Shown: one piece after another, positions 1 through 62,180 of the stretch
How positions within the stretch are numbered: position 1 is the stretch's first letter
Layout: every line of letters starts with the position of its first letter
NCBI GenBank assembly: GCA_017481225.1
Contig: JAFUPM010000058.1
Location: forward strand, 1-62,180
Direction: 5' to 3'
Source: Clostridia bacterium
GTDB lineage: Bacteria; Bacillota; Clostridia; Oscillospirales; CAG-272
DNA length: 62,180 nucleotides
The notes under the pieces: generated by a model
What the model saw: only the letters and a program-made list of their open reading frames with translations
Database searches by the model: none
Told to the model about the DNA's origin: nothing
Position numbers and translations under genes: made by a program

Positions 1-622
<622 letters not shown>

Positions 623-665
623 TTAATAAGCGGACGAAAGAGTGCAACCCTCGCGCCCACGTATT

Positions 666-694
666 ATTATAACACTAAATTATTAAAAAGTAAA
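666..694 (-). promoter_or_regulatory. Candidate sigma-70-type promoter of the PFOR gene
   Basis: On the minus strand, TTTACT (694..689) is followed by 17 nt and then TATAAT (671..666). The site lies about 80 nt upstream of ATG 586. Confidence 0.35.
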
Positions 695-869
695 GAGGAA
701 AAACGAACTTTTATATGAAATTGACAAGAATATAACAAGCAATAATGGTTATTCACGCCGCAAAAAGCAAATTTGGGAGCATACCCCAAAGCACACTCCC
801 GTTCTTTTTGAGAGCCATAACGGAGCTTTACCGAGAGACTCTCGGCATTTTGAGGCTGCGTAGGCTCGT

Positions 870-1010
870 TTTTATTTGTTGTATTTGATTTGCTCGTTTT
901 GCTTTTTTATCTGTTTAATTCGACTTTACCCGTTTTGCTTGTTTTTGTCTGTTTAATTCGATTTTACTCGTTTTGCATGTTTATCCGTTTAATTCGACTT
1001 TACCCGCTTT
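870..1010. repeat. Tandem 36-38 bp repeat (3 copies) seeded on the 3' end of the MFS gene
   Basis: Units GTTTAATTCGA(C/T)TTTAC(C/T)CG... start at 913, 951 and 987. The 987 copy is the last codons (VKAGKVELNG) plus the stop (981..983) of the minus-strand MFS CDS. The other two copies lie just downstream of that stop. Confidence 0.8.
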
Positions 1011-2330
1011 AACAGCCCTGTCAAGAAGAGGTATGACCGCGAAAATCAAGAGCGTTGCAATAGCGCCCACAAGGAATATTTCGGGGGCGGGGATATACTC
1101 GGTTGTCATAATATCCGCACCTGCGTCCTCAAGCCTCAGACCCTGAGCGCGGTTTATGGCGTTGCCGATAGCGGGACCTGCCAGCATAGGTATCAGCACG
1201 CTGAACACCATTCTGACACCCTGGAGCTTACCAACAGCGCCCTCGGGCGTGTAATCTCTGACAGTAGAGCCGCACAGCGCGCTGACGAAAATGTATCCGC
1301 ATATCATAACGAAGCCAAAGATGCCGAACACAATAAGAGATGCGGTTTTATTCCCTCTGGGGGCAAGGTACATTCCGAAAAGTCCAACAGCCATAATGCC
1401 TGCCGCCACGTACAGAAGCTTCACCTTATCCATTCTGTCGGAGAGCCTGCCGAGGAATACGTTTATTACAGCTCCGAGGATTATCGCCGCGCCGAAAACT
1501 ACGCTGTATTCCACCACGGTAAAGCTAAGATAAGTTTTCATATAAATGATGAGATAAGGCATAAAAATTTGACACGCTATGCCATATACGAGGATTATGA
1601 GGAAGGAGACGTAGAGTGGAAGGTGACTTCTCACAACCGAGGGGCGGAAGCCGTAGAAAATGTCGCGCATAGTTCCCGAGCGCTCCATATCGGGGCTGTC
1701 CTTTACGATGAAAATTCCGACGATGCCGCACAGGCTGATAACCGCACCGAGACCAATAAACAGCGCGGTATATCCGATAGCCGAAACCAGAATACCGAAG
1801 CCGCCCGCCACAATCAGCATAGCGATGAGAGGAAGTATGGACAGCACGCCCTCAACCGTACCGCGAAATGCGGGCTTGGTGTTATCTGTGACCCACGCGT
1901 TAAAGGCGGCGTCGTTTGCAGTCGAGCCGAAAACCGTCATAACGCAGTCGCCAACTACAACGAGAATAAGCGTCAAGGACACGGCGCGCGCACCGTCAAG
2001 GGAGAATATCTTCCCCACAAGCTCGGGTGAAAGGCAGCCGAACAGCGCGACGGTTACTCCCCAGACAGTATAGCCCCAGGAGATGAGGGCGCGGCGGTTG
2101 CCTATCTTATCCGAGATAACGCCTGCAACCAGGGTTGTTACGGTAGCGGCAATACCGCTGAGCTGAACCATCAGAGTTACCGTATCAAGGCTTGGCGCTA
2201 CGGTTTCGAAAACAAAGAGGTTAAAGTACATATTTTCCACCGACCAGGCGAGCTGACCCACAGTGCCGAAAAGAAGCAAAATCATCCAACAGGACCTGGA
2301 AAAGGCGGGGGACGTGTTAAGTTTTTTCAT
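981..2330 (-). CDS. MFS-type transporter (oligosaccharide/glycoside symporter-like)
   Basis: The ORF is 449 aa with about 12 hydrophobic segments. AAAGGA lies upstream of ATG 2330. The gene begins 3 nt after the AraC stop, so the two are probably co-transcribed. The substrate cannot be inferred by eye. Confidence 0.75.
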   Translation of the reverse strand: MKKLNTSPAFSRSCWMILLLFGTVGQLAWSVENMYFNLFVFETVAPSLDTVTLMVQLSGIAATVTTLVAGVISDKIGNRRALISWGYTVWGVTVALFGCLSPELVGKIFSLDGARAVSLTLILVVVGDCVMTVFGSTANDAAFNAWVTDNTKPAFRGTVEGVLSILPLIAMLIVAGGFGILVSAIGYTALFIGLGAVISLCGIVGIFIVKDSPDMERSGTMRDIFYGFRPSVVRSHLPLYVSFLIILVYGIACQIFMPYLIIYMKTYLSFTVVEYSVVFGAAIILGAVINVFLGRLSDRMDKVKLLYVAAGIMAVGLFGMYLAPRGNKTASLIVFGIFGFVMICGYIFVSALCGSTVRDYTPEGAVGKLQGVRMVFSVLIPMLAGPAIGNAINRAQGLRLEDAGADIMTTEYIPAPEIFLVGAIATLLIFAVIPLLDRAVKAGKVELNG

Positions 2331-2333
2331 ATT

Positions 2334-3146
2334 TTATCCTTTCTGCTTTATGGTTTGGCGGTACTCTCTCGGGGAGGTGCCAACACGGGTTTTAAACGCC
2401 TTTCCAAAGGCGGAAACAGAGCCGAAGCCCGAGTCACGGGCTATACGTCCTACGGGGTCGGCTGTTGAGGAGAGGAGCTTTTTCGCTCTGCGGACACGCA
2501 GGTCGGTAAGGTAGTCCAGCACCGTCCTGCCCGTATACTCCTTGAAGAGCCTGCAGAGGTAAAACTCACTTATGTAGAACTTCTCCGACAGCGCCGCAAG
2601 GCTTATTCCCTCGGTGTAATGCTCATCAAGGTAGACGAGTATCTCCGCCATTCGGTCAAGGGTTGGAGAGACTATGCCGGGCTCGGGAGTCCCTTCTCTT
2701 TCCGCTAGGACGCTAGAGAGCATTCGCATAACCGCAAGGTAGGAGTCAAGAGGCGACACCTCGCCCTCCAACGAAGAGAGCAGTGCCGACGCATCAAGCG
2801 AAAGAGCCTCGGCGGCGTCCGAGGACGCCCTGACCATACAAAGCTCCCCCTCGGGGCGCGTGCCCTCGGGCAGATGGCAGACGGGAATGTTCACTATAAG
2901 CCCCGCATATCCTTCGCCGTTGACGTCAAGGCTTCTATGCTCCGTCTCGGGAGAAATCAGAAGGGTGTCTCCCTCCCGTATATGGTAAACACCGTTGCCG
3001 ACGAAAAAGTATCTTTCGCCCTCCACCACGTGATACAGCTCGTAGAAGGAGTGGGTGTGAAACCGTGACATATTATTCCATTTGGCTCGGTTGCAGCTGA
3101 CGGAAATGGCGGCTCGCTCCTCGCCAAAGCTTATTACGTATTTCAT
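2334..3146 (-). CDS. AraC-family transcriptional regulator (cupin sensor + HTH)
   Basis: The track ORF is 2334..3176. I prefer ATG 3146 (MKYVISFG...) because GAGGAGGA lies immediately upstream. It has a cupin-like HTHSFYELYHVVEGE block and a C-terminal AraC HTH (ISEFYLCRLFKEYTGRTVLDYL...GFGSVSAFGKAFKTRVGTSPREYR). Confidence 0.85.
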   Translation of the reverse strand: MKYVISFGEERAAISVSCNRAKWNNMSRFHTHSFYELYHVVEGERYFFVGNGVYHIREGDTLLISPETEHRSLDVNGEGYAGLIVNIPVCHLPEGTRPEGELCMVRASSDAAEALSLDASALLSSLEGEVSPLDSYLAVMRMLSSVLAEREGTPEPGIVSPTLDRMAEILVYLDEHYTEGISLAALSEKFYISEFYLCRLFKEYTGRTVLDYLTDLRVRRAKKLLSSTADPVGRIARDSGFGSVSAFGKAFKTRVGTSPREYRQTIKQKG

Positions 3147-3369
3147 TTTTCCTCCTCTTTTTAGGCTGTGGGACACGGCTTATCTGCCGTCCGCGGGGCG
3201 GTGTGTTTGCGTTCATTAAACATTTTACCATATAGAATAGCAATATTCAAGCAGTTTTGCCTTATTTCTTGCAAAAAAAAGCAAATTTTGCACATTCTAT
3301 TCTGCTAAAATATAGCTAAGGGATTTATCCCGCCTTGAAAATACATCAAAAGCTGAAAGGAACGCCTCA

Positions 3370-4521
3370 ATGAAAACCCCAATGACGTCCAAGCTCTTCA
3401 CGAAGGTATACGACCCCGTAAGCGGCGCGCCCCATTACGTACTTACGGCGAAGGCTGCAGAATACCAGCAGGGCTTCTACTTTATAAACAATTCTATGAC
3501 GCGAGACGGCAGATATTTATGGTTCATGCCTACCTACAATCCCGTATACGTCGGCGCGCCGCGTATGCTCGGTTACGTGGATTTCCTCACCGATGAGATT
3601 GTGATATGCCACGACACGTATACGAACACTCTTGCATACATCGACCCCGACACCGGTGATGCATACTTCGGCTACGGCAAATCTCTCTACAAGCGCGAGG
3701 TCGGCAAGGACAAAAAGGCCTTTAAGCTTTGCACTCTTAACATACCGGGATACGTGATGTCACTTGCGACACACCTGACACGCACCTCGGACAAAAATCA
3801 TTTCTTCCTTGATATACGCCGCCAAGACTTCGGTAACATTCAGGGACTTGTGGATATCCGCACCGGTGAGTTCGCTAAATGGGGCGAATGTGCGCACTGT
3901 ATGAATCACGGACAAATCAACCCGAAAAACGATGAGCTTGCTCTCTGCGCCTATGACGCGTGGACCAGACTGTCAGACGGCGTGAAGGTAAGAATACCAA
4001 AGGATGAAAACGGCATTTATCAGAGACTCTGGACCGTCTGTGCCGACGGAACGCGCAAAATGCACCCTCCGATGCACAACTACGCATCTCACGAGTGGTG
4101 GGCAGACGACGGCAAGAAGTTCTACTATTGCTGCGACAGGTACGGCATCTACGGCATCAACATTGAAACAGGCGAGGATATAACGGTTCTTGAGGGCGTT
4201 GACCCCTGGCACGCGCATTGCACCAAGGATGAGTCACTCTTTGTTTACGACGAGAAAAAGCTGGAACGCTATAACGGCGTATGGTATCGCGGCTGCCCCT
4301 CCGCCCTGAACTTCTACAACAGAAATACGGGTAAGCATCTTGTGGTCGTAAGCGAGATGCCCGAGAACGGTCACACCCCCGAAAATCAGAACAGCTATCA
4401 CATCGACCCTCACCCGAGATTTACCGAGAACGAGGAATATATCGTTTTCACAACGACGGAGCTTGGCGGATGCGACCTGGCGGTTGCCTCGGTTGCAGAG
4501 CTTAAGGAGATGACACAATAA
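3370..4521 (+). CDS. PL22 (oligogalacturonide lyase Ogl)-like beta-propeller protein, paralog 1, cytoplasmic
   Basis: The ORF is 383 aa with an AAAGGA RBS and no signal peptide. The C-terminal block YHIDPHPRFTENEEYIVFTT resembles the metal-binding THPHPSF..D..ILFTT block of Ogl, recalled from memory. It is paralogous to 8735..9889 and 10260..11408. Confidence 0.6.
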   Translation: MKTPMTSKLFTKVYDPVSGAPHYVLTAKAAEYQQGFYFINNSMTRDGRYLWFMPTYNPVYVGAPRMLGYVDFLTDEIVICHDTYTNTLAYIDPDTGDAYFGYGKSLYKREVGKDKKAFKLCTLNIPGYVMSLATHLTRTSDKNHFFLDIRRQDFGNIQGLVDIRTGEFAKWGECAHCMNHGQINPKNDELALCAYDAWTRLSDGVKVRIPKDENGIYQRLWTVCADGTRKMHPPMHNYASHEWWADDGKKFYYCCDRYGIYGINIETGEDITVLEGVDPWHAHCTKDESLFVYDEKKLERYNGVWYRGCPSALNFYNRNTGKHLVVVSEMPENGHTPENQNSYHIDPHPRFTENEEYIVFTTTELGGCDLAVASVAELKEMTQ

Positions 4522-4584
4522 GCGAAGCACGCGCCGTAAAAGCTCTTTTTTGGCAATATACCCGGGGGGCGTGTTAAAAAACAC

Positions 4585-4612
4585 GGGCAGTCAGGCTGCC
4601 CTGAGTTTTATT
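4585..4612 (+). terminator. Rho-independent terminator-like hairpin after paralog 1
   Basis: The stem pairs GGGCAG (4585..4590) with CTGCCC (4596..4601) and is followed by TGAGTTTTATT. Confidence 0.5.
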
Positions 4613-4792
4613 CGGACAATACTTTATTCCGTTTAAGCTCCCTCCGATATAGCAAAGGTGCATCTGAAAATGCTCAATAGCCCAAGGTAACAATATCTTT
4701 ACACTCAATCTATAATTCACACGTATTTAATTTTGAAAGGAAAAAATCACGCTGCTATCGCCCGCGGCAACTAAAATTAAAAGCGAGGAAAA

Positions 4793-7147
4793 ATGTACGT
4801 AGGCTACGAAAAAAACGCAAAATTTGAACATTACAGAGTAGGAACCCACATTCCCTGCCCACCCGAAATCACCGAAAGTGGCGAGTGGAAGTGGAGCTGG
4901 GAGCTGTTACTCAACACAGGACTTGACCTTGTCATAACCCTTCCCACGGAGGAGTACGTCGGTTCTGTTACCCTGCCTCTCGGTGAGGGATCCAAAATCG
5001 TCGGCTTTGAGGTTTTCGCTAGTGACAGGTCCGTCGGTAAATATATGGCGGAAACAGGCAAAACCGTAAGCGGAAAAATTACCGCACCCGTCGGTGTTAT
5101 TGCCTCTCGGCTCACCGTGAGAGTATACACGACTATATCAAGCTTCATTGTCGGTGATATTGAGATTGCCGTTGCGCGCGAGGACGGCGCGCCTCTTATC
5201 TGGCCTGTGCCAAAGCACGCGACCTTTGGTGAGGGGTACGTAAAGCTCGGCAAAATCGTTACCGAAAACGGTGCAGAAGAGGAGACGTGCGCTGCGCGCT
5301 TCTTAGAGCAAAGGCTCTCCGAGCGATTTGGCGCAATCCCCGAAGGAGATACGAAAGTAACCCTTAAACTCGACACGGGTGCCGCCTACGAGGGCGAAAG
5401 ACTGACTGTCGAGGTTCGGGACGATGGCATCACGCTGACGGCAGGCTGCCGCCTTTCGCTTATGCGCGCGGTATGCGTTCTGCTCTCCGTAGGCGACGCG
5501 GACGGCTTCCGTAAATGCTCCATTGACGATAAGCCCGACAAGCCTATGCGCGGCTTCCATATGGGACTTCCGAAAAGAGATAATATAGAATTTGTAAAGA
5601 GGCTTTTCAGATATATTCTCCTGCCCCTCGGCTATAATCAGCTGATGGTACAGTTCTGCGGCGGTATGCGCTACGACTCCCACCCCGAGATTACCGAGGC
5701 GTGGCTTCGCGGCAACGAGGAGGCGAGAGCAGGTCGCGCTCCTACCTTCCCTCACGACTATATGGGCGCTGAGGGTACGGTGCTGGAAAAGGACGAGGTG
5801 CGCGACCTTCTCGGCTACGCAAGAGAGCTTGGCTTCGAGATAATCCCCGAGGTGCAGAGCCTCGGTCACGTTCAGTACATAACCTACGCTCACCCCGAGC
5901 TTGCGGAAAAGGAGGAGCAGGACAAGGAGGTAAAGGACGTCCGCGCCGAGGACATACGCCCAAGCAATTACTACTCCCATTGCTACTGTCCCTCCGACGA
6001 GAGATGCTACGCGCTTATCTTTGACCTTATGGACGAGATAATAGAGGTTGCAAAGCCCGAGAGATATATCCACATAGGTCACGACGAGGTATACCACATC
6101 TCGCTTTGCAAAAAATGCAAAAAGAAGGCTCCCCATATTCTCTTCGCCGAGGACGTTGCCCGTATGAACGAGAGAGTCAAGAGCCTTGGCTACAAGACTA
6201 TGATGTGGGCGGATATGATTGAGCCTCTCACAGTAATCAAGCACTCCACCCCCGACGCGGCTCCCCTGCTGCCGAAGGATATTCTTATGATTGACTTCGT
6301 CTGGTATTTCAGATTTGATATGAATACCGAGGAGACAATATTCCCCTTCGGCTATCAGGTGATTGCAGGAAACCTCTACTCCTCTCATTACCCGAGATAC
6401 AGAGAGCGCATACGCAAAATGGACGGCGGTCAGGTCTCTATCTGGTGCGCCCTGAACGAGCATAAAATGGCATCGAGGGGCAAGTTCTGGGACGCTACCT
6501 ATACCGCCCAGCTGCTCTCAAATCCCGAAAGCTATGACACCAACCTGCGCGAGGTTTATTCCTACGCTATCGAAAAATACATTCAGCCTCTGCAAAGAGA
6601 TGAAATCCGCGGCACCTACTCGCCCGCAGGTTACGTAAAGACGGATATTCCTCTCCCAAGCGGAGATAACACGAAAATCCCCGAAGCCCTTCTTGCAAAA
6701 AGGCCCTCGGCTATCGCGGCAAAGGATATTTCGGTAAGAATAGACGGGCGATACGACAGACTTCTTATAGAAAACGCCACCTTGCACGTGGGCCCGAGGT
6801 TCACCTGGCTTGACCTTGTCACCGTCGGTGAATACAAGATAAGCTACTCGGACGGAACGGAGGAAACCGTTCCCGTGGAATACGCAGGCAACGTACACCA
6901 TCTCGGCGCAAAATACGGCGCACCCCTGCCCGAGGCGTACCACAGGCACTACGGCTACGTCGGCACCTGGTTTTCGGATTTGACCCTCAGCGAAAAGAAC
7001 GAAAGAGGCGAGGATATCACCCTCACAAGCTTCGTTTTTGAAAACCCCCACCCCGAAAAGGAGATAAGAGCCCTCTCCTACACGCCTCGCGAGGACGACT
7101 TCACCGAGGTTATAATTGCATCGGTTAAGGGCGCAAATAAGATATAA
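4793..7147 (+). CDS. GH20-like glycoside hydrolase (beta-hexosaminidase-like catalytic core with large C-terminal extension), cytoplasmic
   Basis: The ORF is 784 aa with a GAGGAAAA RBS. It contains IWPVPKHATFGEGYVKL (GH20 N-domain-like), KPMRGFHMGLP, IPEVQSLGHVQY and YIHIGHDEVY, where the D-E pair sits at the position of the classical HIGGDE. No signal peptide is present. Confidence 0.55.
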   Translation: MYVGYEKNAKFEHYRVGTHIPCPPEITESGEWKWSWELLLNTGLDLVITLPTEEYVGSVTLPLGEGSKIVGFEVFASDRSVGKYMAETGKTVSGKITAPVGVIASRLTVRVYTTISSFIVGDIEIAVAREDGAPLIWPVPKHATFGEGYVKLGKIVTENGAEEETCAARFLEQRLSERFGAIPEGDTKVTLKLDTGAAYEGERLTVEVRDDGITLTAGCRLSLMRAVCVLLSVGDADGFRKCSIDDKPDKPMRGFHMGLPKRDNIEFVKRLFRYILLPLGYNQLMVQFCGGMRYDSHPEITEAWLRGNEEARAGRAPTFPHDYMGAEGTVLEKDEVRDLLGYARELGFEIIPEVQSLGHVQYITYAHPELAEKEEQDKEVKDVRAEDIRPSNYYSHCYCPSDERCYALIFDLMDEIIEVAKPERYIHIGHDEVYHISLCKKCKKKAPHILFAEDVARMNERVKSLGYKTMMWADMIEPLTVIKHSTPDAAPLLPKDILMIDFVWYFRFDMNTEETIFPFGYQVIAGNLYSSHYPRYRERIRKMDGGQVSIWCALNEHKMASRGKFWDATYTAQLLSNPESYDTNLREVYSYAIEKYIQPLQRDEIRGTYSPAGYVKTDIPLPSGDNTKIPEALLAKRPSAIAAKDISVRIDGRYDRLLIENATLHVGPRFTWLDLVTVGEYKISYSDGTEETVPVEYAGNVHHLGAKYGAPLPEAYHRHYGYVGTWFSDLTLSEKNERGEDITLTSFVFENPHPEKEIRALSYTPREDDFTEVIIASVKGANKI

Positions 7148-7285
7148 AACGTTGGTTAAAGCGCGCAAACGGGATATAAAATACTTCGGTTTAGCGCGCA
7201 AACGGGATATAAAATACTTCGGTTTAGAGCGCAAACAGGATATAAAACACTTCGGTTTAGAGCGCAAACGGGGGCGCAAATCGCT
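7129..7285. repeat. Tandem 33-bp repeat (~4.5 copies) seeded on the stop codon of the GH20-like gene
   Basis: GCGCAAAC/GCGCAAAT units start at 7131, 7163, 7196, 7229 and 7262. The first unit contains the last codons (KGANKI) and the TAA at 7145..7147. Confidence 0.85.
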
Positions 7286-7579
7286 ACACGCCCCCCGACT
7301 AAACGAAATGCGCGGCGAAAGGGCGGCGTATATCGTGCCCGTTAAATCTACATAATTTCAAACGCACAAAGTCGGCACGTAAGTGCCGCGATACCGTCAA
7401 GGGTCGGATAGTCTAAAATCGATATACGGGCGTGTTTGCCGTTTTTTCTTCCGCAGTGGCGGAGGCACCAGGCAGGTGCGCCCGAAAATTGCACCTACAA
7501 GGCAAAGCGCGGTGCATATATAAAAAAGTGAAAAATTGAGACACCTCCCCCGACTAATATACATTTGAAAGGAACTAAA

Positions 7580-8665
7580 ATGACAGCAAAAGAGTTAGCC
7601 GTAATGTCGGCGGAAACTATGATGAAAAGGTTTGAGGCAAAGGACCTGCCTCCCGTTGGTAAATTCCATTATCACCAAGGAGTATTCCTCTCCGGAATGC
7701 TTCACACCTACCACCTCACAGGTGACGAAAGATACTATAACTACGCGAAGGAGTGGGTTGACTCTCTCCTTGGCGATGACGGCTTGCCGAGAGATATGGA
7801 GACCACAGCCCTTGACGATATGCAGCCCGGTATACTCCTCTACGAGCTATACGACAAAAGCGGTGACGAAAGATATAAAAAGCTTCTCGACAAGATAATC
7901 TGGCATATTGACCGCTGGCCCAAGAGCGAGGAGGGCGGATTTTTCCACAAGGACAACGGCAGGTCGGCTAATATGTGGCTCGACGGAATGTATATGGGCG
8001 GTCCCGTTACCGCCGAGTACGGCGCAAGATATGCAAGAGCTGACCTTTTCGACGAGGTGCATCACCAGATGTCGCTTATGCGCGACAGAATTACCGACGA
8101 GGAAACGGGACTTATGTACCACGCCTACGACCAGACGAGAAAAGCCACCTGGGCAAACCCCGTGACGGGCAGAGCCTCACACTTCTGGGGCAGAGCTATG
8201 GGCTGGTATGCCGTCGCAATGTTCCAGATTGCCGAGCTTCTTCCCGACACCTACGAGAAAAAGGGTGAGTTCCTCGCAAAGGGCAAGGAGCTGCTGGAGG
8301 TGCTGTTCAAATACCAGGATAAAAAGACGGGACTTTGGTACCAGGTAATAGATAAGGTTGACGACCCGAGAAATTGGCCGGAGACCTCCTGCTCCTGCCT
8401 TTTCCTCTATGCCCTTTGTATGGCAGTGAAGGCAGGAACGTTTGAAAAAGAAGCCGTCATAGATATAGCGTCACGCGCCTTCGAAGGCATCAAATCTATG
8501 CTTAAGCTCGGAGATGACGGCTATCTCGGTGTCAGCGGTGTTTGCATCGGAACGGGTGTCGGAGACCTTGAGCATTACTATAACCGTCCCACAAGCGAAA
8601 ACGACCTTCACGGCGTCGGCGCATTCCTTCTTATGGCTTGCGAATACGCGAAGGTGTTCGAATAA
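7580..8665 (+). CDS. GH105 unsaturated rhamnogalacturonyl/glucuronyl hydrolase (YteR/YesR-like)
   Basis: The track ORF starts at TTG 7565. I prefer ATG 7580, which follows GAAAGGAA. The motifs PPVGKFHYHQGVFLSGML..ERYY, GGFFHKD...MWLDGMYMGGP, GLMYHAYD, FWGRAMGWY, TGLWYQVIDK and NDLHGVGAF match B. subtilis YteR as I recall it. Confidence 0.85.
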   Translation: MTAKELAVMSAETMMKRFEAKDLPPVGKFHYHQGVFLSGMLHTYHLTGDERYYNYAKEWVDSLLGDDGLPRDMETTALDDMQPGILLYELYDKSGDERYKKLLDKIIWHIDRWPKSEEGGFFHKDNGRSANMWLDGMYMGGPVTAEYGARYARADLFDEVHHQMSLMRDRITDEETGLMYHAYDQTRKATWANPVTGRASHFWGRAMGWYAVAMFQIAELLPDTYEKKGEFLAKGKELLEVLFKYQDKKTGLWYQVIDKVDDPRNWPETSCSCLFLYALCMAVKAGTFEKEAVIDIASRAFEGIKSMLKLGDDGYLGVSGVCIGTGVGDLEHYYNRPTSENDLHGVGAFLLMACEYAKVFE

Positions 8666-8734
8666 TTTAAAGAGCTTTTACCCCTAAAAAATACAGAAAA
8701 AGTAAATCGCACTTTACATATTGAGGATTTTATA

Positions 8735-9889
8735 ATGAAAACTCCCGAAACTTCAAAGCTCTTCACCAAGGTAGTAGACCCGCAAAGCGGCGTACCGCAC
8801 TACGTGCTTACAGAGCGCAAGACAGCCTATCAGCAGGGCTTCTACTTCGTCAACAATTCTATGTCACGGGATGGCAGATATCTCTGGTTTTACGCCGTGC
8901 CCAACCCCGTTTACACCACTATGGACCGCAACCTCGGATACGTAGATTTCCTTTCCGACGAGGTGGTTATCTGCCACGACGTCCTCTTTGACGATGCCTC
9001 CCCCTACGTTGACCCCGACACAGGCGACGTCTACTATGCAAAGGGCAGAAAAATCTACAAGCGCGAGCCGAAAAAGGATAAGATGGCAGAGGTTGTCTGC
9101 ACCGTAAATATCCCCGGGTACATACTGAAGCTTGCAACTCACCTCACTATGACCTCGGATAAAAAGCACTTTTTCCTTGACGTCAACCGCGAGGACTTCG
9201 GCTGTATGCAGGGACTTGTAAATATCGAGACGGGCAAGTTTACCGAATGGACGAGAAGCTCTCACAACACCAACCACGGACAGATAAATCCCCAAAACGA
9301 CAGCCTTGGGCTTTGCGCCTACGACTCCTTTAGCAGAATGTCCGACGGCTCTAAGGTAAGTATTCCCTACACCGATGACGGCATTTATCAAAGACTTTGG
9401 ACGGTAACGTCCGAGGGCGAGCGCAAAATGTACCCCGCAATGCACAACTACGCCACCCACGAATGGTGGTCAGCCGACGGCAAGAAGATATACTACTGCT
9501 GTGATAAGCAGGGAATATACGGCAAAAACATCGAGACGGGCGAGGATATTGCCATTCTCGAGGGCGTTGACCCCTGGCACGCACATTGCACGAAGGACGA
9601 GACACTCTTCATCTATGACGAGAAAAAGCTTGAGCGTTACGGCGGAAAGTGGTACAGAGGCTGCCCCGCGGCGCTGAATTTCCTTAACAGAAGGACGGGC
9701 AAAAGCCTCGTTGTCGTAACCGAAATGCCCGAAAACGGCTTCACCCCCGACAACCAGACCGCCTACCACATTGACCCCCACCCCCGCTTCTCCGAAAACG
9801 AAAAATACGTTATATTCTCAACTACCGAGCTTGGCGGCTGCGACCTGGCAGTTGCTTCGGTTGACGAGCTTGTAGCTCTCACCAAGTAA
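8735..9889 (+). CDS. PL22 (Ogl)-like beta-propeller protein, paralog 2
   Basis: The ORF is 384 aa. Its N-terminal half is closest to paralog 3, and aa ~250-345 are closest to paralog 1. It carries YHIDPHPRFSENEKYVIFST and has no signal peptide. Confidence 0.6.
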   Translation: MKTPETSKLFTKVVDPQSGVPHYVLTERKTAYQQGFYFVNNSMSRDGRYLWFYAVPNPVYTTMDRNLGYVDFLSDEVVICHDVLFDDASPYVDPDTGDVYYAKGRKIYKREPKKDKMAEVVCTVNIPGYILKLATHLTMTSDKKHFFLDVNREDFGCMQGLVNIETGKFTEWTRSSHNTNHGQINPQNDSLGLCAYDSFSRMSDGSKVSIPYTDDGIYQRLWTVTSEGERKMYPAMHNYATHEWWSADGKKIYYCCDKQGIYGKNIETGEDIAILEGVDPWHAHCTKDETLFIYDEKKLERYGGKWYRGCPAALNFLNRRTGKSLVVVTEMPENGFTPDNQTAYHIDPHPRFSENEKYVIFSTTELGGCDLAVASVDELVALTK

Positions 9890-9941
9890 GCCGCAAAACA
9901 CCTTCGGTAATTGACTTACAAAGCTCGGGAAGCAAAGGTGC

Positions 9942-10140
9942 CCAAGCGATAGCCCGTTGACCTTGGAAAAAGCCGACGGCACACGGCGATAGGGTTGTAA
10001 CACTCCCCGAGGAAAGCACCCAAGCCAAGCGATAGCTCGTTGACCTTGGAAAAAAGCCGACGACACACGGCAACGAAGATAAAGCGTCCTTCGGCAGGTC
10101 GTACCCCTCGTCCAAGCGGCGGCTCGTTGACCTTGGAGTA
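9942..10140. repeat. Degenerate tandem repeat (~83-87 bp period, ~2.5 copies) between paralogs 2 and 3
   Basis: CCAAGCG(A/G)..GC.CGTTGACCTTGGA... recurs at 9942, 10025 and 10112. The repeated-peptide ORFs in the track here (9818..10177 and others) are artefacts of the repeat. Confidence 0.7.
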
Positions 10141-10259
10141 CGCGCGGCACCGTTCTAAGCCATCGGCTCTCAAACACGATAAAAACTATAAAATTTCAAT
10201 GATAAGACGGCTAAATTGCCCCCAAAAATATAACTTTTTAGCACCTAGGATAAAAGATA

Positions 10260-11408
10260 ATGAAAACTCCAGAAACCTCAAAGCTTTTCAAAAGAGTAAC
10301 AGACAAGGTAAGCGGCGTGCCGTATTACGTGCTTGCAGAGCGCAAGACAGCCTACCAGCAGGGCTTCTACTTTGTCAATAATTCTATGTCACACGACGGC
10401 AGATATCTCTGGTTCTACGCCGTGCCTAATCCGGTCTATGACGATATGAACCGATACCTTGGCTACGTGGATTTCCTCGCCGACGAGGTGGTTACCTGCT
10501 ACGACGCGCTTTTCGATGCCGCATCCCCTTACGTTGACCCCGACACGGGAGACGTCTACTACACACGTGGCAAGGGCATCTACAAAAGAGAGCCTAAAAA
10601 GGATGCTCTTGCCGTGCGACTCTGCACGGCAAACATACCCGGCTACGTATTCACTCTCGCCACGCACCTCACTATGACGTCGGACAAAAAGCACCTCTTT
10701 CTCGACGTGCGCCGCGCGGACTTCGGAACTATGCAGGGGCTGGTTGATATTGAAAGCGGCGAGTTTACCGAGTGGACCCGAAGCGAATACAATATGAATC
10801 ACGGTCAGATTAATCCAAAGAATGAGACAATTGCCCTTTGTGCATACGACAGCTACTCTAAGCTTTCCGACTGGGCGAAGGTAAGGATTCCCTACACCGA
10901 CGACGGCATCTACCAAAGGCTCTGGACGGTGAGGGCTGACGGCACTCGCACCTTGCACCCCGCCCGCGACAACTACGCCACCCACGAATGGTGGTCAGCA
11001 GACGGCAAAAAAATATACTACGTCAACGACCTCGGCATACAGCGTCTCAATCTTGAGACAGGGGAGCACGTCTGCATACACGAATGTTATCCCTGGCACG
11101 CCCACACCACAAGCGACGAGAAGTATTACGTTTTCGACGAAAAGGTGCTTGACCGCTACGACGGAAAATGGTATCGCGGCTGTCCTGCGAGAGTTCGCTT
11201 CTATAACCGCGAAACGGATAAGGAAATAACCGTAGTCACCGAGATGCCCGAAAACGAATTCACGCCCACCCATCAGAACAATTACCATATCGATCCTCAC
11301 CCCCGCTTCTCGGAAAACGAAAAATACATTATATTCTCAACCACCGAGCTTGGCGGATGCGACCTGGCGCTTGCCTCGGTTGACGAGCTTGTAGCTCTGA
11401 CAAAGTGA
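10260..11408 (+). CDS. PL22 (Ogl)-like beta-propeller protein, paralog 3
   Basis: The ORF is 382 aa. Its last residues (ASVDELVALTK) are identical to those of paralog 2. It carries YHIDPHPRFSENEKYIIFST. Confidence 0.6.
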   Translation: MKTPETSKLFKRVTDKVSGVPYYVLAERKTAYQQGFYFVNNSMSHDGRYLWFYAVPNPVYDDMNRYLGYVDFLADEVVTCYDALFDAASPYVDPDTGDVYYTRGKGIYKREPKKDALAVRLCTANIPGYVFTLATHLTMTSDKKHLFLDVRRADFGTMQGLVDIESGEFTEWTRSEYNMNHGQINPKNETIALCAYDSYSKLSDWAKVRIPYTDDGIYQRLWTVRADGTRTLHPARDNYATHEWWSADGKKIYYVNDLGIQRLNLETGEHVCIHECYPWHAHTTSDEKYYVFDEKVLDRYDGKWYRGCPARVRFYNRETDKEITVVTEMPENEFTPTHQNNYHIDPHPRFSENEKYIIFSTTELGGCDLALASVDELVALTK

Positions 11409-11485
11409 TTAAAAACGCCAAAAAACGTGACACGTGGTGCCACATGCCCATAAATCAACGTTAAATCAACATTGGTAAGCTAAAT

Positions 11486-12718
11486 ATGAAAAGCAAAAGT
11501 TCATGTGCGAACAGACTGATTTTCCTCTGCTGGCTTGTATACGCAACCTCATATATCGGCAAGCTCAGCTACAGCGCAAACATAAACCGAATAGGCGAGG
11601 CCTTCGACGTAAGCTACAGCGCCGCAGGCATTGTAACCACCTTCTTCTTTTTCGTATACGGAGCGGGTCAGATAGTCAACGGATTTTTATGTAAAAGGTA
11701 CAATATTAAGTACGTAATAGGAATAAGCCTTATTGTGTCGGCTACGATGAATTTGCTCGTCGGAGTCGTCCATAGCTTCAACGTAATTAAATACCTCTGG
11801 CTCATAAACGGCGCGGCAATGTCCTTCCTCTGGACCTCCCTTATTAGGCTGCTCTCCGAGACTCTCGACCGAGAGGATATACCCCGTGCGACAGTTGCTA
11901 TGGGTACAACCGTGGCTATCGGCACCTTCTCGGTGTACGGCATCAGCTCGGCGGTTGCCGCCTCCCTTTCCTACAGAACGGTATTTTTAATAGCGGCAAC
12001 GCTGATTTTTGCCGTTGCTATATTCTGGTTTATAAGCTATAATATTTTTACAAAGCCCCTTTTGGCAAGCAAAGCAGAGCTTACTCTAAAGGATGACGGA
12101 AACACCAAAACAGCCGCAAGCGGCGGCGTCGCGGCTGTGCTGCCCTTCCTTGCGGTTATTGCTATCCTCGCGGTGTCGGACAACCTTATAAAGGACGGTC
12201 TTACCTCCTGGACTCCCGACATTTTAGCCGAAATTTACGACACGCCCCCCTGGCTATCCATACTTTTGACACTTCTCCTCCCTGCCCTTGGAATACTTGG
12301 CTCGGTGGTGGCAGTAAAGCTCGTCGGAGCCTTGGGAGACTACGTTCTCTCCTGCACCGTGCTTTTCGGCACGTCATCACTGCTTATCGGAGTGGTGTTA
12401 GCATTTATTTCAACACCCTATATGGCGGTAACCGTCGCAAGCTTCGCTTTGGTTTCCTGCCTTATGGCAGGTGTTAATAACATTATCACCAGCATGATAC
12501 CACTGGGTATGAGCGACAAGGTAACTCCCGGAAAGCTTGCGGGAATTCTTAACGGCTTCTGCTATCTCGGTAGCACCGTCAGCGCATACGGTCTCGGTGC
12601 TATCGCAGATGCCTTTAGGTGGGTATCGGTATTCTATACCCTCCTTGGAGTCTCGGCGCTCTGCACGGTGCTGGGTATAGGCTATCTCTTGGCAAACAAG
12701 CTCGGAAAACGAGTGTAA
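11486..12718 (+). CDS. MFS transporter
   Basis: The ORF is 410 aa with 12 predicted hydrophobic helices. It lies in the same strand run as the glycan enzymes. Confidence 0.75.
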   Translation: MKSKSSCANRLIFLCWLVYATSYIGKLSYSANINRIGEAFDVSYSAAGIVTTFFFFVYGAGQIVNGFLCKRYNIKYVIGISLIVSATMNLLVGVVHSFNVIKYLWLINGAAMSFLWTSLIRLLSETLDREDIPRATVAMGTTVAIGTFSVYGISSAVAASLSYRTVFLIAATLIFAVAIFWFISYNIFTKPLLASKAELTLKDDGNTKTAASGGVAAVLPFLAVIAILAVSDNLIKDGLTSWTPDILAEIYDTPPWLSILLTLLLPALGILGSVVAVKLVGALGDYVLSCTVLFGTSSLLIGVVLAFISTPYMAVTVASFALVSCLMAGVNNIITSMIPLGMSDKVTPGKLAGILNGFCYLGSTVSAYGLGAIADAFRWVSVFYTLLGVSALCTVLGIGYLLANKLGKRV

Positions 12719-12783
12719 ATATGCGCGAAATACCAAAAAACGAGACACTCCCCCCGCCCAATGACATATCGAAAGGAATTAAT

Positions 12784-13593
12784 ATGAAATTTAAGGTTGA
12801 CCACGATTACCATATACATACCTATCTTTCCTCCTGCTCCCGCAACCCCGAGCAAAACCCCGATTTCCTTATCCGCTACGCAAGAGAGAACGGCATAAAA
12901 ACAATATGCATAACCGACCATTTCTGGGACGATGCCGTAGCAGGTGCCTCGGGGTGGTACGCAGCTCAAAACTTCTCACACATAAGAGAAATTCTCCCCT
13001 TCCCGACGGACCCCGAGGTCAGAATTATGTTCGGCTGCGAGACTGAGCTTCGTCGCGACCTGACTCTTGGTATCTCACCCGACAAATTCGACACCTTCGA
13101 TATGATAGTAATCCCCACCACGCATATGCATATGAACGGCTTTACCGTTTCCGAGGACGGCTCCGAGAGCGCAGAGGAGCGCGCCAAGCTGTGGGTAGAG
13201 AGGCTGGATGCGGTTCTGAATATGGACCTGCCCTTCGGCAAGGTCGGTATCGCCCACCTCGCCTGCTTCTTAATCAACAGAAAAAGCGAAGAGGATTACC
13301 TCGCCACAATAAGAGCCATTCCCGACGGGGAAATGACCCGACTTTTCACCAAGTCGGCAGCCCTCGGTGTCGGAATAGAGCTGAATAACGGCGATTTGAA
13401 GTACGCCCTGAAGCACGAGACTGTAATGAGAATGTTCCATATTGCAAAGAGCTGCGGCTGTAAATTCTATCTCGGCTCTGATGCCCACAACCCGGGTGAA
13501 TTTAACGGCGCTGTCCAGCGCGCCGAGCGTGTAGTCAATATACTCGGCCTCACCGAGGACGATAAGTTTACTCCAGGCTCGGAAAATGTTTGA
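12784..13593 (+). CDS. PHP-domain metal-dependent phosphoesterase-like protein
   Basis: The track ORF starts at 12619 and overlaps the MFS gene. ATG 12784 follows GAAAGGAA. The protein starts MKFKVDHDYHIHTYLSSCS, followed by ICITDHFWD, THMHMNG and GSDAHNP. These His/Asp motifs are typical of the PHP fold. Confidence 0.65.
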   Translation: MKFKVDHDYHIHTYLSSCSRNPEQNPDFLIRYARENGIKTICITDHFWDDAVAGASGWYAAQNFSHIREILPFPTDPEVRIMFGCETELRRDLTLGISPDKFDTFDMIVIPTTHMHMNGFTVSEDGSESAEERAKLWVERLDAVLNMDLPFGKVGIAHLACFLINRKSEEDYLATIRAIPDGEMTRLFTKSAALGVGIELNNGDLKYALKHETVMRMFHIAKSCGCKFYLGSDAHNPGEFNGAVQRAERVVNILGLTEDDKFTPGSENV

Positions 13594-13647
13594 TATCCGT
13601 CACGTCCCTAAACGCAAACAGAGAACAAAAAACACAACCGCGAGGAA

Positions 13648-14616
13648 ATGATGACAAAGCAAAGCAAGACTTCGTCAATGCATATCAAAAGAAAGCTGAT
13701 AATACACCCCGAGGAGCTGACGGGCGCATTCGTTGACAGACTCGTCTCCCTCGGCACTGATACAGTAGGCATACATCCAACCGGCGGAGAGGGTGCCAAG
13801 GACTCGCTCTCGCGGTTAGTCGACCTCTTTGAGAACGCCGAATTCCGAGAAACGCTAGACTATGCAGCAAGGTCGGGACTAAAGATAGAGTACGAGCTAC
13901 ACGCAGGCGGATATCTTATGCCGAGGGAGCTTTTTGACATTCACCCCGAATACTTCAGAATGAACGAAGACGGGGAGCGTGTCGCGGATTTTAATTTCTG
14001 CGTGTCAAATGATGAGGCACTGGAGCTTGTGGCAGATCGAGCTGCTCTTCTGACAGAACGGCTTTACCGCTCCGAGCCAAGGTACCACCTTTGGCTTGAT
14101 GACAAAAAGGATGCCCAATGCCTGTGTGAAAAATGCCGCAAGCTCACGCCGTCCGATAAGCAGCTTATAGTGATGAACAAAGCAGTGAAAAAGATTAGAA
14201 AGAGGCAGCCCACAGCCGCCCTTTCATACTTAGCGTATTTCGAATGCATTAACCCCCCATCGATGATACAGCCTGAGGACGGTATTTTCCTTGAGTATGC
14301 ACCTTTTGAGAAATACACAGCAAAGGGTGAGGGAGCAGATGCACTTATAGAAAACGAGAGAAAAATGCTCGGGAAACTGATAGACTGCTTTGGCAAAGAG
14401 GAGTCAGAGATACTTGAGTACTGGTACGACAATTCCCTTCTCTCAGATTGGAAATATCCACCGAGAAAATTCACTCCCAACGGAGCGAAAATCAGCTCGG
14501 AGATTGCAGAATACGAGGCTTTATCGCCATACTGCATAAGCTCCTTTGCCTGCTTTCTCGGCAAGGATTACGAGGCACTGTACGGCGAGGCCGACTTGTC
14601 GGATTTCGCAAAATAG
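13648..14616 (+). CDS. Hypothetical protein, possibly a DUF4838-type TIM-barrel glycosidase-like fold
   Basis: The ORF is 322 aa with a GAGGAAA RBS. It carries a Cys cluster, QCLCEKCRK. The family call is from memory only and is weak. Confidence 0.4.
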   Translation: MMTKQSKTSSMHIKRKLIIHPEELTGAFVDRLVSLGTDTVGIHPTGGEGAKDSLSRLVDLFENAEFRETLDYAARSGLKIEYELHAGGYLMPRELFDIHPEYFRMNEDGERVADFNFCVSNDEALELVADRAALLTERLYRSEPRYHLWLDDKKDAQCLCEKCRKLTPSDKQLIVMNKAVKKIRKRQPTAALSYLAYFECINPPSMIQPEDGIFLEYAPFEKYTAKGEGADALIENERKMLGKLIDCFGKEESEILEYWYDNSLLSDWKYPPRKFTPNGAKISSEIAEYEALSPYCISSFACFLGKDYEALYGEADLSDFAK

Positions 14617-14687
14617 ATAGGGATAGCATCACAAAACACTTAGATTTCCCACAAAACGCCACACCCGTGTTGAATTAAACAGTTCAA

Positions 14688-14716
14688 AGCCCCTCGGCAC
14701 TAACCGAGGGGCTTGC
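14688..14716. terminator. Bidirectional hairpin terminator between the glycan locus and rhaD
   Basis: A 10-bp GC-rich stem pairs AGCCCCTCGG (14689..14698) with CCGAGGGGCT (14705..14714). It sits in a convergent intergenic region. Confidence 0.6.
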
Positions 14717-14802
14717 TATTATATAAGCGTTTTGATTGTAGGGTGATATCGCATTTGACGCCAAGGTCACAAAAGGACACCTAAGCCGCGACGGACTCAA
14801 TA

Positions 14803-15618
14803 TTAATCAAGGTAATCCTTGTTATAGTTAAGTCCGAATACTGCCGCAAGGTCCTTAAGCTGGCTGTCGGTAATGCCGTTTTTGATGCCTGCGTTCACAG
14901 AGAGCATATAAAGCTGCGCCGCCTTCTCCACAGTCTCGATAAGTCCGAACGCCTCGTCAAGGTCGCGTCCTACGCCGTAGATACCGTGAGCCGCCCAAAC
15001 GCAAAGGCGTTGTTCCTTGAGCTTCTCGGCGGTAGCCTCGCCTATCTCGTTGGTGCCGCAAACCATCCAGGGAAGGACGGCTACGCCCTCGGGGAATACG
15101 ACGATGCTCTCGGTCTGCATCTGCCAGAGGGTTCTGGTGAAGTCCCTCTCGGAAAGAGAGTGAACGAGAGACATAGCGATGGTGTTCGTGGGGTGGGTGT
15201 GCATAACGACTCTGTGACTTGGGTCTATTGCAAGTCTTGTGATGTGGCTGAGAAGGTGAGCGGGAAGCTCGCTTGTAGGTCTGCCTCCGTCGGTGTAGCC
15301 CCAAAGAAGCTCTGCAACCTTGCCGGACTTACCAATCTTGATAATTCCAAGGTTGTAGGCAGGGTCATACTGCACGTTCTTAAAGTACTTACCCGTACCC
15401 GTAACGAGGAATATCTTTCCGATGATACTAGACGCGTCAAAGGTCATAGGAATTTCGCGAATAACCTTACCCGTGTCGAGATATTCGGCCACTACGTCCT
15501 CGTCAAGCAGGACCGAAAGGTTACCTCCGTTGCGCTCGTCCCAGCCGAGTCTGTAAAGGTTTGTAAGCGTTCTTACGGTTTCCACCATAAAGGGGGCTTC
15601 AAGTATGTTTTTCATCAT
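14803..15618 (-). CDS. rhaD: Rhamnulose-1-phosphate aldolase
   Basis: The ORF is 271 aa. GWDERNGGNLS, VTGTGKYFKNVQ, TSELPAHLLSH, VMHTHPTN and ILPWMVCGTNEIG match E. coli RhaD closely. Confidence 0.9.
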   Translation of the reverse strand: MMKNILEAPFMVETVRTLTNLYRLGWDERNGGNLSVLLDEDVVAEYLDTGKVIREIPMTFDASSIIGKIFLVTGTGKYFKNVQYDPAYNLGIIKIGKSGKVAELLWGYTDGGRPTSELPAHLLSHITRLAIDPSHRVVMHTHPTNTIAMSLVHSLSERDFTRTLWQMQTESIVVFPEGVAVLPWMVCGTNEIGEATAEKLKEQRLCVWAAHGIYGVGRDLDEAFGLIETVEKAAQLYMLSVNAGIKNGITDSQLKDLAAVFGLNYNKDYLD

Positions 15619-15676
15619 TTTCTCCGTTCCGCCGTTTGGCTATGTGTTTATTTTTGTTATTTGAATTCTTCGATAA

Positions 15677-16918
15677 TTAAGCTCTCTTTGAAAGGACGTC
15701 CTTCTCGTATGCTCTCATTTCCTCAATCCACATAGAGCCGACGGGCGCGGAGCATCTTCTGCAGTACTCGTCAAAAACAGCACCGAGGGGCATAAGCTTT
15801 AGCTCCTCTGTGAGTGCGAACATACTCGTATAATCAGCACGGTTCTGGTACTCAGCTAAGGTTGCGTGGGGCGTGAGGAGCGCTGCGAGAAGCGCCTTCT
15901 CGAGATTGCGCATACCTATAACCCAGGCGGCAATTCTATTAATCGAGGCATCAAAGTAGTCAAGAGCAATAAAGACGCGGTCAAGGGCATTGCATCTGAC
16001 AATCTCTTTGGCTATCTCCCGTGTCTCGTCGTCAAAGGCTACTACATGGTCGGAGTCCCATCTGACACCGCGCGTTACGTGCAACGCAATCTTATCGTTA
16101 AAGGCAAGGAGCGCAGGAATTTTATCCGACACAACCTCCGTGGGGTGGTAATGTCCGTTATCCATAAGCGGAGTGATGCCCTTCTTCGTCGAGTAGGAGA
16201 GACAGAACTCCGCGGAGCCAACGGTATAGGACTCAACTCCTATGCCGAACACCTTCGACTCAAGAGTAATATAAACCTTGGACTTGTCGTAGGGGATATC
16301 GAGGATTTTATCAAGGGAGTCCTTGAAGCGGAGTCTCGGGCTGTATCTGTCGGCAGGAGTCTCCTTATATCCGTCGGGAATCCATATATTCATAACGCAG
16401 GGCACACCCGTTTCCGTAGCGAAATATTCCGCAATTTTGATACACGCCCTGCCGTGTTTTATCCAATACTCCCTTACCTCGCTGTCGGGTGAGGAGAGAG
16501 TGAGCCCGTCCTTAACCATAGGGTGGCTGAAGAAGGTGGGGTTGAAATCAATACCCATACCGCGAGCCTTTGCAAACTCCACCCACTTTGCAAAATGCCG
16601 AGGCTCAATAGCATCCCGTCCAACAGCCTCGCCGTCAAATATTGCGTAGCAGGCGTGAAGGTTCAGCTTCTTAGCACCGGGTATAAGCGAAAACGCCTTA
16701 TCCATATCAGCCATAAGCTCCTCGGCGCATCTTGCCCGTCCGGGGTAGTTGCCCGTGGTCTGGATACCTCCCGAAAGCTCCTCGTCACTGTCAAAGCCGC
16801 GGACGTCATCGCCCTGCCAGCAATGCATAGAAACGGGAACTCTCATAAGCCTTTCTATTGCCGCGTCGGTATCAATACCGAGCTTTGCGTATTCTTCCTT
16901 TGCAGCCGCGTAATTCAT
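15677..16918 (-). CDS. rhaA: L-rhamnose isomerase
   Basis: The ORF is 413 aa. The N-terminus ...AIERLMRVPVSMHCWQGDDVRGFD and its length fit RhaA. Confidence 0.9.
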   Translation of the reverse strand: MNYAAAKEEYAKLGIDTDAAIERLMRVPVSMHCWQGDDVRGFDSDEELSGGIQTTGNYPGRARCAEELMADMDKAFSLIPGAKKLNLHACYAIFDGEAVGRDAIEPRHFAKWVEFAKARGMGIDFNPTFFSHPMVKDGLTLSSPDSEVREYWIKHGRACIKIAEYFATETGVPCVMNIWIPDGYKETPADRYSPRLRFKDSLDKILDIPYDKSKVYITLESKVFGIGVESYTVGSAEFCLSYSTKKGITPLMDNGHYHPTEVVSDKIPALLAFNDKIALHVTRGVRWDSDHVVAFDDETREIAKEIVRCNALDRVFIALDYFDASINRIAAWVIGMRNLEKALLAALLTPHATLAEYQNRADYTSMFALTEELKLMPLGAVFDEYCRRCSAPVGSMWIEEMRAYEKDVLSKRA

Positions 16919-17101
16919 TTTTTCTCCTTTCGGGGTGATGCCCCGTTCCCGTGGCTGCCGTCAAGCTCGCCACTCGGGTTTCTTGATTAATTTGCGAGGG
17001 AGCTCCCCCCTTGCTTTTTTCGTTGCAAAAGGCTTTTACCAATGCTCCTCAACGTTCTACCGCGCCTTTGCGGTCAGCATTTTTTATAGCTTCGCCGCAC
17101 T

Positions 17102-18424
17102 TTAGCCGTAAACGCCGTGCCTTTTCATCTGTATTTTAAGGTTTCCGATAGCCGTCGCCTCTATGGGGAGGGCGCGGACTCTCTTGCCCGTGTAGCGTTC
17201 GGTAAGCTCGTTGAGATAGCTGTTCTTCGCGCCGCCGCCAACTATGTAAATCTCGGAATAGCCCCTACCCGTGTTAAATTCCAGGTCGCGGATTGCCCTG
17301 TCGTAGCACGCCGCAAGGCTGTTGTACGCCGAGTTGAAGTAGTCGGCGTCGCACGCGGGTGCGGGCTTACCCTCGGCCACAAGATAATCCCTTATAGCCG
17401 CCTTCATACTCTCGGGCGCCATAAAGACGGGGTCGTTTACGTCGAACAGCTCCGTGTAATTTGAGTCTGCCGCCATTTTCGCTATATCTGCATAGGAGGT
17501 CTCGGGACAAAGCTCGCTTCTTAAGCACTGTATCATCCACATACCCGTTATGTTTTTGAGGTAGCGGAAGTAGCCAACGCCTCCCTCGTTGGAGTAGCCC
17601 GAAAGCCTGGAGCGCTCGTCGGTCAGAGCAGACTGAAGCTTAACTCCAAGCAGCGACCAGGTACCCGAGGAAATATAGGGTGCGTCGGTCTCCATATCTA
17701 TCGCCTCAACGGCACTTCCCGTATCGTGAGTTGCGCAGAATACAACCTCAACGTCGCCTCCGACCTCTCGCTTCACCTCGTCTGTAAGCATACCCACCGA
17801 CTCACCGGGCATATAAATCGGAGCTATAAGGCGCTCGGGCAGTCCCAGCCTTGCGAAAATATCGTGGTCAAGCTGCAGGGTGTTTACGTTCACGAGGGAA
17901 GCGGTGCTTGCCTCGGTGAACTCCTTTTTCTTCACTCCCGTAAGCTTATACATCAGATACTCGGGTATCATCAAAAAGTCGGTAGCCTCGTCAAGCCGCC
18001 CTGCAAGCTTATCGGCATAGAGCTGATAGACCGTATTGAAGCTCTGGAATTGCGTTCCCGTTATACGGTAAAGCTCCTCGGGGGGAATAATCCCGTGAAC
18101 AAGCTCTATGGGCTTCTCGGTTCTGGAATCTCGATATGCGTATACGGGGAAAATTTCTTTATCCCCTGCCATAAGCACGTAATCAACACCCCAGGTGTCA
18201 ATAGAGAGGCTCTCGATTTTCGGGTACTTCTCGTGTGCCTTGGCGATACCCGCCTTCACCTCTCGGAGCAGTCTTTCCACGTCCCAGGTAAGGCTCTCGC
18301 CAACGCTGTCCATACCGTTTGGGAAGCGGTACACCTCGTCGGTGATAAGCTCTCCGTCCTTCATATATCCAACGATATGTCTGCCGCTGGACGCGCCGAT
18401 ATCTATTGCCAGATAATATTTCAT
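17102..18424 (-). CDS. rhaB: Rhamnulokinase (FGGY family)
   Basis: The ORF is 440 aa. It begins MKYYLAIDIGASSGRHIVG and has FGGY-type C-terminal motifs (IYIVGGGAKNSYLNELT). Confidence 0.85.
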   Translation of the reverse strand: MKYYLAIDIGASSGRHIVGYMKDGELITDEVYRFPNGMDSVGESLTWDVERLLREVKAGIAKAHEKYPKIESLSIDTWGVDYVLMAGDKEIFPVYAYRDSRTEKPIELVHGIIPPEELYRITGTQFQSFNTVYQLYADKLAGRLDEATDFLMIPEYLMYKLTGVKKKEFTEASTASLVNVNTLQLDHDIFARLGLPERLIAPIYMPGESVGMLTDEVKREVGGDVEVVFCATHDTGSAVEAIDMETDAPYISSGTWSLLGVKLQSALTDERSRLSGYSNEGGVGYFRYLKNITGMWMIQCLRSELCPETSYADIAKMAADSNYTELFDVNDPVFMAPESMKAAIRDYLVAEGKPAPACDADYFNSAYNSLAACYDRAIRDLEFNTGRGYSEIYIVGGGAKNSYLNELTERYTGKRVRALPIEATAIGNLKIQMKRHGVYG

Positions 18425-18599
18425 ACTCTACCCCTTCGCCGCTTGGCGGCACAGAATATTTTACAATACTATATTATCATATATAAAATATAAATACAAG
18501 GCTTAAAATTAGTGTAAAAACTGTCCTAATTTAAGTTTTTTTATTGAAAAACTCTTCTTTGTATGTTAAAATAGAAGCATAAAGCATAAGGAGGCAGCT

Positions 18600-19550
18600 A
18601 TGGACAAGTCCTTAATTGAAAAGCTATTAAAGGTAAACGAGGAGGAATCCTCCTTTCTCCCAAATCTTGCCAAAGACGTTCTGCGTTCCTCGACCATTGC
18701 GGTGCGGCGCGTCAACAAATGGGAAAACGATATAACCCTCCGAGTCCACGCAAGGTACGCCCCCTTCCCCGTCCACGGGCACGACTTCGTGGAGATGATG
18801 ACGGTAGTATCGGGCAGCATCACGCACCGCATAGCGGGCAGGACGGTGAAGCTCTCCGTAGGTGATATCCTGCTTATGAATAAGCACATAACCCACTCCA
18901 TCGACGAGACGGGAGACGAAGATATCGGAATAAACATTATTATATCCGACGAGTTCCTCGGGGCTGTCGCGCCCGACCTTGCGGACACGGTTTTCCACAG
19001 CTTCGTTAAGGAGAACTCAGCCTCCGACGGCGAGGGCGCCTTCCTCCATTTCTCAACCCAAGGCTCAGCGCAGATAGGCAACCTCTTAGAAAACCTTATG
19101 TTAGAGCTGACCGACGAGCATTTCGACCACACGGTTATAACCGAAACGGTATCCCTCCTTTTGCGCTACCTTTCCCTTGGGCGAGAGGTGCTGCTTCGGG
19201 ACGGAATAGACTCCCAGGACAAAGCCACCAGACGCCGCGCGGAGATATCCGCATACGTTCAAAGCAGCTACAGAACGGCAAGACTCACAGAGCTTTCCGA
19301 GAAAATGTATCTGACCCCCGAATATCTCTCGGCGCTTATAAAAGAGCTGTTCGGCGTAAGCTTCAAGGAGCTTGTGCAAAAGGAGAGACTGCGCCGCGCC
19401 GAGGAGCTGATAGAAAAAACCGATATGCCCATATCCACCGTTGCCAGGGCAGTTGGCTACGACAACCAATCCTATTTCCACAAGCTCTGGCGCAAAGGCT
19501 ACGGCGCGACGCCCAAGGCGCACAGAGCCCGCGCGCGGGCTGCGGAATAA
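18600..19550 (+). CDS. AraC-family regulator (RhaR/RhaS-like), divergent from rhaB
   Basis: The ORF is 316 aa with a cupin-like N-terminal half and an AraC HTH at the C-terminus (YLTPEYLSALIKELFGVSFKELV...AVGYDNQSYFHKLWRKGYGATPKAHR). Confidence 0.8.
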   Translation: MDKSLIEKLLKVNEEESSFLPNLAKDVLRSSTIAVRRVNKWENDITLRVHARYAPFPVHGHDFVEMMTVVSGSITHRIAGRTVKLSVGDILLMNKHITHSIDETGDEDIGINIIISDEFLGAVAPDLADTVFHSFVKENSASDGEGAFLHFSTQGSAQIGNLLENLMLELTDEHFDHTVITETVSLLLRYLSLGREVLLRDGIDSQDKATRRRAEISAYVQSSYRTARLTELSEKMYLTPEYLSALIKELFGVSFKELVQKERLRRAEELIEKTDMPISTVARAVGYDNQSYFHKLWRKGYGATPKAHRARARAAE

Positions 19551-19747
19551 TCAGCTCACATTCAAAGACGAAAGCCGTATAGCCGAACCGCAAGCTCAAG
19601 AAGCCCGAGTGAGGACCAACGGATAATTGCCGCCTCGGCTACATTCTGCAAGAAGCCGGCACAGATTACACGCCATCACCAAAAAGGCGCGGCACAAATC
19701 GCCCACACCACAAAAACGCAACACGGGTGCGCCGAAGCGAAAGAAAA

Positions 19748-19782
19748 GAGGCTATCTCATTATGATAGCCCCTTTTATTTTC
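19748..19782 (+). terminator. Rho-independent terminator-like hairpin
   Basis: The stem pairs GGCTATC (19750..19756) with GATAGCC (19764..19770) and is followed by CCTTTTATTTTC. Confidence 0.5.
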
Positions 19783-20101
19783 AAAACTTTTTATCGACGA
19801 TAATCGAGCGTTAAAGCATACTCATTCTACACCGGCGAGGGTTTCACGCAGACACATATTGAGTTTGTAAGATATGCGATAAGGGTTCGGCAGCTTCTGC
19901 ACCCAACACGCAGGTACACCGTCGAAATGCTTTTGGCTAAACCCATGACACGCAGGGGCCTCTTCGGTAGCAACGCAACAAGAGTAGTGGACTACGAAAA
20001 GTCTCTCTTTGAATTTTAAGGCAAGACGGTAATGCCGAAATCGACCCCTGTGATTCGAATGTGTATTCGTTGTGCTCGAAACAATAAGGTCTATTTAATT
20101 A

Positions 20102-20150
20102 AAGCGGTTGTCCTTTACCGAAGTGGTATCAAACAACCGCTTTTGCTTTT
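20102..20150. terminator. Hairpin terminator adjacent to the LRR lipoprotein stop codon
   Basis: A 10-bp stem pairs AAGCGGTTGT (20102..20111) with ACAACCGCTT (20133..20142). The T-rich tail (TTGCTTTTATT) is on the + strand, so this hairpin may also end a rightward transcript from 19800-20100. Confidence 0.5.
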
Positions 20151-20154
20151 ATTG

Positions 20155-21492
20155 CTATATCTCTATTGTTTCATCAGTGCAGATGATATACTTAAGAGTG
20201 TCATCATACCAATCTCCGCCGCCAAGTATGCCAGTATAATTATCCTTTATTATATTTTTCCACTCTTCAATAGTTCCATCATAATTAATGCTTTCGAGAT
20301 TGCTACATTCCGAAAACGCACCAGGACATATAGTTTTTACGCTATTAGGAATTGTTATGCTTTCCAATTCTGTACATCCTTCGAAAGCTCCAATCCCTAT
20401 AAATGTAACACTGTCAGAAATAACCACGCTCTTTAAACTACAGCCAGCAAACACATAGTGATTAATTTTAGATACAGTATCAGGTATTACTATATTTTCC
20501 AGAACCTCACCATTAACACAAACCTCACCAAAGCCCCCCGATTGACCTCCAAAGCCTTCAATTTCTACATGGCACCAAGCAGCTATGTCGGAAACGTGTA
20601 TTTGCTCGATGGATACTTTGTTAAATGCATACAATCCGATTTTTTTAACGCTGGCAGGAATGGTGACCTTATCCAAAAAGGTGAACTTAGTCAATATTCC
20701 GCAACTAAATGAATCAATCGTGGTAATTCCATCGAGCAAAACTATTTCTTTAGTATATTCACTATCCCAAATCCATGGAATGCTATTACATCCAAATACG
20801 ATTTTCTTTATAGCGGGTTCGTCTAAGATTCTGTTTGATGAGTCATTGTACGGCGAGTGGTAATATACAGTATTTAAATTGCTCGCCTTATAAAAAATCT
20901 GTGTTCCTATTTCAGTAACAGAATCAGGAATGGTTATTTCTGTGATTCCCTCGCATGCATAAAATGCTCTTGTACCAATAGCATTTACCGTCTTAGGAAT
21001 AGTTACAGCAGTAATGCTTTTGTTTTCAGAAAAAGCTTTATCCCCTATGCCTGTAACCATATATCCATCAATTTTCTCGGGAATAATTACTTCTGTATCC
21101 TCACAAGCACCAATTCCCGTAATTGTACACGTAGTTTTATCTGCGTTTATAGTATATGCAAGTCCTATTGAGCCTGTAGCGTGCAAGATTTCTTCAGCAA
21201 GCCTTTTACTGCAAACTGTGCACTCTTTATATCTATAGCCATCATCTGTGGCGGTGGGATCTTTAACAATCCAATCGCTTTCAATGTGCCCAACGGCAGC
21301 GGTTATTCTTGTCTCGCTTTCACCGCAAGAGCAGTTTCTCTTTTCTATCTTATTCGATGTGCAGCTGCCCTGAGTAATCACATTCCATTGTCCGTATACG
21401 TGCTTATGACTGTTATCATCACCGTTTCCACACGAAGCAAGTAGAAACAATGCGATTATCAGTAGCGTAAATAAACCAAAATGCTTTTTCAT
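20155..21492 (-). CDS. Surface lipoprotein with BspA-type leucine-rich repeats
   Basis: The ORF is 445 aa. It has a lipoprotein signal with lipobox (MKKHFGLFTLLIIALFLLASC). Repeated ..ITIP.SV..IG..AF..C..L modules are present. The DNA is visibly AT-rich compared with its flanks. Confidence 0.8.
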   Translation of the reverse strand: MKKHFGLFTLLIIALFLLASCGNGDDNSHKHVYGQWNVITQGSCTSNKIEKRNCSCGESETRITAAVGHIESDWIVKDPTATDDGYRYKECTVCSKRLAEEILHATGSIGLAYTINADKTTCTITGIGACEDTEVIIPEKIDGYMVTGIGDKAFSENKSITAVTIPKTVNAIGTRAFYACEGITEITIPDSVTEIGTQIFYKASNLNTVYYHSPYNDSSNRILDEPAIKKIVFGCNSIPWIWDSEYTKEIVLLDGITTIDSFSCGILTKFTFLDKVTIPASVKKIGLYAFNKVSIEQIHVSDIAAWCHVEIEGFGGQSGGFGEVCVNGEVLENIVIPDTVSKINHYVFAGCSLKSVVISDSVTFIGIGAFEGCTELESITIPNSVKTICPGAFSECSNLESINYDGTIEEWKNIIKDNYTGILGGGDWYDDTLKYIICTDETIEI

Positions 21493-21622
21493 ATTTCCTC
21501 CAACGCTATAAATTCTTAGTAAATTATTTACTAATATAGTATATTATAGTTTGTTTTTGCATAAATGTCAATAGTTTTAGTAAAAAATATTATAATTAGT
21601 CCAGTTATATAAGGAGGCAATT

Positions 21623-21895
21623 ATGAAAATAGGAGAAAAAATCAGAAATTCACGTGAAGATATGGATATGTCTCAAGAGGATGTTTCCAAACTTATACCG
21701 ATGAATCAATCTAGTTATTCGAAGATAGAACGTGATATCCAAGAGCCGAGCCTCGAGCAATTAAGGCGAATTTGCCAAATTCTAAACATAGATCCTTCTT
21801 ATCTTCTGTCTCTTGGCGATTACGAAAATTCTACAAATAATGACGTTCGGTTTGCTAAGGAAGTAAAGAGGTTATACGAAAAAATATATATGTAA
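21623..21895 (+). CDS. XRE-family HTH transcriptional regulator
   Basis: The ORF is 90 aa with an AAGGAGG RBS. MSQEDVSKLIPMNQSSYSKIERDIQEPSLEQLRRICQILNI is a typical Cro/C1 HTH. Confidence 0.8.
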   Translation: MKIGEKIRNSREDMDMSQEDVSKLIPMNQSSYSKIERDIQEPSLEQLRRICQILNIDPSYLLSLGDYENSTNNDVRFAKEVKRLYEKIYM

Positions 21896-22028
21896 TTAAG
21901 CCTACACAAGTAAAAGCCATCTTCGCGCAAAGGGGATGTTCTTTTTGAAAAATTCACTAAGCGCAAATATTGCATTGGATAGTTCAAATGCAATACGTGT
22001 TAAGGCCACCGTACTTATAACGACAGAA

Positions 22029-22078
22029 AGAGCACACACTCAAGGTGTATATACCTTAGTGTATGCTCTTTTTCTTTG
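22029..22078 (+). terminator. Long hairpin terminator downstream of the XRE gene
   Basis: The stem pairs AGAGCACACACT (22029..22040) with AGTGTATGCTCT (22058..22069), with one mismatch. TTTTTCTTT follows. Confidence 0.5.
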
Positions 22079-22153
22079 AGTGAAGTTTTTGCTAACGCAA
22101 AAGTGAAATTTTGCTGACTGCGCTCACAATGAAGTTAAGCTTGTACCTTACCG

Positions 22154-23107
22154 TCAGAGGGTCTCACCGTCGGAGGTAAGGCTCTTGTTGTCCTTGATTT
22201 TCATTATATCGTAGGGGGTTGTCTGGTAGACGAAGTAGTTGAGCCAGTTGGTGAAAAGGAGGGTGGCGTGACCGCGCCAGGTAATAACGGGTTGCTTGGT
22301 ATCGTCGTCACCGGGGAAATAATTCTCGGGAATTTTCGGGTTGATGCCTGCGAGTTTATCACGAGTGTACTCCTTATTCAGAGTGTCGGCGTCGTACTCC
22401 GAGTGACCCGTCAGGAATATCTGCCTGCCGCCTCTGGTGGTAACGGCGTAAACGCCCGCATCCTCGGAGGAGGAAAGAATTCTGAGGTCCCAGACGTTCT
22501 CAATATCCTCTCTTTTAACGGTGGTGTACCTGGAGTGGGGAACGTAGAAAACGTCGTCGAAGCCGCGGAAAAGAATTGAGCGCTTGTAGTCCACCTTGTG
22601 GGCGTAGACACCCGAAAGCTTCTCCTCGAGAGGATACTTCTTTATGCCGTAGTGATAGTAGAGAGCCGCCTGCGCGCCCCAGCAGATGTGAAGGGTGCTT
22701 TGTACGTGGCTTTTCGACCACTCCATAATCTCGCAAAGCTCCTCCCAATAGTCCACCTCCTCGAACTCCATTTTCTCAACGGGCGCACCCGTGATTATCA
22801 TGCCGTCGAAGTATCTGTCGCGCACGTCGGAAAATTCCTTGTAGAAGGCGAGCAGATGCTCCTCGGAGGTGTTCTTGGATTTATGCATTTTTGTGTGCAA
22901 AAGTTCAATCTCTACCTGGAGGGGTGTATTACCCAAAAGACGGGATAATTGGGTCTCTGTGTCAACTTTAGTTGGCATTAAGTTAAGAATTAGTATCTTA
23001 AGAGGGCGTATGTCCTGAGTTATCGCGCGGGTTTCCGTCATAACGAAAATGTTCTCGTTTTCGAGGATTTTCACCGCCGGAAGCTCGTTTGGTATTTTGA
23101 TTGGCAT
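22154..23107 (-). CDS. metA: Homoserine O-acyltransferase (MetA family)
   Basis: The ORF is 317 aa. [23 protein letters not shown]...[14 protein letters not shown] is the canonical MetA N-terminus. Confidence 0.9.
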
Positions 23108-23229
23108 ACTTTTTCCTTTCTTTCTGTGTTTTAGTCGGCAGTATTATTCAAGCACGCCGAGGATTTAAGCTCTGCGTCCGAAGACGTGTCCGAATTTCGG
23201 CACTCCGGGGAATAATATTACCCGTTTTC

Positions 23230-24519
23230 TTAGTCTATAGATTCAAGAGCCTGCTTTAAGTCTGCAATAAGGTCGTCTGCGCCCTCAATACCGCAGGAGT
23301 AGCGGATAAGGTCGGGGGAGACGCCTGCGGCGAGGAGCTCCTCATCGTTCATCTGTCTGTGGGTTGCGCTTGCGGGGTGGAGGCAGCAGGTTCTGGCATC
23401 GGCAACGTGAGTTTCAATTGCGCCAAGCTTCATATTTTTCATAAACTTCTCCGCCGCAGCTCTTCCGCCCTTCACACCGAAGGATACTACTCCGCAGGAG
23501 CCGCCCGGCAGATACTTCATAGCCAGGTCATAGTACTTGTCGCCCTCAAGGTTCGGGTACTTAACCCAGGTAACGTTGGGGTGAGACTTAAGGAACTTCG
23601 CAACGGCAAGACCGTTCTCGCAATGTCTCTGCATACGAACGTGGAGGCTCTCAAGACCGAGTCCGAGAAGGAACGCAGACTGAGGAGACTGAGTGCAGCC
23701 GAAATCACGCATAAGCTGTGCGGTTGCCTTGGTAATATACGCGCCTGCCATACCGAATCTCTCGTAGTAGTTTACGCCGTGGTAGCTCTCGTCGGGAGTG
23801 CAAAGGCAATCGAACTTGCCCGATGCCGCCCAGTCGAACTTACCCGAGTCCACGATACAGCCGCCAACCGCGCTGCCGTGACCGTCCATATACTTCGTGG
23901 TAGAGTGAGTGACGATATCCGCGCCCCACTCGAAGGGACGGCAGTTCACGGGAGTAGCGAAGGTGTTGTCTATGATAAGGGGTACGCCGTGGGCGTGAGC
24001 CACCTTGGCAAATCTCTCTATATCAAGGACACTCAAGGCGGGATTAGCTATGGTCTCGCCGAACACAGCCTTGGTGTTGGGGCGCATTGCCGCCTCCAGC
24101 TCCTCCTCCGTTGCATCGGGAGATACGAAGGTAAAGTCAATGTTCATTCTCTTCATCGTAACCGAGAAGAGGTTGTAGGTGCCGCCGTAAATCGCGCTGG
24201 AGGCTACCACGTGGTCGCCTGCCGATGCGATATTGAATACTGCGAAGAAGTTAGCCGCCTGACCCGAGGAGGTAAGCATAGCGGCAGAGCCGCCCTCAAG
24301 CTCGCATATTCTTGCCGCGACGGTGTCGCAGGTGGGGTTCTGCAGTCTCGAATAGAAGTAACCCGAAGCCTCAAGGTCAAAGAGCTTACCCATATCCTCG
24401 CTGGTAGCGTACTTGAAGGTCGTGCTTTGTATAATAGGTATCTGCCTCGGCTCGCCGCTGGCAGGGGAGTAGCCTCCCTGGACGCATTTGGTTTCAATAC
24501 TGAGATTTTTCTTTTCCAT
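23230..24519 (-). CDS. metY: O-acetylhomoserine sulfhydrylase (PLP-dependent, Cys/Met metabolism family)
   Basis: The ORF is 429 aa and contains GGYSP..GEPRQIPIIQSTTFKY, YSRLQNPT and THSTTKYMDGHG, the last carrying the PLP lysine. Confidence 0.85.
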   Translation of the reverse strand: MEKKNLSIETKCVQGGYSPASGEPRQIPIIQSTTFKYATSEDMGKLFDLEASGYFYSRLQNPTCDTVAARICELEGGSAAMLTSSGQAANFFAVFNIASAGDHVVASSAIYGGTYNLFSVTMKRMNIDFTFVSPDATEEELEAAMRPNTKAVFGETIANPALSVLDIERFAKVAHAHGVPLIIDNTFATPVNCRPFEWGADIVTHSTTKYMDGHGSAVGGCIVDSGKFDWAASGKFDCLCTPDESYHGVNYYERFGMAGAYITKATAQLMRDFGCTQSPQSAFLLGLGLESLHVRMQRHCENGLAVAKFLKSHPNVTWVKYPNLEGDKYYDLAMKYLPGGSCGVVSFGVKGGRAAAEKFMKNMKLGAIETHVADARTCCLHPASATHRQMNDEELLAAGVSPDLIRYSCGIEGADDLIADLKQALESID

Positions 24520-24590
24520 TTTATTTTATCCTTTCGGTTAATTTACTGTTACTTACTCGCGTTTTTGATTAAATATTCTGTGCAAATTTC

Positions 24591-24846
24591 AGAAAATAAA
24601 AAGCCACCCGTCCCAACAGTTGAGACGAATGACAGTCATCCGCGGTACCACTCAAATTGTGCAAAAAGCACCCCTCACAGCTCAAAAAAGCCTTGCGCCT
24701 CTAACGCTGCGCCTGCGTGCGGTGCTAACAAAAGCTCGCGCCGCCTGCTCGGGAGCCATAGGATATCCGACACTGCATTACCGCCTCGCACCTTACGCGG
24801 TTCTCTGAAAATGCTCCTTCGGTTCCCTCTCCGTCATCGCTTTTAT
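24591..24846 (-). promoter_or_regulatory. T-box leader (tRNA-sensing riboswitch) controlling metY-metA
   Basis: The minus-strand RNA contains GAUGA, then CAGAGA...GGUGCGAG (Stem-I-like AG bulge and distal loop), then the T-box sequence UGAGUGGUACCGCGG (24654..24640). A terminator stem follows, pairing GUCAUUCGUCUC (24633..24622) with GGGACGGGUGGC (24614..24603), and then UUUUUAUUUU. AUG triplets occur in the 3' half of Stem I (GGUAAUGCAG, CCUAUGGCU). Confidence 0.7.
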
Positions 24847-24852
24847 ACACAA

Positions 24853-24881
24853 ATTTTATCACAAGGCAGAACCTTTGTCAA
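24853..24881 (-). promoter_or_regulatory. Promoter of the T-box-metY-metA unit
   Basis: On the minus strand, TTGACA (24881..24876) is followed by 17 nt and then TAAAAT (24858..24853). Confidence 0.55.
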
Positions 24882-25084
24882 GAGTTTTTTGTAAATATTT
24901 TAAGAGGCTAAGAAAGCGACAGTGCAAATCCCACCCGATTTATCCGCCACCCGAGCTATAATAATAGCCGAAGATTACCGTCTCGCCTCTATCCTCCCCC
25001 GACGCAAAGCAGAAAGCACGAGGGGAAGCGGACGTCTTGCTGCCCCCTCGATATATGCGCCGCAAGCAAAAACACATAAATACG

Positions 25085-25133
25085 CGCGAAAAATATCGCG
25101 GCTACCTTCGGAAAAATCCTCGGTAACCGCGAT
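25085..25133 (-). terminator. Terminator of the Na/Pi cotransporter gene
   Basis: The stem pairs ATCGCGGCTACC (25095..25106) with GGTAACCGCGAT (25122..25133). On the minus strand it is followed by AUUUUUCG. Confidence 0.55.
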
Positions 25134-25193
25134 AAAATCCTTAGTTTTGTAAATCCAAGCTTACATTTTAATGAATTTACGCCACATTTTCGT

Positions 25194-26951
25194 TTATATG
25201 CTGTACTTTTTCGAGTATTCCTTATACTGCTCGTCGTAAGCCTCGCTGCCGTGTCTGACAGAGGCGAGATACTTATGCATATCAAGAGCATCGTAGGAGG
25301 AAATCTCTATAACGCAGCCGCCAACGTTGGAGCAATGGTCGGAAACTCTCTCGAAGTTATTGAGAAGGTCCGCAAGGACAAATCCGTGCTCTATGGTACA
25401 TTCGCTCTTCTGCAGACGGAGAATATGATTTCTCTTTATCTGATCACGCAGGTCGTCAACCACCTGCTCAAGAGGCTCGATTTCCGCTGCAAGCTCAACG
25501 TTATTTTCCTTGAAGGCGCGCTCGGTAAGCTCAAGTATATCCTTAACTGCGGCGCGAAGGATACCAAGCTCTCTTTGAGCCTCCTTGGAGAACTCAAGCT
25601 TTTTCTCCTTCATTTCCTCAGCTGACTCAAGAATGTTAACCGCGTGGTCGGATATTCTCTCGAAGTCACCTATCATATGAAGAAGCTTGGTTACCTGCTT
25701 TGAGTCTCTCGCGTCCAAGCCGTTTTGAGATACCTTTACGAGATATGAGCCAAGGGCGTCCTCGTACATATCCGCCTTGTCCTCAAGGGTTCTGACCTCC
25801 TCGGCGACCTTCGGGTCGAAGGAGTCAAACAGAGTCAGGGAGCTATACAGAGCGCGGCAGGAAATGTCCGCCATAACTGCGGTGACCTCGGTAGCTCTTG
25901 CTACTGCTACCGCAGGAGTTTCCATAAGACGCTCGTCAAGAAGGTTCACGCTCTCCTCTGCATCCTCCTTGCTGTCGGGGATTGTGATGCAAGCGAGCTT
26001 CTCGAGAAGCTTATAGAAGGGCGATATTGCCAGAACGGAAAGAATTTTGAATACTGTGTGGATAATTGCGATATCCCACATATTGGTTATCCTTGATACG
26101 AAGGGGAAGCCGATAATCCAATCGAACAGATAGAACAGCGACAGCCAGATAACAACGCCTATAATATTGAAATAAAGGTGGACCAGGGCGGCGCGCCTAC
26201 CGTTTTTATTAGCTCCTATGGAGGAGAGAAGCGCCGTAACGCAGGTACCTATGTTCTGACCCATAACTATCGGTATCGCCATACCGTAGGTAATAACGCC
26301 TGTTGTCGTAAGGGACTGTAGAATACCTACCGATGCGGAGGAGGACTGAACTATAGCCGTAAGGATAAGTCCTGCAAGAACACCGAGTAGGGGATTGTTG
26401 TCGAACATCAGAAGGATTTTATCAACTCCCTCGAGTCCGCTGACAGCATCGGACATAACGTCCATACCCGTCATAAGAACGGCAAAGCCCAAGAGTATCA
26501 CGCCGATATCCTTCTTTCTGCCCCTCTTGACGAACATAATAAGGCATATACCTATAAGCGCAAGCACGGGCATCCAGGCATCGGGCTTCAGCCACTTAAG
26601 GGCATCGACAACCTCAGCGCCGTCCTGACCCACACCTGCAAGAGCCGTAAGCCAAGCGGTGATAGCAGTACCGACGTTCGCGCCCATAATAACGCCAACC
26701 GCCTGCAGAAGGGTCATAGTACCCGAGTTAACGAAGCCGACAACCATAACCGTCGTAGCGGAGGAGGACTGAATAACGCAGGTTACGATAAGTCCGAGAA
26801 GAAATCCGCTGATGGGATTGGAGGTCATCTTGCCGAGAGTTGACTTAAGGCTTGAGCCTGCGCTCTTTTTGAGCGAATCGCCCATAACGTCCATACCGTA
26901 AAGGAACAGAGCCAGACCCAAAACCAATTTGAGTATATCCAATATTTCCAT
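25194..26951 (-). CDS. Na+/phosphate cotransporter family protein with C-terminal PhoU-like domains
   Basis: The ORF is 585 aa. It contains LFLYGMDVMGDSLKK...QSSSATTVMVVGFVNSG and a second QSSSASVGILQ repeat, plus a soluble helical C-terminal half. Confidence 0.85.
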   Translation of the reverse strand: MEILDILKLVLGLALFLYGMDVMGDSLKKSAGSSLKSTLGKMTSNPISGFLLGLIVTCVIQSSSATTVMVVGFVNSGTMTLLQAVGVIMGANVGTAITAWLTALAGVGQDGAEVVDALKWLKPDAWMPVLALIGICLIMFVKRGRKKDIGVILLGFAVLMTGMDVMSDAVSGLEGVDKILLMFDNNPLLGVLAGLILTAIVQSSSASVGILQSLTTTGVITYGMAIPIVMGQNIGTCVTALLSSIGANKNGRRAALVHLYFNIIGVVIWLSLFYLFDWIIGFPFVSRITNMWDIAIIHTVFKILSVLAISPFYKLLEKLACITIPDSKEDAEESVNLLDERLMETPAVAVARATEVTAVMADISCRALYSSLTLFDSFDPKVAEEVRTLEDKADMYEDALGSYLVKVSQNGLDARDSKQVTKLLHMIGDFERISDHAVNILESAEEMKEKKLEFSKEAQRELGILRAAVKDILELTERAFKENNVELAAEIEPLEQVVDDLRDQIKRNHILRLQKSECTIEHGFVLADLLNNFERVSDHCSNVGGCVIEISSYDALDMHKYLASVRHGSEAYDEQYKEYSKKYSI

Positions 26952-27053
26952 AAATTATCCCCCAAGGAGAACTAGCGCCGATGCTTGTCCGCCGCGGCAC
27001 CGCGTATATTTTACCATACTATCCTTTTGTTGTCAATTATTTTTTATTATATT

Positions 27054-29777
27054 TTAAATGGAAACAACCTTGTAACCCTGCGCCTCGACGGCAGCGGCAA
27101 GTGTAGCCTTATCAAGCTCCGCCTCACACTCGACTATGGCAGAATCCTCCTTATGGCTGACAATAGCTGACAGCACCCCGGGGACTCCCTCAAGAGTAGA
27201 CTTAACTCTCGCCTCGCAGTGGGGACACATCATACCTTCAATTTTCATTTCTACCTTCATTGTCTTACTCTCCCTTTCGGTTTTGTCGTTTTCGTTTATT
27301 TTCTCGCCGTTAACGTTGGTACTCTCGGCGGCGGTGGACTTGCGCTTTGCCGTGACGGTACTCTCGGCGGCGGCGGACTTGCACTCTCCGGCGTTGGTAC
27401 TCTCGGCGGTGGTGGACTTGCACTCTCCGGCGTTGGTACTATCGGCGGTGGTGGACTTGCACTCTCCGGCGTTGGCACTCTCGGCGGCGGCGGTCAGGCT
27501 ACAAGCTGTATCGGTGCAGCCCGTGGGCGCAAGTGTGCCGAGCTTTGCTTTTGCTTCCCTTCTGCCGAAGGTGCCGAGCCTCAGCGCGTTCATAACGACA
27601 CAGAAGCTTGAAAGGCTCATTGCCAACGCGCCGAGCATCGGGCTCATTCCAAAGCCCAGAAGCTTAACGAACACTCCCGCGGCTACGGGTATACAAACGG
27701 AGTTGTAGGCGAAAGCCCAGAACAGGTTCTCGTATATATTCTTAAGGGTAGCGCGGCCAAGTCTTACGGCTGTGGCAACGTCCAAAAGAGAATCTCGCAT
27801 CAGAACAACGTCAGCGGAGTCAATTGCAATATCTGTTCCTCCGCCTATGGCGATGCCTACGTCGGCTCTGGCCAGCGATGGCGCGTCGTTTATTCCGTCG
27901 CCAACCATAATTACGCCGCCCGACTCGGACAGCTCGCGGATTTTCGCCTCCTTGTCGGCAGGCATCATGTCGGCATAGACCTCGTCAATGCCCGCGCTCT
28001 TGCCTATCGTCTCGGCGGTTCTCGAGTTATCACCCGTCAGCATAACCACCCGAAGCCCCAAGGCGCGCAGAGCAAGTATAGCCTCCGCGCTATCCTCTCT
28101 CACGGTGTCGGAAACTGCGATTATTCCAAGCAATACCCCACCCTGTGTGAAAAATAACGGTGTTTTTCCTTCGCCCGACAGCCTCAGATATTCCTCGCGC
28201 ACATCTTCCCCGAGCTTACACTTCGAGGATATAAAGCTGAAGCTTCCGCAAAGTGTCTCATCACCTAGGACAACTCCTCTTACACCCGAGCCCGAGAGAG
28301 CCTCGAACTCATCGACTGCCATCTCGTCTATTCCGTTTTCCCTCGCGTAGGCGGTCACGGCGCGCGCTAAAGGATGCTCGCTTTTCGCTTCAACAGAGAG
28401 AGCGACGCTCAAAAGCTCCTCGGCGGATACCCCCATAGGTAAAACGTCAACCACCACGGGCTCGCCCTTAGTGACGGTTCCCGTTTTATCAAGAGCGACA
28501 GCCTTCGCTCTGCCTGCAAGCTCGATAGCCTCGGCGCTCTTATAAAGAATTCCCCGTCTTGCGCCAACGCCCGTACCTACCATTATAGCCACGGGTGTAG
28601 CAAGTCCGAGAGCGCAGGGACAGCTGATAACAAGCACCGATATGCACCTGCCCAGCGCCTCGCCGAAGTCGGCTCCCAGAAGAAGCCATACCGCAAGGGT
28701 AACGAGAGCAATAGCGATAACCGTCGGCACGAAGATACCCGAAACGCGGTCAGCAACTCTGGCTATGGGGGGCTTGGTTGCCGAGGCGTCCTCAACAAGC
28801 TTAATAACCGAGGCTATGGTCGTATTTTCTCCAACCTTCGTAGCCTCGCAGCGAAGGTAGCCGGTTTGGTTAACCGTAGCGGCAAGAACGCTGTCTCCAA
28901 CCGTTTTGTCAACGGGAACAGACTCGCCCGTAAGTGCCGCCTCGGAAACCGCACTTTCGCCCTCCAAGACGGTGCCGTCAACGGGTACGGCTTCGCCCGG
29001 ACGGACGATAAAGATATCTCCTACCAGAACCTCCTCCGCAGGTACAGTAATTTCCTTGCCCTCGCGGACAACCGTCGCAAGCTTTGGAGAAAGTGACATA
29101 AGAGCCTTTATTGAGTCGGTGGTTCTGCCCTTGGCTCGCTCCTCGAGAAGCTTACCTACGGTTATAAGGGCAAGTATCATTGCCGCGGACTCAAAATACA
29201 GCCCGTGGAGCGCGTGAAGCTGCTCCTCGTAATTCATACCGAGCATACAAATAAGCATTACGGCGCTGTAAATAAAGGACGCGCCCGAGCCCATAGACAC
29301 GAGAGTATCCATATTGGGCGAAAGTGAAAGCACACCCTTCGCACCGCTTATAAAGAAGCGGCGGTTAATAATCATAACGCCAAGAGAAAGCACAAGCTCA
29401 ATAAGAGCTATAATTACGGGACGGGACGCTAAGACCTCGGGCAAGGGCGCGCCCCACATAACGTGCCCCATAGAAATATACATCAGTAAAATCAGAAGCA
29501 AAACTGAGGAAATCAGCCTCCGAAAAATCTTCTTATATTCGCCTTTTTGTAAACTTTCATTGTCATTTTTGGCTTTTTTAGCCTTAACAGATGCGCCGTA
29601 CCCAGCCTTGATAACAGCTGCAATTATTTCCTCGTTCGTCGCAGCTCCGTCCACCGTCATCGTATGTGTAAGAAGGTTTACAGAGCATACCTCCACCCCC
29701 TCAAGGGAGGAGACGGCGCGCTCAACACGGGCAGAGCAGGCAGCGCAGCTCATACCCGTAACGTCAAAAATTCTCAT
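27054..29777 (-). CDS. copA: Copper-translocating P1B-type ATPase with N-terminal HMA and an extra C-terminal HMA (CopZ-like) domain
   Basis: The ORF is 907 aa. Motifs present are [12 protein letters not shown] (HMA), [11 protein letters not shown] (CPC), DKTGTVT and GDGINDAP. After the last TM helix comes an [13 protein letters not shown]-type repeat linker. A second HMA domain follows: [19 protein letters not shown]. Confidence 0.9.
27315..27500 (-). repeat. In-frame 39-bp tandem repeat (5 copies) inside copA
   Basis: Units start at 27315, 27354, 27393, 27432 and 27471, an exact 39-bp period. They encode the 13-aa Cys-containing unit (E/D)[12 protein letters not shown]. Confidence 0.9.
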
Positions 29778-29815
29778 TATTTTTACTCCGCAAAAACGCC
29801 AAATTTAAATTTTCA

Positions 29816-31561
29816 CTACTTATCAAGCAGCGCAATATAAACCTTTTCATCTCCGTAAATAACGGTGAATATCTGAATATTTGCTTTCAGGTCCTTCCGT
29901 ATTCCGTCAAAATACCCGAAAACGTTAGAGTCATCGGCAGGGATAAAGGTCAGCATAAATCTGCCGTCAATGCCGAAGGCTACCGCCTTATCGAATATAG
30001 CCTTTGCCTCGGCTCTTGAATCAAGGATGAAGTCGTATTCGCTGCCCTTGAGGTTCATATCAAAATAATCGAAGGGCGCGGGCGCGGGCGACTTTTCTAT
30101 CTCGCTCCATACGCCGCCGTATGAGTACTCCGACTTGTGGTAATCAAGGGGCTTCAGAAACGCGCCGTAGCCCACAGCCTCAACGGCAGAGCCGAAGAAG
30201 GCGGCAATTCCGCTGTCTGCGGTGTATCGCTCGTCACCGCTTGTGGTATCCACAAGGTACCAGCCCCCATTAAGATTTACGTAATTCCAGGCGTGACCGA
30301 CTCCGCCCGAAAGAGAGGAGCCCGAGACGCGCAGAGTCCTTATGCCCTCAATTCCGCAGAGGAGAACGAACGCCTTGGTTTTGCCGTCGCAAACGGCACG
30401 GCCTTTTTCAAATACACCCTCAAGGTAATAGCAGGTGTCCTTTTTCAGCTCGTAAATTGCATCTGCGTTGCCCTCGGAGTTGACCTTCGTCGATTTATCA
30501 AAGGCGTCGTAGTCGTAAGATATTCCGTCAACCAAATACTCGTAAATGGCAATAACCTTCTCAGTGTCGGTCATACTGTCGTTTACGATATCGCGCAAAA
30601 TCATTTTCGCGCGCTCAAAGAACAGCTCAGCCTTGGTGTTCGCCATAGGAAACACGGGGAGATATCCCTGCTCCACAGCCCACCAAAGCTCCTCGGAGTT
30701 ATAAACCTCAAAGCTTTCAAGATTAGATTTATAAATAGCGAAGTCGTTAAAGTTATCAGCCCTTGCGACCCCTGCCGCCTCGGCAAAGGCGCGCCTTGCA
30801 ATCATATTGGCGCTCTGGGCGGGAAGGTAGGTATTCTTCTCTGTCAAGGGCGTGGTTTCGCTTGCCGCCTCGGCAAGGTAGCTTATCTCAAACTCTGCGC
30901 GGTGAGCCGTGTCCTCGTAGTAGAGTATTTTCAGCTTTGCGTGGGAGCCAAGCTCGATATCAAGCTCAAAGTCCTCGTTAACCTTGAAGCTTTCGGAAAT
31001 ACCCGAAAAATCAATACAAAACGAGTGATATCTGTGCGCTATGGCGAGGTCGAGAATTCTGTTCGCCTCGTAGTTGCTTTGTACCTTGTGATATTCCCCG
31101 TCCTTAAGGTCGCTTGTAAAATCATAGCCCGAGGTGGATATCATAAACTCAACGGTCACCGAGAAGGTTGCAAGGCACTCGTCCCCGACCTTCATATAAA
31201 TCTCGGTTCGTCCTACGGACTCTCCCGTAACAACAGCTCCCGAAAGAGAGGCAATCTCTTCGCATCTTGACTCAAATACAGCCTCTTTCGGCGCACCCGT
31301 GTCGAGAAATTCCACAAGATTTGCACTCTCGCTTTTCATAAGATAGACGGGTATAACACCCGTTTTTGTAAAGGCTTCACCGTCCCAGCCCTCGGGCGGC
31401 TTTTCCTCCCCCTCGGGGAAGGTAACCTCACCTCCGGGGTCACCTGTGCCCGAGGTGCCGTCGGACACACCGGGCAGCTCAAGCAAAAAAGTGCAGCTGA
31501 CAAGCGACAGCATAAGAGCCACCGTCAAAGCGAGCGATATTAATTTAATTTTTATTTTCAT
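29816..31561 (-). CDS. Lipoprotein with transglutaminase-like cysteine protease core
   Basis: The ORF is 581 aa with lipobox LSLVSC. It has a C/H/D core: GRAVCDGKTKAFVLLCG, GHAWNYVNL and LVDTTSGD. It ends 38 nt before the copA start on the same strand. Confidence 0.75.
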   Translation of the reverse strand: MKIKIKLISLALTVALMLSLVSCTFLLELPGVSDGTSGTGDPGGEVTFPEGEEKPPEGWDGEAFTKTGVIPVYLMKSESANLVEFLDTGAPKEAVFESRCEEIASLSGAVVTGESVGRTEIYMKVGDECLATFSVTVEFMISTSGYDFTSDLKDGEYHKVQSNYEANRILDLAIAHRYHSFCIDFSGISESFKVNEDFELDIELGSHAKLKILYYEDTAHRAEFEISYLAEAASETTPLTEKNTYLPAQSANMIARRAFAEAAGVARADNFNDFAIYKSNLESFEVYNSEELWWAVEQGYLPVFPMANTKAELFFERAKMILRDIVNDSMTDTEKVIAIYEYLVDGISYDYDAFDKSTKVNSEGNADAIYELKKDTCYYLEGVFEKGRAVCDGKTKAFVLLCGIEGIRTLRVSGSSLSGGVGHAWNYVNLNGGWYLVDTTSGDERYTADSGIAAFFGSAVEAVGYGAFLKPLDYHKSEYSYGGVWSEIEKSPAPAPFDYFDMNLKGSEYDFILDSRAEAKAIFDKAVAFGIDGRFMLTFIPADDSNVFGYFDGIRKDLKANIQIFTVIYGDEKVYIALLDK

Positions 31562-31569
31562 ATTATCTC

Positions 31570-31905
31570 CTAAATAAACTGCGCCTTGTTAATCCGCGCC
31601 CGAGAAGGCAGACATAAAAGCACGATGAAAAGCGGGAAATTGAGACACGTCCCGGGTTTTAGCGCTCTATTCGCCCTTTGAATTGCGCTTCGTATAATCC
31701 GCACCCGAGAAGGCGGACACAAAAGCTCGATGGAAAGCGGGAAATCGAGACACGTCTCGGGATTTAGCGCTCTATTCGCCCTTTGAATTGCGCTTCGTAT
31801 AATCCGTGCCCGAGAAGGCAGACACAAAAGCACGATGAAAAGCGGGAAATCGAGACACGTCTCGGGCGTTATGGCTTTATTTGCCCTTCGAATAAATCTC
31901 TCGGA
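31570..31905. repeat. Tandem 105-bp repeat (~3.2 copies) seeded on the 3' end of pepF
   Basis: Units start at 31591, 31696 and 31801, with a partial unit at 31575. The 31801 unit runs into the pepF stop (31877..31879) and its last codons. Each unit carries GAGACACGTC(T/C)CGGG. The track ORF 31570..31833 is a repeat artefact. Confidence 0.9.
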
Positions 31906-33679
31906 AGGAGGATATTGTATGGCGGAAGTCCTCTATAGCTCCCAGCACAACTCCGGGGTCGGTCATATCAATGCCCGCAACCTTAAGGCTGTCAAGGGGA
32001 GACATAGAGCCGCCGCATTTAAGGAATTCGATGTACTGCCCTACGTACCCTTCGCCCTCCTCCTCAATGCGCTTCACGATAGCCGACGCCGCGGAAATGC
32101 AGGTGGCGTACTTGTAAACGTAAAAGGCGGAATAGAAGTGAGGGATTCTCGCCCACTCGTAGGATATCTCCTCGTCCGAGACAACCTTGGGACCGAAGTA
32201 TTTATCCACAAGTCCCTTGTAGAGTGTCGATATAGTACCTGCGGTAAGAGGCTCTCCCCTCTCGCAAGCTGCGTGGGCGTCCCTCTCAAACTCCGCAAAC
32301 ATAGTCTGGCGGAAGAGGGTAGCCTTATAGGTTTCCATAAGCTTGTCGAGAATATAGAGCTTCTCGGTGTCCGACTCGCACTCGCGGAGCTTTTTGTGAG
32401 CGAAGAGAAGCTCGTTTACCGTAGAGGCAACCTCCGCGACGAATATAGTATAGCCCGAGTTGTGAGGCTCGTTATACTTACGGGAGAAATAGGAGTGCAT
32501 AGAGTGACCGCCCTCGTGAGCGAGAGTTGAAACGTCGTTATAGGTGTCGGTATAATTCAAAAGAATATAAGGCTCGGTGTAGGGGCAGCCTGCGCTGAAG
32601 GCTCCGCCGCGCTTGCCCTTGGTGGGATATACGTCAACCCAGCCGCGCTCCAAAAGTCCCGCCTTCATAGTGGAGTAGTACTCCTCGCCGAATACGCGCA
32701 CCGTGTCAAGCACCTCGCGAACCGCCTCCTCATAGCTGTATTTCGCTTCCGATGCGGGGGCAATAGAGGCGTACACGTCGTAAAGGTGGAGCTTATCAAC
32801 GCCAAGGACCTCTCTTTTCAGGTCGTAGTAATCGTAGAGTACGGGGAGCGCCCTATTGACCGACTCAATAAGACTGTTGTATATGACGGGGGTGACCTCG
32901 TCGCGGAAGGTAGATGCGGCAAGCGAGCTTTCGTGTCCTCTTGCCGATGCAAGCGTGCATTGCTCCTTCACGTAGGCGTTATAAATTGTGGCGAAGGTGT
33001 TGGAGAACTGCTTGTAGGTTTTGTAAAGCGTTTTGAACGCTCGGCGGCGAACACCTCTGTCAGCACTCATAAGGTGGGTGATGTAGTTCGCCTCGTTAAG
33101 CTCGCAAAGCTTTCCGTCCTCTCCGCGAATTTTGCCGAAGGTGATGTCGGAGTTCGAGAAAATTCCTTGAATATCGCCGTGGCTGTCGAGAGCATCTCCA
33201 AGCTTCGCCATAAGCTTTTCACACTCGTCCGAAAGGGTATGAGGCTTCTCGCGCTGGGCTCCGTCAATCATTCTGCGGAAGGACTCAAGCCCCTTACACT
33301 CCGCGTACATTTTCTCCACTCTTTTCCCGTCAAGGCTGATAAGAGAGGGGGAGACGAACCAAGCTGCGCTGTCAAGGGATACGGCAAGAGAGCGCACCCT
33401 TGCAACCCTCGCCTGGGCTGAGTTGTCGGAGTTATCCACGGCAAAGCCGAGGTAGGAGTAAGCCCAGAGCTTCTGTATTTTCCCTTGCGCCTTCACAAGG
33501 TCGGAAAGTGCAGAAAGCAGCTGCTCGCCACTCTCCTTCATCACGCCCTCGTGCTTCGGGAAAGCCGCAATCATAGCCTCCGTCTCCGCAAAGTCGGCAT
33601 CAAACGCCGCCTCGTCGGGGTAAACTATAGTAAGGTCCCACTTATATTTTGCATCTATTGCTTGTCTGTCAAGTGCCAT
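31877..33679 (-). CDS. pepF: Oligoendopeptidase F (M3B)
   Basis: The track ORF is 31877..33778. I prefer ATG 33679 (MALDRQAIDAKYKWDL), which follows GGAGGA. It has the HEGGH zinc motif (TLAHEGGHSMH). Confidence 0.85.
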   Translation of the reverse strand: MALDRQAIDAKYKWDLTIVYPDEAAFDADFAETEAMIAAFPKHEGVMKESGEQLLSALSDLVKAQGKIQKLWAYSYLGFAVDNSDNSAQARVARVRSLAVSLDSAAWFVSPSLISLDGKRVEKMYAECKGLESFRRMIDGAQREKPHTLSDECEKLMAKLGDALDSHGDIQGIFSNSDITFGKIRGEDGKLCELNEANYITHLMSADRGVRRRAFKTLYKTYKQFSNTFATIYNAYVKEQCTLASARGHESSLAASTFRDEVTPVIYNSLIESVNRALPVLYDYYDLKREVLGVDKLHLYDVYASIAPASEAKYSYEEAVREVLDTVRVFGEEYYSTMKAGLLERGWVDVYPTKGKRGGAFSAGCPYTEPYILLNYTDTYNDVSTLAHEGGHSMHSYFSRKYNEPHNSGYTIFVAEVASTVNELLFAHKKLRECESDTEKLYILDKLMETYKATLFRQTMFAEFERDAHAACERGEPLTAGTISTLYKGLVDKYFGPKVVSDEEISYEWARIPHFYSAFYVYKYATCISAASAIVKRIEEEGEGYVGQYIEFLKCGGSMSPLDSLKVAGIDMTDPGVVLGAIEDFRHTISSFREIYSKGK

Positions 33680-34018
33680 TTTTAGATCCTCCGCGCTCGT
33701 GTGAGCGAAATATTTTATATAAATATAGTAACACAACCCACGCCGAAAGTCAAGGGATTGCTGCCTTGGAAAAGGCAAAAAGTTAACCCGTGAACCTTCT
33801 CAAAGTAAATGTTTCGATTTATTACAGAGCCGCCCACTACCACAAGGCTTGTGCCGAAAAAGCGGTTCGCTCGCCCGCAAAAAGGAGATGCGCCGATTTG
33901 TTTCGGAGCCACCCTTCGTCCCAAGCCTTCTGCCCGAAAAGCAGCTCGCGCACATAAAAAGCAGATGCTTCAATATATTTCCAAGCTACTCTCTCAACCG
34001 TTGCTTTTACACGAAAAG

Positions 34019-34048
34019 TTAACCGACACCCCGTGGAGTGTCGGTTAA
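34019..34048 (-). terminator. Strong hairpin, possible terminator of the ZIP transporter gene
   Basis: An 11-bp stem pairs TTAACCGACAC (34019..34029) with GTGTCGGTTAA (34038..34048). On the minus strand it is followed by CUUUUCGUG. Confidence 0.4.
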
Positions 34049-34270
34049 GTGTATATCAAAAAAGCAGAATACTATTCAAAGGCTACGCAAAACACGCCGA
34101 TATAGTCTAAAAATGAGACACGTCCCCCGACTTAGTAGCTAAAGGACACCGAGAGTAAGCCCCAAAAGAAAACGCTTCACAAGATGCAGAGGCCAGACGA
34201 GCCGAGCCACAAAAACATAAGCGAAATGTCGAAGAGCAGCAAGCGCAAGCTATATAAGCGCCAAAGCAAG

Positions 34271-35020
34271 CTACAAAAGAACGCTGAAGGCAAGCATTAA
34301 GCAAAAGCCCAAAAGGAGCGCGTAGGTTGCGGCGTGCTCGTTGCCGTGGGAGTGGGTCTCGGGTATCATATCGTCACTCACTACGTAGAGCATCGTTCCC
34401 CCCGCGAAGGCGAGGGAAAAAGGCAGCACAGCCTCGGCAACCGTCACGGCATAGTAGCCGATAAAGGTACCAATCACCTCAACAAGCCCCGTCGCAAGGG
34501 CGCAGACGAGAGTCCTGCCGGGGGATATGCCGACGGAGAGCATAGGCGCGATAATAACCATTCCCTCGGGGACGTTCTGTATAGCAATTCCAAGGGCAAT
34601 GAGTATGCCTGCGGATATATCCTCGGAGCCGAAGCCAACCCCTGCCGCAATCCCCTCAGGCAGGTTGTGTATAGCAATAGCCATAACAAAAACCAAAATT
34701 TTTCGACCCCGTCCGTCAATTCCCTCGGCAGAGCCGAGCCCCACAAACTTATGGGCGAAGGGCACGGCGCGGTCAAGGAGATTTACGCACACTGCACCCG
34801 AAAAAATACCGATAACGGTTACGATAAGAGAATATTTTCCCCCATATTCAAGGGAGGGGATAATCAGACCAAGCACCGCCGCCGCAAAGCTTACGCCTGC
34901 CGCAAAGGATAGTACGGCATCGGAGCATTTGTGAGTTATTCCGCGAAAGAGAAAGCCCACAACCGCACCCAGCATAGTTGCGCCGCCGACACCGATAGCA
35001 CATATAATTACAATTTCCAT
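34271..35020 (-). CDS. ZIP-family divalent metal (zinc) transporter, ZupT-like
   Basis: The ORF is 249 aa and hydrophobic. It carries the paired motifs HNLPEGIAAG and QNVPEGM, which are typical of ZupT. Confidence 0.8.
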   Translation of the reverse strand: MEIVIICAIGVGGATMLGAVVGFLFRGITHKCSDAVLSFAAGVSFAAAVLGLIIPSLEYGGKYSLIVTVIGIFSGAVCVNLLDRAVPFAHKFVGLGSAEGIDGRGRKILVFVMAIAIHNLPEGIAAGVGFGSEDISAGILIALGIAIQNVPEGMVIIAPMLSVGISPGRTLVCALATGLVEVIGTFIGYYAVTVAEAVLPFSLAFAGGTMLYVVSDDMIPETHSHGNEHAATYALLLGFCLMLAFSVLL

Positions 35021-35243
35021 TTTTCACCGAAGAAGTTTAATTTATGAGTCCTTACCATTATATGCATTATCCGAAGAGGTGTCACATCATTAAAGAGTTT
35101 TTCTTTAAATTTGAGCAAAAGCAAAAGCACCGACAGAGCATTGTCGGCGCGATAAAACCGCATTTTTGAATACTTTAGTTTGCATTTAGCTTGGATTTTT
35201 GTATTTTGCAGTATAGAATTCGTTCAATATCAAATTTGAATTT

Positions 35244-35747
35244 TTATGTTTTTTCAAACTTTTCTTTGAGTATATTCCAATACGTCTCGAGTCTTATTTT
35301 CGTACCGGGTGTAAGCTCCGAGACGAGAGTCGCCTCGGGCAGTGTAAGATACTTATAATCAACAACCTCAGTCGGCTGCAGGGTAAGGTTTGGCTGTCCC
35401 CGAAGCTCGAGATAGTAGGAGTATATCATAGCCGCGCCGTGGAAGCTCGTCCCTAAAAGCGAAAGCTCCTCGGGCAAAGCAGAAATGCCTGTCTCCTCAA
35501 AAAGCTCCCTTGCCGCGCTCTCCCTCGGTACCTCTCCAAGGATAACTCCGCCGCCCGGCACCTCCCAGGAAAGTCCTCTCCACTTGTTAGGGTGCCTTTG
35601 GGTAATAAGCAGTTTATCAGAAACCTTAACCCAAACCTCAACGACTCTGAAATAAAGCCCCTCGGGAAACGGCTCTCCCGATTCCCTATTATATATAACT
35701 CCCGAGCCCTCGCCAAGCTCGTTTACAAGCTCCCAAAGTTCCGCCAT
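35244..35747 (-). CDS. NUDIX hydrolase
   Basis: I prefer ATG 35747 (MAELWEL...), which follows GGAGAAG. The Nudix box is GGGVILGEVPRESAARELFEETGI. Confidence 0.8.
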   Translation of the reverse strand: MAELWELVNELGEGSGVIYNRESGEPFPEGLYFRVVEVWVKVSDKLLITQRHPNKWRGLSWEVPGGGVILGEVPRESAARELFEETGISALPEELSLLGTSFHGAAMIYSYYLELRGQPNLTLQPTEVVDYKYLTLPEATLVSELTPGTKIRLETYWNILKEKFEKT

Positions 35748-36010
35748 TTTTCTTCTCCTCTGCAATAGTCTTGCTTAATAATTTTACCACACACGCGTCG
35801 CCCTGTCAACATCGTAGGCGACTATTTGCTTTGAGGTTTTTTAAGTATTCTCGCCTTATGCCAAACTCGATATGTACTTCCCGAGCTTAGAGCGCCGAGG
35901 GAGCGCACAACCGTCCTGCGCCAACGCTTTCAATAAAAACGTACCGTTTCCCCGCTCCGCCTTCGGCAAGCATTGTAACACTGCGCCGCGCCCCTTCGAC
36001 AAAAATCATA

Positions 36011-36039
36011 TTGACAACGGCGGGCGAGTATTGTATTAT
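36011..36039 (+). promoter_or_regulatory. Promoter of the ABC pair
   Basis: TTGACA (36011..36016) is followed by 17 nt and then TATTAT (36034..36039). Confidence 0.55.
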
Positions 36040-36079
36040 ATAAGTAGAAAAACAATCAAAACAAAGGAGGACACGCAAA

Positions 36080-36820
36080 TTGTTTGAGCATCTTAAACAC
36101 GAGCAGCCCACCTCGGGTGTGCTGGAGTGTCGCGGACTTACGAAAAGCTACTCAAGAGGTGAGCCGCCCGTGCTTCGCGACTTTAATCTTTCTCTGCCCT
36201 CGGGCAGAATAGTAGGACTTCTCGGCCCCAACGGCTGCGGAAAGTCAACCCTTATGAAGCTTATCGTCGGCTTGCTCACGCCCGACAGCGGAGCCGTCTT
36301 TATCTCGGGAGAGAAAACAAGCTACAAAACCAACGGCTACGTTTCATACCTTCCCGAGCGCACCTACTTCGACCCCTCAATGAAGGTATGCGAGCTTATC
36401 AAGTTTTTCTCCGACTTTTACACAGACTTTGACCCGAGCGTGGCTGAGAAAATGCTCACCTCGCTGAACATAAACAAAAATTCAAAGCTCAAGACTCTGT
36501 CCAAGGGAACCAAGGAAAAGGTTCAGCTGGTAATGGTTATGTCGAGGAAGGCAAAGCTCTACCTTCTCGACGAGCCTATCGCAGGCGTTGACCCTGCGGC
36601 GCGAGACTATATTCTTGAGACTATTATATCAAACCGAAACCCCGAGGCTACCGTAATTATCACAACTCACTTAATTCACGATATTGAGGGTGTCCTCGAC
36701 GACTTCTACTTTATGGGCAGGTCGGGAGAGATACTGATGTCGGGCGAGGCAGAGGCTACCCGCAAGGAACAGGGCAAGACCCTAGACGAGCTGTTCAGGG
36801 AGGTGTACAGATGCTACTAA
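36080..36820 (+). CDS. ABC transporter ATP-binding protein
   Basis: The ORF is 246 aa with a TTG start 9 nt after AAGGAGG. Motifs present are Walker A GPNGCGKST, signature LSKGTKEKV and Walker B LYLLDEP. Confidence 0.85.
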   Translation: MFEHLKHEQPTSGVLECRGLTKSYSRGEPPVLRDFNLSLPSGRIVGLLGPNGCGKSTLMKLIVGLLTPDSGAVFISGEKTSYKTNGYVSYLPERTYFDPSMKVCELIKFFSDFYTDFDPSVAEKMLTSLNINKNSKLKTLSKGTKEKVQLVMVMSRKAKLYLLDEPIAGVDPAARDYILETIISNRNPEATVIITTHLIHDIEGVLDDFYFMGRSGEILMSGEAEATRKEQGKTLDELFREVYRCY

Positions 36821-37644
36821 AGCTACTTAAATACGATATTAAAGCCGTTTGGAAAATAGCCCTCACCGTCTCTCTGATTTCCTTCGGCGTAGCAGCTATG
36901 GGCGGTGCCGGCTATGCCGCGTATATAAACGGATTGGCAAACGATTCGGATTCGCCCTTTATTTTCGTGGGGTTTTTCGGATATCTTTTCTCCATTTTCG
37001 CCATTAGCGGAGCTTGCTTCACCATATCCATCGTGGTATTCTCAAGGTTCTATAAAAATCTGTTTACAGACGAAGGATACCTTACCTTCACCCTGCCTGT
37101 AAGCCGTAACAAAATACACCTGGCAAAAACCCTGAACACGGTTATCTGGTCGGTATATCAGGTCATAATGGCTGGAATTTGTATTCTTATTTACTCCTTC
37201 TTTATGCCGAAAAGCAACATTGATTCGGGGATAAATATGTTTGAGTTCTTCTTCGAGCCTATATCCCGAGAGTTTGCTGTGTGGGACGTTTTGACTATTA
37301 TTGAGTCGCTCTTAACCTTTATTGCTTTAGCTCTTTTCTCGCTTTGCCTTGTAGAGATGTGCATAGCTCTCGGAGCTATGCTCGTAAAGCGAGGCAAGCT
37401 CACTCTCGGTATAGTACTCTATATGCTTATCTCGGGAGCTGTGGAAACTGCGGGTCTAATTCTTATCATACTCGAGAGCTTATTCTTCGACTTCTCCCAC
37501 CTTTCAAATACACCGCAGGCGTGGGTCGCACACGCCATGGGCGCGGGCTTGATGTTTGTAAATATGCTTCTGTCGCTTGGAGTCCTTTTCCTCACATATT
37601 TCCTCACGCAGAAGATTATCGACAAAAAGCTAAACCTTGCATAA
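36811..37644 (+). CDS. Multi-pass membrane protein, probable ABC-2-type permease partner
   Basis: The ORF is 277 aa with about 6 hydrophobic helices. Its start overlaps the ATPase stop by 10 nt, suggesting translational coupling. Confidence 0.6.
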   Translation: MLLKLLKYDIKAVWKIALTVSLISFGVAAMGGAGYAAYINGLANDSDSPFIFVGFFGYLFSIFAISGACFTISIVVFSRFYKNLFTDEGYLTFTLPVSRNKIHLAKTLNTVIWSVYQVIMAGICILIYSFFMPKSNIDSGINMFEFFFEPISREFAVWDVLTIIESLLTFIALALFSLCLVEMCIALGAMLVKRGKLTLGIVLYMLISGAVETAGLILIILESLFFDFSHLSNTPQAWVAHAMGAGLMFVNMLLSLGVLFLTYFLTQKIIDKKLNLA

Positions 37645-37755
37645 AAGCGGTATTTTGTAAACTAAACATTTCTTTTTCACGCAAAAACGGCAGATTTCCA
37701 AGAAAATCTTGGGTCTGCCGTTTCGTTTTTATTATTCCGTTTTTAAGCACAAATT

Positions 37756-37893
37756 AAATGTCAAACCCGTGCTTTTTGACCTCAAATGTCAAGCTCGTGC
37801 TTTTTGATATCAAATGTCAAACTCGCGCTTTTTGATATCAAATGTCAAACTCGTGCTTTTGACCTCAAATGTCAAACTCGTGCTTTTTGATAA
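37756..37893. repeat. Tandem 27-28 bp repeat (5 copies) seeded on the 3' end of the LysR gene
   Basis: AAATGTCAA(A/G)C(T/C)CG(T/C)GCTTTTTGA units start at 37756, 37784, 37812, 37840 and 37867. The last unit holds the stop (37865..37867) and the codons for KKHEFDI. Confidence 0.9.
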
Positions 37894-38755
37894 ATTCGAT
37901 AAGCGAGATTAGCGCACGGGATAGCCACTTATTTTTGTGGTATATCAGCTGCTTCCATATATCGAACTGCACCTCGGGGACGTCGATATAAACGAGCCTG
38001 CCCTCCTTGACTCCCCGTCTTGTGACAAACTCGGGAAGAAAGGATACCCCTGCCCCGCGTGCCAGCATTTCGGTTATGACGTCGGTTCTGTCCATTTCCA
38101 GAACGGGCAGAATTTCAAGAGACCTTTCCGCCAATGCCGCATCAAGGGAACGGCGGTAGCCCGCGTTCTTCTCGGTCAAAAGGAAGGGGAACTCCGAAAG
38201 CTCCTCGAGGGTCATCGGCTTGCCCGTATCATATTTTGAGCCCTTGCCCGTCACGAAGTTCATCCTCACGGGCTCCTCCTTGGCTATGACGTAATCCCTC
38301 TTGTATATATGCCTGTCGAGGGTGAGCATCAGGTCAGCCTCGTTTCTGTCAAGCATTCGGAACATCTCAAGGGTATCTACGCTTGTGAATTTCAAGGAGA
38401 TGGCGGGATGCTCTTTATTGAAGCTCATATAATTTGCAAGCATCATATCCTCGCAAACAGAGTCGGGAGCAAGTATATGTATGCGGGCACAGGGCTCGTC
38501 TGCGGTGCTAATATTCTGGTTAAACTCCTCGGTCATCGTGCTTATTCTGTGGGCAAAGGCGAGAAGCTCCGCGCCCTTCTCGGTAAGGGTGATAGTATGG
38601 TTAACGCGCTCGAACAAAAGGCACCCAAGCTCGTCCTCTAACTGCTTTATCTGGAAGGATACCGTTGACTGGGAATACCCAAGAGCGCGCGCCGCCCGTG
38701 TGAAGCTGTTCAGCTCCGCAACCTGTATAAATGATATAAGATTTCTAAGCTCCAT
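37865..38755 (-). CDS. LysR-family transcriptional regulator
   Basis: The ORF is 296 aa. It has an N-terminal wHTH (MELRNLISFIQVAELNSFTRAARALGYSQSTVSFQIKQLE) and is divergent from the lyase gene. Confidence 0.85.
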   Translation of the reverse strand: MELRNLISFIQVAELNSFTRAARALGYSQSTVSFQIKQLEDELGCLLFERVNHTITLTEKGAELLAFAHRISTMTEEFNQNISTADEPCARIHILAPDSVCEDMMLANYMSFNKEHPAISLKFTSVDTLEMFRMLDRNEADLMLTLDRHIYKRDYVIAKEEPVRMNFVTGKGSKYDTGKPMTLEELSEFPFLLTEKNAGYRRSLDAALAERSLEILPVLEMDRTDVITEMLARGAGVSFLPEFVTRRGVKEGRLVYIDVPEVQFDIWKQLIYHKNKWLSRALISLIEFIKKHEFDI

Positions 38756-38877
38756 TTTACCCCCGATATATAATCGAAAAAATCGATAATAATTATCAAA
38801 AAGATTTACTTGACTAATTTATGCATCTATTATATAATATATTCGTTTAAATTTCAATACCCCGGAGGAAAATAAAA

Positions 38878-40326
38878 ATGGCAGACATAAAATTCTACTC
38901 AAGACCCGCTGTGCCTCTTGAGATGCACAAGGTCAAAATCGTACAGAAGCTTACCCTTCTTCCCTCTGAAGAGAGGCTTAAGAGAATGGAGAATGCAGGC
39001 TTCAACACCTTCCTTCTCCACAACGGCGACATATTTATGGATATGCTTACCGATTCTGGCGTTAACGCTATGAGTGACAATATGCAGTCGGCTATGCTGA
39101 GAGCCGACGATGCTTACGCAGGAAGTGAGACCTTCTACCGTATGAATGATAAGCTCACCGAGCTTTTCGGCATTAAGCATCTTCTCCCCGCCCACCAGGG
39201 CAGAGCCTGCGAGCATATTATTGCCCAACACTTCGTCAAGCCCGGCAACTGCGTAATAATGAACTATCACTTCACCACCTCCAAGGCTCACGTAACAAGG
39301 CTTGGCGGTCACGTTGAGGAGCTGGTAAAGGACGAGGGCTTGGTAACCAAAAGCACTCTCCCCTTCAAGGGCAACATCGACCTTGACAAGGTGCGCGCCT
39401 GCATCGCTAAGGAGGGCGCGGACAACATAGCTTATATGCGACTTGAGGCAGGCACCAACCTTATCGGCGGTCAGCCTATTTCCTATGAGAATATGAAGGC
39501 GGCAACCGATATTGCAAGAGAGCACGGAATTCTCACCGTCCTCGACGCCTCCCTTCTGCAGGACAACCTCTACTTCATCAAGCTCCGCGAGGAGTCTATG
39601 AAGGACAAGTCCATAAGAGAGATAACCCGAATGATAGCCGACCTCTTTGATATCATTTACTTCTCCGCCCGTAAGTTCGGCTTCGGACGCGGCGGCGGAA
39701 TTCTCGTGCGCGAGGAGGCTATGTTCCACGAGCTTGAGGATTACATAACTATGTTCGAGGGCTTCCTCACCTACGGCGGTATGTCGGTTAAGGAAATGGA
39801 GGCTATGATAGTCGGCTTCGAGGAGACTATGGATATGGACATTATCTCCCAGGGTCCTATCTTTATCGACCACTGCGTCAGAGCGCTCGACTCTCTCGGC
39901 GTGCCTATGGTTACCCCGGGCGGCGGTCTCGGCGCTCATATAAATGCCCGTGAGTTCGTCTCTCACATTCCCTCCGAGGAATATCCTGCAGGCTCTCTCG
40001 TTGCCGCACTCTACCTTTGCGGCGGTATTCGCGGTATGGAGCGCGGAACTCTCTCCGAGGAGAGAAACCCCGACGGAAGCGAGCATATCGCATCTGTCGA
40101 AATGGTACGTCTCGCCTTCCCAAGAAGAGTATTCACCCTCTCCCAGACAGAGTACGTAATAGACAGAGTTAAGTGGCTCTATGACCACAGGCACCTTATA
40201 GGCGGTCTCCGCTTCGTCCACGAGCCCAAGACTCTCCGCTTCTTCACAGGTAAGCTCGAGCCCGTCTCCGATTGGCCCAGAAAGCTCATTGATGCATACA
40301 TCGCCGACTTCGGTGAGGAATGTTAA
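38878..40326 (+). CDS. Beta-eliminating lyase family enzyme (tryptophanase / tyrosine phenol-lyase type, PLP)
   Basis: The ORF is 482 aa. FNTFLLHNGDIFMDMLTDSGVNAMSD, DAYAGSETFY and LPAHQGRACEHI match the TnaA/TPL family. SARKFGFGRGGG lies at the PLP-lysine region. Substrate (Trp versus Tyr) is not decidable by eye. Confidence 0.8.
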   Translation: MADIKFYSRPAVPLEMHKVKIVQKLTLLPSEERLKRMENAGFNTFLLHNGDIFMDMLTDSGVNAMSDNMQSAMLRADDAYAGSETFYRMNDKLTELFGIKHLLPAHQGRACEHIIAQHFVKPGNCVIMNYHFTTSKAHVTRLGGHVEELVKDEGLVTKSTLPFKGNIDLDKVRACIAKEGADNIAYMRLEAGTNLIGGQPISYENMKAATDIAREHGILTVLDASLLQDNLYFIKLREESMKDKSIREITRMIADLFDIIYFSARKFGFGRGGGILVREEAMFHELEDYITMFEGFLTYGGMSVKEMEAMIVGFEETMDMDIISQGPIFIDHCVRALDSLGVPMVTPGGGLGAHINAREFVSHIPSEEYPAGSLVAALYLCGGIRGMERGTLSEERNPDGSEHIASVEMVRLAFPRRVFTLSQTEYVIDRVKWLYDHRHLIGGLRFVHEPKTLRFFTGKLEPVSDWPRKLIDAYIADFGEEC

Positions 40327-40449
40327 ATTCCTGTGTTTTGTAAACTTTTCTAGTCATAATACGATTTTTAACTTCAAGCAGAGCCGCGCAAGTCGGCTCT
40401 GCTTGTCACACTACTTAGAGCAAAGCAGTCACCAAAAAGGAGAAGCAAA

Positions 40450-41544
40450 ATGCTCGGAAATTTTCCATTTTCTTCAAACTCTTCGGCAGCAAGCCCGAAC
40501 CAGCACTACTTCGAGTCGGACGGCGAGCGCGTTTTCACCTCTCGGGCATACTTCAGAATTGACGAGGGCGGTGAGTTCAACTATTCCCTGCTTTTCTCGG
40601 GCGTTCACGATAGCTCATACCGTAAAATCAGTATGGCGAACCAGCGCTGCGACGATTGGGAGATATATTCCGCAAAGGTGGCAAGGTGTCCGTCCTTCCC
40701 CTGCGACCTATCGCCGGAGGCTGTGGACCCCGAAAAGCACCTCCTTCATTCCGACTTTATCCCACTTACCTTTGGCGGCGCGAAAGGCACCCACGCGACA
40801 CCGGGCTTTTTCTCAACCGACCCCGTAAAGCTCTCCTTCGAGCGAGGCGAATTTTTATGCCTTGAGCTTACCTATAGCGGAACAAAAATCCCCTGCGCGC
40901 CCGAAATACTAATTCCGATATATACAAAAGAGGGTGGCAAATGGACCTACACCGTTAATATGCCCCTGCCTTGTATGATAGGCTGCGACAGAGCTGTAAA
41001 GGGCAAAATCGCCTTTATAGGCGACTCCATAACCCAAGGTGTTGAAACCACGCCTAACGGCTATAAGCATTGGACAGCCCTTATAGCAGATAAGCTCTAC
41101 GGGCGTTACAGTCTGTGGAATTTAGGCATCGGCTTCGGCAAGGCTTCCGATGCGGCAACCGACAGCATTTGGCTCGCCAAGGCGAAAAGCTGCGACACGG
41201 TTTTCGTCTGCTTCGGTGTCAACGACGTCAACGGTGACTATACGCAAGAGAGCATCGAGGCAAGCCTCAGAAATATAGTCAGAGCGCTGAAGGAGTCAGG
41301 CTGCCGCGTAATACTCCAAACCGTTCCGCCTTACAATCACACGGGGAAAAGACTTGCGGTATGGAACGGAGTCAACGCATATATAAAAGGAGAGCTATCG
41401 CACAAATGCGACCGCATATTCGACGTTTGTACAGTTCTATCGGGAGACAGACCCGAGGAGACGAAATTTGGCGGTCACCCAAGCGACGAGGGCTGCGCTC
41501 TATGGGCAGATGCGCTCTACCGTCACGTGGAGGATATGTTCTGA
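40450..41544 (+). CDS. SGNH/GDSL hydrolase with an unassigned ~180-aa N-terminal domain
   Basis: The ORF is 364 aa. It has block I (IAFIGDSITQG), block III (FGVNDV) and block V (GGHPSDEG). Confidence 0.7.
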   Translation: MLGNFPFSSNSSAASPNQHYFESDGERVFTSRAYFRIDEGGEFNYSLLFSGVHDSSYRKISMANQRCDDWEIYSAKVARCPSFPCDLSPEAVDPEKHLLHSDFIPLTFGGAKGTHATPGFFSTDPVKLSFERGEFLCLELTYSGTKIPCAPEILIPIYTKEGGKWTYTVNMPLPCMIGCDRAVKGKIAFIGDSITQGVETTPNGYKHWTALIADKLYGRYSLWNLGIGFGKASDAATDSIWLAKAKSCDTVFVCFGVNDVNGDYTQESIEASLRNIVRALKESGCRVILQTVPPYNHTGKRLAVWNGVNAYIKGELSHKCDRIFDVCTVLSGDRPEETKFGGHPSDEGCALWADALYRHVEDMF

Positions 41545-41712
41545 TTAACAGCAGCTTCGGCAGCGCGCAGAGAATTTGTTCTGATTAATAGCAGCTTCGG
41601 CAGCGCGCAGAGAATTTGTTCTGATTAATAGCAGCTTCGGCAGCGCGCAGAGAATTTGTTCTGATTAATAGCAGCTTCGGCAGCGCGCAGAGAATTTGTT
41701 CTGCTATAACAG
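41538..41712. repeat. Tandem 40-bp repeat (4 copies + partial) seeded on the stop codon of the SGNH gene
   Basis: CTGATTAA(C/T)AGCAGCTTCGGCAGCGCGCAGAGAATTTGTT starts at 41541, 41581, 41621 and 41661, with a degenerate fifth unit at 41701. Copies 2-4 are identical. The first unit contains the TGA at 41542..41544. Confidence 0.95.
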
Positions 41713-41915
41713 AAATTCTTTGATATCACGTTGATGATTGTTTAAAAAATAGCATTTCTCCGCTTTTTTGACAACTCTATTTTACATTTCAGCTCATTTT
41801 ACTAACTATATGGCGGCAGTAAAAACTGCCGCCACATCTTTTTCTTCTACTATAAAACCGTATTACAACTATTGAAATTCGTATCACAAAGCCGCATTTT
41901 GACGAGCTTTCTGTC

Positions 41916-43238
41916 CTAGTCGGCGTCAGGTCGCATGGGCGTTCTCCTCAAATCACCCGTCGCGGGGTTGTCGAGCAGCTTCCCACTATCCGAAAAACGG
42001 GAGCCGTGGCAGGGGCAATCCCAGGAATGCTCCTCCTTATTGTATTTCAGAGCGCATCCAAGGTGCGGACATCTCGGCACCGTGGGAGTAATAAGACCCA
42101 CAGCCGTCTCAAGGGCATTCGTGAGAAGCTGCCTATGAAGAATACTTCTCTCGGGAGAGAAAAGCTCGGAATAGGGCGACGCGATACCGCGAAGCTCGTC
42201 GCAGAGCAGCATTGCACCTGCCATAGCCGAGGTCATTCCCCATTTATTAAAGCCCGTTGTGACGTAGAGGTTGGGCGTCGATTTTGAATACCTTCCAACG
42301 TAAGGGATACCGTCAAGGCTCATACAGTCCTGGGTAGCCCACCTTCCGACCACTCGGGCAGACGGATAATATTCCTTTGCGAAGGCTTCAAGCTCGTGCC
42401 AGCCGCCACCCCTCTTTCCCGTTCTGTGGCTGCCACCGCCAAGGAGCAAAAGCTCGCCGAAGCTGCGGAAGGAAAGCCCTCTGTCGCACTCGTCAATATA
42501 CGTTCCCTCAAGCGGCTGAGCCCCATCTAAAGCTATGACGTACGAGCGATGCTGATAAAGCTTCAAAAAATACCCACCGTGTTTATTTAAGAAGGGATAG
42601 TGAGTTGCCACAACGGTTTTCTCGGCTGTAATTTTACCGCTGTCGGTTATAGCTCCCTCGGGTGTCAGCTCCTTAATCTTGGTGTTTTCATATATGGGCA
42701 AGCCTCTCGCTATTGTGCCGAGAAACCTGAGAGGCTCAAGCTGTCCCTGAGACGGCACGCGCACAGCTCCAACGGAGCTTATGGGCAACGGTACACTCTC
42801 AACAAGCTCCCCTTCGCCCCCTATGCGACATATTGCCTCCCACTCAGCCACAAGGGCGTCGCGGTCCGAGGTCGAATACACGTAGGAGTCTCTCTCCTCG
42901 TATCCGCATTTTATCCCTCGGCACAGCTCTCTGTACTCCTCTATGGCGCGGCTCTGGGCGTCAAGATATTTTTTCGCCGCGCTCTGCCCGTATCGCTTTG
43001 TAATCTTGTCATATATCAGCCCGTGCTGCAGGGTGACCTTTGCGGTTGTCCTGCCCGTTACGCCGCTGCATATCCGCCCCGCCTCTGCCAAAACGCAATC
43101 CACCCCTGCGCGCTTCAGCATATACGCGCACAGTATACCCGCGATACCTCCGCCGATAATCAAAACGTCCGTTTTTACGTCACCTTGCAGCTGCCCGAAG
43201 CGCGGCAGGCTGTCTCTGTCCCAAATTGGCTTTTCCAT
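41916..43238 (-). CDS. FAD-dependent oxidoreductase fused to a C-terminal Rieske [2Fe-2S] domain (YhfW-like)
   Basis: I prefer ATG 43238 (MEKPIWD), which follows GGGAGGA. It has the dinucleotide fold VLIIGGGIAGILCAYML and the Rieske motifs CPHLGC...CPCHGSRF. Confidence 0.8.
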   Translation of the reverse strand: MEKPIWDRDSLPRFGQLQGDVKTDVLIIGGGIAGILCAYMLKRAGVDCVLAEAGRICSGVTGRTTAKVTLQHGLIYDKITKRYGQSAAKKYLDAQSRAIEEYRELCRGIKCGYEERDSYVYSTSDRDALVAEWEAICRIGGEGELVESVPLPISSVGAVRVPSQGQLEPLRFLGTIARGLPIYENTKIKELTPEGAITDSGKITAEKTVVATHYPFLNKHGGYFLKLYQHRSYVIALDGAQPLEGTYIDECDRGLSFRSFGELLLLGGGSHRTGKRGGGWHELEAFAKEYYPSARVVGRWATQDCMSLDGIPYVGRYSKSTPNLYVTTGFNKWGMTSAMAGAMLLCDELRGIASPYSELFSPERSILHRQLLTNALETAVGLITPTVPRCPHLGCALKYNKEEHSWDCPCHGSRFSDSGKLLDNPATGDLRRTPMRPDAD

Positions 43239-43455
43239 TTTTCCTCCCTTCGCCCGCATATCCTCGGGCTTCCTACTTATTATTGCCGATTTTGCAGAAA
43301 CAATCACGGAGAATAAAATGTCGATAAATTTAATAATTTTTCACTTGACTGTCGGAGTGCTGAGTGATATAATTATACTAGACTCGGGACGTGAGCAGGG
43401 GAGCTTTCCCACCGCCCGACCTTGAGATAAATCACTTTCAGACAAGGAGAAAACC

Positions 43456-43824
43456 ATGAAAAAGACAACAAGAATTATTGCAGCTCTTATGCTTGTAGTT
43501 ATGCTCTGCGCATCCTTAGCATCCTGCTCCAGGCTTTCCGGCAAGTACAGCGCCGAGTATGCAGGCACAGGCGTTACCCTTGCATTTGACGGCGAGGACG
43601 TTAAGATGTCCTTCACCATTGCAGGTACCGAAATAGCCGCTCTCGATGCAACCTACGAAATCGAGGACGACAAGATTACCTTCGATATCGCAAATGAGGA
43701 AGAGGTTGACAACTACGTTGTAAAGAGCATCATCGAAGCACTTGAGTCCCCCTCCGACTTCGTTAAGGAAAAGGACTACATCAAAATCGGTAACACAACC
43801 TACAACAAGGTTGAAGAGAAATAA
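43456..43824 (+). CDS. Small lipoprotein, function unknown
   Basis: The ORF is 122 aa with a signal peptide and lipobox (LCASLASC) and a GGAGAAAA RBS. Confidence 0.65.
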   Translation: MKKTTRIIAALMLVVMLCASLASCSRLSGKYSAEYAGTGVTLAFDGEDVKMSFTIAGTEIAALDATYEIEDDKITFDIANEEEVDNYVVKSIIEALESPSDFVKEKDYIKIGNTTYNKVEEK

Positions 43825-43973
43825 TTTTTCCACCACCGCCCCGAGCTAAAACGGGGCGGTCTTTTTTGTTTGGATTACCGATTTATAGTCAACTATTCTA
43901 TTGCATTTTTACTTTTTCCGTGATATAATTAAGTAGTCAGAACATCACGCGCCAAGCGTAGAAAGGATTTGAA

Positions 43974-44861
43974 ATGAAAAAAATCGGTATTAGCTGTAAA
44001 TCTCTCGTTGACAGATACGGCGTATCGCGCGCCTTTGAAATAGTAAAGAAAAGCGGCTTCGATTCAGTAGACTACAGCCTTGAGCGCTACAAGCCCGAGG
44101 ACAATATTTACGGAGGAAGCGACGATGCCTTCGAGTCTCACTTCTATGAGATAAAAAAGAAGGCGGAGGAATGGGAGCTTGAAATATCGCAGACCCACGG
44201 CAGATGCGCCACCTACTTCCCGAATGACGAGGAAAGAACGGTATGGATTGACAAAGTAAACGCCCTTGACCTTCGCGCGACGGCGGCACTTGGCGCCCCC
44301 TCTTGCGTTACGCACTTTCTTAACTGCACCCGCTTTGGCAAGCAGCCCCCCGAGCTTCTCCACGGGCTCGCAGCCTCGATGTACGACAAAATGGTTCCCT
44401 ACGCCGAAAGGTATGGAGTTAACATTGCTATGGAGACCTTCGGCGCTGCCAGAGTCAGCGGAGACAGAATTCGCGACTTTTTCGCCGACCCCAAGGAGTT
44501 CAAGTATCAGTTCGACAGACTGAATACCGAAAACAAAACCATTTGCGTTGACACGGGTCACACTCACGAGGCGGAGTCCTTCTGGGTACCGCCGCCCGAG
44601 GAGATGATACGTATTCTCGGCAAGGATATCTCCATTCTCCACCTCCACGATAACAGCGGTCACTGGGACGACCACCTCTTGCCCGGTATGGGCAACATAA
44701 AGTGGCCCTCCGTCTTTGATGCCTTAGACGAGGTGGGCTACTCGGGTGTCTACAACTTCGAGCTTTCAATAGCCTTTGCAGGGCAGCTGCTTGACGAATA
44801 CATAGCCTTCGCGGGCAGATACCTGCGCGAGTTCGTAGACCGCCGCGGCTCTCTTAAGTGA
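43974..44861 (+). CDS. Sugar phosphate isomerase/epimerase (xylose isomerase-like TIM barrel)
   Basis: The ORF is 295 aa. MET, DTGH and LHLHDN metal-ligand-type motifs are spaced as in the AP_endonuc_2 family. Confidence 0.7.
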   Translation: MKKIGISCKSLVDRYGVSRAFEIVKKSGFDSVDYSLERYKPEDNIYGGSDDAFESHFYEIKKKAEEWELEISQTHGRCATYFPNDEERTVWIDKVNALDLRATAALGAPSCVTHFLNCTRFGKQPPELLHGLAASMYDKMVPYAERYGVNIAMETFGAARVSGDRIRDFFADPKEFKYQFDRLNTENKTICVDTGHTHEAESFWVPPPEEMIRILGKDISILHLHDNSGHWDDHLLPGMGNIKWPSVFDALDEVGYSGVYNFELSIAFAGQLLDEYIAFAGRYLREFVDRRGSLK

Positions 44862-45034
44862 TTGCGCATCTTGCACATCAGTGGATTTTCCCGAACATAA
44901 GTCCTAATAAAGCCTACTTCAATCTCACATATCCTACGGCGCAAATACCGTCAGCAGGTGACTAAATAGGTGGTTTTTGTAAATTATTCTTTGCAAAATC
45001 AACTTATTTTGATTTGTTCACCGTCTCATATAAC

Positions 45035-45595
45035 AAAAATGCTCACGAAATTAGCGTGTTATCCTTAACGGAGAACACGCATCGAGATAAATCCCTTGCG
45101 GGATTTTCGATATGGTTTGCATACCTCGCCAAAGGCGAGATATACAAACTCGATATGTGCTGACGCACTCGATATGTTTGCTTTGCAAACGAGGGATTTA
45201 TCTCATATCGAATTGACGCGGAGCGACAATATATCGAGCTTGAGCGCAGTGAAAGCATATCGAGTTCATCTTTCGTGAATATATTTCACGAAAGTGAATA
45301 TATCAACAGAATAAAAAACAAGAGCAAGAATAGAAGGAAGTTTATCCTTTTACTCTTGCTCTGTTCGTTTTTATAGATGAATTGATGCTAATGCATCATG
45401 AATTGGCTTCGCCATGATTTCTCGTCGGCGTGCCGCCTCCTCCATGAATTGAATTGCAACAAATGTGCCGATAGGCACAATTCATGCCGCAGGCAATTCA
45501 TGAAAGCATAGCTTTCAATTCACGCGGGCCGCGAGGTTGCAATTCATTGCGTGTTCTCCGTTAAGGATAACACGCATCCGCGTGAGCATTTTTTA
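45035..45595. repeat. Non-coding element bounded by ~47-bp inverted repeats, filled with direct/inverted 8-mer word arrays
   Basis: The left IR is AAAAATGCTCACG (45035..45047) plus GCGTGTTATCCTTAACGGAGAACACGC (45054..45080). The right IR is its reverse complement, at 45549..45575 plus CGTGAGCATTTTT (45581..45593). Interior left half: CTCGATATG x3, then ATATCGAG x3. Interior right half: ATGAATTG x3, then CAATTCAT x3-4. Short GC hairpins separate the words, and no ORF is present. Confidence 0.8.
45321..45373. terminator. Bidirectional terminator at the centre of the IR-bounded element
   Basis: The stem pairs AGAGCAAGA (45321..45329) with TCTTGCTCT (45354..45362). It is flanked by an A-run on the left and GTTCGTTTTTAT on the right. 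Confidence 0.55.
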
Positions 45596-46201
45596 TATTC
45601 CAAGTATGGAGCTTGCCTCGAGAAGATGCGCGCGGTCCTCTTCGGACGTGAGGGCTGAAAGCTTGAATTTCAGATTGTTTTCCACAAGCTCGGAGAAGGT
45701 CACAGGCTTATATCCGTTCACGTCCACGCCTGCGTTAAGGGCGCAGGGGTGAGTATATAATGGGTCATATTCCGAGGATATGCGGTTGTGAATATGACCG
45801 TGTACGTGGTAGCCCACCTTCTTGCCCAGAGGTTCTCGGCTTGCCTTCCACTCCAGCATCGGATAGTGGCACATCGTCACAGAGTGACCATGGTGGCTTA
45901 TTTCGAGATACTGAAGAATACTCTCAAAGTGGCAGAGGCTTTCCTCTCGCTTTGCCCAGGTTGAATCGTGATTTCCTCTTATAAGAATTTTCTTACCAAG
46001 GAGGCGCTCAAGATAATAATCCACGCGTTTTTTATCCCAAAGAAGGTCCCCAAGGATATAAACCGTATCGTTCCTTTTGACTCTTCGGTTCCAATTTTCA
46101 ATCAATGCTTCGTCCATTTCCTCCACACTCTCAAAGGGTCTTTGGCACAGCTCAATTATTCTCTCGTGCCCGAGGTGCAAATCAGAGGTAAAATATATCA
46201 A
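45593..46201 (-). CDS. Metallophosphoesterase (calcineurin-like)
   Basis: The ORF is 202 aa with the motifs MIYFTSDLHLGH, ILGDL, GNHD and HGH. Confidence 0.75.
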   Translation of the reverse strand: MIYFTSDLHLGHERIIELCQRPFESVEEMDEALIENWNRRVKRNDTVYILGDLLWDKKRVDYYLERLLGKKILIRGNHDSTWAKREESLCHFESILQYLEISHHGHSVTMCHYPMLEWKASREPLGKKVGYHVHGHIHNRISSEYDPLYTHPCALNAGVDVNGYKPVTFSELVENNLKFKLSALTSEEDRAHLLEASSILGI

Positions 46202-46376
46202 AACGCTCTCCTTTCTTTGGTTTCTTAATTATTTTTTGTAATTACTGTTTTCGTTAATAAAGCGTATTTTTCAATCAAAAAATTAAAGAATTCGAGTGCT
46301 AAAAATTATGTTTTTTAAGCTATCGAATTTGTTCGTTTTTATTAAATTTCGCGACACGGGTAGCGTCCGTAGCCTT

Positions 46377-47003
46377 TCACCCTTTACTGTGAGACAGAAG
46401 CCAACGGAACACCTCTCGGTCCTTGTAGGTGTTAAGCCACGAGGAGTGGTTCACACCGGGGAACACGGTGAGCTTTGCCTGCCCTCCCGCTTTGTTTACG
46501 GCTTTTACCATATTCTCGCTCTCCGAGGGTAAAACCGTAGTATCGAGCTCGCCGTGAAACGCCCAGACGGGAACCTCCTTCAGCCTCTCGGCATTCCAAT
46601 ACATTCCTCCGCCGCAAATCGGCAGGATAGCGGCAAAGACCTCGGGCATAGACATAGCTATCTGCCAGGTGGCGTATCCGCCCATACTCTGTCCTACCGC
46701 ATACACGCGGCGGCTGTCGCAAAAGGCCAGCTCCGTCACGTGACGGACAAGGCGGCAAAGGGTCTCAAAGCAATCGAGCCAGCTGTCAGCCTCGCACAGA
46801 GGAGCGACGGTAACGAACTCGAAGTCCGTATATCGCTCGGTTATCATAAAGTAGTGGTTTTCCCGAAGCTTATCAATATTACTTCCTCTCGTTCCCGCAC
46901 CGTGAAGCATTATTATCAAGGGGTATTTTCTATCGGAAAAAAATCCGTTCGGATACCGCACAAGGTATCTTAGTCCCTCAAAGCTTTTTTCTTCAAAAAA
47001 CAT
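46377..47003 (-). CDS. Alpha/beta-hydrolase (carboxylesterase/peptidase S9-like)
   Basis: The ORF is 208 aa with LIIMLHGAG, the nucleophile elbow GQSMGG, and FHGELD...H. Confidence 0.7.
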   Translation of the reverse strand: MFFEEKSFEGLRYLVRYPNGFFSDRKYPLIIMLHGAGTRGSNIDKLRENHYFMITERYTDFEFVTVAPLCEADSWLDCFETLCRLVRHVTELAFCDSRRVYAVGQSMGGYATWQIAMSMPEVFAAILPICGGGMYWNAERLKEVPVWAFHGELDTTVLPSESENMVKAVNKAGGQAKLTVFPGVNHSSWLNTYKDREVFRWLLSHSKG

Positions 47004-47006
47004 ATC

Positions 47007-47795
47007 CTAGTCCTCAATTACTATGCAATTTACAAAGCCCGAGCAAGCGGTGCAGGCATCTATGGCAATAATTCCCTCGCCGTAGTAAGGAGTGAAAACC
47101 GCCCACTCGCCAAACTCCGAGCCAACTCCGTCAAGCACCGAATGACCGTAGGACGCGTGAAAATGACCGCATACGACGGTTTTGCCGGGCTCTACTACAC
47201 CGTGCTTGCAGGCAAGCTCCATACCGTTCAGCCATTTTGCACCTCGCCAGGCTATGCTGTCGGCATCTCTCCAATCGGGGTTATAGCTGTAGCTTGCCCG
47301 TGGCGGATAGCCTTCTATAACCGAGGGTATCCAGCCGTGGACGAAAACGTAGCCTTCCGTCTCAAAGTAATTAACCGCAGAGGGCAAAAGCGAAGTGTAA
47401 TAAGGAGAGCGCATCACCCGTCGTACAAGCTCCTCGGGGCAGGCGTAAGCCCCGGCACAGTCCATACCGCTAAGCTGCAAGAGCGTATCCCAGGTTCCGT
47501 TTCTTTCGTGGACGGACATACCCGAGGCAATCTCGTGAACGCCGCCTCTTGCAATCTCGTACAGGCATCTCACAAGCAGCTCCTCGTGGTTTCCGTTAAT
47601 GTAAATAAGCCTTCCCGCCTCGTGTAGCTTCAGGCAAAAATCAACGAGCAATGAAGCCTCCCCTCCTCTGTCAAGAAGGTCACCGCACACAATAAGCCGA
47701 GAGGACTCCCCCTCGTCAAAAAAGCCTGCCCCCCGAAGCGACTCCATAATCTCCGTATAGTAGCCGTGTGTGTCAGCTACAACGTAATATTTCAT
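47007..47795 (-). CDS. Metallophosphoesterase of the Ser/Thr-phosphatase (lambda PPase/PrpE-like) type
   Basis: The ORF is 262 aa with the motifs VVADTHGYY, CGDLLDRG, NGNHE and CGHFH. Confidence 0.75.
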   Translation of the reverse strand: MKYYVVADTHGYYTEIMESLRGAGFFDEGESSRLIVCGDLLDRGGEASLLVDFCLKLHEAGRLIYINGNHEELLVRCLYEIARGGVHEIASGMSVHERNGTWDTLLQLSGMDCAGAYACPEELVRRVMRSPYYTSLLPSAVNYFETEGYVFVHGWIPSVIEGYPPRASYSYNPDWRDADSIAWRGAKWLNGMELACKHGVVEPGKTVVCGHFHASYGHSVLDGVGSEFGEWAVFTPYYGEGIIAIDACTACSGFVNCIVIED

Positions 47796-47878
47796 AAGAT
47801 ACCGCCTCCCTTCGCAAGCGTTAAACCGTACATTTTCAGAATATTTGACAACTATAATTTACATTTTTTGGGAAAATA

Positions 47879-47915
47879 AAGTCGGAGACGGCAAATGCTG
47901 CTCCGACTTTTTTAT
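47879..47915. terminator. Hairpin terminator directly after the 1153-aa AAA+ protease gene
   Basis: The stem pairs AAGTCGGAG (47879..47887) with CTCCGACTT (47901..47909). T-runs lie on both sides, and the site abuts the stop codon at 47916..47918. Confidence 0.65.
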
Positions 47916-50900
47916 TTACAGCTTCACAGCTGACGACGAGAATATTTCGTCAATTTCCTTTTCCTTAAGATGGTTGCGCTCCATAAGCGCATCAACCATT
48001 TTATCTATAGCGCGCCTGTTTTTTTCAATAATCTCTACAGCCTTCCGTAGCTCCTCTGCGAGTATATTATTCACGCTATCGCGTACAGACTCGGGGGTCG
48101 TGCCGTTCAGCTGACGGGTGCTAAGTCCGATATCCTCGTACATTCCGTAGGAGCAAATCATATGCTCCGCTATACGCGTTGCCGATTGAAGGTCGCCCGA
48201 CGCCCCCGTGGAAATTCCGTCGGGATAGCCGTAATAAACAAGCTCCGCCGCCCTGCCGCCAAGGGAGGTGCGTATTCTGTCAAGAAGCTCCGGTCTTGTG
48301 TAGCTTCCCTTATCCTCGCTGTTTGCGTGCTGCATATATCCGCCGTGGTCGCCTCTGGCAACAACGGTAAGGTAGGTAGGCTTCTCTCCGCACAGCCAGC
48401 AAATCAGCGCGTGGCCCGCCTCGTGTCTTGCAGTACGGATAAGAGAGTCGGGGCTCCACTCCTTTTTCTCACCGCTGTTGAAGGTCTCGAACGCCTCCTC
48501 GAACTCCGCGTCACCAACAGTACCGCTATCCGAACGTATAGCGCTTCGCAAAGCCATCTCGAATACAGACTCTAACTCTGCAAGGCTCATTCCCGTGGAG
48601 CGCATAGCGATATTATCCACTTGCTCGGGGCTGAGCTTCACGGAGGAGTTCTTCGACAGCTTCATCTCGATATAACGTCTGCGCTCCTCCTTGTTCGGAA
48701 GGTCAACGTAAATTCTTCTGTCAAATCTGCGTAGCAATGCCCCGTCAAGACTCTTTCCGTTACCGGGCTCTACGCCGTAATTCGTAGCGGCAAGGACGAA
48801 CACGGGCTTCGTGGTATCTGTATTAAAGCCGTCCATTTCCGTAAGGAGCGCCGTAAGAATATCTCCCGTAGAGGAGGAGTCGGATATGCTGTCTCTGTTC
48901 TTGCCTACGGCGTCTATCTCGTCAATGAAAACTATCGTGGGCGCGTATTTTCTAGCCGTCTTGAACAGCGAGTGAACCGCCTCGGGTCCCTCTCCCACAA
49001 AGCGCTTTAGGAATTGGTTGCCCTCAGCGCGGATAAAGGTCACGCCCGACTCGCCCGCCATCGCCTTGGCAAGGAGTGTTTTGCCCGTACCGGGAGGTCC
49101 GTAAAGCAGGACGCCCTTAGGCGCTCTCACGCCGCGGCGCAGGTATTCTATGGGATTTTTCAGGTATTTAACAAAGTATTTTAGCTCGTCCTTTGCGCCC
49201 TCGGCTCCGATAACGTCGTCAAAGTGAACGTTTGGCCTCGTCACGTCGTCAAGAACTCCGCCCGAGTCCTCGGTATCGGTTATGAGGGAAAGCTTGAAGC
49301 CGAAAAGTCGGATTTCGGCAGACTTTCCGTCAGGAGAGATTATCTGAGCCGTCTTATAGGACATAGCGCGGCTCTCTCTTGCAAGCATATTCATCTTGCT
49401 CTGCTGATATGCAATCTTGCACCTTTCAAGCACAGCTTCGGCAAACTCACCCGTCTCCCCCTTCAGCGTAAGAACGTCTCTCACGCCGAGCCTTGCGAAG
49501 GACAGCAGCTCAGCCTTGGATATATCGCCCTTGTTTTGCTCAAGAACGTATACGGGCAGCGAGTATTTCTCCAGCACGTACAGCACAAAGTCTCTGCCCT
49601 CGGAGTCGATATCCTCGGCATTGAGAACCTTTATTTCGCTACGCCTCGGATTGAAGCTGATGTCGGAAATAATAAGGTCTATATCGTGATTAAAGAGAAT
49701 TTCCTTAGCTGTGGCAATGCTGTCAGCCGTGTGACATACGACCTTGTCACCAAGTCTTTTTTTACATTCCGCACAGACCCTCTTGCCCGAGAACACGAGG
49801 ACCTCGGATTTGCGCCCGGAGTCAAACAGCTCCTCGGCATCACCCATAAGCTCCTCCTTCGGAACGCTTACGTTAATCTCCGAGAGCCCTTCTATTACCG
49901 AATCGCCGTCGGGCAGGAGCCTGAACAGCTCGTAAAGCTCGTCGTAGAAGAAGGAATTTGCTCTGCCCTTGACGGTTCTGGCATCAGCCTTGCCGCCCTC
50001 GGCAAACATTATGGCACCGGCAACTCTGTCGTCAACGTTGATATTTATGCCCATCGCCCTCTCGAGACCCTCTACGTTTTTCGAAAGCTCGCGTTTAGCT
50101 ATATTGTAAAGGTTGCACGCCTCAAGGTGGTTGAACATAACCACGTTTCCCGAGGCAAAGCGCGAGCATATCGCCGCGGGGAAAAGAGGCTCCCCGATTG
50201 CAGGGTTGACGTCTTTTTCCAGAGCCTTAAGTATCTTTTTCCTCGGCAAAGAGGAAAGGTTTACCACACTCGGGTCGTTATAAAGATTTTTGCCTACGTT
50301 TGTTGTAAGTATTATGACCGCATTTGTAAAGCTTACGGTTCTTGTGGTGTTGTTATCTGTCAGATGACCCGCATCAAGCATCTGTAAAAACAGGTGAATT
50401 ACGTTAATATGCGCCTTCTCTATCTCGTCGAAAAGAAGCACGCAATGAGGGTTCTTCTCAACAAAGCCCGTAACCGCGCCCTCGCTTGCCGCTTGGTAGC
50501 TTGGAGGCGTACCGCAGAACTCGTGGTGGGAGGAGGGAGAGGCGTACTCGCTCATATCAAATCGCTTGAAGGGCTTACCGAGAGCCTCCGCCGCCTTCTC
50601 CGCAAGGAAGGTTTTTCCTACGCCGGGAGGGCCTGCGAAAAGAAAGGTCGCCTGGGGCTTGGTTGTATCTCCGCGGGAGCTTGCCATAAGCCTCGACTGG
50701 AAATATCCCGAAACGAATGCGCTTACCGCGCGGTCCTGACCGAACACCGAGTCAAGGAGGGTGGTCTGTATCTCTCTGGTTGTCTTGACAAGCTCGGAAA
50801 GAGACGGCACCTCCTCAGCCTTCGTGAGCTTTTCCTCGAGCTCACCCTCGGTGTGCCCCTCCTCTGCCTTCGGCAGGGATTTATCCTTATCACCTTCTGT

Positions 50901-51377
50901 GGAAGATGCCTTAGGGAACCACTTATCAAAGCTGAGGTCGCTTACGGGCTTTACCTCGGGGTCGCGTATAACGCACTCCTTAATGGCGGTGGTGGGCTTC
51001 GTAAGTATGGAATCAAGATACATCGCAGCGTCCACAAGCTCAAGATTGCCGTCCTTCGCCTTTTTCTCAGCGTCGGATACAACGATATTGAACATTATAT
51101 CGTCGCCAAGAGAGCCTTTTGCGGCATTCACCTTCAGATATGCTCGAATATCGCCGAGGGCTGCTTTTATATCAACGGAGTGTTTGTCAAGTGACTCGCG
51201 AATAGCCGCAAGCTCGCTTTTGGTTTGCTTGCATTTTACCTCCTCGGGAAGGCACTTTTCTCCCTCGAGCAGCACCTCGAGAACCGAAGCTACGAAGTGG
51301 TTGGCATTTGGAGACTTCAACGCAAGCTCTCTCGCGCGCCCAAGTATATATTCTAAAAACAGACTTTTCTTAATCAT
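47916..51377 (-). CDS. Soluble chimeric AAA+ protease: Clp_N-like + ClpA/B-D2-type AAA+ + REC-like module + FtsH-type AAA+ + M41 zinc peptidase
   Basis: The ORF is 1153 aa with no hydrophobic helix.
- aa 205-480 are ClpB-D2-like: VFGQDRAVSAF, FLFAGPPGVGKT, VLLFDEIEKAH, LDAGHLTDNNTTRTVSFTNAVIILTTNVG.
- aa ~524-645 are CheY-like: VLVFSG...DLIISDISF...PVYVLEQ...GVRDVLTLKG.
- aa 715-960 are FtsH-like: GVLLYGPPGTGKTLLAKA (nt 49100..49077), IVFIDEIDAVG, LLRRFDRRIYVDLP.
- The HEAGH motif lies at nt 48425..48411, followed by LGGRAAELVYYG. Confidence 0.8.
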   Translation of the reverse strand: MIKKSLFLEYILGRARELALKSPNANHFVASVLEVLLEGEKCLPEEVKCKQTKSELAAIRESLDKHSVDIKAALGDIRAYLKVNAAKGSLGDDIMFNIVVSDAEKKAKDGNLELVDAAMYLDSILTKPTTAIKECVIRDPEVKPVSDLSFDKWFPKASSTEGDKDKSLPKAEEGHTEGELEEKLTKAEEVPSLSELVKTTREIQTTLLDSVFGQDRAVSAFVSGYFQSRLMASSRGDTTKPQATFLFAGPPGVGKTFLAEKAAEALGKPFKRFDMSEYASPSSHHEFCGTPPSYQAASEGAVTGFVEKNPHCVLLFDEIEKAHINVIHLFLQMLDAGHLTDNNTTRTVSFTNAVIILTTNVGKNLYNDPSVVNLSSLPRKKILKALEKDVNPAIGEPLFPAAICSRFASGNVVMFNHLEACNLYNIAKRELSKNVEGLERAMGININVDDRVAGAIMFAEGGKADARTVKGRANSFFYDELYELFRLLPDGDSVIEGLSEINVSVPKEELMGDAEELFDSGRKSEVLVFSGKRVCAECKKRLGDKVVCHTADSIATAKEILFNHDIDLIISDISFNPRRSEIKVLNAEDIDSEGRDFVLYVLEKYSLPVYVLEQNKGDISKAELLSFARLGVRDVLTLKGETGEFAEAVLERCKIAYQQSKMNMLARESRAMSYKTAQIISPDGKSAEIRLFGFKLSLITDTEDSGGVLDDVTRPNVHFDDVIGAEGAKDELKYFVKYLKNPIEYLRRGVRAPKGVLLYGPPGTGKTLLAKAMAGESGVTFIRAEGNQFLKRFVGEGPEAVHSLFKTARKYAPTIVFIDEIDAVGKNRDSISDSSSTGDILTALLTEMDGFNTDTTKPVFVLAATNYGVEPGNGKSLDGALLRRFDRRIYVDLPNKEERRRYIEMKLSKNSSVKLSPEQVDNIAMRSTGMSLAELESVFEMALRSAIRSDSGTVGDAEFEEAFETFNSGEKKEWSPDSLIRTARHEAGHALICWLCGEKPTYLTVVARGDHGGYMQHANSEDKGSYTRPELLDRIRTSLGGRAAELVYYGYPDGISTGASGDLQSATRIAEHMICSYGMYEDIGLSTRQLNGTTPESVRDSVNNILAEELRKAVEIIEKNRRAIDKMVDALMERNHLKEKEIDEIFSSSAVKL

Positions 51378-51419
51378 ACCGAGAAATCCTTTTCACCTTC
51401 TGTTATGTTATAAAGCTTA

Positions 51420-53207
51420 TTACCTCGAGCCAACGCTTCCGTCCTTACGTTTTTCCTCCTCGTCGAGGCTGGAAAAGTCTACGAGGTCATTGTGCATTTT
51501 TCCAAGGTCGTTGCGGCTTGTGGGGTCGGGAGAACCGCTGTAAACGTAGCCCTCCGACCTCATATATGCATTCCAGCGGCGATGCTCCAGCACCTCAATT
51601 GCAGCTCGCTCCTGCTCGCTAAGCTCCGCCTCCGCCTTATCTGCACCGGGTATGCCGCAGACTATACGGGCTCTCATATGAATAGCCGAGGCAACGGAGG
51701 AACGGTAGTTATAGCCGTAGCTCCAGAACTCCTCCTCATCACCCCATTTCAGATGACGGGCAAGAGCCGCACCCTCAAGCTCGGAGTCGAGTATTACGTC
51801 GCAGGTAAAGGAGGACTCCGCATCGCCAAGGAACTCAATATCGTAGGGCTGACCCTTGTAGTTCTTTATACCATCAAGAGCGCGTTTTTGCTGCGATGAG
51901 TAAACTATTGTTTGTATTTTGGGGTGAATTCCCATTCTTTCGAAGTACATTCTGAGGTTCACCGCGGTGTTAATATTAAGTGTATCATTGCCGAGCGCAA
52001 TCATAACGTAGGTAGTGTCCTTGAGCTTGGAAATCTCTTCTGCAAAGCCCCAAGCTTCAACGTCAAAGCCAGGGTGCAACTCAATGGAATACTGCGCCTC
52101 GCCCTCCACGCAAACCCCGTTATACTTCGGGGACATAAGCTCGGGAGCTATAGCCGTAAAGCGTTCGCCTGCAAGGGGGTCCTTATCAAAGGCGTGTATC
52201 TTGAGGGTATATCCGTCCATCTGCCCGAACCAGGCGAGTGCCTTCACCATTTCGGTGCCGTGGTTACCCATACCTATTACAACCGCGGTAATCTTTTTCT
52301 CTCCGTCGGGCATCGGCTTTGCAGTATTGAAAATTACCTCGCCTCGCTCATAGAGAACGCGGTCTATAAGAGACTCAACCTCGTTAATCCTTCTGACCTT
52401 GATTTTACCCTTGCTCGACGAGTTGAGAAGCAGCTCGCACTCAATATGCGTGGAGAAAACGTACAGACGTGTCCCGACTCTCTCCTTGTATTTTTCAATA
52501 AGCTCAAGAGAGGCCTTCAGATTTTCCGTCTCGTCCTCGCTTATGGCGAAGAAGGACAAGGCAGCCTTCGCCGAATGTCTGTCAAAATCAAAGCTTTGAA
52601 CGTCCTGCCTCATACAGATAGCGCCAATCTCGGCAGCATCTCTTAAAAGCTCAAGCCCGCCGTCCTCTCCGTTGAATACGCTCGTAAATACGATAGCGGC
52701 TTTAGGGAAGCTTTTCTTAATATCGCGGGCGAGGACCAGCGACTTTTCGTTAAGTGCTGAAAGAACGTACACGTCCTTAAAATAAACGGCAAGATATTTG
52801 AGGTGCGCGCTAAGGTTTTTGAACAGCGACAGCACAAAGCCGAAGGTAAATACGGGAGCAACCACGAACAGAAGTGAAACCCACGCGTTATAGCCGGGCG
52901 CCAACCACTCGGGGCAAAGGGGCATAGATTCAGCAACAACGCCGAACTCACAGCCTATAGCAAAAATCTGCATTGAGTTAAAGACCGACAAAAACAGCGA
53001 CCTTACAACTCCGAAAAAGCTCGCCTCTGCCACTGCCTTATGTACGGGGAAGAACATAAACATCGCCGAAACGAACACCCCGCCGAAAAGGGAGTTAAAC
53101 AGATTAAATCTATGTTTTCTGCCGAACTCGCTGTTGCTTATTACAAGCGATACAAGCGGCACGAGCACCACGCAGGCTATCGACAGCGCAAAGCATACTG
53201 ACCACAT
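51420..53207 (-). CDS. Membrane protein: 4 TM helices + two Rossmann/KTN-like modules + C-terminal RyR-like domain
   Basis: The ORF is 595 aa with an AGAGG RBS. Hydrophobic helices lie within aa 1-130. A GxGxxG motif is present (VVIGMGNHGTEM, aa 309-320). The C-terminal EVLEHRRWNAYMRSEGYVYSG...LGKMHNDLVDFSSLDEEEKRKD fits the RyR-domain pattern as I recall it. Confidence 0.7.
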   Translation of the reverse strand: MWSVCFALSIACVVLVPLVSLVISNSEFGRKHRFNLFNSLFGGVFVSAMFMFFPVHKAVAEASFFGVVRSLFLSVFNSMQIFAIGCEFGVVAESMPLCPEWLAPGYNAWVSLLFVVAPVFTFGFVLSLFKNLSAHLKYLAVYFKDVYVLSALNEKSLVLARDIKKSFPKAAIVFTSVFNGEDGGLELLRDAAEIGAICMRQDVQSFDFDRHSAKAALSFFAISEDETENLKASLELIEKYKERVGTRLYVFSTHIECELLLNSSSKGKIKVRRINEVESLIDRVLYERGEVIFNTAKPMPDGEKKITAVVIGMGNHGTEMVKALAWFGQMDGYTLKIHAFDKDPLAGERFTAIAPELMSPKYNGVCVEGEAQYSIELHPGFDVEAWGFAEEISKLKDTTYVMIALGNDTLNINTAVNLRMYFERMGIHPKIQTIVYSSQQKRALDGIKNYKGQPYDIEFLGDAESSFTCDVILDSELEGAALARHLKWGDEEEFWSYGYNYRSSVASAIHMRARIVCGIPGADKAEAELSEQERAAIEVLEHRRWNAYMRSEGYVYSGSPDPTSRNDLGKMHNDLVDFSSLDEEEKRKDGSVGSR

Positions 53208-53240
53208 AAATATTACCTCTTAAAATATATTGTTTTTTTA

Positions 53241-53269
53241 ATTATAACACGGCTGTCGACCCTTGTCAA
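53241..53269 (-). promoter_or_regulatory. Consensus sigma-70 promoter of the RyR-protein/AAA+ protease operon
   Basis: On the minus strand, an exact TTGACA (53269..53264) is followed by 17 nt and an exact TATAAT (53246..53241). The site lies ~35 nt upstream of ATG 53207. Confidence 0.65.
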
Positions 53270-53623
53270 TATCGCGCACCAAGTTTTGAAGTGTACAAAA
53301 CGCCCTACCCTGCTAAGTCGGCGCACAAAGCTCTCTTAAATTTACAAAAGCCCAAATCCCAAAAGCTTGCCAACCAAGCCTCTAGGCTTTGACGTTTTCG
53401 TCAGGAAACCGGACCAAAAGAAGAAGTTGTTCTTCACCCAAACACATCGGTTCAATTCAAACAATATTCAACCTCAAAAGCAGAATAACCAAGGGTTTTG
53501 ACAACCATAGTTTATATTTTGCCGTTTTTTACTACGAAAAGAGATGCTCACTTTTAAGACATTAAGGGATTTTACTCCAATATAATTCAACGTCCGCCGT
53601 GTTTTTTAACACGTGATATTCCC

Positions 53624-53658
53624 AAAATATAAAAAGGCGAGGCAATATTTGCCTCGCC
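53624..53658 (-). terminator. Terminator of nagB
   Basis: The stem pairs GGCGAGGCA (53636..53644) with TGCCTCGCC (53650..53658). On the minus strand it is followed by UUUUUAUAUUUU. Confidence 0.7.
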
Positions 53659-53666
53659 GATAAAGC

Positions 53667-54452
53667 TTACTTTTCGTTTTTGTAGATTTCCTTGAAGTAT
53701 TTGTAGGTGTCAACCTTAAGCTCACCGCAGGCTGCCTCGTCGCAAGCGATAATTCCGTCCTTGTGGAGCTGGAGCGCGCTTATGGTCCAGGCGTGGTCAA
53801 CGCCGCCCTCGACACAGTGGCGAAGTGCGCGAGCCTTGTTGTGTCCGCTGATAAGGAGAAGCACCTGCTTGGAGTCGCAAACGGTACCTACGCCCACGGA
53901 AAGCGCGGTTTTCGGAACCTTGTCGGGGTCGTTGCCGAAGAAGCGGGAGTTTGCTATCAGCGTGTCGGCGGTCAATGCGCGAACGCCTGTTCTCGAGGTG
54001 AGGGAGGTGAAGGGCTCGTTGAAGGCAATGTGTCCGTCAACGCCGCTGCCGCCGAGGAACAAATCAATTCCGCCAAAGGACGCAATCTTATCCTCGTATC
54101 TCTGGCACTCGGCATCAAGGTCCTCGGCCATACCGTTCAGTATATTTACGTTCTCCGAAGGGATATCTATGTGATTGAAGAGATTATCGTGCATAAAGTA
54201 CCAATAGCTCTGGTCATGCTCTCTCGGAAGTCCTACGTATTCGTCCATATTGAAGGTTACGACGTTCTTGAAGCTCACCTTGCCTGCCTTATTCATAGCA
54301 ATAAGCCTTTTGTAAACGCCAAGGGGCGAGGAGCCCGTAGGCAAGCCAAGGACGAATGGACGGTTCTCCTTGTGATTGTTTATAGCGTCAGCAATATGCT
54401 GCGCCGCCCAATCGCTCATCGCGTCGTAGTTGTCCTTAATAATCAGTTTCAT
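53667..54452 (-). CDS. nagB: Glucosamine-6-phosphate deaminase
   Basis: The ORF is 261 aa. FVLGLPTGSSPLGVYKRLI, FNMDEYVGLP and GIGxDGHIAFNEP-type motifs (GGSGVDGHIAFNEP) are present. Confidence 0.9.
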   Translation of the reverse strand: MKLIIKDNYDAMSDWAAQHIADAINNHKENRPFVLGLPTGSSPLGVYKRLIAMNKAGKVSFKNVVTFNMDEYVGLPREHDQSYWYFMHDNLFNHIDIPSENVNILNGMAEDLDAECQRYEDKIASFGGIDLFLGGSGVDGHIAFNEPFTSLTSRTGVRALTADTLIANSRFFGNDPDKVPKTALSVGVGTVCDSKQVLLLISGHNKARALRHCVEGGVDHAWTISALQLHKDGIIACDEAACGELKVDTYKYFKEIYKNEK

Positions 54453-54559
54453 GCTGTTCTCCTTTACAAATCAATTATTCTGTGTCACTTAATTATATCA
54501 CTAATTTTTCTTTTTGTAAATAGGATAAACGCATTTTGGAGTGAAAAGACGTCGACAGC

Positions 54560-55900
54560 TTAACTCTTTTTTTGCAAGCGGTACCGCGAGAGCAGAACAA
54601 TCAGCAGCGTTACAGCCGATAATGTCCAGCCGATGGGCCACACCGCATAGAGAAACGTCATATTCTGCACGTAAGGGAACACGTAGTACACCCAAACTAT
54701 TCGCAATAGGCACAAAAATACAAGGCTGGTAAGCGCCGGTGCTATGGGGTTGCCCATTCCCTTTAAGGCGCCGCCAATCACCTCGTTGATTCCGCAGATA
54801 AAATATGTGCTTGACACAATCACCATTTTCTGCACAGAGTACTCTACCACCGCAGGAGACGATGACAGAAAACATGACAATTCCCTTGAAAAGACAGCCG
54901 AAAGAGCGCCGAGGCTCGCGCCGAAGCCAAGCGTTATCAGCACACCGTAAAGCAACGTTTTCTTAACTCGCTTATAATCGCCCGCGCCCATATTTTGCGC
55001 TACGTAAGGTATTACAGCAAGCGACGGAGCATAGGATATCTGGTACAGAATTCCGTCGTACTGGTTGGCGATAGCAATTCCTGCCGTCGCATCGGGTCCG
55101 AAGGCGTTTACGGCAGAGGTTATTACAACGTTGGCGAAGGCGTAAAGCGAGCTTTGAACACCTGCAGGAACACCGTTATAAAGCACCGCCCGAAGCTCTG
55201 CGGGGTCGAAGCGTACGTTTGAAAATCCTTCGTCAAAAATATCCTTGTTTCTTAAAAGCGTCACCACCGATAGCACGCAGGATACAAGATTCGCAGCCAC
55301 CGTAGCTAAACCAACGCTCTCCACTCCCCTGCCCGTCAGTTTTATGAAGGTAAAGGTCAGCACAAGCTTACATACGCAACATACGAAAAGATAGTACATT
55401 GGCCGCCTCGTATCTCCTGCGGCTCGCAGCATTGCGGCGGAGTAATTATACAGCATAAGCACCGGTATGCCGAAAAAGTATATCCTGAGATATTTGGTCG
55501 CATCGGGCAGTAGTGAGACGTGGCAGTTAGTCATTATGAGAAATTTTTCAGCGAAAATACCTCCCACCGTCAAAAGAACAAGTCCTGCCAAGACGGCGAA
55601 AATCAGAGAGGTCACTATTGCCGTCCTCGCTCTGTGCTTCATACCCGAGCCTATGTACCTTGCTACGACGACACCCGAGCCTGCAGATATGCCGATAAGC
55701 AGGCTGGTGCAAAGAACGTTCAACATTCCGCAAGCGCCCACCGCGCCCACCGTCGACTCAAATCCCGACGCTTTAAGGATAGCCATATCCATAATGCCGA
55801 ACAGCGACTGCGCAACGTTCATTATCATTATCGGCACCGTCAATGAAAGAAGGCCCCTCATTACCGACCCCGAGGTCATTTCAACGCTTTTGATTTTCAT
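54560..55900 (-). CDS. MATE-family efflux transporter
   Basis: The track ORF starts at GTG 55909. ATG 55900 (MKIKSVEM...) follows GGAGTGG. The protein has 12 hydrophobic helices and a MATE-like N-terminus, LLSLTVPIMIMNVAQSLFGIMDMAIL. Confidence 0.8.
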   Translation of the reverse strand: MKIKSVEMTSGSVMRGLLSLTVPIMIMNVAQSLFGIMDMAILKASGFESTVGAVGACGMLNVLCTSLLIGISAGSGVVVARYIGSGMKHRARTAIVTSLIFAVLAGLVLLTVGGIFAEKFLIMTNCHVSLLPDATKYLRIYFFGIPVLMLYNYSAAMLRAAGDTRRPMYYLFVCCVCKLVLTFTFIKLTGRGVESVGLATVAANLVSCVLSVVTLLRNKDIFDEGFSNVRFDPAELRAVLYNGVPAGVQSSLYAFANVVITSAVNAFGPDATAGIAIANQYDGILYQISYAPSLAVIPYVAQNMGAGDYKRVKKTLLYGVLITLGFGASLGALSAVFSRELSCFLSSSPAVVEYSVQKMVIVSSTYFICGINEVIGGALKGMGNPIAPALTSLVFLCLLRIVWVYYVFPYVQNMTFLYAVWPIGWTLSAVTLLIVLLSRYRLQKKS

Positions 55901-56026
55901 ATACACCACTCCGAAGGGATAGATTATCTCCTATTATACCACCAACAGAAATTTTCCGTTATAAGGATACATAATATAACTTGCACAAAAGCTAGATTTG
56001 TAGTATAATAGAAAGGGGGTGATTTT

Positions 56027-56743
56027 ATGAAGGTAAATATAGGTATTATACAGGGCTGCTGTCCCGAGCATAAGCACAAATGCTATGAATATTTAATATA
56101 CACGGAGGGTGTTGGTATTATTAAAACGGATACTGCTCAAATTCCGTTTTCTCCCGGAACTGTCATCGTAATTCCGCCCGACACTCTGCATTATTCTGTA
56201 TCCGACGGATACTATGAAAGGATTTTCATAACGGGAAATCTGGATTTGATATTCAATATCTCGGAGCCGACAGCTCTGTCTTGTGTCGAGGAGCGGGACG
56301 GATTGATTCTCGCAAAGCTGATATACGAAAACCGATATAAAAATTCGGATTATCTTGCGGCTCTCTTAAACGCTTTTTCAAATTATATTCTTCGAAGCAT
56401 AGAGCTGAACGACAAAATAGGAGAAGCGGTGAGTGCAATTATAAACGAGATAACCGAGAGCTTTTCCGACAGTAACATATCCCTCCCCGCAATCTTGAAA
56501 AAGAGTGGCTACGCCGAGGATTATATACGGGATAGGTTCAAAAAAGCAACGGGGAAAACGCCGGTCGGATTCTTAACCGAAATAAGAATTTCCCACTCCT
56601 GCCTTCTCATAGACTCGTATAGAAATTCTCTGTCACTTTCCGAGATTGCCGAAAGATGCGGCTTCACCGACTACGTATATTTTTCAAGGCGCTTTAAAGA
56701 GATAACGGGAGTCTCTCCCCGTGAGTATTCCCGCATAAGGTAA
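56027..56743 (+). CDS. AraC-family transcriptional regulator
   Basis: The ORF is 238 aa with a cupin-like N-terminus and an AraC HTH C-terminus (GYAEDYIRDRFKKATGKTPVGFL...CGFTDYVYFSRRFKEITGVSPREY). Confidence 0.8.
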   Translation: MKVNIGIIQGCCPEHKHKCYEYLIYTEGVGIIKTDTAQIPFSPGTVIVIPPDTLHYSVSDGYYERIFITGNLDLIFNISEPTALSCVEERDGLILAKLIYENRYKNSDYLAALLNAFSNYILRSIELNDKIGEAVSAIINEITESFSDSNISLPAILKKSGYAEDYIRDRFKKATGKTPVGFLTEIRISHSCLLIDSYRNSLSLSEIAERCGFTDYVYFSRRFKEITGVSPREYSRIR

Positions 56744-56811
56744 AACCACAAGCGTCGCCCAAGCTCCGTTTGCACGAAGCGCAACAGCACCGGTTCCCAG
56801 CATCACCGCAT

Positions 56812-57005
56812 TTGCGCCTTGCTCGAGCTTCATTTATTTGTGCCGTCGGCAATAATGTTGACCCGACGGTCAGACGGTATTGCATAAGGCGCGCGGGCGA
56901 GGTTGCGCCTTGCTCGAGCTTCGTTTATTTGTGCCGTCGGCAATAATGTTGACCCGACGGTCAGATGGTATGCATAAGGGGCGCGGGCGAGGTTGCACCT
57001 TTCGG
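56812..57005. repeat. Tandem ~91-bp repeat (~2.1 copies) downstream of the AraC gene
   Basis: TTGCGCCTTGCTCGAGCTTC.TTTATTTGTGCCGTCGGCAATAATGTTGACCCGACGG... starts at 56812 and 56903, with a partial unit at 56993. Each unit holds a CCGTCGG/CCGACGG hairpin and a GCATAAGG segment reminiscent of the gene end (CGCATAAGGTAA). Confidence 0.85.
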
Positions 57006-57047
57006 CATAAATGAAAAAGGAGCCGCCTCAATAAGCCCAAAAGAAAA

Positions 57048-57085
57048 AGCGGATGCTTTTTACCGAAAGGTATTTAGCATCCGCT
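57048..57085 (-). terminator. Terminator of the alpha/beta-hydrolase gene (also usable from the + side)
   Basis: The stem pairs AGCGGATGCT (57048..57057) with AGCATCCGCT (57076..57085). On the minus strand it is followed by UUUUUCUUUU. Confidence 0.65.
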
Positions 57086-57152
57086 TGCTTTGTTATATAA
57101 TTGATTTACCGCAAGCAACCCACAAGAAAGCCGGATAATTACACAAAAACGT

Positions 57153-58163
57153 TCAGTTAATCATTTCGTGAATTTTTCCCCACAAAAGGTCCGCATAGTT
57201 ATAATGGCCGCCGTCTCCCCAAACCAAAGCGCAAGAGTCCGAAGCGTCAGCTTGCTTGTATAGCTTTTGTATAGCCTCAAAGGTTTTTTTCGTACCTTCT
57301 CCCGGGAAAATGGGGTCCTCTCTGCCGGCAGCAATAATCAGCTTACGAGGAGCTATAAGACCGGCAAGATCGCTCATTTCAAAATATTTTCTAATCGATG
57401 GAATATGATTGCACATACAGTGAGGCATCGCGGCAATGGAATACTCATAGTTACATATAGAGCAGGAAGGGGCAGCAACAGTAATTCTCTCGTCTAAGCA
57501 AGCAAAATAATACGTTGCCGTTCCACCGCCCGAATTACCCGTACAAACAATATCCCCTTTTTCTATTATTTCAAAGGTATCAAGAACAGCATCAAGAATA
57601 CGCATAGCATCCCATACACGCTCACCGATTACGGTTCTTCCTGATAAAATTGCAATTTTAGCCGCCTCTGTACAGCTGGTACCGTAGCCTTCAATGCTGC
57701 TTTCTCCGAAATTTCTAGCCTCAATAACCAACGCGGCGCGTCCTTCTTTTATTGCCCGCGGAGCCATTGCTCTGTGAGGCCATTCTTCGAGACTCATCTT
57801 ATCCTTTTCGGTTTTCGCAACACCAAGTGCAATATGCATACCGGCGCCGTGGCCGCTGAGGCAAACGGTCAGAGGTATCTTTCCGTCTTTGTTCTTCGGT
57901 ATAAGTAAATGACACGGAACGTAATACCCGGGCTCGGTTTGCACCGTAAACCTATACTCGGTGCAATCCTCTTTTTCCTTTGTATACTCAATTTTCAAGT
58001 CAGCCTCGCACGCTTCAAGAGGAAGGCCTAAAAGATCACGCAGCTTTTCTCGGGCGCCCCTTTGCCAATCGGCAAAGTTTTGCGTAGAATCATAAGCGAG
58101 TTTAGGCGTAGTAGCGCAAAACATTTTATATTCATACGAATGGCTATCAAACAACTTGTTCAT
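57153..58163 (-). CDS. Alpha/beta-hydrolase, carbohydrate-esterase-like
   Basis: The ORF is 336 aa with the nucleophile elbow GNSGGG. No signal peptide is present. Confidence 0.6.
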   Translation of the reverse strand: MNKLFDSHSYEYKMFCATTPKLAYDSTQNFADWQRGAREKLRDLLGLPLEACEADLKIEYTKEKEDCTEYRFTVQTEPGYYVPCHLLIPKNKDGKIPLTVCLSGHGAGMHIALGVAKTEKDKMSLEEWPHRAMAPRAIKEGRAALVIEARNFGESSIEGYGTSCTEAAKIAILSGRTVIGERVWDAMRILDAVLDTFEIIEKGDIVCTGNSGGGTATYYFACLDERITVAAPSCSICNYEYSIAAMPHCMCNHIPSIRKYFEMSDLAGLIAPRKLIIAAGREDPIFPGEGTKKTFEAIQKLYKQADASDSCALVWGDGGHYNYADLLWGKIHEMIN

Positions 58164-58205
58164 TTCTCACCTAAGGTCAAATTATAGTGCTTTTAAAGCA
58201 CTTAT

Positions 58206-58234
58206 ATTATATATCAGCAGAAAAAAGTTGTCAA
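58206..58234 (-). promoter_or_regulatory. Consensus promoter of the esterase gene
   Basis: On the minus strand, TTGACA (58234..58229) is followed by 17 nt and then TATAAT (58211..58206). Confidence 0.6.
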
Positions 58235-58435
58235 GTGAATCACGCCGAAAACGAGAATTAAGAAAGACTCCGCGAGCAATATTATCGCAGGCTCAATCCC
58301 CGAAGCTCTCAAAGAGTTTGTCGCAAAATGCTTTCTTAAAATTTCGCCCCAAAAATCAAAAAATTCTTGCAAAAATGCCTTTAGGGGTCAAAATGACAAC
58401 TTTATTTTGCATCTTATACAACATTCGCGTAAAAA

Positions 58436-59305
58436 TTAACAAAGCAGAGCTATGGCAATTGCGCCGAGAACAACGCCTAACCACTGCCACCAATTCATCC
58501 TTTCCTTGAATATAACGATTGAGAATATACTACTTACGGCAAGCGAGCCTATCATAAGAACGGGATATACAATATTAGCCGAAAGAAGAGCCGCAAGTTT
58601 TATAACAAAAAGATTCTGAAGAAAATTGAAAGCTCCGCAGAGAATCGGTACGTACCAAGACCCCTTAAGTATTTTTTTCGTATCGGTTTTATCGCTTTTA
58701 AGATATACGAAAAGACATACCGCAAAGCTCACTGCTGTGGCAACCGTCATAAAGAAATCGCCATAGGCAGAGTCAAAATCAAGCTGTTGAGTTCTTTGTG
58801 TTATTGTACCTACAGAATTTCCCACAAAGAAAAGTAAAATGTATAAGATCCACCTTGCACTTATTTTCTTTTTTTCTCCCTCTCCAACCTTACCCGTATA
58901 GAGGCAAAGCACAAGCGCAACAATTACAAGCAACAGTCCAACAATAATTGGAGCCGTTATCTCACCGCCCCAAAAAAAGAAGCCCCAGACCGTAGTGCTG
59001 ATCATAGAAAGCTGCATTATCAGAGAGGAAAGCATCATCGGTCCCTCTCTGTATGCACATATTGAGGAGAGCATAGCCGCGGTGTACCCTACGGTGAATA
59101 CCAGGGAATAGAAAATCACCGTAAAATCAAACATCGGATTCCTTAAGAACTTTATCAACCAGCAGATAAAAACGGTCCCGAGAATAAGAAGGTTATATAG
59201 CTTGGCTGTTTCCTTAAAGGATGAATTTTTTCGATTATAAAGGGTTGCTCCAATACCGTTACAGGACATAAAGATCGTTGCGGCGGCTAGTATTAAATAC
59301 GGCAT
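58436..59305 (-). CDS. Ten-helix membrane protein, DMT/EamA-like transporter
   Basis: The ORF is 289 aa and hydrophobic throughout. It ends 19 nt... (more precisely, it starts 19 nt downstream of the oxidoreductase stop) on the same strand. The family call is by topology only. Confidence 0.45.
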   Translation of the reverse strand: MPYLILAAATIFMSCNGIGATLYNRKNSSFKETAKLYNLLILGTVFICWLIKFLRNPMFDFTVIFYSLVFTVGYTAAMLSSICAYREGPMMLSSLIMQLSMISTTVWGFFFWGGEITAPIIVGLLLVIVALVLCLYTGKVGEGEKKKISARWILYILLFFVGNSVGTITQRTQQLDFDSAYGDFFMTVATAVSFAVCLFVYLKSDKTDTKKILKGSWYVPILCGAFNFLQNLFVIKLAALLSANIVYPVLMIGSLAVSSIFSIVIFKERMNWWQWLGVVLGAIAIALLC

Positions 59306-59324
59306 TTTTCTGTCTTCTTCTTTC

Positions 59325-60605
59325 TTATCCTTCGTTTACTATCCTTACGTTCTCATCAATACAAATCTCATCAAGGCAATATTTCCCACGGACGGCAGGC
59401 TCTCTGTTCTGCCATTTTCCGTTTGTAAAGTCGGGAAAATCGACAGGCATTCCTCCGCTTTTGATTGATTGCTCGGAGAGAGCGCCAACAGCAAGCCAAG
59501 TAACCGTATCGTATGCATCAATAGGAGTATTGGTTCCGTTCTTTACCGCCTCTACAAAGGCGCGGCACACAAGCCAATCCATTCCGCCGTGACCACCTCT
59601 TGCGCCCACCTTTTCATATTCGGCGTGAAGGGGGTGATCATATTTTTCGTACATTTCTTCCTCGTTGTCCCGTACGGGCTCCTCCATTCCCTCAAGGAAC
59701 ACAGCCAGACGCTCCTCGCTCATCATTCCCTTGGTACCTCTGACCGAAAAATTTCGGCTGTAATAAGCTCTCGGAACCGTGGTGTCAAGAGCGATTGAGA
59801 TAGTTTCACCGCCGGCACAGGTCATAATGGTATTTACAATATCTCCTTGCTTATAATCGATTTTGGCGTACTCGCTATCCTTTCCGAACTTCTCCTCAGC
59901 AAAAGACTTGATACCAACCGCCTTAGATGCAAAGGAAGATAGCTTAATAATGCGGTTACCGCGGTTTATACCTAAAACCTTACAGATAGGTCCGAGTTCG
60001 TGGGTGGGATAATTCTCTCTGTTTTTTTCGATGTAATGCCTGAGACGATAGTGAGTTACACCTTCAGACTTCTCATTTTCCGAAAGCATTTCGGCAAATA
60101 GCTCCATCGAATTCAGGTAATGCGAATATGCTCCGGTACAGTGAACAATCTCGCCGAACAGACCCTTTTTAACAAGATTAAGAGCTAGCATTTCGCGCCT
60201 GCCGTAGCAGCAATTTTCAAGCATCATAAGAGGAGTTCCCGTCTGCTCATAGACGGAAATAAGCTCGAAGCACTCGTCAAGAGTTTCTGCGCAACCGACC
60301 TCAATTGCCGTGTACTTGCCCGCGAGCATCGCCGCCTTTGCCATTTTGGGTCGCGAGTCCCAGCCGGTCATAATAACTACCGCGTCAATTTCCGGATCGG
60401 TAAGTATATCGTCGTAGCACTTCGTGAACTTGGGCATAGGTCTTTGGTTTTCGGCAAAAACCTTCCTTGCCATCTCGATACGCTTATCCAAACTCTCGCA
60501 TAGAACGGTTATCTCAACGTCATTCATCTTTATAAAGCAATTTTTCAAGACGTGCAGTCCCCGTCTTCCAACACCGACATACCCGATTTTTATCTTCGTT
60601 TTCAT
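59325..60605 (-). CDS. Gfo/Idh/MocA-family NAD-dependent oxidoreductase, GH109-like
   Basis: The ORF is 426 aa. It has an N-terminal Rossmann fold (IKIGYVGVGRRG) and ...EIVHCTGAYSHY. Its length fits the GH109/Gfo family. Confidence 0.65.
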   Translation of the reverse strand: MKTKIKIGYVGVGRRGLHVLKNCFIKMNDVEITVLCESLDKRIEMARKVFAENQRPMPKFTKCYDDILTDPEIDAVVIMTGWDSRPKMAKAAMLAGKYTAIEVGCAETLDECFELISVYEQTGTPLMMLENCCYGRREMLALNLVKKGLFGEIVHCTGAYSHYLNSMELFAEMLSENEKSEGVTHYRLRHYIEKNRENYPTHELGPICKVLGINRGNRIIKLSSFASKAVGIKSFAEEKFGKDSEYAKIDYKQGDIVNTIMTCAGGETISIALDTTVPRAYYSRNFSVRGTKGMMSEERLAVFLEGMEEPVRDNEEEMYEKYDHPLHAEYEKVGARGGHGGMDWLVCRAFVEAVKNGTNTPIDAYDTVTWLAVGALSEQSIKSGGMPVDFPDFTNGKWQNREPAVRGKYCLDEICIDENVRIVNEG

Positions 60606-60629
60606 AAATAAACCCCTTTATATTTTTTC

Positions 60630-60658
60630 TTGACAAAGTCATACTCTTGCTGTATACT
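60630..60658 (+). promoter_or_regulatory. Promoter of the AraC gene at 60737
   Basis: TTGACA (60630..60635) is followed by 17 nt and then TATACT (60653..60658). Confidence 0.55.
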
Positions 60659-60736
60659 AATTATAGCAAATTCAATTTCTAAAATCTATACCATTTTAGC
60701 CATTAAATATATGTTTTTAGATAGTCTGAGGATAGT

Positions 60737-61537
60737 ATGTATAATTATCATGAAGCTAAATCAACCTTTGAGATAGAGGGATTTTATACCGCTATAAAAT
60801 ACGATTGGACCGAGCCCTTCGTTTTCAACGGAGAAAGCCACGATTTTTGGGAAGCGGTATTTGTGGAATCGGGACGGGTAGATGTCACTGAGGACGAAAA
60901 TTTTTATACTCTGTCCGAAGGAAACGTTATCTTTCATGCACCTATGGAGTTCCACCGTATCAGAAGTGCTGAAGGCTCATCCCCCAAGGTCTTCGTCTTT
61001 TCCTTCAGAGCATCGGGAGAGCTTCCCGCAGCAATACGTGCAGGTGTTTTTACAGTTAATCCGTTACAAAAAAAGCTTTTCGACGCACTTCGAGACAGTG
61101 TATACGATTATGTTAACAAGGAATTGTCTGCAATTTCCGGAGAAAAAGCTACATCCTTAGTGAAGCTCTTTATTCTCGAAATAGCAAAAACCCCCGTCAT
61201 CACAGATACCGCATCCCCTCACACCGCACGGGAATATCAAAGGATAATCTCTTTTATGTCTAAAAACATTCTCGAGAACCTTACTCTTGAAGATATCGCG
61301 AGTAGAACTAATGTAAGCGTCAGCTATATGAAAATTCTCTTTAAAGCCTATGCGGGAATCAGCCCTAAAAGCTATTATAACCTGCTGCGCGTGCAAAAGG
61401 CGACAAAATTGCTGAACAAAGGCAATTCAGTAACCGAAGTCGCACTTACTATGAATTTTTCGTCTGCAAGCTACTTTTCCGCCTTCTTTAAAAGAGAGAC
61501 CGGCATACCACCGTCAAAGCAATATAGAAACTTGTAG
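60737..61537 (+). CDS. AraC-family transcriptional regulator
   Basis: The ORF is 266 aa with a cupin-like N-terminus and an AraC HTH C-terminus (LEDIASRTNVSVSYMKILFKAYAGISPKSYY...MNFSSASYFSAFFKRETGIPPSK). Confidence 0.8.
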   Translation: MYNYHEAKSTFEIEGFYTAIKYDWTEPFVFNGESHDFWEAVFVESGRVDVTEDENFYTLSEGNVIFHAPMEFHRIRSAEGSSPKVFVFSFRASGELPAAIRAGVFTVNPLQKKLFDALRDSVYDYVNKELSAISGEKATSLVKLFILEIAKTPVITDTASPHTAREYQRIISFMSKNILENLTLEDIASRTNVSVSYMKILFKAYAGISPKSYYNLLRVQKATKLLNKGNSVTEVALTMNFSSASYFSAFFKRETGIPPSKQYRNL

Positions 61538-61663
61538 AAGCTCAGGTTATAAGTAGCTCTTAACACCCACTCCAAAATTATTAAGCTTAAATCTGCTAAC
61601 CTCACTCCTTCAGTTCCTCGGCTCGGGCGGTCAAATAAAAAATGGGCTAAGCCCAAACCCCAA

Positions 61664-61800
61664 TACGCGAACCCCCAAAGCTCATGCTTTGCTTCGGGGA
61701 ACCCCTTTACGCGAACCCCCAAAGCTCATACTTCGCTTCGGGGAACCCTTTACGCGAACCCCCAAAGCTCATACTTCGCTTCGGGGAACCCCTTACAAGC
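61664..61800. repeat. Tandem 43-44 bp repeat (3 copies + partial)
   Basis: TACGCGAACCCCCAAAGCTCATACTTCGCTTCGGGGAACCCCTT starts at 61664, 61708 and 61751, with a partial unit at 61794. Each unit can form a CCCCAAAGC/GCTTCGGGG hairpin. Confidence 0.9.
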
Positions 61801-61804
61801 AGAA

Positions 61805-61846
61805 AGAGATAACAAATCGGTTCGCCGAAATGTTATCTCTTTTTCT
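61805..61846 (+). terminator. Rho-independent terminator
   Basis: The stem pairs AGAGATAACA (61805..61814) with TGTTATCTCT (61831..61840) and is followed by TTTTTCTG. Confidence 0.6.
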
Positions 61847-61850
61847 GCCT

Positions 61851-62058
61851 GTGAAGTTTTTGCTGTCGCAAAAGTGAAGTTGCTACGCAGTGAAGTTTGT
61901 GCTACGCACAAGTGAAGTTAAGTTTGCCCACTTTGCCAAAGGCAAAACTTCACTATCCGCAGGATAACTTCACTTACATAGGGGTTCCCCGAAAGGCACG
62001 AAGTGCGTTTCGGGGGTTCACGTGGTAAACTTCACTTGCCCGTAAGGGCAAACTTAGT
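61851..62058. repeat. 8-mer word array: GTGAAGTT x4 followed by AACTTCAC x3-4, separated by short GC hairpins
   Basis: GTGAAGTT occurs at 61851, 61874, 61890 and 61912. AACTTCAC occurs at 61946, 61966 and 62018, with a partial copy at ~62006. Spacers such as TTTGCC-AAA-GGCAAA, TATCC-GCA-GGATA and TTGCCC-GTAA-GGGCAA are small hairpins. Confidence 0.8.
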
Positions 62059-62107
62059 TAGCGTGTTTTTTGGGGTTCATAGCACAAAATGCAACTTAAT
62101 GAAAAAA

Positions 62108-62180
62108 TCAAGCGTCAACTCCAAACAATACTTTTTTGAAAAGCTTTTCCGTCTTTTCTTCTCCAAGAGACTTCTTGAAT
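62108..62180 (-). CDS. Possible 3' end of a minus-strand gene continuing beyond the right edge
   Basis: Minus-strand reading gives ...FKKSLGEEKTEKLFKKVLFGVDA followed by a stop at 62110..62108. Only 24 codons are visible, so no function can be assigned. Confidence 0.3.
   Translation of the reverse strand, partial: FKKSLGEEKTEKLFKKVLFGVDA

Follow-up and report, generated by a model that had tools for sequence, protein, structure and literature searches.

The A-B operon and its boundaries

The window analysed here is a 62,180-nt stretch of DNA (JAFUPM010000058.1, GCA_017481225.1, positions 1 to 62,180 of the forward strand) from a Clostridia bacterium of CAG-272. Two adjacent genes, A and B, lie on its minus strand together with the following features:

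53626..53658 (-), nagB terminator (stem and T-run), upstream boundary of the unit
53241..53269 (-), promoter: TTGACA, 17 nt, TATAAT, with a TG extension (12/12 consensus match)
51420..53207 (-), gene A, membrane RCK-RCK-RyR protein, 595 aa (open reading frame)
51378..51419 (-), A-B intergenic spacer, 42 nt, terminator-free, holding the gene B Shine-Dalgarno
47916..51377 (-), gene B, soluble two-tier AAA+ zinc metalloprotease, 1153 aa (open reading frame, Pfam/NCBIfam)
47870..47910 (-), operon intrinsic terminator, a hairpin past gene B at about 47910..47870
47844..47867 (-), 24-nt motif AAAATGTAAATTATAGTTGTCAAA (direct repeat D17)
47007..47795 (-), possible accessory gene, Metallophos, 262 aa (Pfam and NCBIfam), transcribed separately

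The original prediction had placed an exact promoter, a 42-nt same-strand separation of the two genes and a terminator on either side, and all four features were recovered. The promoter at 53269..53241 is the sole 12/12 match within 46000-55000, where about 0.003 exact matches per 9 kb are expected by chance according to our own estimate. In a relative whose protein A is 75% identical (L092/L093), the promoter elements (-35, spacer, extended -10) are kept together with the ribosome-binding site, and the sequence further upstream is unalignable. Gene A stops at 51420-51422 and gene B begins with the ATG at 51377, with the Shine-Dalgarno AAGGA 9 nt ahead of it; a terminator was looked for in the spacer and none was found. 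Just upstream of the unit, the nagB terminator has a 10-bp stem with 7 GC pairs (53658..53636) followed by a T-run. The downstream terminator, a GUCGGAG...CUCCGAC hairpin with UUUAUUUU, starts 5 nt past the gene B TAA and folds at -17.6 kcal/mol (z = -5.05, equalled by 0 of 200 shuffles). It was overlooked by a pattern scan because of its long loop, and its stem is kept in L092/L093. It is thus confirmed that A and B form one insulated sigma-70-type transcription unit. Further copies of AAAATGTAAATTATAGTTGTCAAA lie at 53497-53520, so that the operon is flanked on both sides, and at 41767-41790 (three matches, 0.00 expected); L092/L093 carry one copy after gene B.

Domain architecture of protein A

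The AF2 model of protein A has a pLDDT of 80.7, with low confidence in the final 40 residues. Four regions can be distinguished:

52791..53207 (-), residues 1-139, TM region (hydropathy, positive-inside analysis, AF2 model helices)
52326..52772 (-), residues 146-294, first Rossmann/RCK-like domain (model secondary structure; glycine motif degenerate)
51792..52298 (-), residues 304-472, second RCK/KTN domain (model, Foldseek, invariant residues)
51423..51617 (-), residues 531-595, divergent RyR (Repeat12, PF02026) domain (hhalign, profile search, homologue)

Three hydrophobic TM segments (1-29, 36-55 and 107-132) enclose an amphipathic, acidic and possibly re-entrant segment at residues 64-102 with a conserved FNSMQxFAxGCEF motif. 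In Foldseek the tandem RCK region finds its best structural matches in the TrkA gating ring (E=3e-7) and in Slo channels (E about 7e-3), and G312-x-G314-x-x-G317 and D341 of the second RCK/KTN domain are invariant across the family. Pfam places the window protein below threshold for both RyR (E = 0.18) and KTN (TrkA_N, E = 0.15), although the prediction of a membrane RyR/KTN protein is accepted because structure and profile comparisons support it. The RyR domain aligns by hhalign with canonical 93-96-aa RyR proteins (E=1.5e-5), a profile search matches a PDB RyR1 chimera (E=0.013), homologue P0339 clears the Pfam RyR gathering score, and homologues P0034, P0043 and P0044 contain PF02254. The family comprises 1883 clusters at 50% identity (E<=1e-3) and is present in 338 species genomes; in viral collections it is absent apart from one IMG/VR match and one unverified phage record.

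Phage RyR Repeat12 domains bind 2'/3' cADPR with nanomolar affinity (PMC13232231; 10.64898/2026.06.04.730250). Residues H542, W545, K570, H572, K588 and D589 of the RyR domain of A are invariant in the family, and these H/W, K/H and K/D pairs correspond to the residues that were mutated in the phage proteins RyR Tad and RyDEP. The ligand residues match those with which RyR domains of phages and animals bind 2'/3' cADPR and adenine nucleotides. With RyDEP (an anti-Thoeris glycosidase) and RyR Tad (a sponge), protein A has in common the RyR Repeat12 fold family and conserved ligand residues (H..W, K..H, K-D), but those phage proteins are small, soluble and anti-defence, whereas A is cellular, 595 aa long and equipped with TM segments and RCK domains. 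Similarly, A resembles RCK/KTN K+ systems (TrkA/TrkH, KtrAB, MthK, Slo/BK, Kef) in having a tandem RCK after a TM domain and a GxGxxG...D site, and differs from them in its three TM segments plus amphipathic segment, its extra RyR domain and the absence of a K+-type (TVGYG-type) selectivity filter from its sequence. Protein A is built like a nucleotide- or ligand-gated ion channel and may act as a channel or pore; channel activity is a guess because the filter is missing.

Domain architecture of protein B

Protein B was predicted to be a chimeric AAA+ protease with a receiver-like domain, which Pfam, NCBIfam and Foldseek bear out, and hydropathy finds no TM segment in it (19-mer maximum 1.14). 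Its regions are as follows:

50808..51377 (-), residues 1-190, N-terminal domain, poorly conserved
49878..50792 (-), residues 196-500, ClpA/ClpB D2-like AAA+ module (GPPGVGKT, LLFDEIEKA; AAA_2 E=2.7e-39)
49458..49805 (-), residues about 525-640, CheY-like receiver fold (AF2 and Foldseek)
48468..49241 (-), residues 713-970, FtsH-type AAA+ module (Pfam AAA E=1.3e-49)
47928..48455 (-), residues 975-1150, Peptidase_M41 with intact HEAGH (Pfam E=1.5e-33; motif conserved)

The catalytic motifs are all kept among 119 homologues. The N-terminal domain matched nothing in PDB or Pfam, and its column conservation is 0.19-0.52 versus 0.7-0.95 in the remainder of the protein. The Clp-like module gives a ClpA TIGR02639 match to positions 444-689; B shares a D2-type AAA+ module with ClpA/ClpB/ClpC (class-1 Hsp100) but has a single Clp-type module and no Clp_N, M-domain or ClpP-binding loop. 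The C-terminal 440 residues align with FtsH, including the Walker motifs, pore loop, arginine fingers and HEXXH (GPPGTGKT, FIDEIDA, RFVGEG as the pore loop, and RRFDR in the FtsH-type AAA+ module). In contrast to FtsH, B is without a TM anchor and periplasmic domain, and its Clp-D2-like ring, receiver fold and novel N-domain precede the FtsH part; the match to FtsH TIGR01241 (354.6 bits) is under the 600-bit equivalog cutoff.

The receiver-fold model has a pLDDT of 83.6, and receiver domains make up most of its 50 best Foldseek matches (E about 5e-5, TMt 0.7-0.8), with RssB among the structural matches. The phospho-Asp position D572 is invariant, but the domain has neither the acidic pair of beta1 nor the lysine of beta5 and is therefore a pseudo-receiver. 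As in the protease adaptors RssB and CpdR, a receiver fold is tied to regulated proteolysis, but in B it is built into the protease and most phosphorylation residues are absent.

Genomic neighbourhood of A and B

TIR_2 is the top Pfam family among the 149 same-strand operon partners of A, and Metallophos is the second commonest. TIR genes of many architectures (28 ORFs, 26 of them on the strand of A) fall within 21 of 80 A loci, and several clusters pairing A with B of clade B2 enclose them (L031, L037, L047, L061); this linkage of A to TIR recurs but is facultative. A CARF/Card1 nuclease gene lies upstream of A in relatives, and CARF nucleases, a TerY-P-like triad, TerB, YbjN, transglutaminase-core genes and STAND NTPases recur near A or B, with a T4SS coupling protein adjoining some loci. 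Genes for TIR, YbjN, vWA and small RyR proteins were found nowhere within the 62-kb window, and the signal source is therefore locally missing. Compared with these larger shuffled clusters, the window operon appears reduced.

The operon had been described as an insertion between housekeeping genes (nagB and hydrolases). Its insulation stands, but the hydrolase flank is not clearly unrelated: the 262-aa Metallophos protein is ApaH/PrpE/lambda-phosphatase-like, and homologues of it are neighbours of A or B in six or more further lineages (L092/93, L087, L070, L062, L018, L081).

One rival explanation is housekeeping physiology. A would then be a cation channel or transporter under adenine-nucleotide control that serves K+, pH or osmotic homeostasis, as Trk/Ktr/MthK-type RCK systems do. 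B would be a general cytosolic disaggregase-protease for protein quality control, and the two would be co-expressed because B carries out quality control or turnover of A, as FtsH does with its substrates. The TrkA-like fold of A, a TrkH neighbour in two loci, the metabolic genes flanking the operon, the consensus vegetative promoter and the unremarkable GC and GC3 all fit this explanation, as do the complete, housekeeping-type catalytic motifs of B and a widespread A family that often sits beside ordinary genes. It is nevertheless unlikely, although it deserves consideration. Among the operon partners of A, TIR ranks first, and CARF nucleases, STAND NTPases, a TerY-P-like triad and T4SS genes recur; gene content is shuffled, at least one MAG holds a pair of A genes, each on its own contig (L002, L005), and distant A' paralogues co-occupy loci with A. 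A close relative (L047) carries another cassette at this nagB-adjacent site: nagB is 91% and A 65% identical, and B2-A'-RyR then replaces B1. Divergence is much slower in nagB than in A and B. The lack of a K+ selectivity motif in A and the hypervariable N-domain of B also argue against housekeeping roles.

Linkage of A and B across genomes

The original prediction of a two-gene system holds insofar as the pair recurs across genera, but the pairing is not obligate. B lies downstream of A in 15 of the 58 A-centred loci with enough downstream sequence (14 immediately and one with a TIR gene between), counts that are not independent events because the loci come from phylogenetically related MAGs. 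Conversely, between about one-third and one-half of the B-centred loci include A. About 74% of A loci and several B loci are without the partner, and therefore neither protein needs the other. Two gene orders occur, A-B and B-YbjN-A, with both B clades taking part, and several B homologues occur without A. B has steadier partners than A, namely YbjN in clade B1, to which the window belongs, and a 93-aa RyR protein in clade B2. Among the sampled B1/B2 loci, a single B1 lineage (L088/L089) was found alone; the others have YbjN, an RyR-domain neighbour (A, an A' paralogue or the 93-aa RyR protein) or both, except that in one locus (L100) the place of YbjN falls to two unannotated 158-159-aa upstream genes, which might, as a guess, be YbjN-like.

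Facultative pairing could also mean that A and B are separate single-gene modules that gather in variable island-like regions, their co-transcription being accidental and uncoupled. Each occurs without the other in many genomes, A alternates among TIR-STAND, TIR-LRR, small RyR and A' partners while B takes YbjN or a small RyR gene, and the correlation between the A and B identity matrices is only moderate (r=0.54). This account is improbable, however, given that in the A-B pair order and strand are constant and gaps usually short (11-178 nt overall; 11-21 nt in B2 clusters, 42-178 nt in B1 clusters), and that the A genes adjoining B are spread over the A tree, with B coming from either clade. 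Where B2 is without A, it precedes another RyR-domain protein, which points to a specific RyR-B relationship and not mere co-location. The A-B linkage is real and facultative.

Labile toxins and antitoxins are under the control of FtsH- and Lon-type proteases in established systems. By this precedent A could be a pore that is toxic on accumulation and is constantly degraded by B, with no external signal; titration or inhibition of B (by proteotoxic stress or phage protease inhibitors) would free A and collapse the membrane potential. The position of A ahead of B in a tight operon and the low-confidence, probably flexible C-terminal tail of A, which could be a handle, suit this scheme, but it is very unlikely: A is commonly present where B is not, which means that any toxicity of A cannot as a rule depend on B; the conserved nucleotide-binding sites of A argue for ligand control; and the toxicity of A is itself a supposition.

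Comparison with known systems

The original prediction that no nameable system matches the pair is in agreement with PADLOC, NCBIfam and the literature, none of which gave a named-system match. In the PADLOC scan, A and B had no matches or generic matches only. B matches the IetA and DolB models of IetAS and Dodola, but the matches span generic AAA+ cores only, and IetS protease and DolA are absent. Thoeris systems, which combine the TIR protein ThsB with an effector that its ligand activates (TM effectors among them), are comparable in that the A genes of relatives share operons with TIR-domain proteins and A combines TM segments with cytosolic nucleotide-binding domains. However, the window is without a TIR gene, the sensor domains of A are RCK and RyR instead of SLOG, Macro or DUF6650, many TIR proteins near A are large STAND or LRR proteins and not small ThsB, and an AAA+ protease partner occurs in no described Thoeris type. 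The main text of a late-2025 survey of TIR systems does not mention an RyR effector. TerY-P-like modules are validated stand-alone defence systems (PMC11090510). Downstream of B1 orthologues come YbjN, vWA, PP2C and Ser/Thr kinase genes that form a TerY-P-like triad, but the triad is not in the window and the triad proteins of relatives match no PADLOC models.

A proposed RyR-linked protease module

Since A and B recur, in related genomes, in shuffled clusters rich in TIR genes of the immune type, their operon is probably an undescribed signalling or defence module. On the tentatively preferred reading, held at somewhat under even confidence, the window operon represents a modular RyR-linked protease/channel conflict module in minimal form. 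Weighing against this reading are the locally missing signal source, the metabolic flanks with their unremarkable GC and GC3, the many A and B loci without the partner, and PADLOC matches that are generic at most. A runs from a small TM domain through tandem RCK/KTN gating domains, whose dinucleotide-binding motif is intact, to RyR Repeat12, and in this proposal an adenine- or NAD-derived nucleotide would bind its RyR/RCK module. The ligand in relatives is probably a TIR product, and in the window genome the signal could be ATP/ADP/NAD(H) status. Ligand-bound A would shift its state, leading to ion flux or depolarisation and to altered engagement with B. B is a cytosolic unfoldase-protease in which a Clp-D2-type ring is stacked on an FtsH AAA+/M41 ring with the pseudo-receiver between the tiers, and its N-terminal domain may serve as a rapidly evolving recognition domain. 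B might physically interact with its RyR-domain partner in either direction, degrading or resetting it or being switched on by it against other targets; the sensor-to-protease scheme originally proposed is one among several possible wirings.

The network would be modular and fast-diversifying, spread among gut and rumen Clostridia (Oscillospiraceae, Acutalibacteraceae, Lachnospiraceae, Christensenellaceae). In it, a soluble AAA+ metalloprotease with two rings would be coupled to proteins with RyR domains, and it may behave as a conflict (anti-phage/anti-MGE) or stress-signalling system in these organisms.

An insulated two-gene operon

Genes A and B lie on the same strand of the window:

53207..51420, minus strand, gene A, ORF of 595 aa
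51377..47916, minus strand, gene B, ORF of 1153 aa

The TG-extended promoter at 53269..53241 is the sole 12/12 sigma-70 match within 46-55 kb. In L092/L093, the closest relatives found (L numbers denote A- or B-centred loci in related genomes), A is 75% and B 85% identical to the window. The -35 element, spacer, extended -10 element and RBS are kept in these loci while DNA further upstream is unalignable, a phylogenetic footprint that marks the promoter as real. The A-B spacer of 42 nt carries an AAGGA Shine-Dalgarno sequence 9 nt 5' of the B ATG, and no terminator was found in this gap. The nagB terminator has a stem of 10 bp. A hairpin 3' of B (-17.6 kcal/mol, z=-5.05) is followed by UUUAUUUU, and its stem is kept in L092/93. 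With its 12/12 promoter, terminator-less gap, nagB terminator and post-B hairpin, the A-B unit is therefore insulated, as the original prediction had claimed. No riboswitch or ncRNA was matched in Rfam at E<=1, whether in the 390 nt that precede A or across 47700-53750.

The 24-nt motif AAAATRTAAAYTATRGTTGTCAAA occurs on the minus strand at 53497-53520, 47844-47867 and 41767-41790 (three copies against 0.00 expected). Two of the copies form a direct repeat with a spacing of 5653 nt that brackets the A-B operon. A single copy is also found 3' of B in L092/L093, and none elsewhere in 1.27 Mb of related loci. Possible roles for the motif are those of an operator or of a promoter element for the Metallophos gene; it may also be a recombination scar.

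Gene A, a membrane protein with RCK domains and a divergent RyR domain

The A family comprises 1883 clusters (50% identity, E<=1e-3), and relatives were found in 338 species-level genomes, all of them gut or rumen Clostridia MAGs. The TrkA_N (PF02254) and RyR (PF02026) matches of window A in Pfam are both sub-threshold, the latter scoring 12.5 bits where the gathering score is 27.4. Homologues of A do carry PF02254, and P0339, a full-length A homologue, reaches 28.3 bits for RyR at the matching position, above the Pfam gathering score. The AlphaFold2 model (pLDDT 80.7) together with hydropathy indicates three hydrophobic TM segments (1-29, 36-55 and 107-132), with the N-terminus outside by the positive-inside rule. 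Residues 64-102 form an amphipathic acidic stretch bearing the conserved motif FNSMQxFAxGCEF. In the model, residues 146-294 and 304-472 are Rossmann-type domains and the C-terminus is helical. The cytosolic part aligns with the TrkA tandem-RCK gating ring over about 410 columns (Foldseek E=3e-7), and for whole A the alignment with Slo channels is weak (E about 7e-3). In the second RCK domain, G312, G314 and G317 of the GxGxxG motif and D341 are invariant. The features that define RCK/KTN domains, i.e. a Rossmann fold, GxGxxG with an acidic residue after beta2, and a tandem arrangement, are all present in A.

Residues 542-592 at the C-terminus of A can be aligned to canonical RyR proteins of 93-96 aa (hhalign E=1.5e-5, 80% probability), which themselves match Pfam RyR at E=1e-35, and to an RyR1 chimera in the PDB (E=0.013). 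Residues H542, W545, K570, H572, K588 and D589 are invariant among 17 A family members. The residues that contact 2'/3' cADPR in phage RyR proteins have been described as H75/W78/H100/D117 in RyDEP, and as H129/W132, K147/H154 and K170/D171 in RyR Tad (PMC13232231; 10.64898/2026.06.04.730250). By sequence comparison, the invariant H..W, K/H and K-D residues of A correspond to these ligand contacts. The TM segments, the TrkA-ring fold, the RyR alignments and the invariant residues bear out the call of A as a membrane RyR/KTN protein, with a divergent RyR domain. A TVGYG-type filter (TM, pore helix, filter, TM) is absent from A, which has only a conserved GCEF motif in its acidic inter-helix loop. 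The architecture of A is ligand-gated-channel-like, and we infer its pore activity and the identity of its ligand.

Gene B, a chimeric AAA+ metalloprotease

No TM segment was found in B, the maximum 19-mer Kyte-Doolittle score being 1.14. The N-domain (1-190) has a column conservation of 0.2-0.5, compared with 0.7-0.95 elsewhere in B, and received no assignment from a PDB sequence search. Residues 196-500 form a ClpA/B D2-like AAA+ module, and residues 713-970 an FtsH AAA+ module that is followed by an M41 protease with HEAGH. The sequences GPPGTGKT, FIDEIDA, RRFDR and HEAGH are kept across 119 B homologues, as are all of the Walker, pore-loop, arginine-finger and zinc motifs. The model of the middle region (pLDDT 83.6) has the CheY fold, and its top 50 Foldseek matches are mostly receiver domains (E about 5e-5, TMt 0.7-0.8). 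Of the REC phosphorylation quintet, which consists of the acidic pair after beta1, Asp after beta3, Thr/Ser after beta4 and Lys after beta5, only the beta3 Asp is invariant (A2 position 128, D572 of B); beta1 is followed by S/A-G and not by an acidic pair, and there is no conserved lysine. Since only the beta3 Asp is kept, this domain is a pseudo-receiver or atypical receiver. Abundant in gut Clostridia, B is an undescribed protease architecture in which a Clp-D2 ring, a pseudo-receiver and the FtsH/M41 ring are joined in one soluble protein; no description of it was found in the literature searched.

Linkage of A and B

Linkage was assessed in 80 A-centred genome loci, of which 58 extend 3.6 kb or more downstream. 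In about 17 of the 80, the gene directly 3' of A is of B type. Where downstream DNA is sufficient, B comes next after A in 15 of 58 loci, 14 of them immediate pairs. Immediate pairs have gaps of at most 178 nt, with 11-21 nt for one B clade and 126-178 nt for the other. In L011, where the B start is a provisional call, B overlaps the end of A. In the fifteenth locus, L037, A and B are separated by a TIR gene. The A genes that adjoin B are dispersed over the A tree.

Because scanning metagenomes with the middle domain of B gave only four loci, B-centred contexts were obtained from 12 exact-protein look-ups. B falls into two clades, B1 (including the window gene) and B2. Downstream of B1 there is almost always a 159-aa YbjN protein, and this often precedes a TerY-P-like triad made up of a vWA protein, a PP2C-like protein of 702 aa and a Ser/Thr kinase. 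All three genes, including Pkinase, are annotated 3' of B1 in L085, L095 and L096, and the vWA and PP2C-like genes (two genes scored) in L012, L017, L022 and L059. The 702-aa protein matches NCBIfam Stp1_PP2C (E=1e-6) and has a DGMGG motif; its PP2C call has no support from Pfam or PDB. A lies upstream of B1 in L012, L017, L022, L059, L095 and the window lineage (L092/93), and downstream in L087, where the order is B-YbjN-A. B1 loci without A are L081, L085/86, L088/89, L090/91 and L096. The window lineage combines B1 and A without YbjN or the triad, and no YbjN, vWA or small RyR gene was found within the window.

B2 is preceded by A in 12 of 12 A-ascertained loci and is commonly followed by A' (a distant A paralogue family), a 93-aa RyR protein or both. 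Four further B2 loci, L098, L099 and L100 among them, were selected on the ground that the lengths of their contigs matched none in the A homologue list. A is present in two and absent from two of these, and the 93-aa RyR protein is downstream of B2 in three (directly in L098 and L100, after A' in L099). From these counts, A-B pairing stands far above chance and recurs in two gene orders and both B clades, yet is facultative. The two genes are linked in other genomes too, though not as an obligate pair. A better generalisation is that the partners of B are an RyR-domain protein and/or YbjN.

The A' paralogues (660-950 aa) are 23-28% identical to A and also RyR-tailed. They share the TM-RCK-RyR plan of A, some with extra C-terminal regions, and are found after B in L011, L016, L024, L037, L047, L068 and L099 and after A in L026, L035 and L066. 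Their position in tandem with A or after B2 hints at hetero-oligomeric assemblies. No A-B domain fusions (Rosetta-stone) were found among the long A homologues and A' paralogues examined.

TIR and other neighbours

A partner scan covered 149 same-strand, closely spaced A partners, A-like and B genes being excluded. The top Pfam families were TIR_2 (10), Metallophos (5), RyR (4) and Card1 endonuclease (3). By HMM scan, 28 TIR ORFs are present in 21 of the 80 A loci, 26 of them on the strand of A. Their architectures are diverse (TIR-NB-ARC-TPR, TIR-TM-LRR, TIR-STAND-HD and others), and TIR genes lie within A-B2 clusters in L031, L037, L047 and L061; the order is A-TIR-B2-A' in L037 and A-B2-TIR in L061, and L030 has A with TIR-STAND. 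The window has no TIR ORF in any frame. A CARF + PD-(D/E)xK (Card1/Can2-like) nuclease (PADLOC CARF4, E=2.5e-25) lies directly upstream of A in L003, L007, L011, L016, L031 and L054, and CRISPR-Cas genes are absent from the +/-8 kb that were examined; an unannotated 418-aa gene in L099 is probably a further CARF nuclease upstream of A. TerB recurs as well, as do a zinc metallopeptidase and transglutaminase-core proteins, both giant and small.

The transglutaminase-core proteins are giant (about 1735 aa) or of 350-450 aa, and occur upstream of A in L007, L008, L013, L031, L099 and L101 and at the B1 cluster end in L085, L094 and L096. Stand-alone, host-encoded canonical RyR proteins of 93-96 aa (Pfam E about 1e-35) directly follow A, A' or B2 in L003, L005-L008, L011, L016, L026, L031, L045, L047 and L098-L100. 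They have T-T in place of the K-H phosphate-contacting pair and are cellular counterparts of the phage cADPR sponge/glycosidase proteins. Spore-coat (CotJA/B/C) and SpoIVA genes near B (L098:1828-2956, L090:12480-13937) are probably there by coincidence.

In L001, L019, L024 and L064, a TraG/VirD4-type T4SS coupling protein is encoded, with conserved small genes, a few kb upstream of A; in L065 it is downstream. Some module copies therefore appear to ride on conjugative elements. Phage or plasmid carriage is unsupported: there was no plasmid match, and of the two genes only A had viral matches, one to an unverified "phage" contig and one to an IMG/VR contig.

Metallophos genes and cassette replacement at the nagB site

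Downstream of B, the window has two Metallophos genes (47007-47795 and 45593-46201) with an esterase between them. The 202-aa Metallophos gene has a 48%-identical homologue upstream of A in L037. The 262-aa Metallophos gene is ApaH/PrpE/lambda-phosphatase-like (PPP-like), and its homologues adjoin A or B in other lineages, at least six in all (L092/93, L087, L070, L062, L018 and L081). Given this recurrent adjacency, the "flanking hydrolase" may be part of the A-B module, and the window Metallophos genes may be signal-degrading or phosphatase accessories.

Comparison of L047:1363-12423 (SVND01000001.1, Oscillospiraceae SIG530) with window 47916-54452 gives 91% aa identity for nagB and 65% for A. 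The cassette of L047 reads TIR(602 aa)-nagB-A-B2-A'-RyR-TIR fragment, and that of the window nagB-A-B1. The same nagB site thus holds a different cassette, A and B having diverged far more than nagB, and the difference is a locus-specific cassette replacement. These neighbours and cassettes are hallmarks of conflict systems; the window itself is TIR-less and compositionally unremarkable. Recent HGT is unsupported by composition, as A and B resemble their neighbours in GC and GC3.

Comparison with known systems

The closest known systems are Thoeris-type TIR with TM effectors, RyDEP/RyR Tad, RCK-gated channels, FtsH/Hsp100, REC-type protease adaptors and TerY-P, and the window operon lacks defining features of each. 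Several of the differences are summarized in the table below.

Table. Known systems compared with the window operon
System; defining features; window operon
FtsH (TIGR01241); AAA+ with Walker A/B, SRH and M41 HEXXH, two-TM anchor and periplasmic domain, cutoff 600 bits; B shares the AAA+ and M41 features, lacks anchor and periplasmic domain (alignment begins at profile position 155), scores 354.6 bits and fails the equivalog test
ClpA/ClpB/ClpC Hsp100; D1, D2 and Clp_N, cutoffs 993-1232 bits; B has a D2-like module only (residues 196-456), 136-178 bits, no Clp_N match
K+ channel P-loop pore; TVGYG-type filter; missing from A
Thoeris; TIR ThsB adjoins effector; no TIR in window, TIR in 21 of 80 related loci
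TerY-P triad; vWA, PP2C and Ser/Thr kinase; not in window
IetAS/Dodola; partners IetS (S8 protease) or DolA (DUF6414); neighbours are A and a Metallophos gene

No system in PADLOC, NCBIfam or Pfam was matched: PADLOC has no model for A, which gave no match there, and B matched by its generic AAA+ core only (IetA, DolB, TRIP13). This is in line with the earlier statement that the pair matches no nameable defence or quality-control system. The FtsH ternary system was rejected as well; it requires MoxR, vWA and a double FtsH-type ATPase (Kaur et al., 2020). The main text of a late-2025 survey of TIR systems makes no mention of RyR effectors.

Interpretation and significance

The A-B pair may be a nucleotide-linked conflict/stress module, built of known domains in an undescribed combination. 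We tentatively favour the view that it is a modular RyR-linked protease/channel module in minimal form, a reading that is quite possible if a little short of probable. With its RyR/RCK domains, A would sense a nucleotide derived from adenine or NAD, and it would act at the membrane. B would be coupled to its RyR-domain partner, either as the protease of that partner or as one under its control. The direction from membrane sensor to protease in the original prediction is one possibility among several.

Housekeeping ion homeostasis and quality control is an unlikely alternative that deserves to be taken seriously; the TrkA gating-ring fold of A speaks for it, and the TIR and CARF neighbours speak against it. 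That A and B are merely co-located in variable regions is improbable. A toxic pore restrained by the protease is very doubtful.

The RyR-linked module could also be part of a bacterial axis from TIR to an RyR-domain channel with a dedicated AAA+ protease, a speculative and rather unlikely extension. The A family would then be RyR-domain-gated channels answering TIR-made ADP-ribose-derived signals, a prokaryotic counterpart, and possibly an evolutionary antecedent, of the animal cADPR-ryanodine-receptor axis. In the same scenario, B as a Clp/FtsH chimera would be a protease dedicated to reading or resetting RyR-domain proteins, and the whole a new immune module family with the window operon as its minimal TIR-less form.

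Phage RyR-domain proteins bind or cleave cADPR isomers from bacterial TIR immune proteins, and the two 2026 preprints that describe them pose the question of the role of RyR domains in cellular proteins (PMC13232231; 10.64898/2026.06.04.730250). The A family provides a large, unannotated group of cellular membrane proteins that combine RyR, an RCK gating module and TM segments, and whose commonest operon partner is TIR. As a compact two-gene operon with its own consensus promoter and terminator, the window locus is a small self-contained construct that can be cloned directly as it stands. The near-constant neighbours of B, YbjN or RyR proteins, suggest a new adaptor logic for regulated proteolysis. 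If A proteins are ligand-gated effectors, TIR signalling would lead to ion flux via the domain that decorates animal ryanodine receptors.

Follow-up and report, generated by a model that had tools for sequence, protein, structure and literature searches.

The gene at positions 47916..51377, on the minus strand, is best explained as encoding a cytosolic, single-polypeptide, two-tier AAA+ zinc metalloprotease, and to this reading, taken as a whole and together with the regulation proposed for it below, we give a probability of roughly 0.6. Its product joins, from the N terminus, a Clp_N-like domain, a D2-type AAA+ module, a receiver-like domain, a classical AAA+ module and an M41 peptidase, an order claimed in an earlier note on this DNA and found correct by profile searches and by AlphaFold models compared with Foldseek. 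The open reading frame has an ATG start and 1153 codons plus a stop at 47916-47918, so the 1153-aa product that the note had listed is present, on a strand that it left unstated; a ribosome-binding site, AAGGA, stands 9 nt 5' of the ATG, and homologue alignments begin at residue 1. Every motif quoted earlier is found in the translation: FGQDRAV (aa 212-218), GPPGVGKT (249-256), LLFDEIEKA (314-322), LDAGHLTD...IILTTN (334-360), DLIISD (567-572), GPPGTGKT (760-767), FIDEIDAVG (817-825), HEAGH (985-989) and LGGRAAE (1039-1045).

The first 140 residues (aa 1-140; 50958..51377, minus strand) are modelled as a divergent, all-helical domain whose likeness to Clp_N is at the level of the fold only. 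A Pfam search with this sub-segment gave no Clp_N match and a profile search gave weak matches to Hsp104-N and ClpB-N, whereas the AlphaFold (AF2) model, with a pLDDT of 91, has the N-domains of ClpA, Hsp104, ClpB and ClpC as its top Foldseek matches (probability up to 1.0, TM 0.55-0.62, E 8e-3 and weaker); the resemblance proposed earlier is thus confirmed by structure where sequence profiles fail. A charged, variable linker of low conservation follows (aa 141-204; 50766..50957, minus strand), which is 40-168 aa long across homologues, rich in E, A, K, D and S, and probably flexible. The ClpA/B/C D2-type AAA+ large domain (aa 205-389; 50211..50765, minus strand) matches Pfam AAA_2 at aa 240-389 (E 2.7e-39), the NCBIfam ClpA D2 region at aa 196-456 and, among PDB sequences, ClpA D2 with an E-value of 1.8e-34. 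It contains Walker A (249-256), pore Tyr294, Walker B D317/E318 and sensor-1 N360, and the D2 small-domain-like region behind it (aa 390-~520; 49818..50210, minus strand) contains Arg finger R406 and R467 of the sensor-2 'DAR' motif. A Pfam search of sub-segments gave no match to ClpB_D2-small; NCBIfam alignments to ClpA and ClpB extend to aa ~456, and those to ClpC and Hsp104 reach the small domain. Profiles therefore bear out a D2-type module at aa 205-~520, described in the note as ClpB-D2-type.

The C-terminal half opens with a classical-clade AAA+ module (aa 715-972; 48462..49235, minus strand), which matches Pfam AAA at aa 756-892 (E 1.3e-49) and, weakly, AAA_lid_3 (E 2e-4, Pfam search of sub-segments). 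Walker A (760-767), pore-loop aromatic F793, Walker B D819/E820, sensor-1 N866, second-region-of-homology arginines R883/R884 and a lid are all present. The M41 zinc peptidase (aa 975-1153; 47919..48455, minus strand), claimed earlier at the same residues, is confirmed by Pfam Peptidase_M41 at aa 981-1145 (E 1.5e-33), with zinc-site residues H985-E-A-G-H989 and D1062 as the probable third zinc ligand; profiles support both AAA+ classes and the peptidase. The NCBIfam FtsH_fam profile aligns aa 713-1142 with its positions 155-598 and therefore starts past its transmembrane and periplasmic part, and cytosolic regions of FtsH in the PDB align end to end with the AAA+M41 unit (E ~1e-75). Taken alone, the AAA+ module resembles Cdc48/VAT D2 no less closely than the AAA domain of FtsH, and we call it FtsH-type mainly because FtsH can be aligned with the whole AAA+M41 unit from end to end. 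The protein has no transmembrane segment, as the note had stated, its highest 19-residue Kyte-Doolittle mean being 1.14.

Independent assemblies supply more than 120 clusters of full-length homologues, with identities of 51-93%. A profile specific to the receiver-like insert matches 289 clusters (about 300) at 50% identity, mostly of 1100-1250 aa and with the insert at the same position, and the D2-REC-AAA-M41 architecture is found in 92 of the top 150 by BLAST. The family is widely conserved in gut and rumen Clostridia, its members all come from uncultured MAGs or metagenomes, and NCBI names its proteins 'AAA family ATPase'. Papers and curated libraries yielded neither a description nor a curated model of it, nor any characterised example of the architecture, of which the note, too, had known none. 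Catalytic conservation was assessed in 82 representatives at 28-53% identity, with counts given out of 83. In the D2 module these are 82/83 for the Walker A Lys, 79/83 for the Walker B Glu, 76/83 for the sensor-1 Asn, 77/83 for Arg finger R406, 76/83 for sensor-2 R467 and 65/83 for a pore aromatic (Y/F/W); in the second AAA module the Walker A Lys is found in 83/83, the Walker B Glu in 79/83, N866 in 79/83, R883 in 77/83 and R884 in 80/83; and HExxH and D1062 of the peptidase are each found in 82/83. The protein is thus likely active, since its ATPase and zinc-protease residues are kept down to 28% identity.

The gene follows, on the same strand and after a gap of 43 bp, that of a 595-aa membrane protein (51420..53207, minus strand) with at least three predicted N-terminal transmembrane helices, a TrkA_N-like (NAD-binding type) Rossmann region (PF02254 is precomputed on some homologues) and a weak RyR-like (ryanodine-receptor-type) match at the C terminus (E 0.034). 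A sigma-70-type promoter, TTGACA-17-TATAAT preceded by TG, stands 5' of the membrane-protein gene (53241..53269, minus strand; 12/12 consensus positions), the gene preceding this promoter is closed by a terminator-like hairpin at 53636-53658, and no strong terminator-like site is seen within the 43-bp gap. The note had called the protein a self-contained two-tier unfoldase-protease; two tiers with their catalytic residues kept it does have, but "self-contained" is doubtful because the gene shares an operon, behind one consensus promoter, and its relatives have recurrent partners. One may argue that the protease docks on its operon partner and works at the membrane, as an FtsH whose anchor and sensing domain are split off, and we regard this as possible but improbable. 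The two co-directional genes share one promoter; moreover, the partner adjoins the protease gene in 6 of the 16 distinct loci that carry the fusion, and in these the proteases are 57-62% identical and the partners, in those loci with a full-length alignment, 59-64% identical to that of the window (the whole 62-kb stretch of DNA analysed). Among four partner-first loci, two have the protease adjacent or one gene away. Nevertheless, the partner is absent nearby in the other 10 of the 16 fusion loci, and other loci have the partner but no protease, either by itself or together with a TIR-domain protein.

The gene context of the family is variable. A YbjN-like gene lies directly 3' of the fusion gene in 10 of 14 informative loci, a vWA protein, a PP2C-like 702-aa protein and a kinase lie downstream of it in 4 of 16, and other recurrent neighbours include vWA proteins in one or two copies and a Sel1/zinc-ribbon protein. 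In the window, a PPP-type metallophosphoesterase of 262 aa lies downstream (47007..47795, minus strand; Pfam Metallophos; motifs DTHG, GDLLDRG and GNHE; weak matches to PrpA/B, PrpE and ApaH), which is possibly part of the module; 5 of the 16 distinct loci have a homologue of it close to the fusion gene. Such neighbours, together with a Ser/Thr kinase fused N-terminally in 8 representative clusters of relatives, could suggest that a variable signalling island of the stress or conflict type has the protease as its effector, which would destroy specific or bulk proteins, and, no less tentatively, that kinase, phosphatase and vWA components or the membrane sensor trigger it. A triad of kinase, PP2C and vWA is described as a module of conflict systems (PMC7159879), and one locus has a TIR_2 protein after the membrane partner, in the place of the protease, which suggests swappable effectors. 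We consider this reading, too, rather improbable: PADLOC matches generic AAA+ only, kinase, vWA and YbjN genes are absent from the whole window, the GC content of the locus is the same as that of surrounding housekeeping genes, and no mobile-element or phage genes are seen nearby.

It is less credible still that the D2-type tier is a separate disaggregase, remodelling ring or assembly scaffold and that only the second ring serves the peptidase. About 190 residues are inserted between the two rings, and a BLAST census gives representative clusters apparently without D2, seven of them REC-AAA-M41 and five REC-AAA. There is also P0250, a REC-AAA-AAA-M41 protein without a full AAA_2 domain, whose AAA_2 match is only partial (39 bits, over the second AAA module). 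However, short contigs may have truncated the genes behind many of the shorter entries, and the pore-loop aromatic and ATPase residues of D2 are conserved alongside those of the second ring.

The insert itself consists of a CheY-like receiver (aa 524-667; 49377..49808, minus strand) and a family-specific β-hairpin and connector into the second AAA+ module (aa 668-714; 49236..49376, minus strand), which has predicted strands at aa 670-680 and 686-698 and no profile match. The note's CheY-like assignment has no Pfam support, a search with the sub-segment giving no Response_reg match, but the AF2 model (pLDDT 86) has a (βα)5 fold with a long α5 helix, and, of the 50 Foldseek matches listed, 48 have descriptions that name a response regulator or a receiver domain (best E 6e-6; target TM 0.7-0.79), while the other two are a coiled-coil fusion construct and a dual-sensor histidine kinase. 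Judged by its sequence, this receiver is degenerate, with the phospho-acceptor Asp kept and the acidic pair, Thr and Lys lost. The Asp of DLIISD, D572, is retained as claimed, aligns in a profile search with the phospho-Asp of ArcA and is invariant in 119/119 homologues. The claimed lack of the acidic pair holds for this protein (S530/G531); among the homologues, 104/119 have Ala at the first position and 73/119 have Asp or Glu at the second. The Thr87-equivalent column is Gln or Glu, and the Lys109-equivalent is unconserved. The β3-α3 loop is a family-specific stretch of 20 residues with LNAEDIxSxG, in which L585, N586, E588, D589, S592 and G594 are near-invariant across the 119 homologues. 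The invariant Asp, the receiver fold and the acidic residue at the second position in many homologues would suit a switch in which a histidine kinase, a phosphorelay or acetyl phosphate phosphorylates D572 and turns the protease on or off, but the loss of the acidic pair, Thr and Lys makes canonical His-Asp phosphotransfer unlikely and leaves a signalling role with no precedent-based chemistry; as the neighbourhoods examined contain no histidine kinase at all, we hold out little hope for such a switch. Finally, an artefactual joining of a Clp and an FtsH gene by an assembly or sequencing error is ruled out, since the full-length homologue clusters, from ENA, JGI, NCBI and Logan, have the same order and length, the reading frame is uninterrupted in 20 loci (16 distinct) and the family-specific insert spans the junction of the two halves.

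With the catalytic residues of both ATPase tiers and the zinc site kept, a two-tier unfoldase-protease is the natural reading. By analogy with solved structures of ClpA and FtsH, six chains would form coaxial rings, in which the N-domains would bind substrates or adaptors, the D2-type ring would grip and unfold the substrate and the second ring would feed the chain on to the M41 chamber. In ClpA, the small domain of D2 has its C-terminus on the protease side, and in FtsH the AAA ring has its N-terminus on the substrate-entry side, which would place the receiver-like domain between the rings, as a six-fold collar; ring stacking and collar position are both inferred from these other proteins. 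More speculatively, a collar of degenerate receivers, for which standard His-Asp chemistry would be impossible, may make ring stacking or activity dependent on a signal, in the way that receivers of the NtrC type govern their own AAA+ rings. Plausible inputs would be the operon-encoded membrane protein, the YbjN-like protein of most relatives or Ser/Thr phosphorylation, and the enzyme would then act under regulation and on selected substrates, and would not be a housekeeping protease. The fusion would represent an undescribed way of building an ATP-driven protease, from a Clp motor, a receiver and an anchorless FtsH-type protease.

Among known systems, FtsH (4ww0, 2ce7, 3kds) shares the classical-clade AAA+ followed directly by M41, with HExxH and a downstream Asp. 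In contrast to FtsH, the fusion protein has neither transmembrane helices nor a periplasmic domain, reaches 354.6 bits where the equivalog cut-off is 600, has an AAA module as near to Cdc48/VAT D2, and carries about 710 extra N-terminal residues that hold a second AAA+ class and the receiver fold. With ClpA and ClpC (ClpAP, ClpCP; class I Hsp100) it shares the Clp_N-type N-domain fold, a D2-type module that is about half identical to ClpA D2 over ~160 aligned residues and keeps the pore Tyr, Arg finger and sensor-2, and the logic of two ATPase tiers stacked before a protease chamber. However, it has no D1 module, its second tier is from a different AAA+ clade, the ClpP-docking [ILMV]G[FLM] loop is found in 0/119 homologues, and its protease is a covalently joined zinc peptidase rather than a separate ClpP. 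NtrC1, HupR, NtrX and the receiver-type protease adaptor RssB are among the best structural matches to the insert, and NtrC-family proteins likewise place a receiver fold immediately N-terminal to AAA+ with a long α5 connector, whereas here the receiver stands inside the chain, has lost the acidic pair, Thr and Lys, and adds the 20-residue conserved loop; no histidine kinase partner is seen, and its output would be proteolysis, not transcription. Like Lon, whose AAA+ ring is single and whose peptidase is of the Ser-Lys type, it is a soluble AAA+ protease in which the same chain carries both ATPase and peptidase as well as an N-terminal substrate-binding domain, but there is no specific sequence relationship, the weak TIGR00763 match spanning the P-loop only. 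The 'FtsH ternary systems' of deltaproteobacteria, actinobacteria and planctomycetes (Kaur et al. 2020, PMC7159879) also have tandem AAA+ domains including an FtsH-type module, and vWA neighbours. They combine two FtsH-type AAA+ domains, the first inactive, with a MoxR partner that is needed (PMC7159879), whereas here the first module is of the Clp D2 type and looks active, MoxR is not seen, and the hosts are Clostridia.

The 1153-codon reading frame on the minus strand at 47916..51377 encodes an AAA+ protease of an undescribed and widely conserved architecture, here called the fusion protease. It begins with an ATG, with an AAGGA ribosome-binding site 9 nt ahead, and it lies where the earlier note had placed it, without giving the strand; every motif quoted there was found in the translation at its position. 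The protein has three strong, non-overlapping Pfam domains, AAA_2 (aa 240-389, E 2.7e-39), AAA (aa 756-892, E 1.3e-49) and Peptidase_M41 (aa 981-1145, E 1.5e-33). In NCBIfam, aa 196-456 align to the D2 half of ClpA, and aa 713-1142 align to positions 155-598 of the FtsH equivalog model (TIGR01241); since this alignment begins at position 155, it covers everything past the membrane/periplasmic part. Among PDB sequences, the first AAA+ module is closest to ClpA D2 (E 1.8e-34), with about half of the residues identical over about 160 residues in the printed alignment, and the alignments with ClpC and Hsp104 extend into the D2 small domain. Over its C-terminal 440 residues the protein aligns with the cytosolic regions of FtsH from end to end (E ~1e-75), and the second AAA module is equally close to D2 of VAT/Cdc48 and to the FtsH AAA domain. 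Two AAA+ classes plus an M41 peptidase, as first read from the sequence, are thus supported by both Pfam and NCBIfam profiles. The absence of a transmembrane segment is likewise borne out, as the highest Kyte-Doolittle mean over 19 residues is 1.14 and no transmembrane helix is predicted.

When about 5.8 billion proteins were searched, the outcome was more than 120 homologue clusters from ENA, JGI, NCBI and Logan assemblies, nearly all of them full-length (query coverage 83-100%, about 1120-1260 aa, 51-93% identity) and a few of them shorter fragments. The earlier note had itself named beforehand the objection that two genes were joined by an assembly artefact; with one uninterrupted reading frame in 20 loci (16 distinct), and with so many clusters from several assembly sources, this objection falls. 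A profile of the insert only, run against 1.84 billion representatives, gave 289 clusters at 50% identity, 196 of them at E <= 1e-10. Most of these are 1100-1250 aa long and carry the insert in the same relative place, and the order D2-REC-AAA-M41 (REC, the receiver-like insert) was recovered by BLAST in 92 of the best 150 representatives; many of the shorter representatives are probably fragments. Named homologues are annotated as "AAA family ATPase" and come from Oscillospiraceae, Ruminococcaceae or Clostridia metagenome-assembled genomes (MAGs). A scan of GTDB representative genomes hit rumen or gut MAGs only, all of Clostridia, Oscillospiraceae or Eubacteriales, and since it ran through two narrow patterns (a six-sequence insert alignment, 10 loci), the taxonomic spread is a lower bound; one distant family cluster belongs to Candidatus Omnitrophota. 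The patterns match the window's own sequence, and the scan gave an insert identity no closer than 54%, so the source species seems not to be among those genomes. In metagenome proteins, identity to the fusion protease gets as high as 85-93%. The earlier note knew of no characterised example, and this still holds: no description of the architecture was found in the literature, and the curated libraries gave no name for the family.

Conservation was assessed with 82 full-length representatives whose identity to the query is 28-53%, with a median of 38%. In the D2 module, the Walker A lysine is retained in 82/83 sequences, the Walker B glutamate in 79/83, the sensor-1 asparagine in 76/83, the arginine finger R406 in 77/83, the sensor-2 arginine of the "DAR" motif in 76/83 and the aromatic pore residue in 65/83. 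In the second AAA module, the corresponding figures are 83/83 for the Walker A lysine, 79/83 for the Walker B glutamate, 79/83 for N866, and 77/83 and 80/83 for R883 and R884, and the aromatic pore residue is also kept. The HExxH motif of the peptidase is present in 82/83, as is D1062, which we take to be the third zinc ligand by motif similarity to FtsH. Judged from this retention of functional residues, both motors and the peptidase are under purifying selection across the family, and the protein is likely to be active. Docking to ClpP can be dismissed, as the tripeptide [ILMV]G[FLM] between sensor-1 and the arginine finger occurs in none of 119 homologues.

Three further domains are unsupported by sequence profiles, so that structure prediction was needed. 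In Pfam scans of sub-segments (aa 1-200, 390-525, 515-720 and 870-976), neither Clp_N nor ClpB_D2-small nor Response_reg (PF00072) was matched, the last not even at E <= 10. The AF2 model of aa 1-142 is all-helical (pLDDT 91), and Foldseek places it closest, among PDB structures, to the N-domains of ClpA, Hsp104, ClpB and ClpC, with probabilities up to 1.0, TM values of 0.55-0.62 and E values of 8e-3 and weaker; a profile search gave weak matches to Hsp104-N (E 0.003) and ClpB-N (E 1.2). This region is therefore predicted to be a divergent Clp_N-like domain, at fold level only; for the double Clp_N repeat proposed from the sequence there is this fold-level resemblance but no Pfam match. It is followed by a 64-aa linker to D2, a charged segment that ranges from 40 to 168 residues among homologues.

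The AF2 model of the insert (aa 481-716, pLDDT 86) contains a (beta-alpha)5 domain at aa 525-667, with an alpha5 of 24 residues, and a beta-hairpin at aa 670-698. All but two of the 50 Foldseek matches listed are described as receiver domains or response regulators, including HupR, NtrC1, NtrX, LuxO-like, PhoP, ArcA and RssB, with a best E of 6e-6, target TM of 0.7-0.79 and probability of 1.0 among the matches listed; the two exceptions are a dual-sensor histidine kinase and a coiled-coil fusion construct. A profile search aligned D572 with the phospho-Asp of ArcA, and this residue, at the phospho-acceptor position at the end of beta3, is invariant in 119/119 homologues. The CheY receiver suggested by the earlier note is thus upheld in its fold and its aspartate, but not by the Response_reg profile, and the model describes a degenerate receiver fold. 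The same note was correct that the acidic pair after beta1 (the Mg2+ site) is lacking: the window's protein has Ser-Gly there, and among the 119 homologues the first position (530) is Ala in 104 and the second (531) is Asp/Glu in 73. At positions assigned from the strands of the model, the Thr/Ser equivalent on beta4 (613) is Gln (75) or Glu (27), and the Lys equivalent on beta5 (639) is Lys in only 34/119. In addition, beta3 and alpha3 are joined by a 20-residue loop with a near-invariant LNAEDIxSxGxD motif, which is missing from ordinary receivers. A canonical two-component receiver, which the fold and D572 might suggest, is rejected as the main reading by these column counts, with acidic pair, Thr and Lys lost; His-Asp phosphotransfer is unlikely because the Mg2+-site residues are missing.

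Upstream of the fusion protease, with a gap of 43 bp, lies the gene of a 595-aa membrane partner (51420..53207, minus strand). A perfect TTGACA-17-TATAAT promoter (53269-53241) stands ahead of the partner gene, the gene preceding the promoter closes in a strong hairpin, and the 43-bp gap showed no strong terminator-like site. The membrane partner has at least three predicted N-terminal transmembrane helices, no Pfam, NCBIfam or PADLOC match over its 595 aa, and a weak RyR-like match at its C terminus (E 0.034). It belongs to an uncharacterised family of about 596 aa, with transmembrane helices, a TrkA_N-like Rossmann region and a weakly RyR-like C terminus; of its more than 750 unnamed homologues, some carry a precomputed TrkA_N annotation. 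Downstream of the protease is a 262-aa PPP-type metallophosphoesterase (47007-47795, minus strand; motifs DTHG, GDLLDRG and GNHE) with weak PrpA/B, PrpE and ApaH matches; an alpha/beta hydrolase and a second Metallophos gene also lie on this side. A foreign island is rejected, as the GC content at the locus (0.48-0.53) is that of the rest of the window. The surrounding genes serve ordinary sugar, peptide and ion transport. PADLOC returned generic AAA+ matches only (IetA, DolB, TRIP13) and no defence-system assignment. Elsewhere in the window, GC dips sharply to 0.365, against about 0.50 outside the dip, at 20001-22000, coinciding with a BspA-type leucine-rich-repeat protein gene (20155-21492, minus strand) that may be a horizontally acquired surface-protein gene. 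The antisense ORF patterns of two neighbouring plus-strand reading frames of nearly equal size (8735-9889 and 10260-11408; 384 and 382 aa) match, and the two are probably tandem paralogues.

In relatives, the membrane partner adjoins the fusion protease in 6/16 distinct loci and a PPP-type Metallophos gene is present in 5/16. A YbjN-like gene (about 160 aa) directly follows the protease gene in 10 of 14 informative loci, with a gap of 8-86 bp (L003, L007, L009, L010, L013-L017 and L019), and it is duplicated and upstream at 4258-5264 of L021, a locus found through the membrane partner. In 4/16 loci (L003, L010, L013 and L014), vWA proteins (one or two) lie downstream of the protease, in a conserved block with a Ser/Thr kinase, a Sel1/zinc-ribbon protein and a 702-aa protein that weakly matches PP2C. 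BLAST and HMM searches found no YbjN-like, vWA, kinase or 702-aa homologues in the window's 62 kb, and no MoxR was seen in any neighbourhood examined. Transglutaminase-core proteins occur near the protease gene in two relatives (L007 5175-6518 and L022 227-4114), and a weakly similar one (28% identity) lies at 29816-31561 (minus strand) of the window, 17 kb from the fusion protease. When sampling was reversed, starting from four membrane-partner homologues, the protease was adjacent in two of the four loci. One of these carries, in addition, a RyR-domain protein together with YbjN-like and Metallophos genes, two of each. In L020 the partner is followed by a TIR_2 protein and there is no protease, and the remaining locus is on a short contig. 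The TIR_2 protein in the protease's place suggests that the membrane-partner family is a sensor with interchangeable effectors. Moreover, eight representative clusters (P0199, P0201, P0238, P0244, P0246, P0255, P0256 and P0259; 1554-2126 aa) have a Ser/Thr kinase domain fused N-terminal to the D2-REC-AAA-M41 core, as in P0199 (MBQ7008249.1, Ruminococcus sp.), with TPR-like and repeated helical modules in place of the Clp_N-like domain. Two other relatives contain an extra classical AAA module (P0247, AAA_2-AAA-AAA-M41; P0250, receiver-AAA-AAA-M41).

We favour, with a probability of about 0.6, a cytosolic two-tier AAA+ zinc protease with coaxial rings. By analogy with solved ClpA and FtsH structures, six chains would form the two rings; the tethered Clp_N-like domains would capture substrates or adaptors, and the D2-type pore would engage the substrate and pass it through the second pore for cleavage in the M41 chamber. 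As the receiver-like domain comes after the D2 small domain and before the N-terminal face of the second ring, it would be expected to form a six-fold collar between the rings. One could speculate that this collar has a regulatory role in ring coupling or assembly, comparable to that of receivers in NtrC-type AAA+ proteins. Its inputs might be Ser/Thr phosphorylation or partner binding, which are more attractive than His-Asp chemistry given the kinase fusions, the kinase/phosphatase neighbours and the near-invariant Ser/Thr592 loop. The membrane partner could hold the fusion protease at the membrane or control it there. Both the regulatory and the tether readings are compatible with the two-tier protease. 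We doubt, while holding it conceivable, the further proposal that the receiver-derived domain is a new inter-ring gate, acting through Ser/Thr phosphorylation or partner binding, and that the protease is the output of an unrecognised Clostridia signalling island. The gate would have its candidate phosphorylation in the near-invariant Ser592 loop beside Asp572, and the island would have a TrkA_N/RyR-like protein as its membrane sensor and a YbjN-like protein as its adaptor, along with vWA proteins, phosphatases of PP2C/PPP type and a Ser/Thr kinase, and with protease or TIR as interchangeable effectors. Overall, the self-contained two-tier unfoldase-protease of the earlier note holds for the most part, but too much confidence was placed in "self-contained" and in receiver gating.

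It is generally held that FtsH/M41 proteases are always anchored in the membrane and have a single ring, and that two-tier unfoldases (ClpA, ClpC and Cdc48, for example) pass their substrates to a separate peptidase. A single chain here breaks both rules, being an M41 protease without membrane anchor and, on the favoured reading, a two-tier unfoldase with its own peptidase. With two different AAA+ clades in one chain and a receiver fold placed between the two, it is naturally suited to the study of coupling between heterologous AAA+ rings, to a test of the receiver fold as a possible gate on translocation, and to a view of FtsH chemistry once free of the membrane. Rumen and gut Oscillospiraceae and Ruminococcaceae, for the most part known from MAGs, commonly carry the family, so that it may contribute significantly, though unannotated, to their proteostasis or signalling, and the kinase fusions and conserved neighbours lead to concrete, testable hypotheses.

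Among known systems, the nearest in theme are the "FtsH ternary systems" (PMC7159879), in which MoxR and vWA partners accompany a protein that has FtsH-type AAA+ domains in duplicate. Tandem AAA+ plus vWA is all that they have in common with the fusion protease, and the protein is a different one: their first AAA+ domain is inactive, whereas that of the fusion protease is of Clp D2 type with intact Walker motifs, and their partners are MoxR and vWA, whereas no MoxR was seen near the fusion loci and vWA occurs in only 4/16. A kinase, PP2C and vWA triad is described as a module of conflict systems (PMC7159879) and resembles the vWA/702-aa/kinase block of four relatives. Receivers (PF00072) share the fold and the phospho-acceptor aspartate, while three of the five receiver hallmarks fail here. 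Class I Hsp100/Clp proteins (ClpA, ClpB, ClpC) have in common with the fusion protease a D2 with pore tyrosine, arginine finger and sensor-2, but it has a single Clp-type module and no D1; its homologues lack the ClpP-docking IGL/IGF loop of ClpA/ClpC, and, as D2 directly follows the linker, there is no insertion the size of the coiled-coil middle domain of ClpB. With FtsH it shares a classical AAA+ module with Walker A/B and second-region-of-homology arginines and a C-terminal M41 peptidase with HExxH, but not the membrane anchor of two transmembrane helices flanking a periplasmic domain, and it scores 354.6 bits against the equivalog cut-off of 600 (TIGR01241). By analogy, then, the fusion protease would work like FtsH and like a two-tier unfoldase of the ClpA/C type, and it is a member of neither family.
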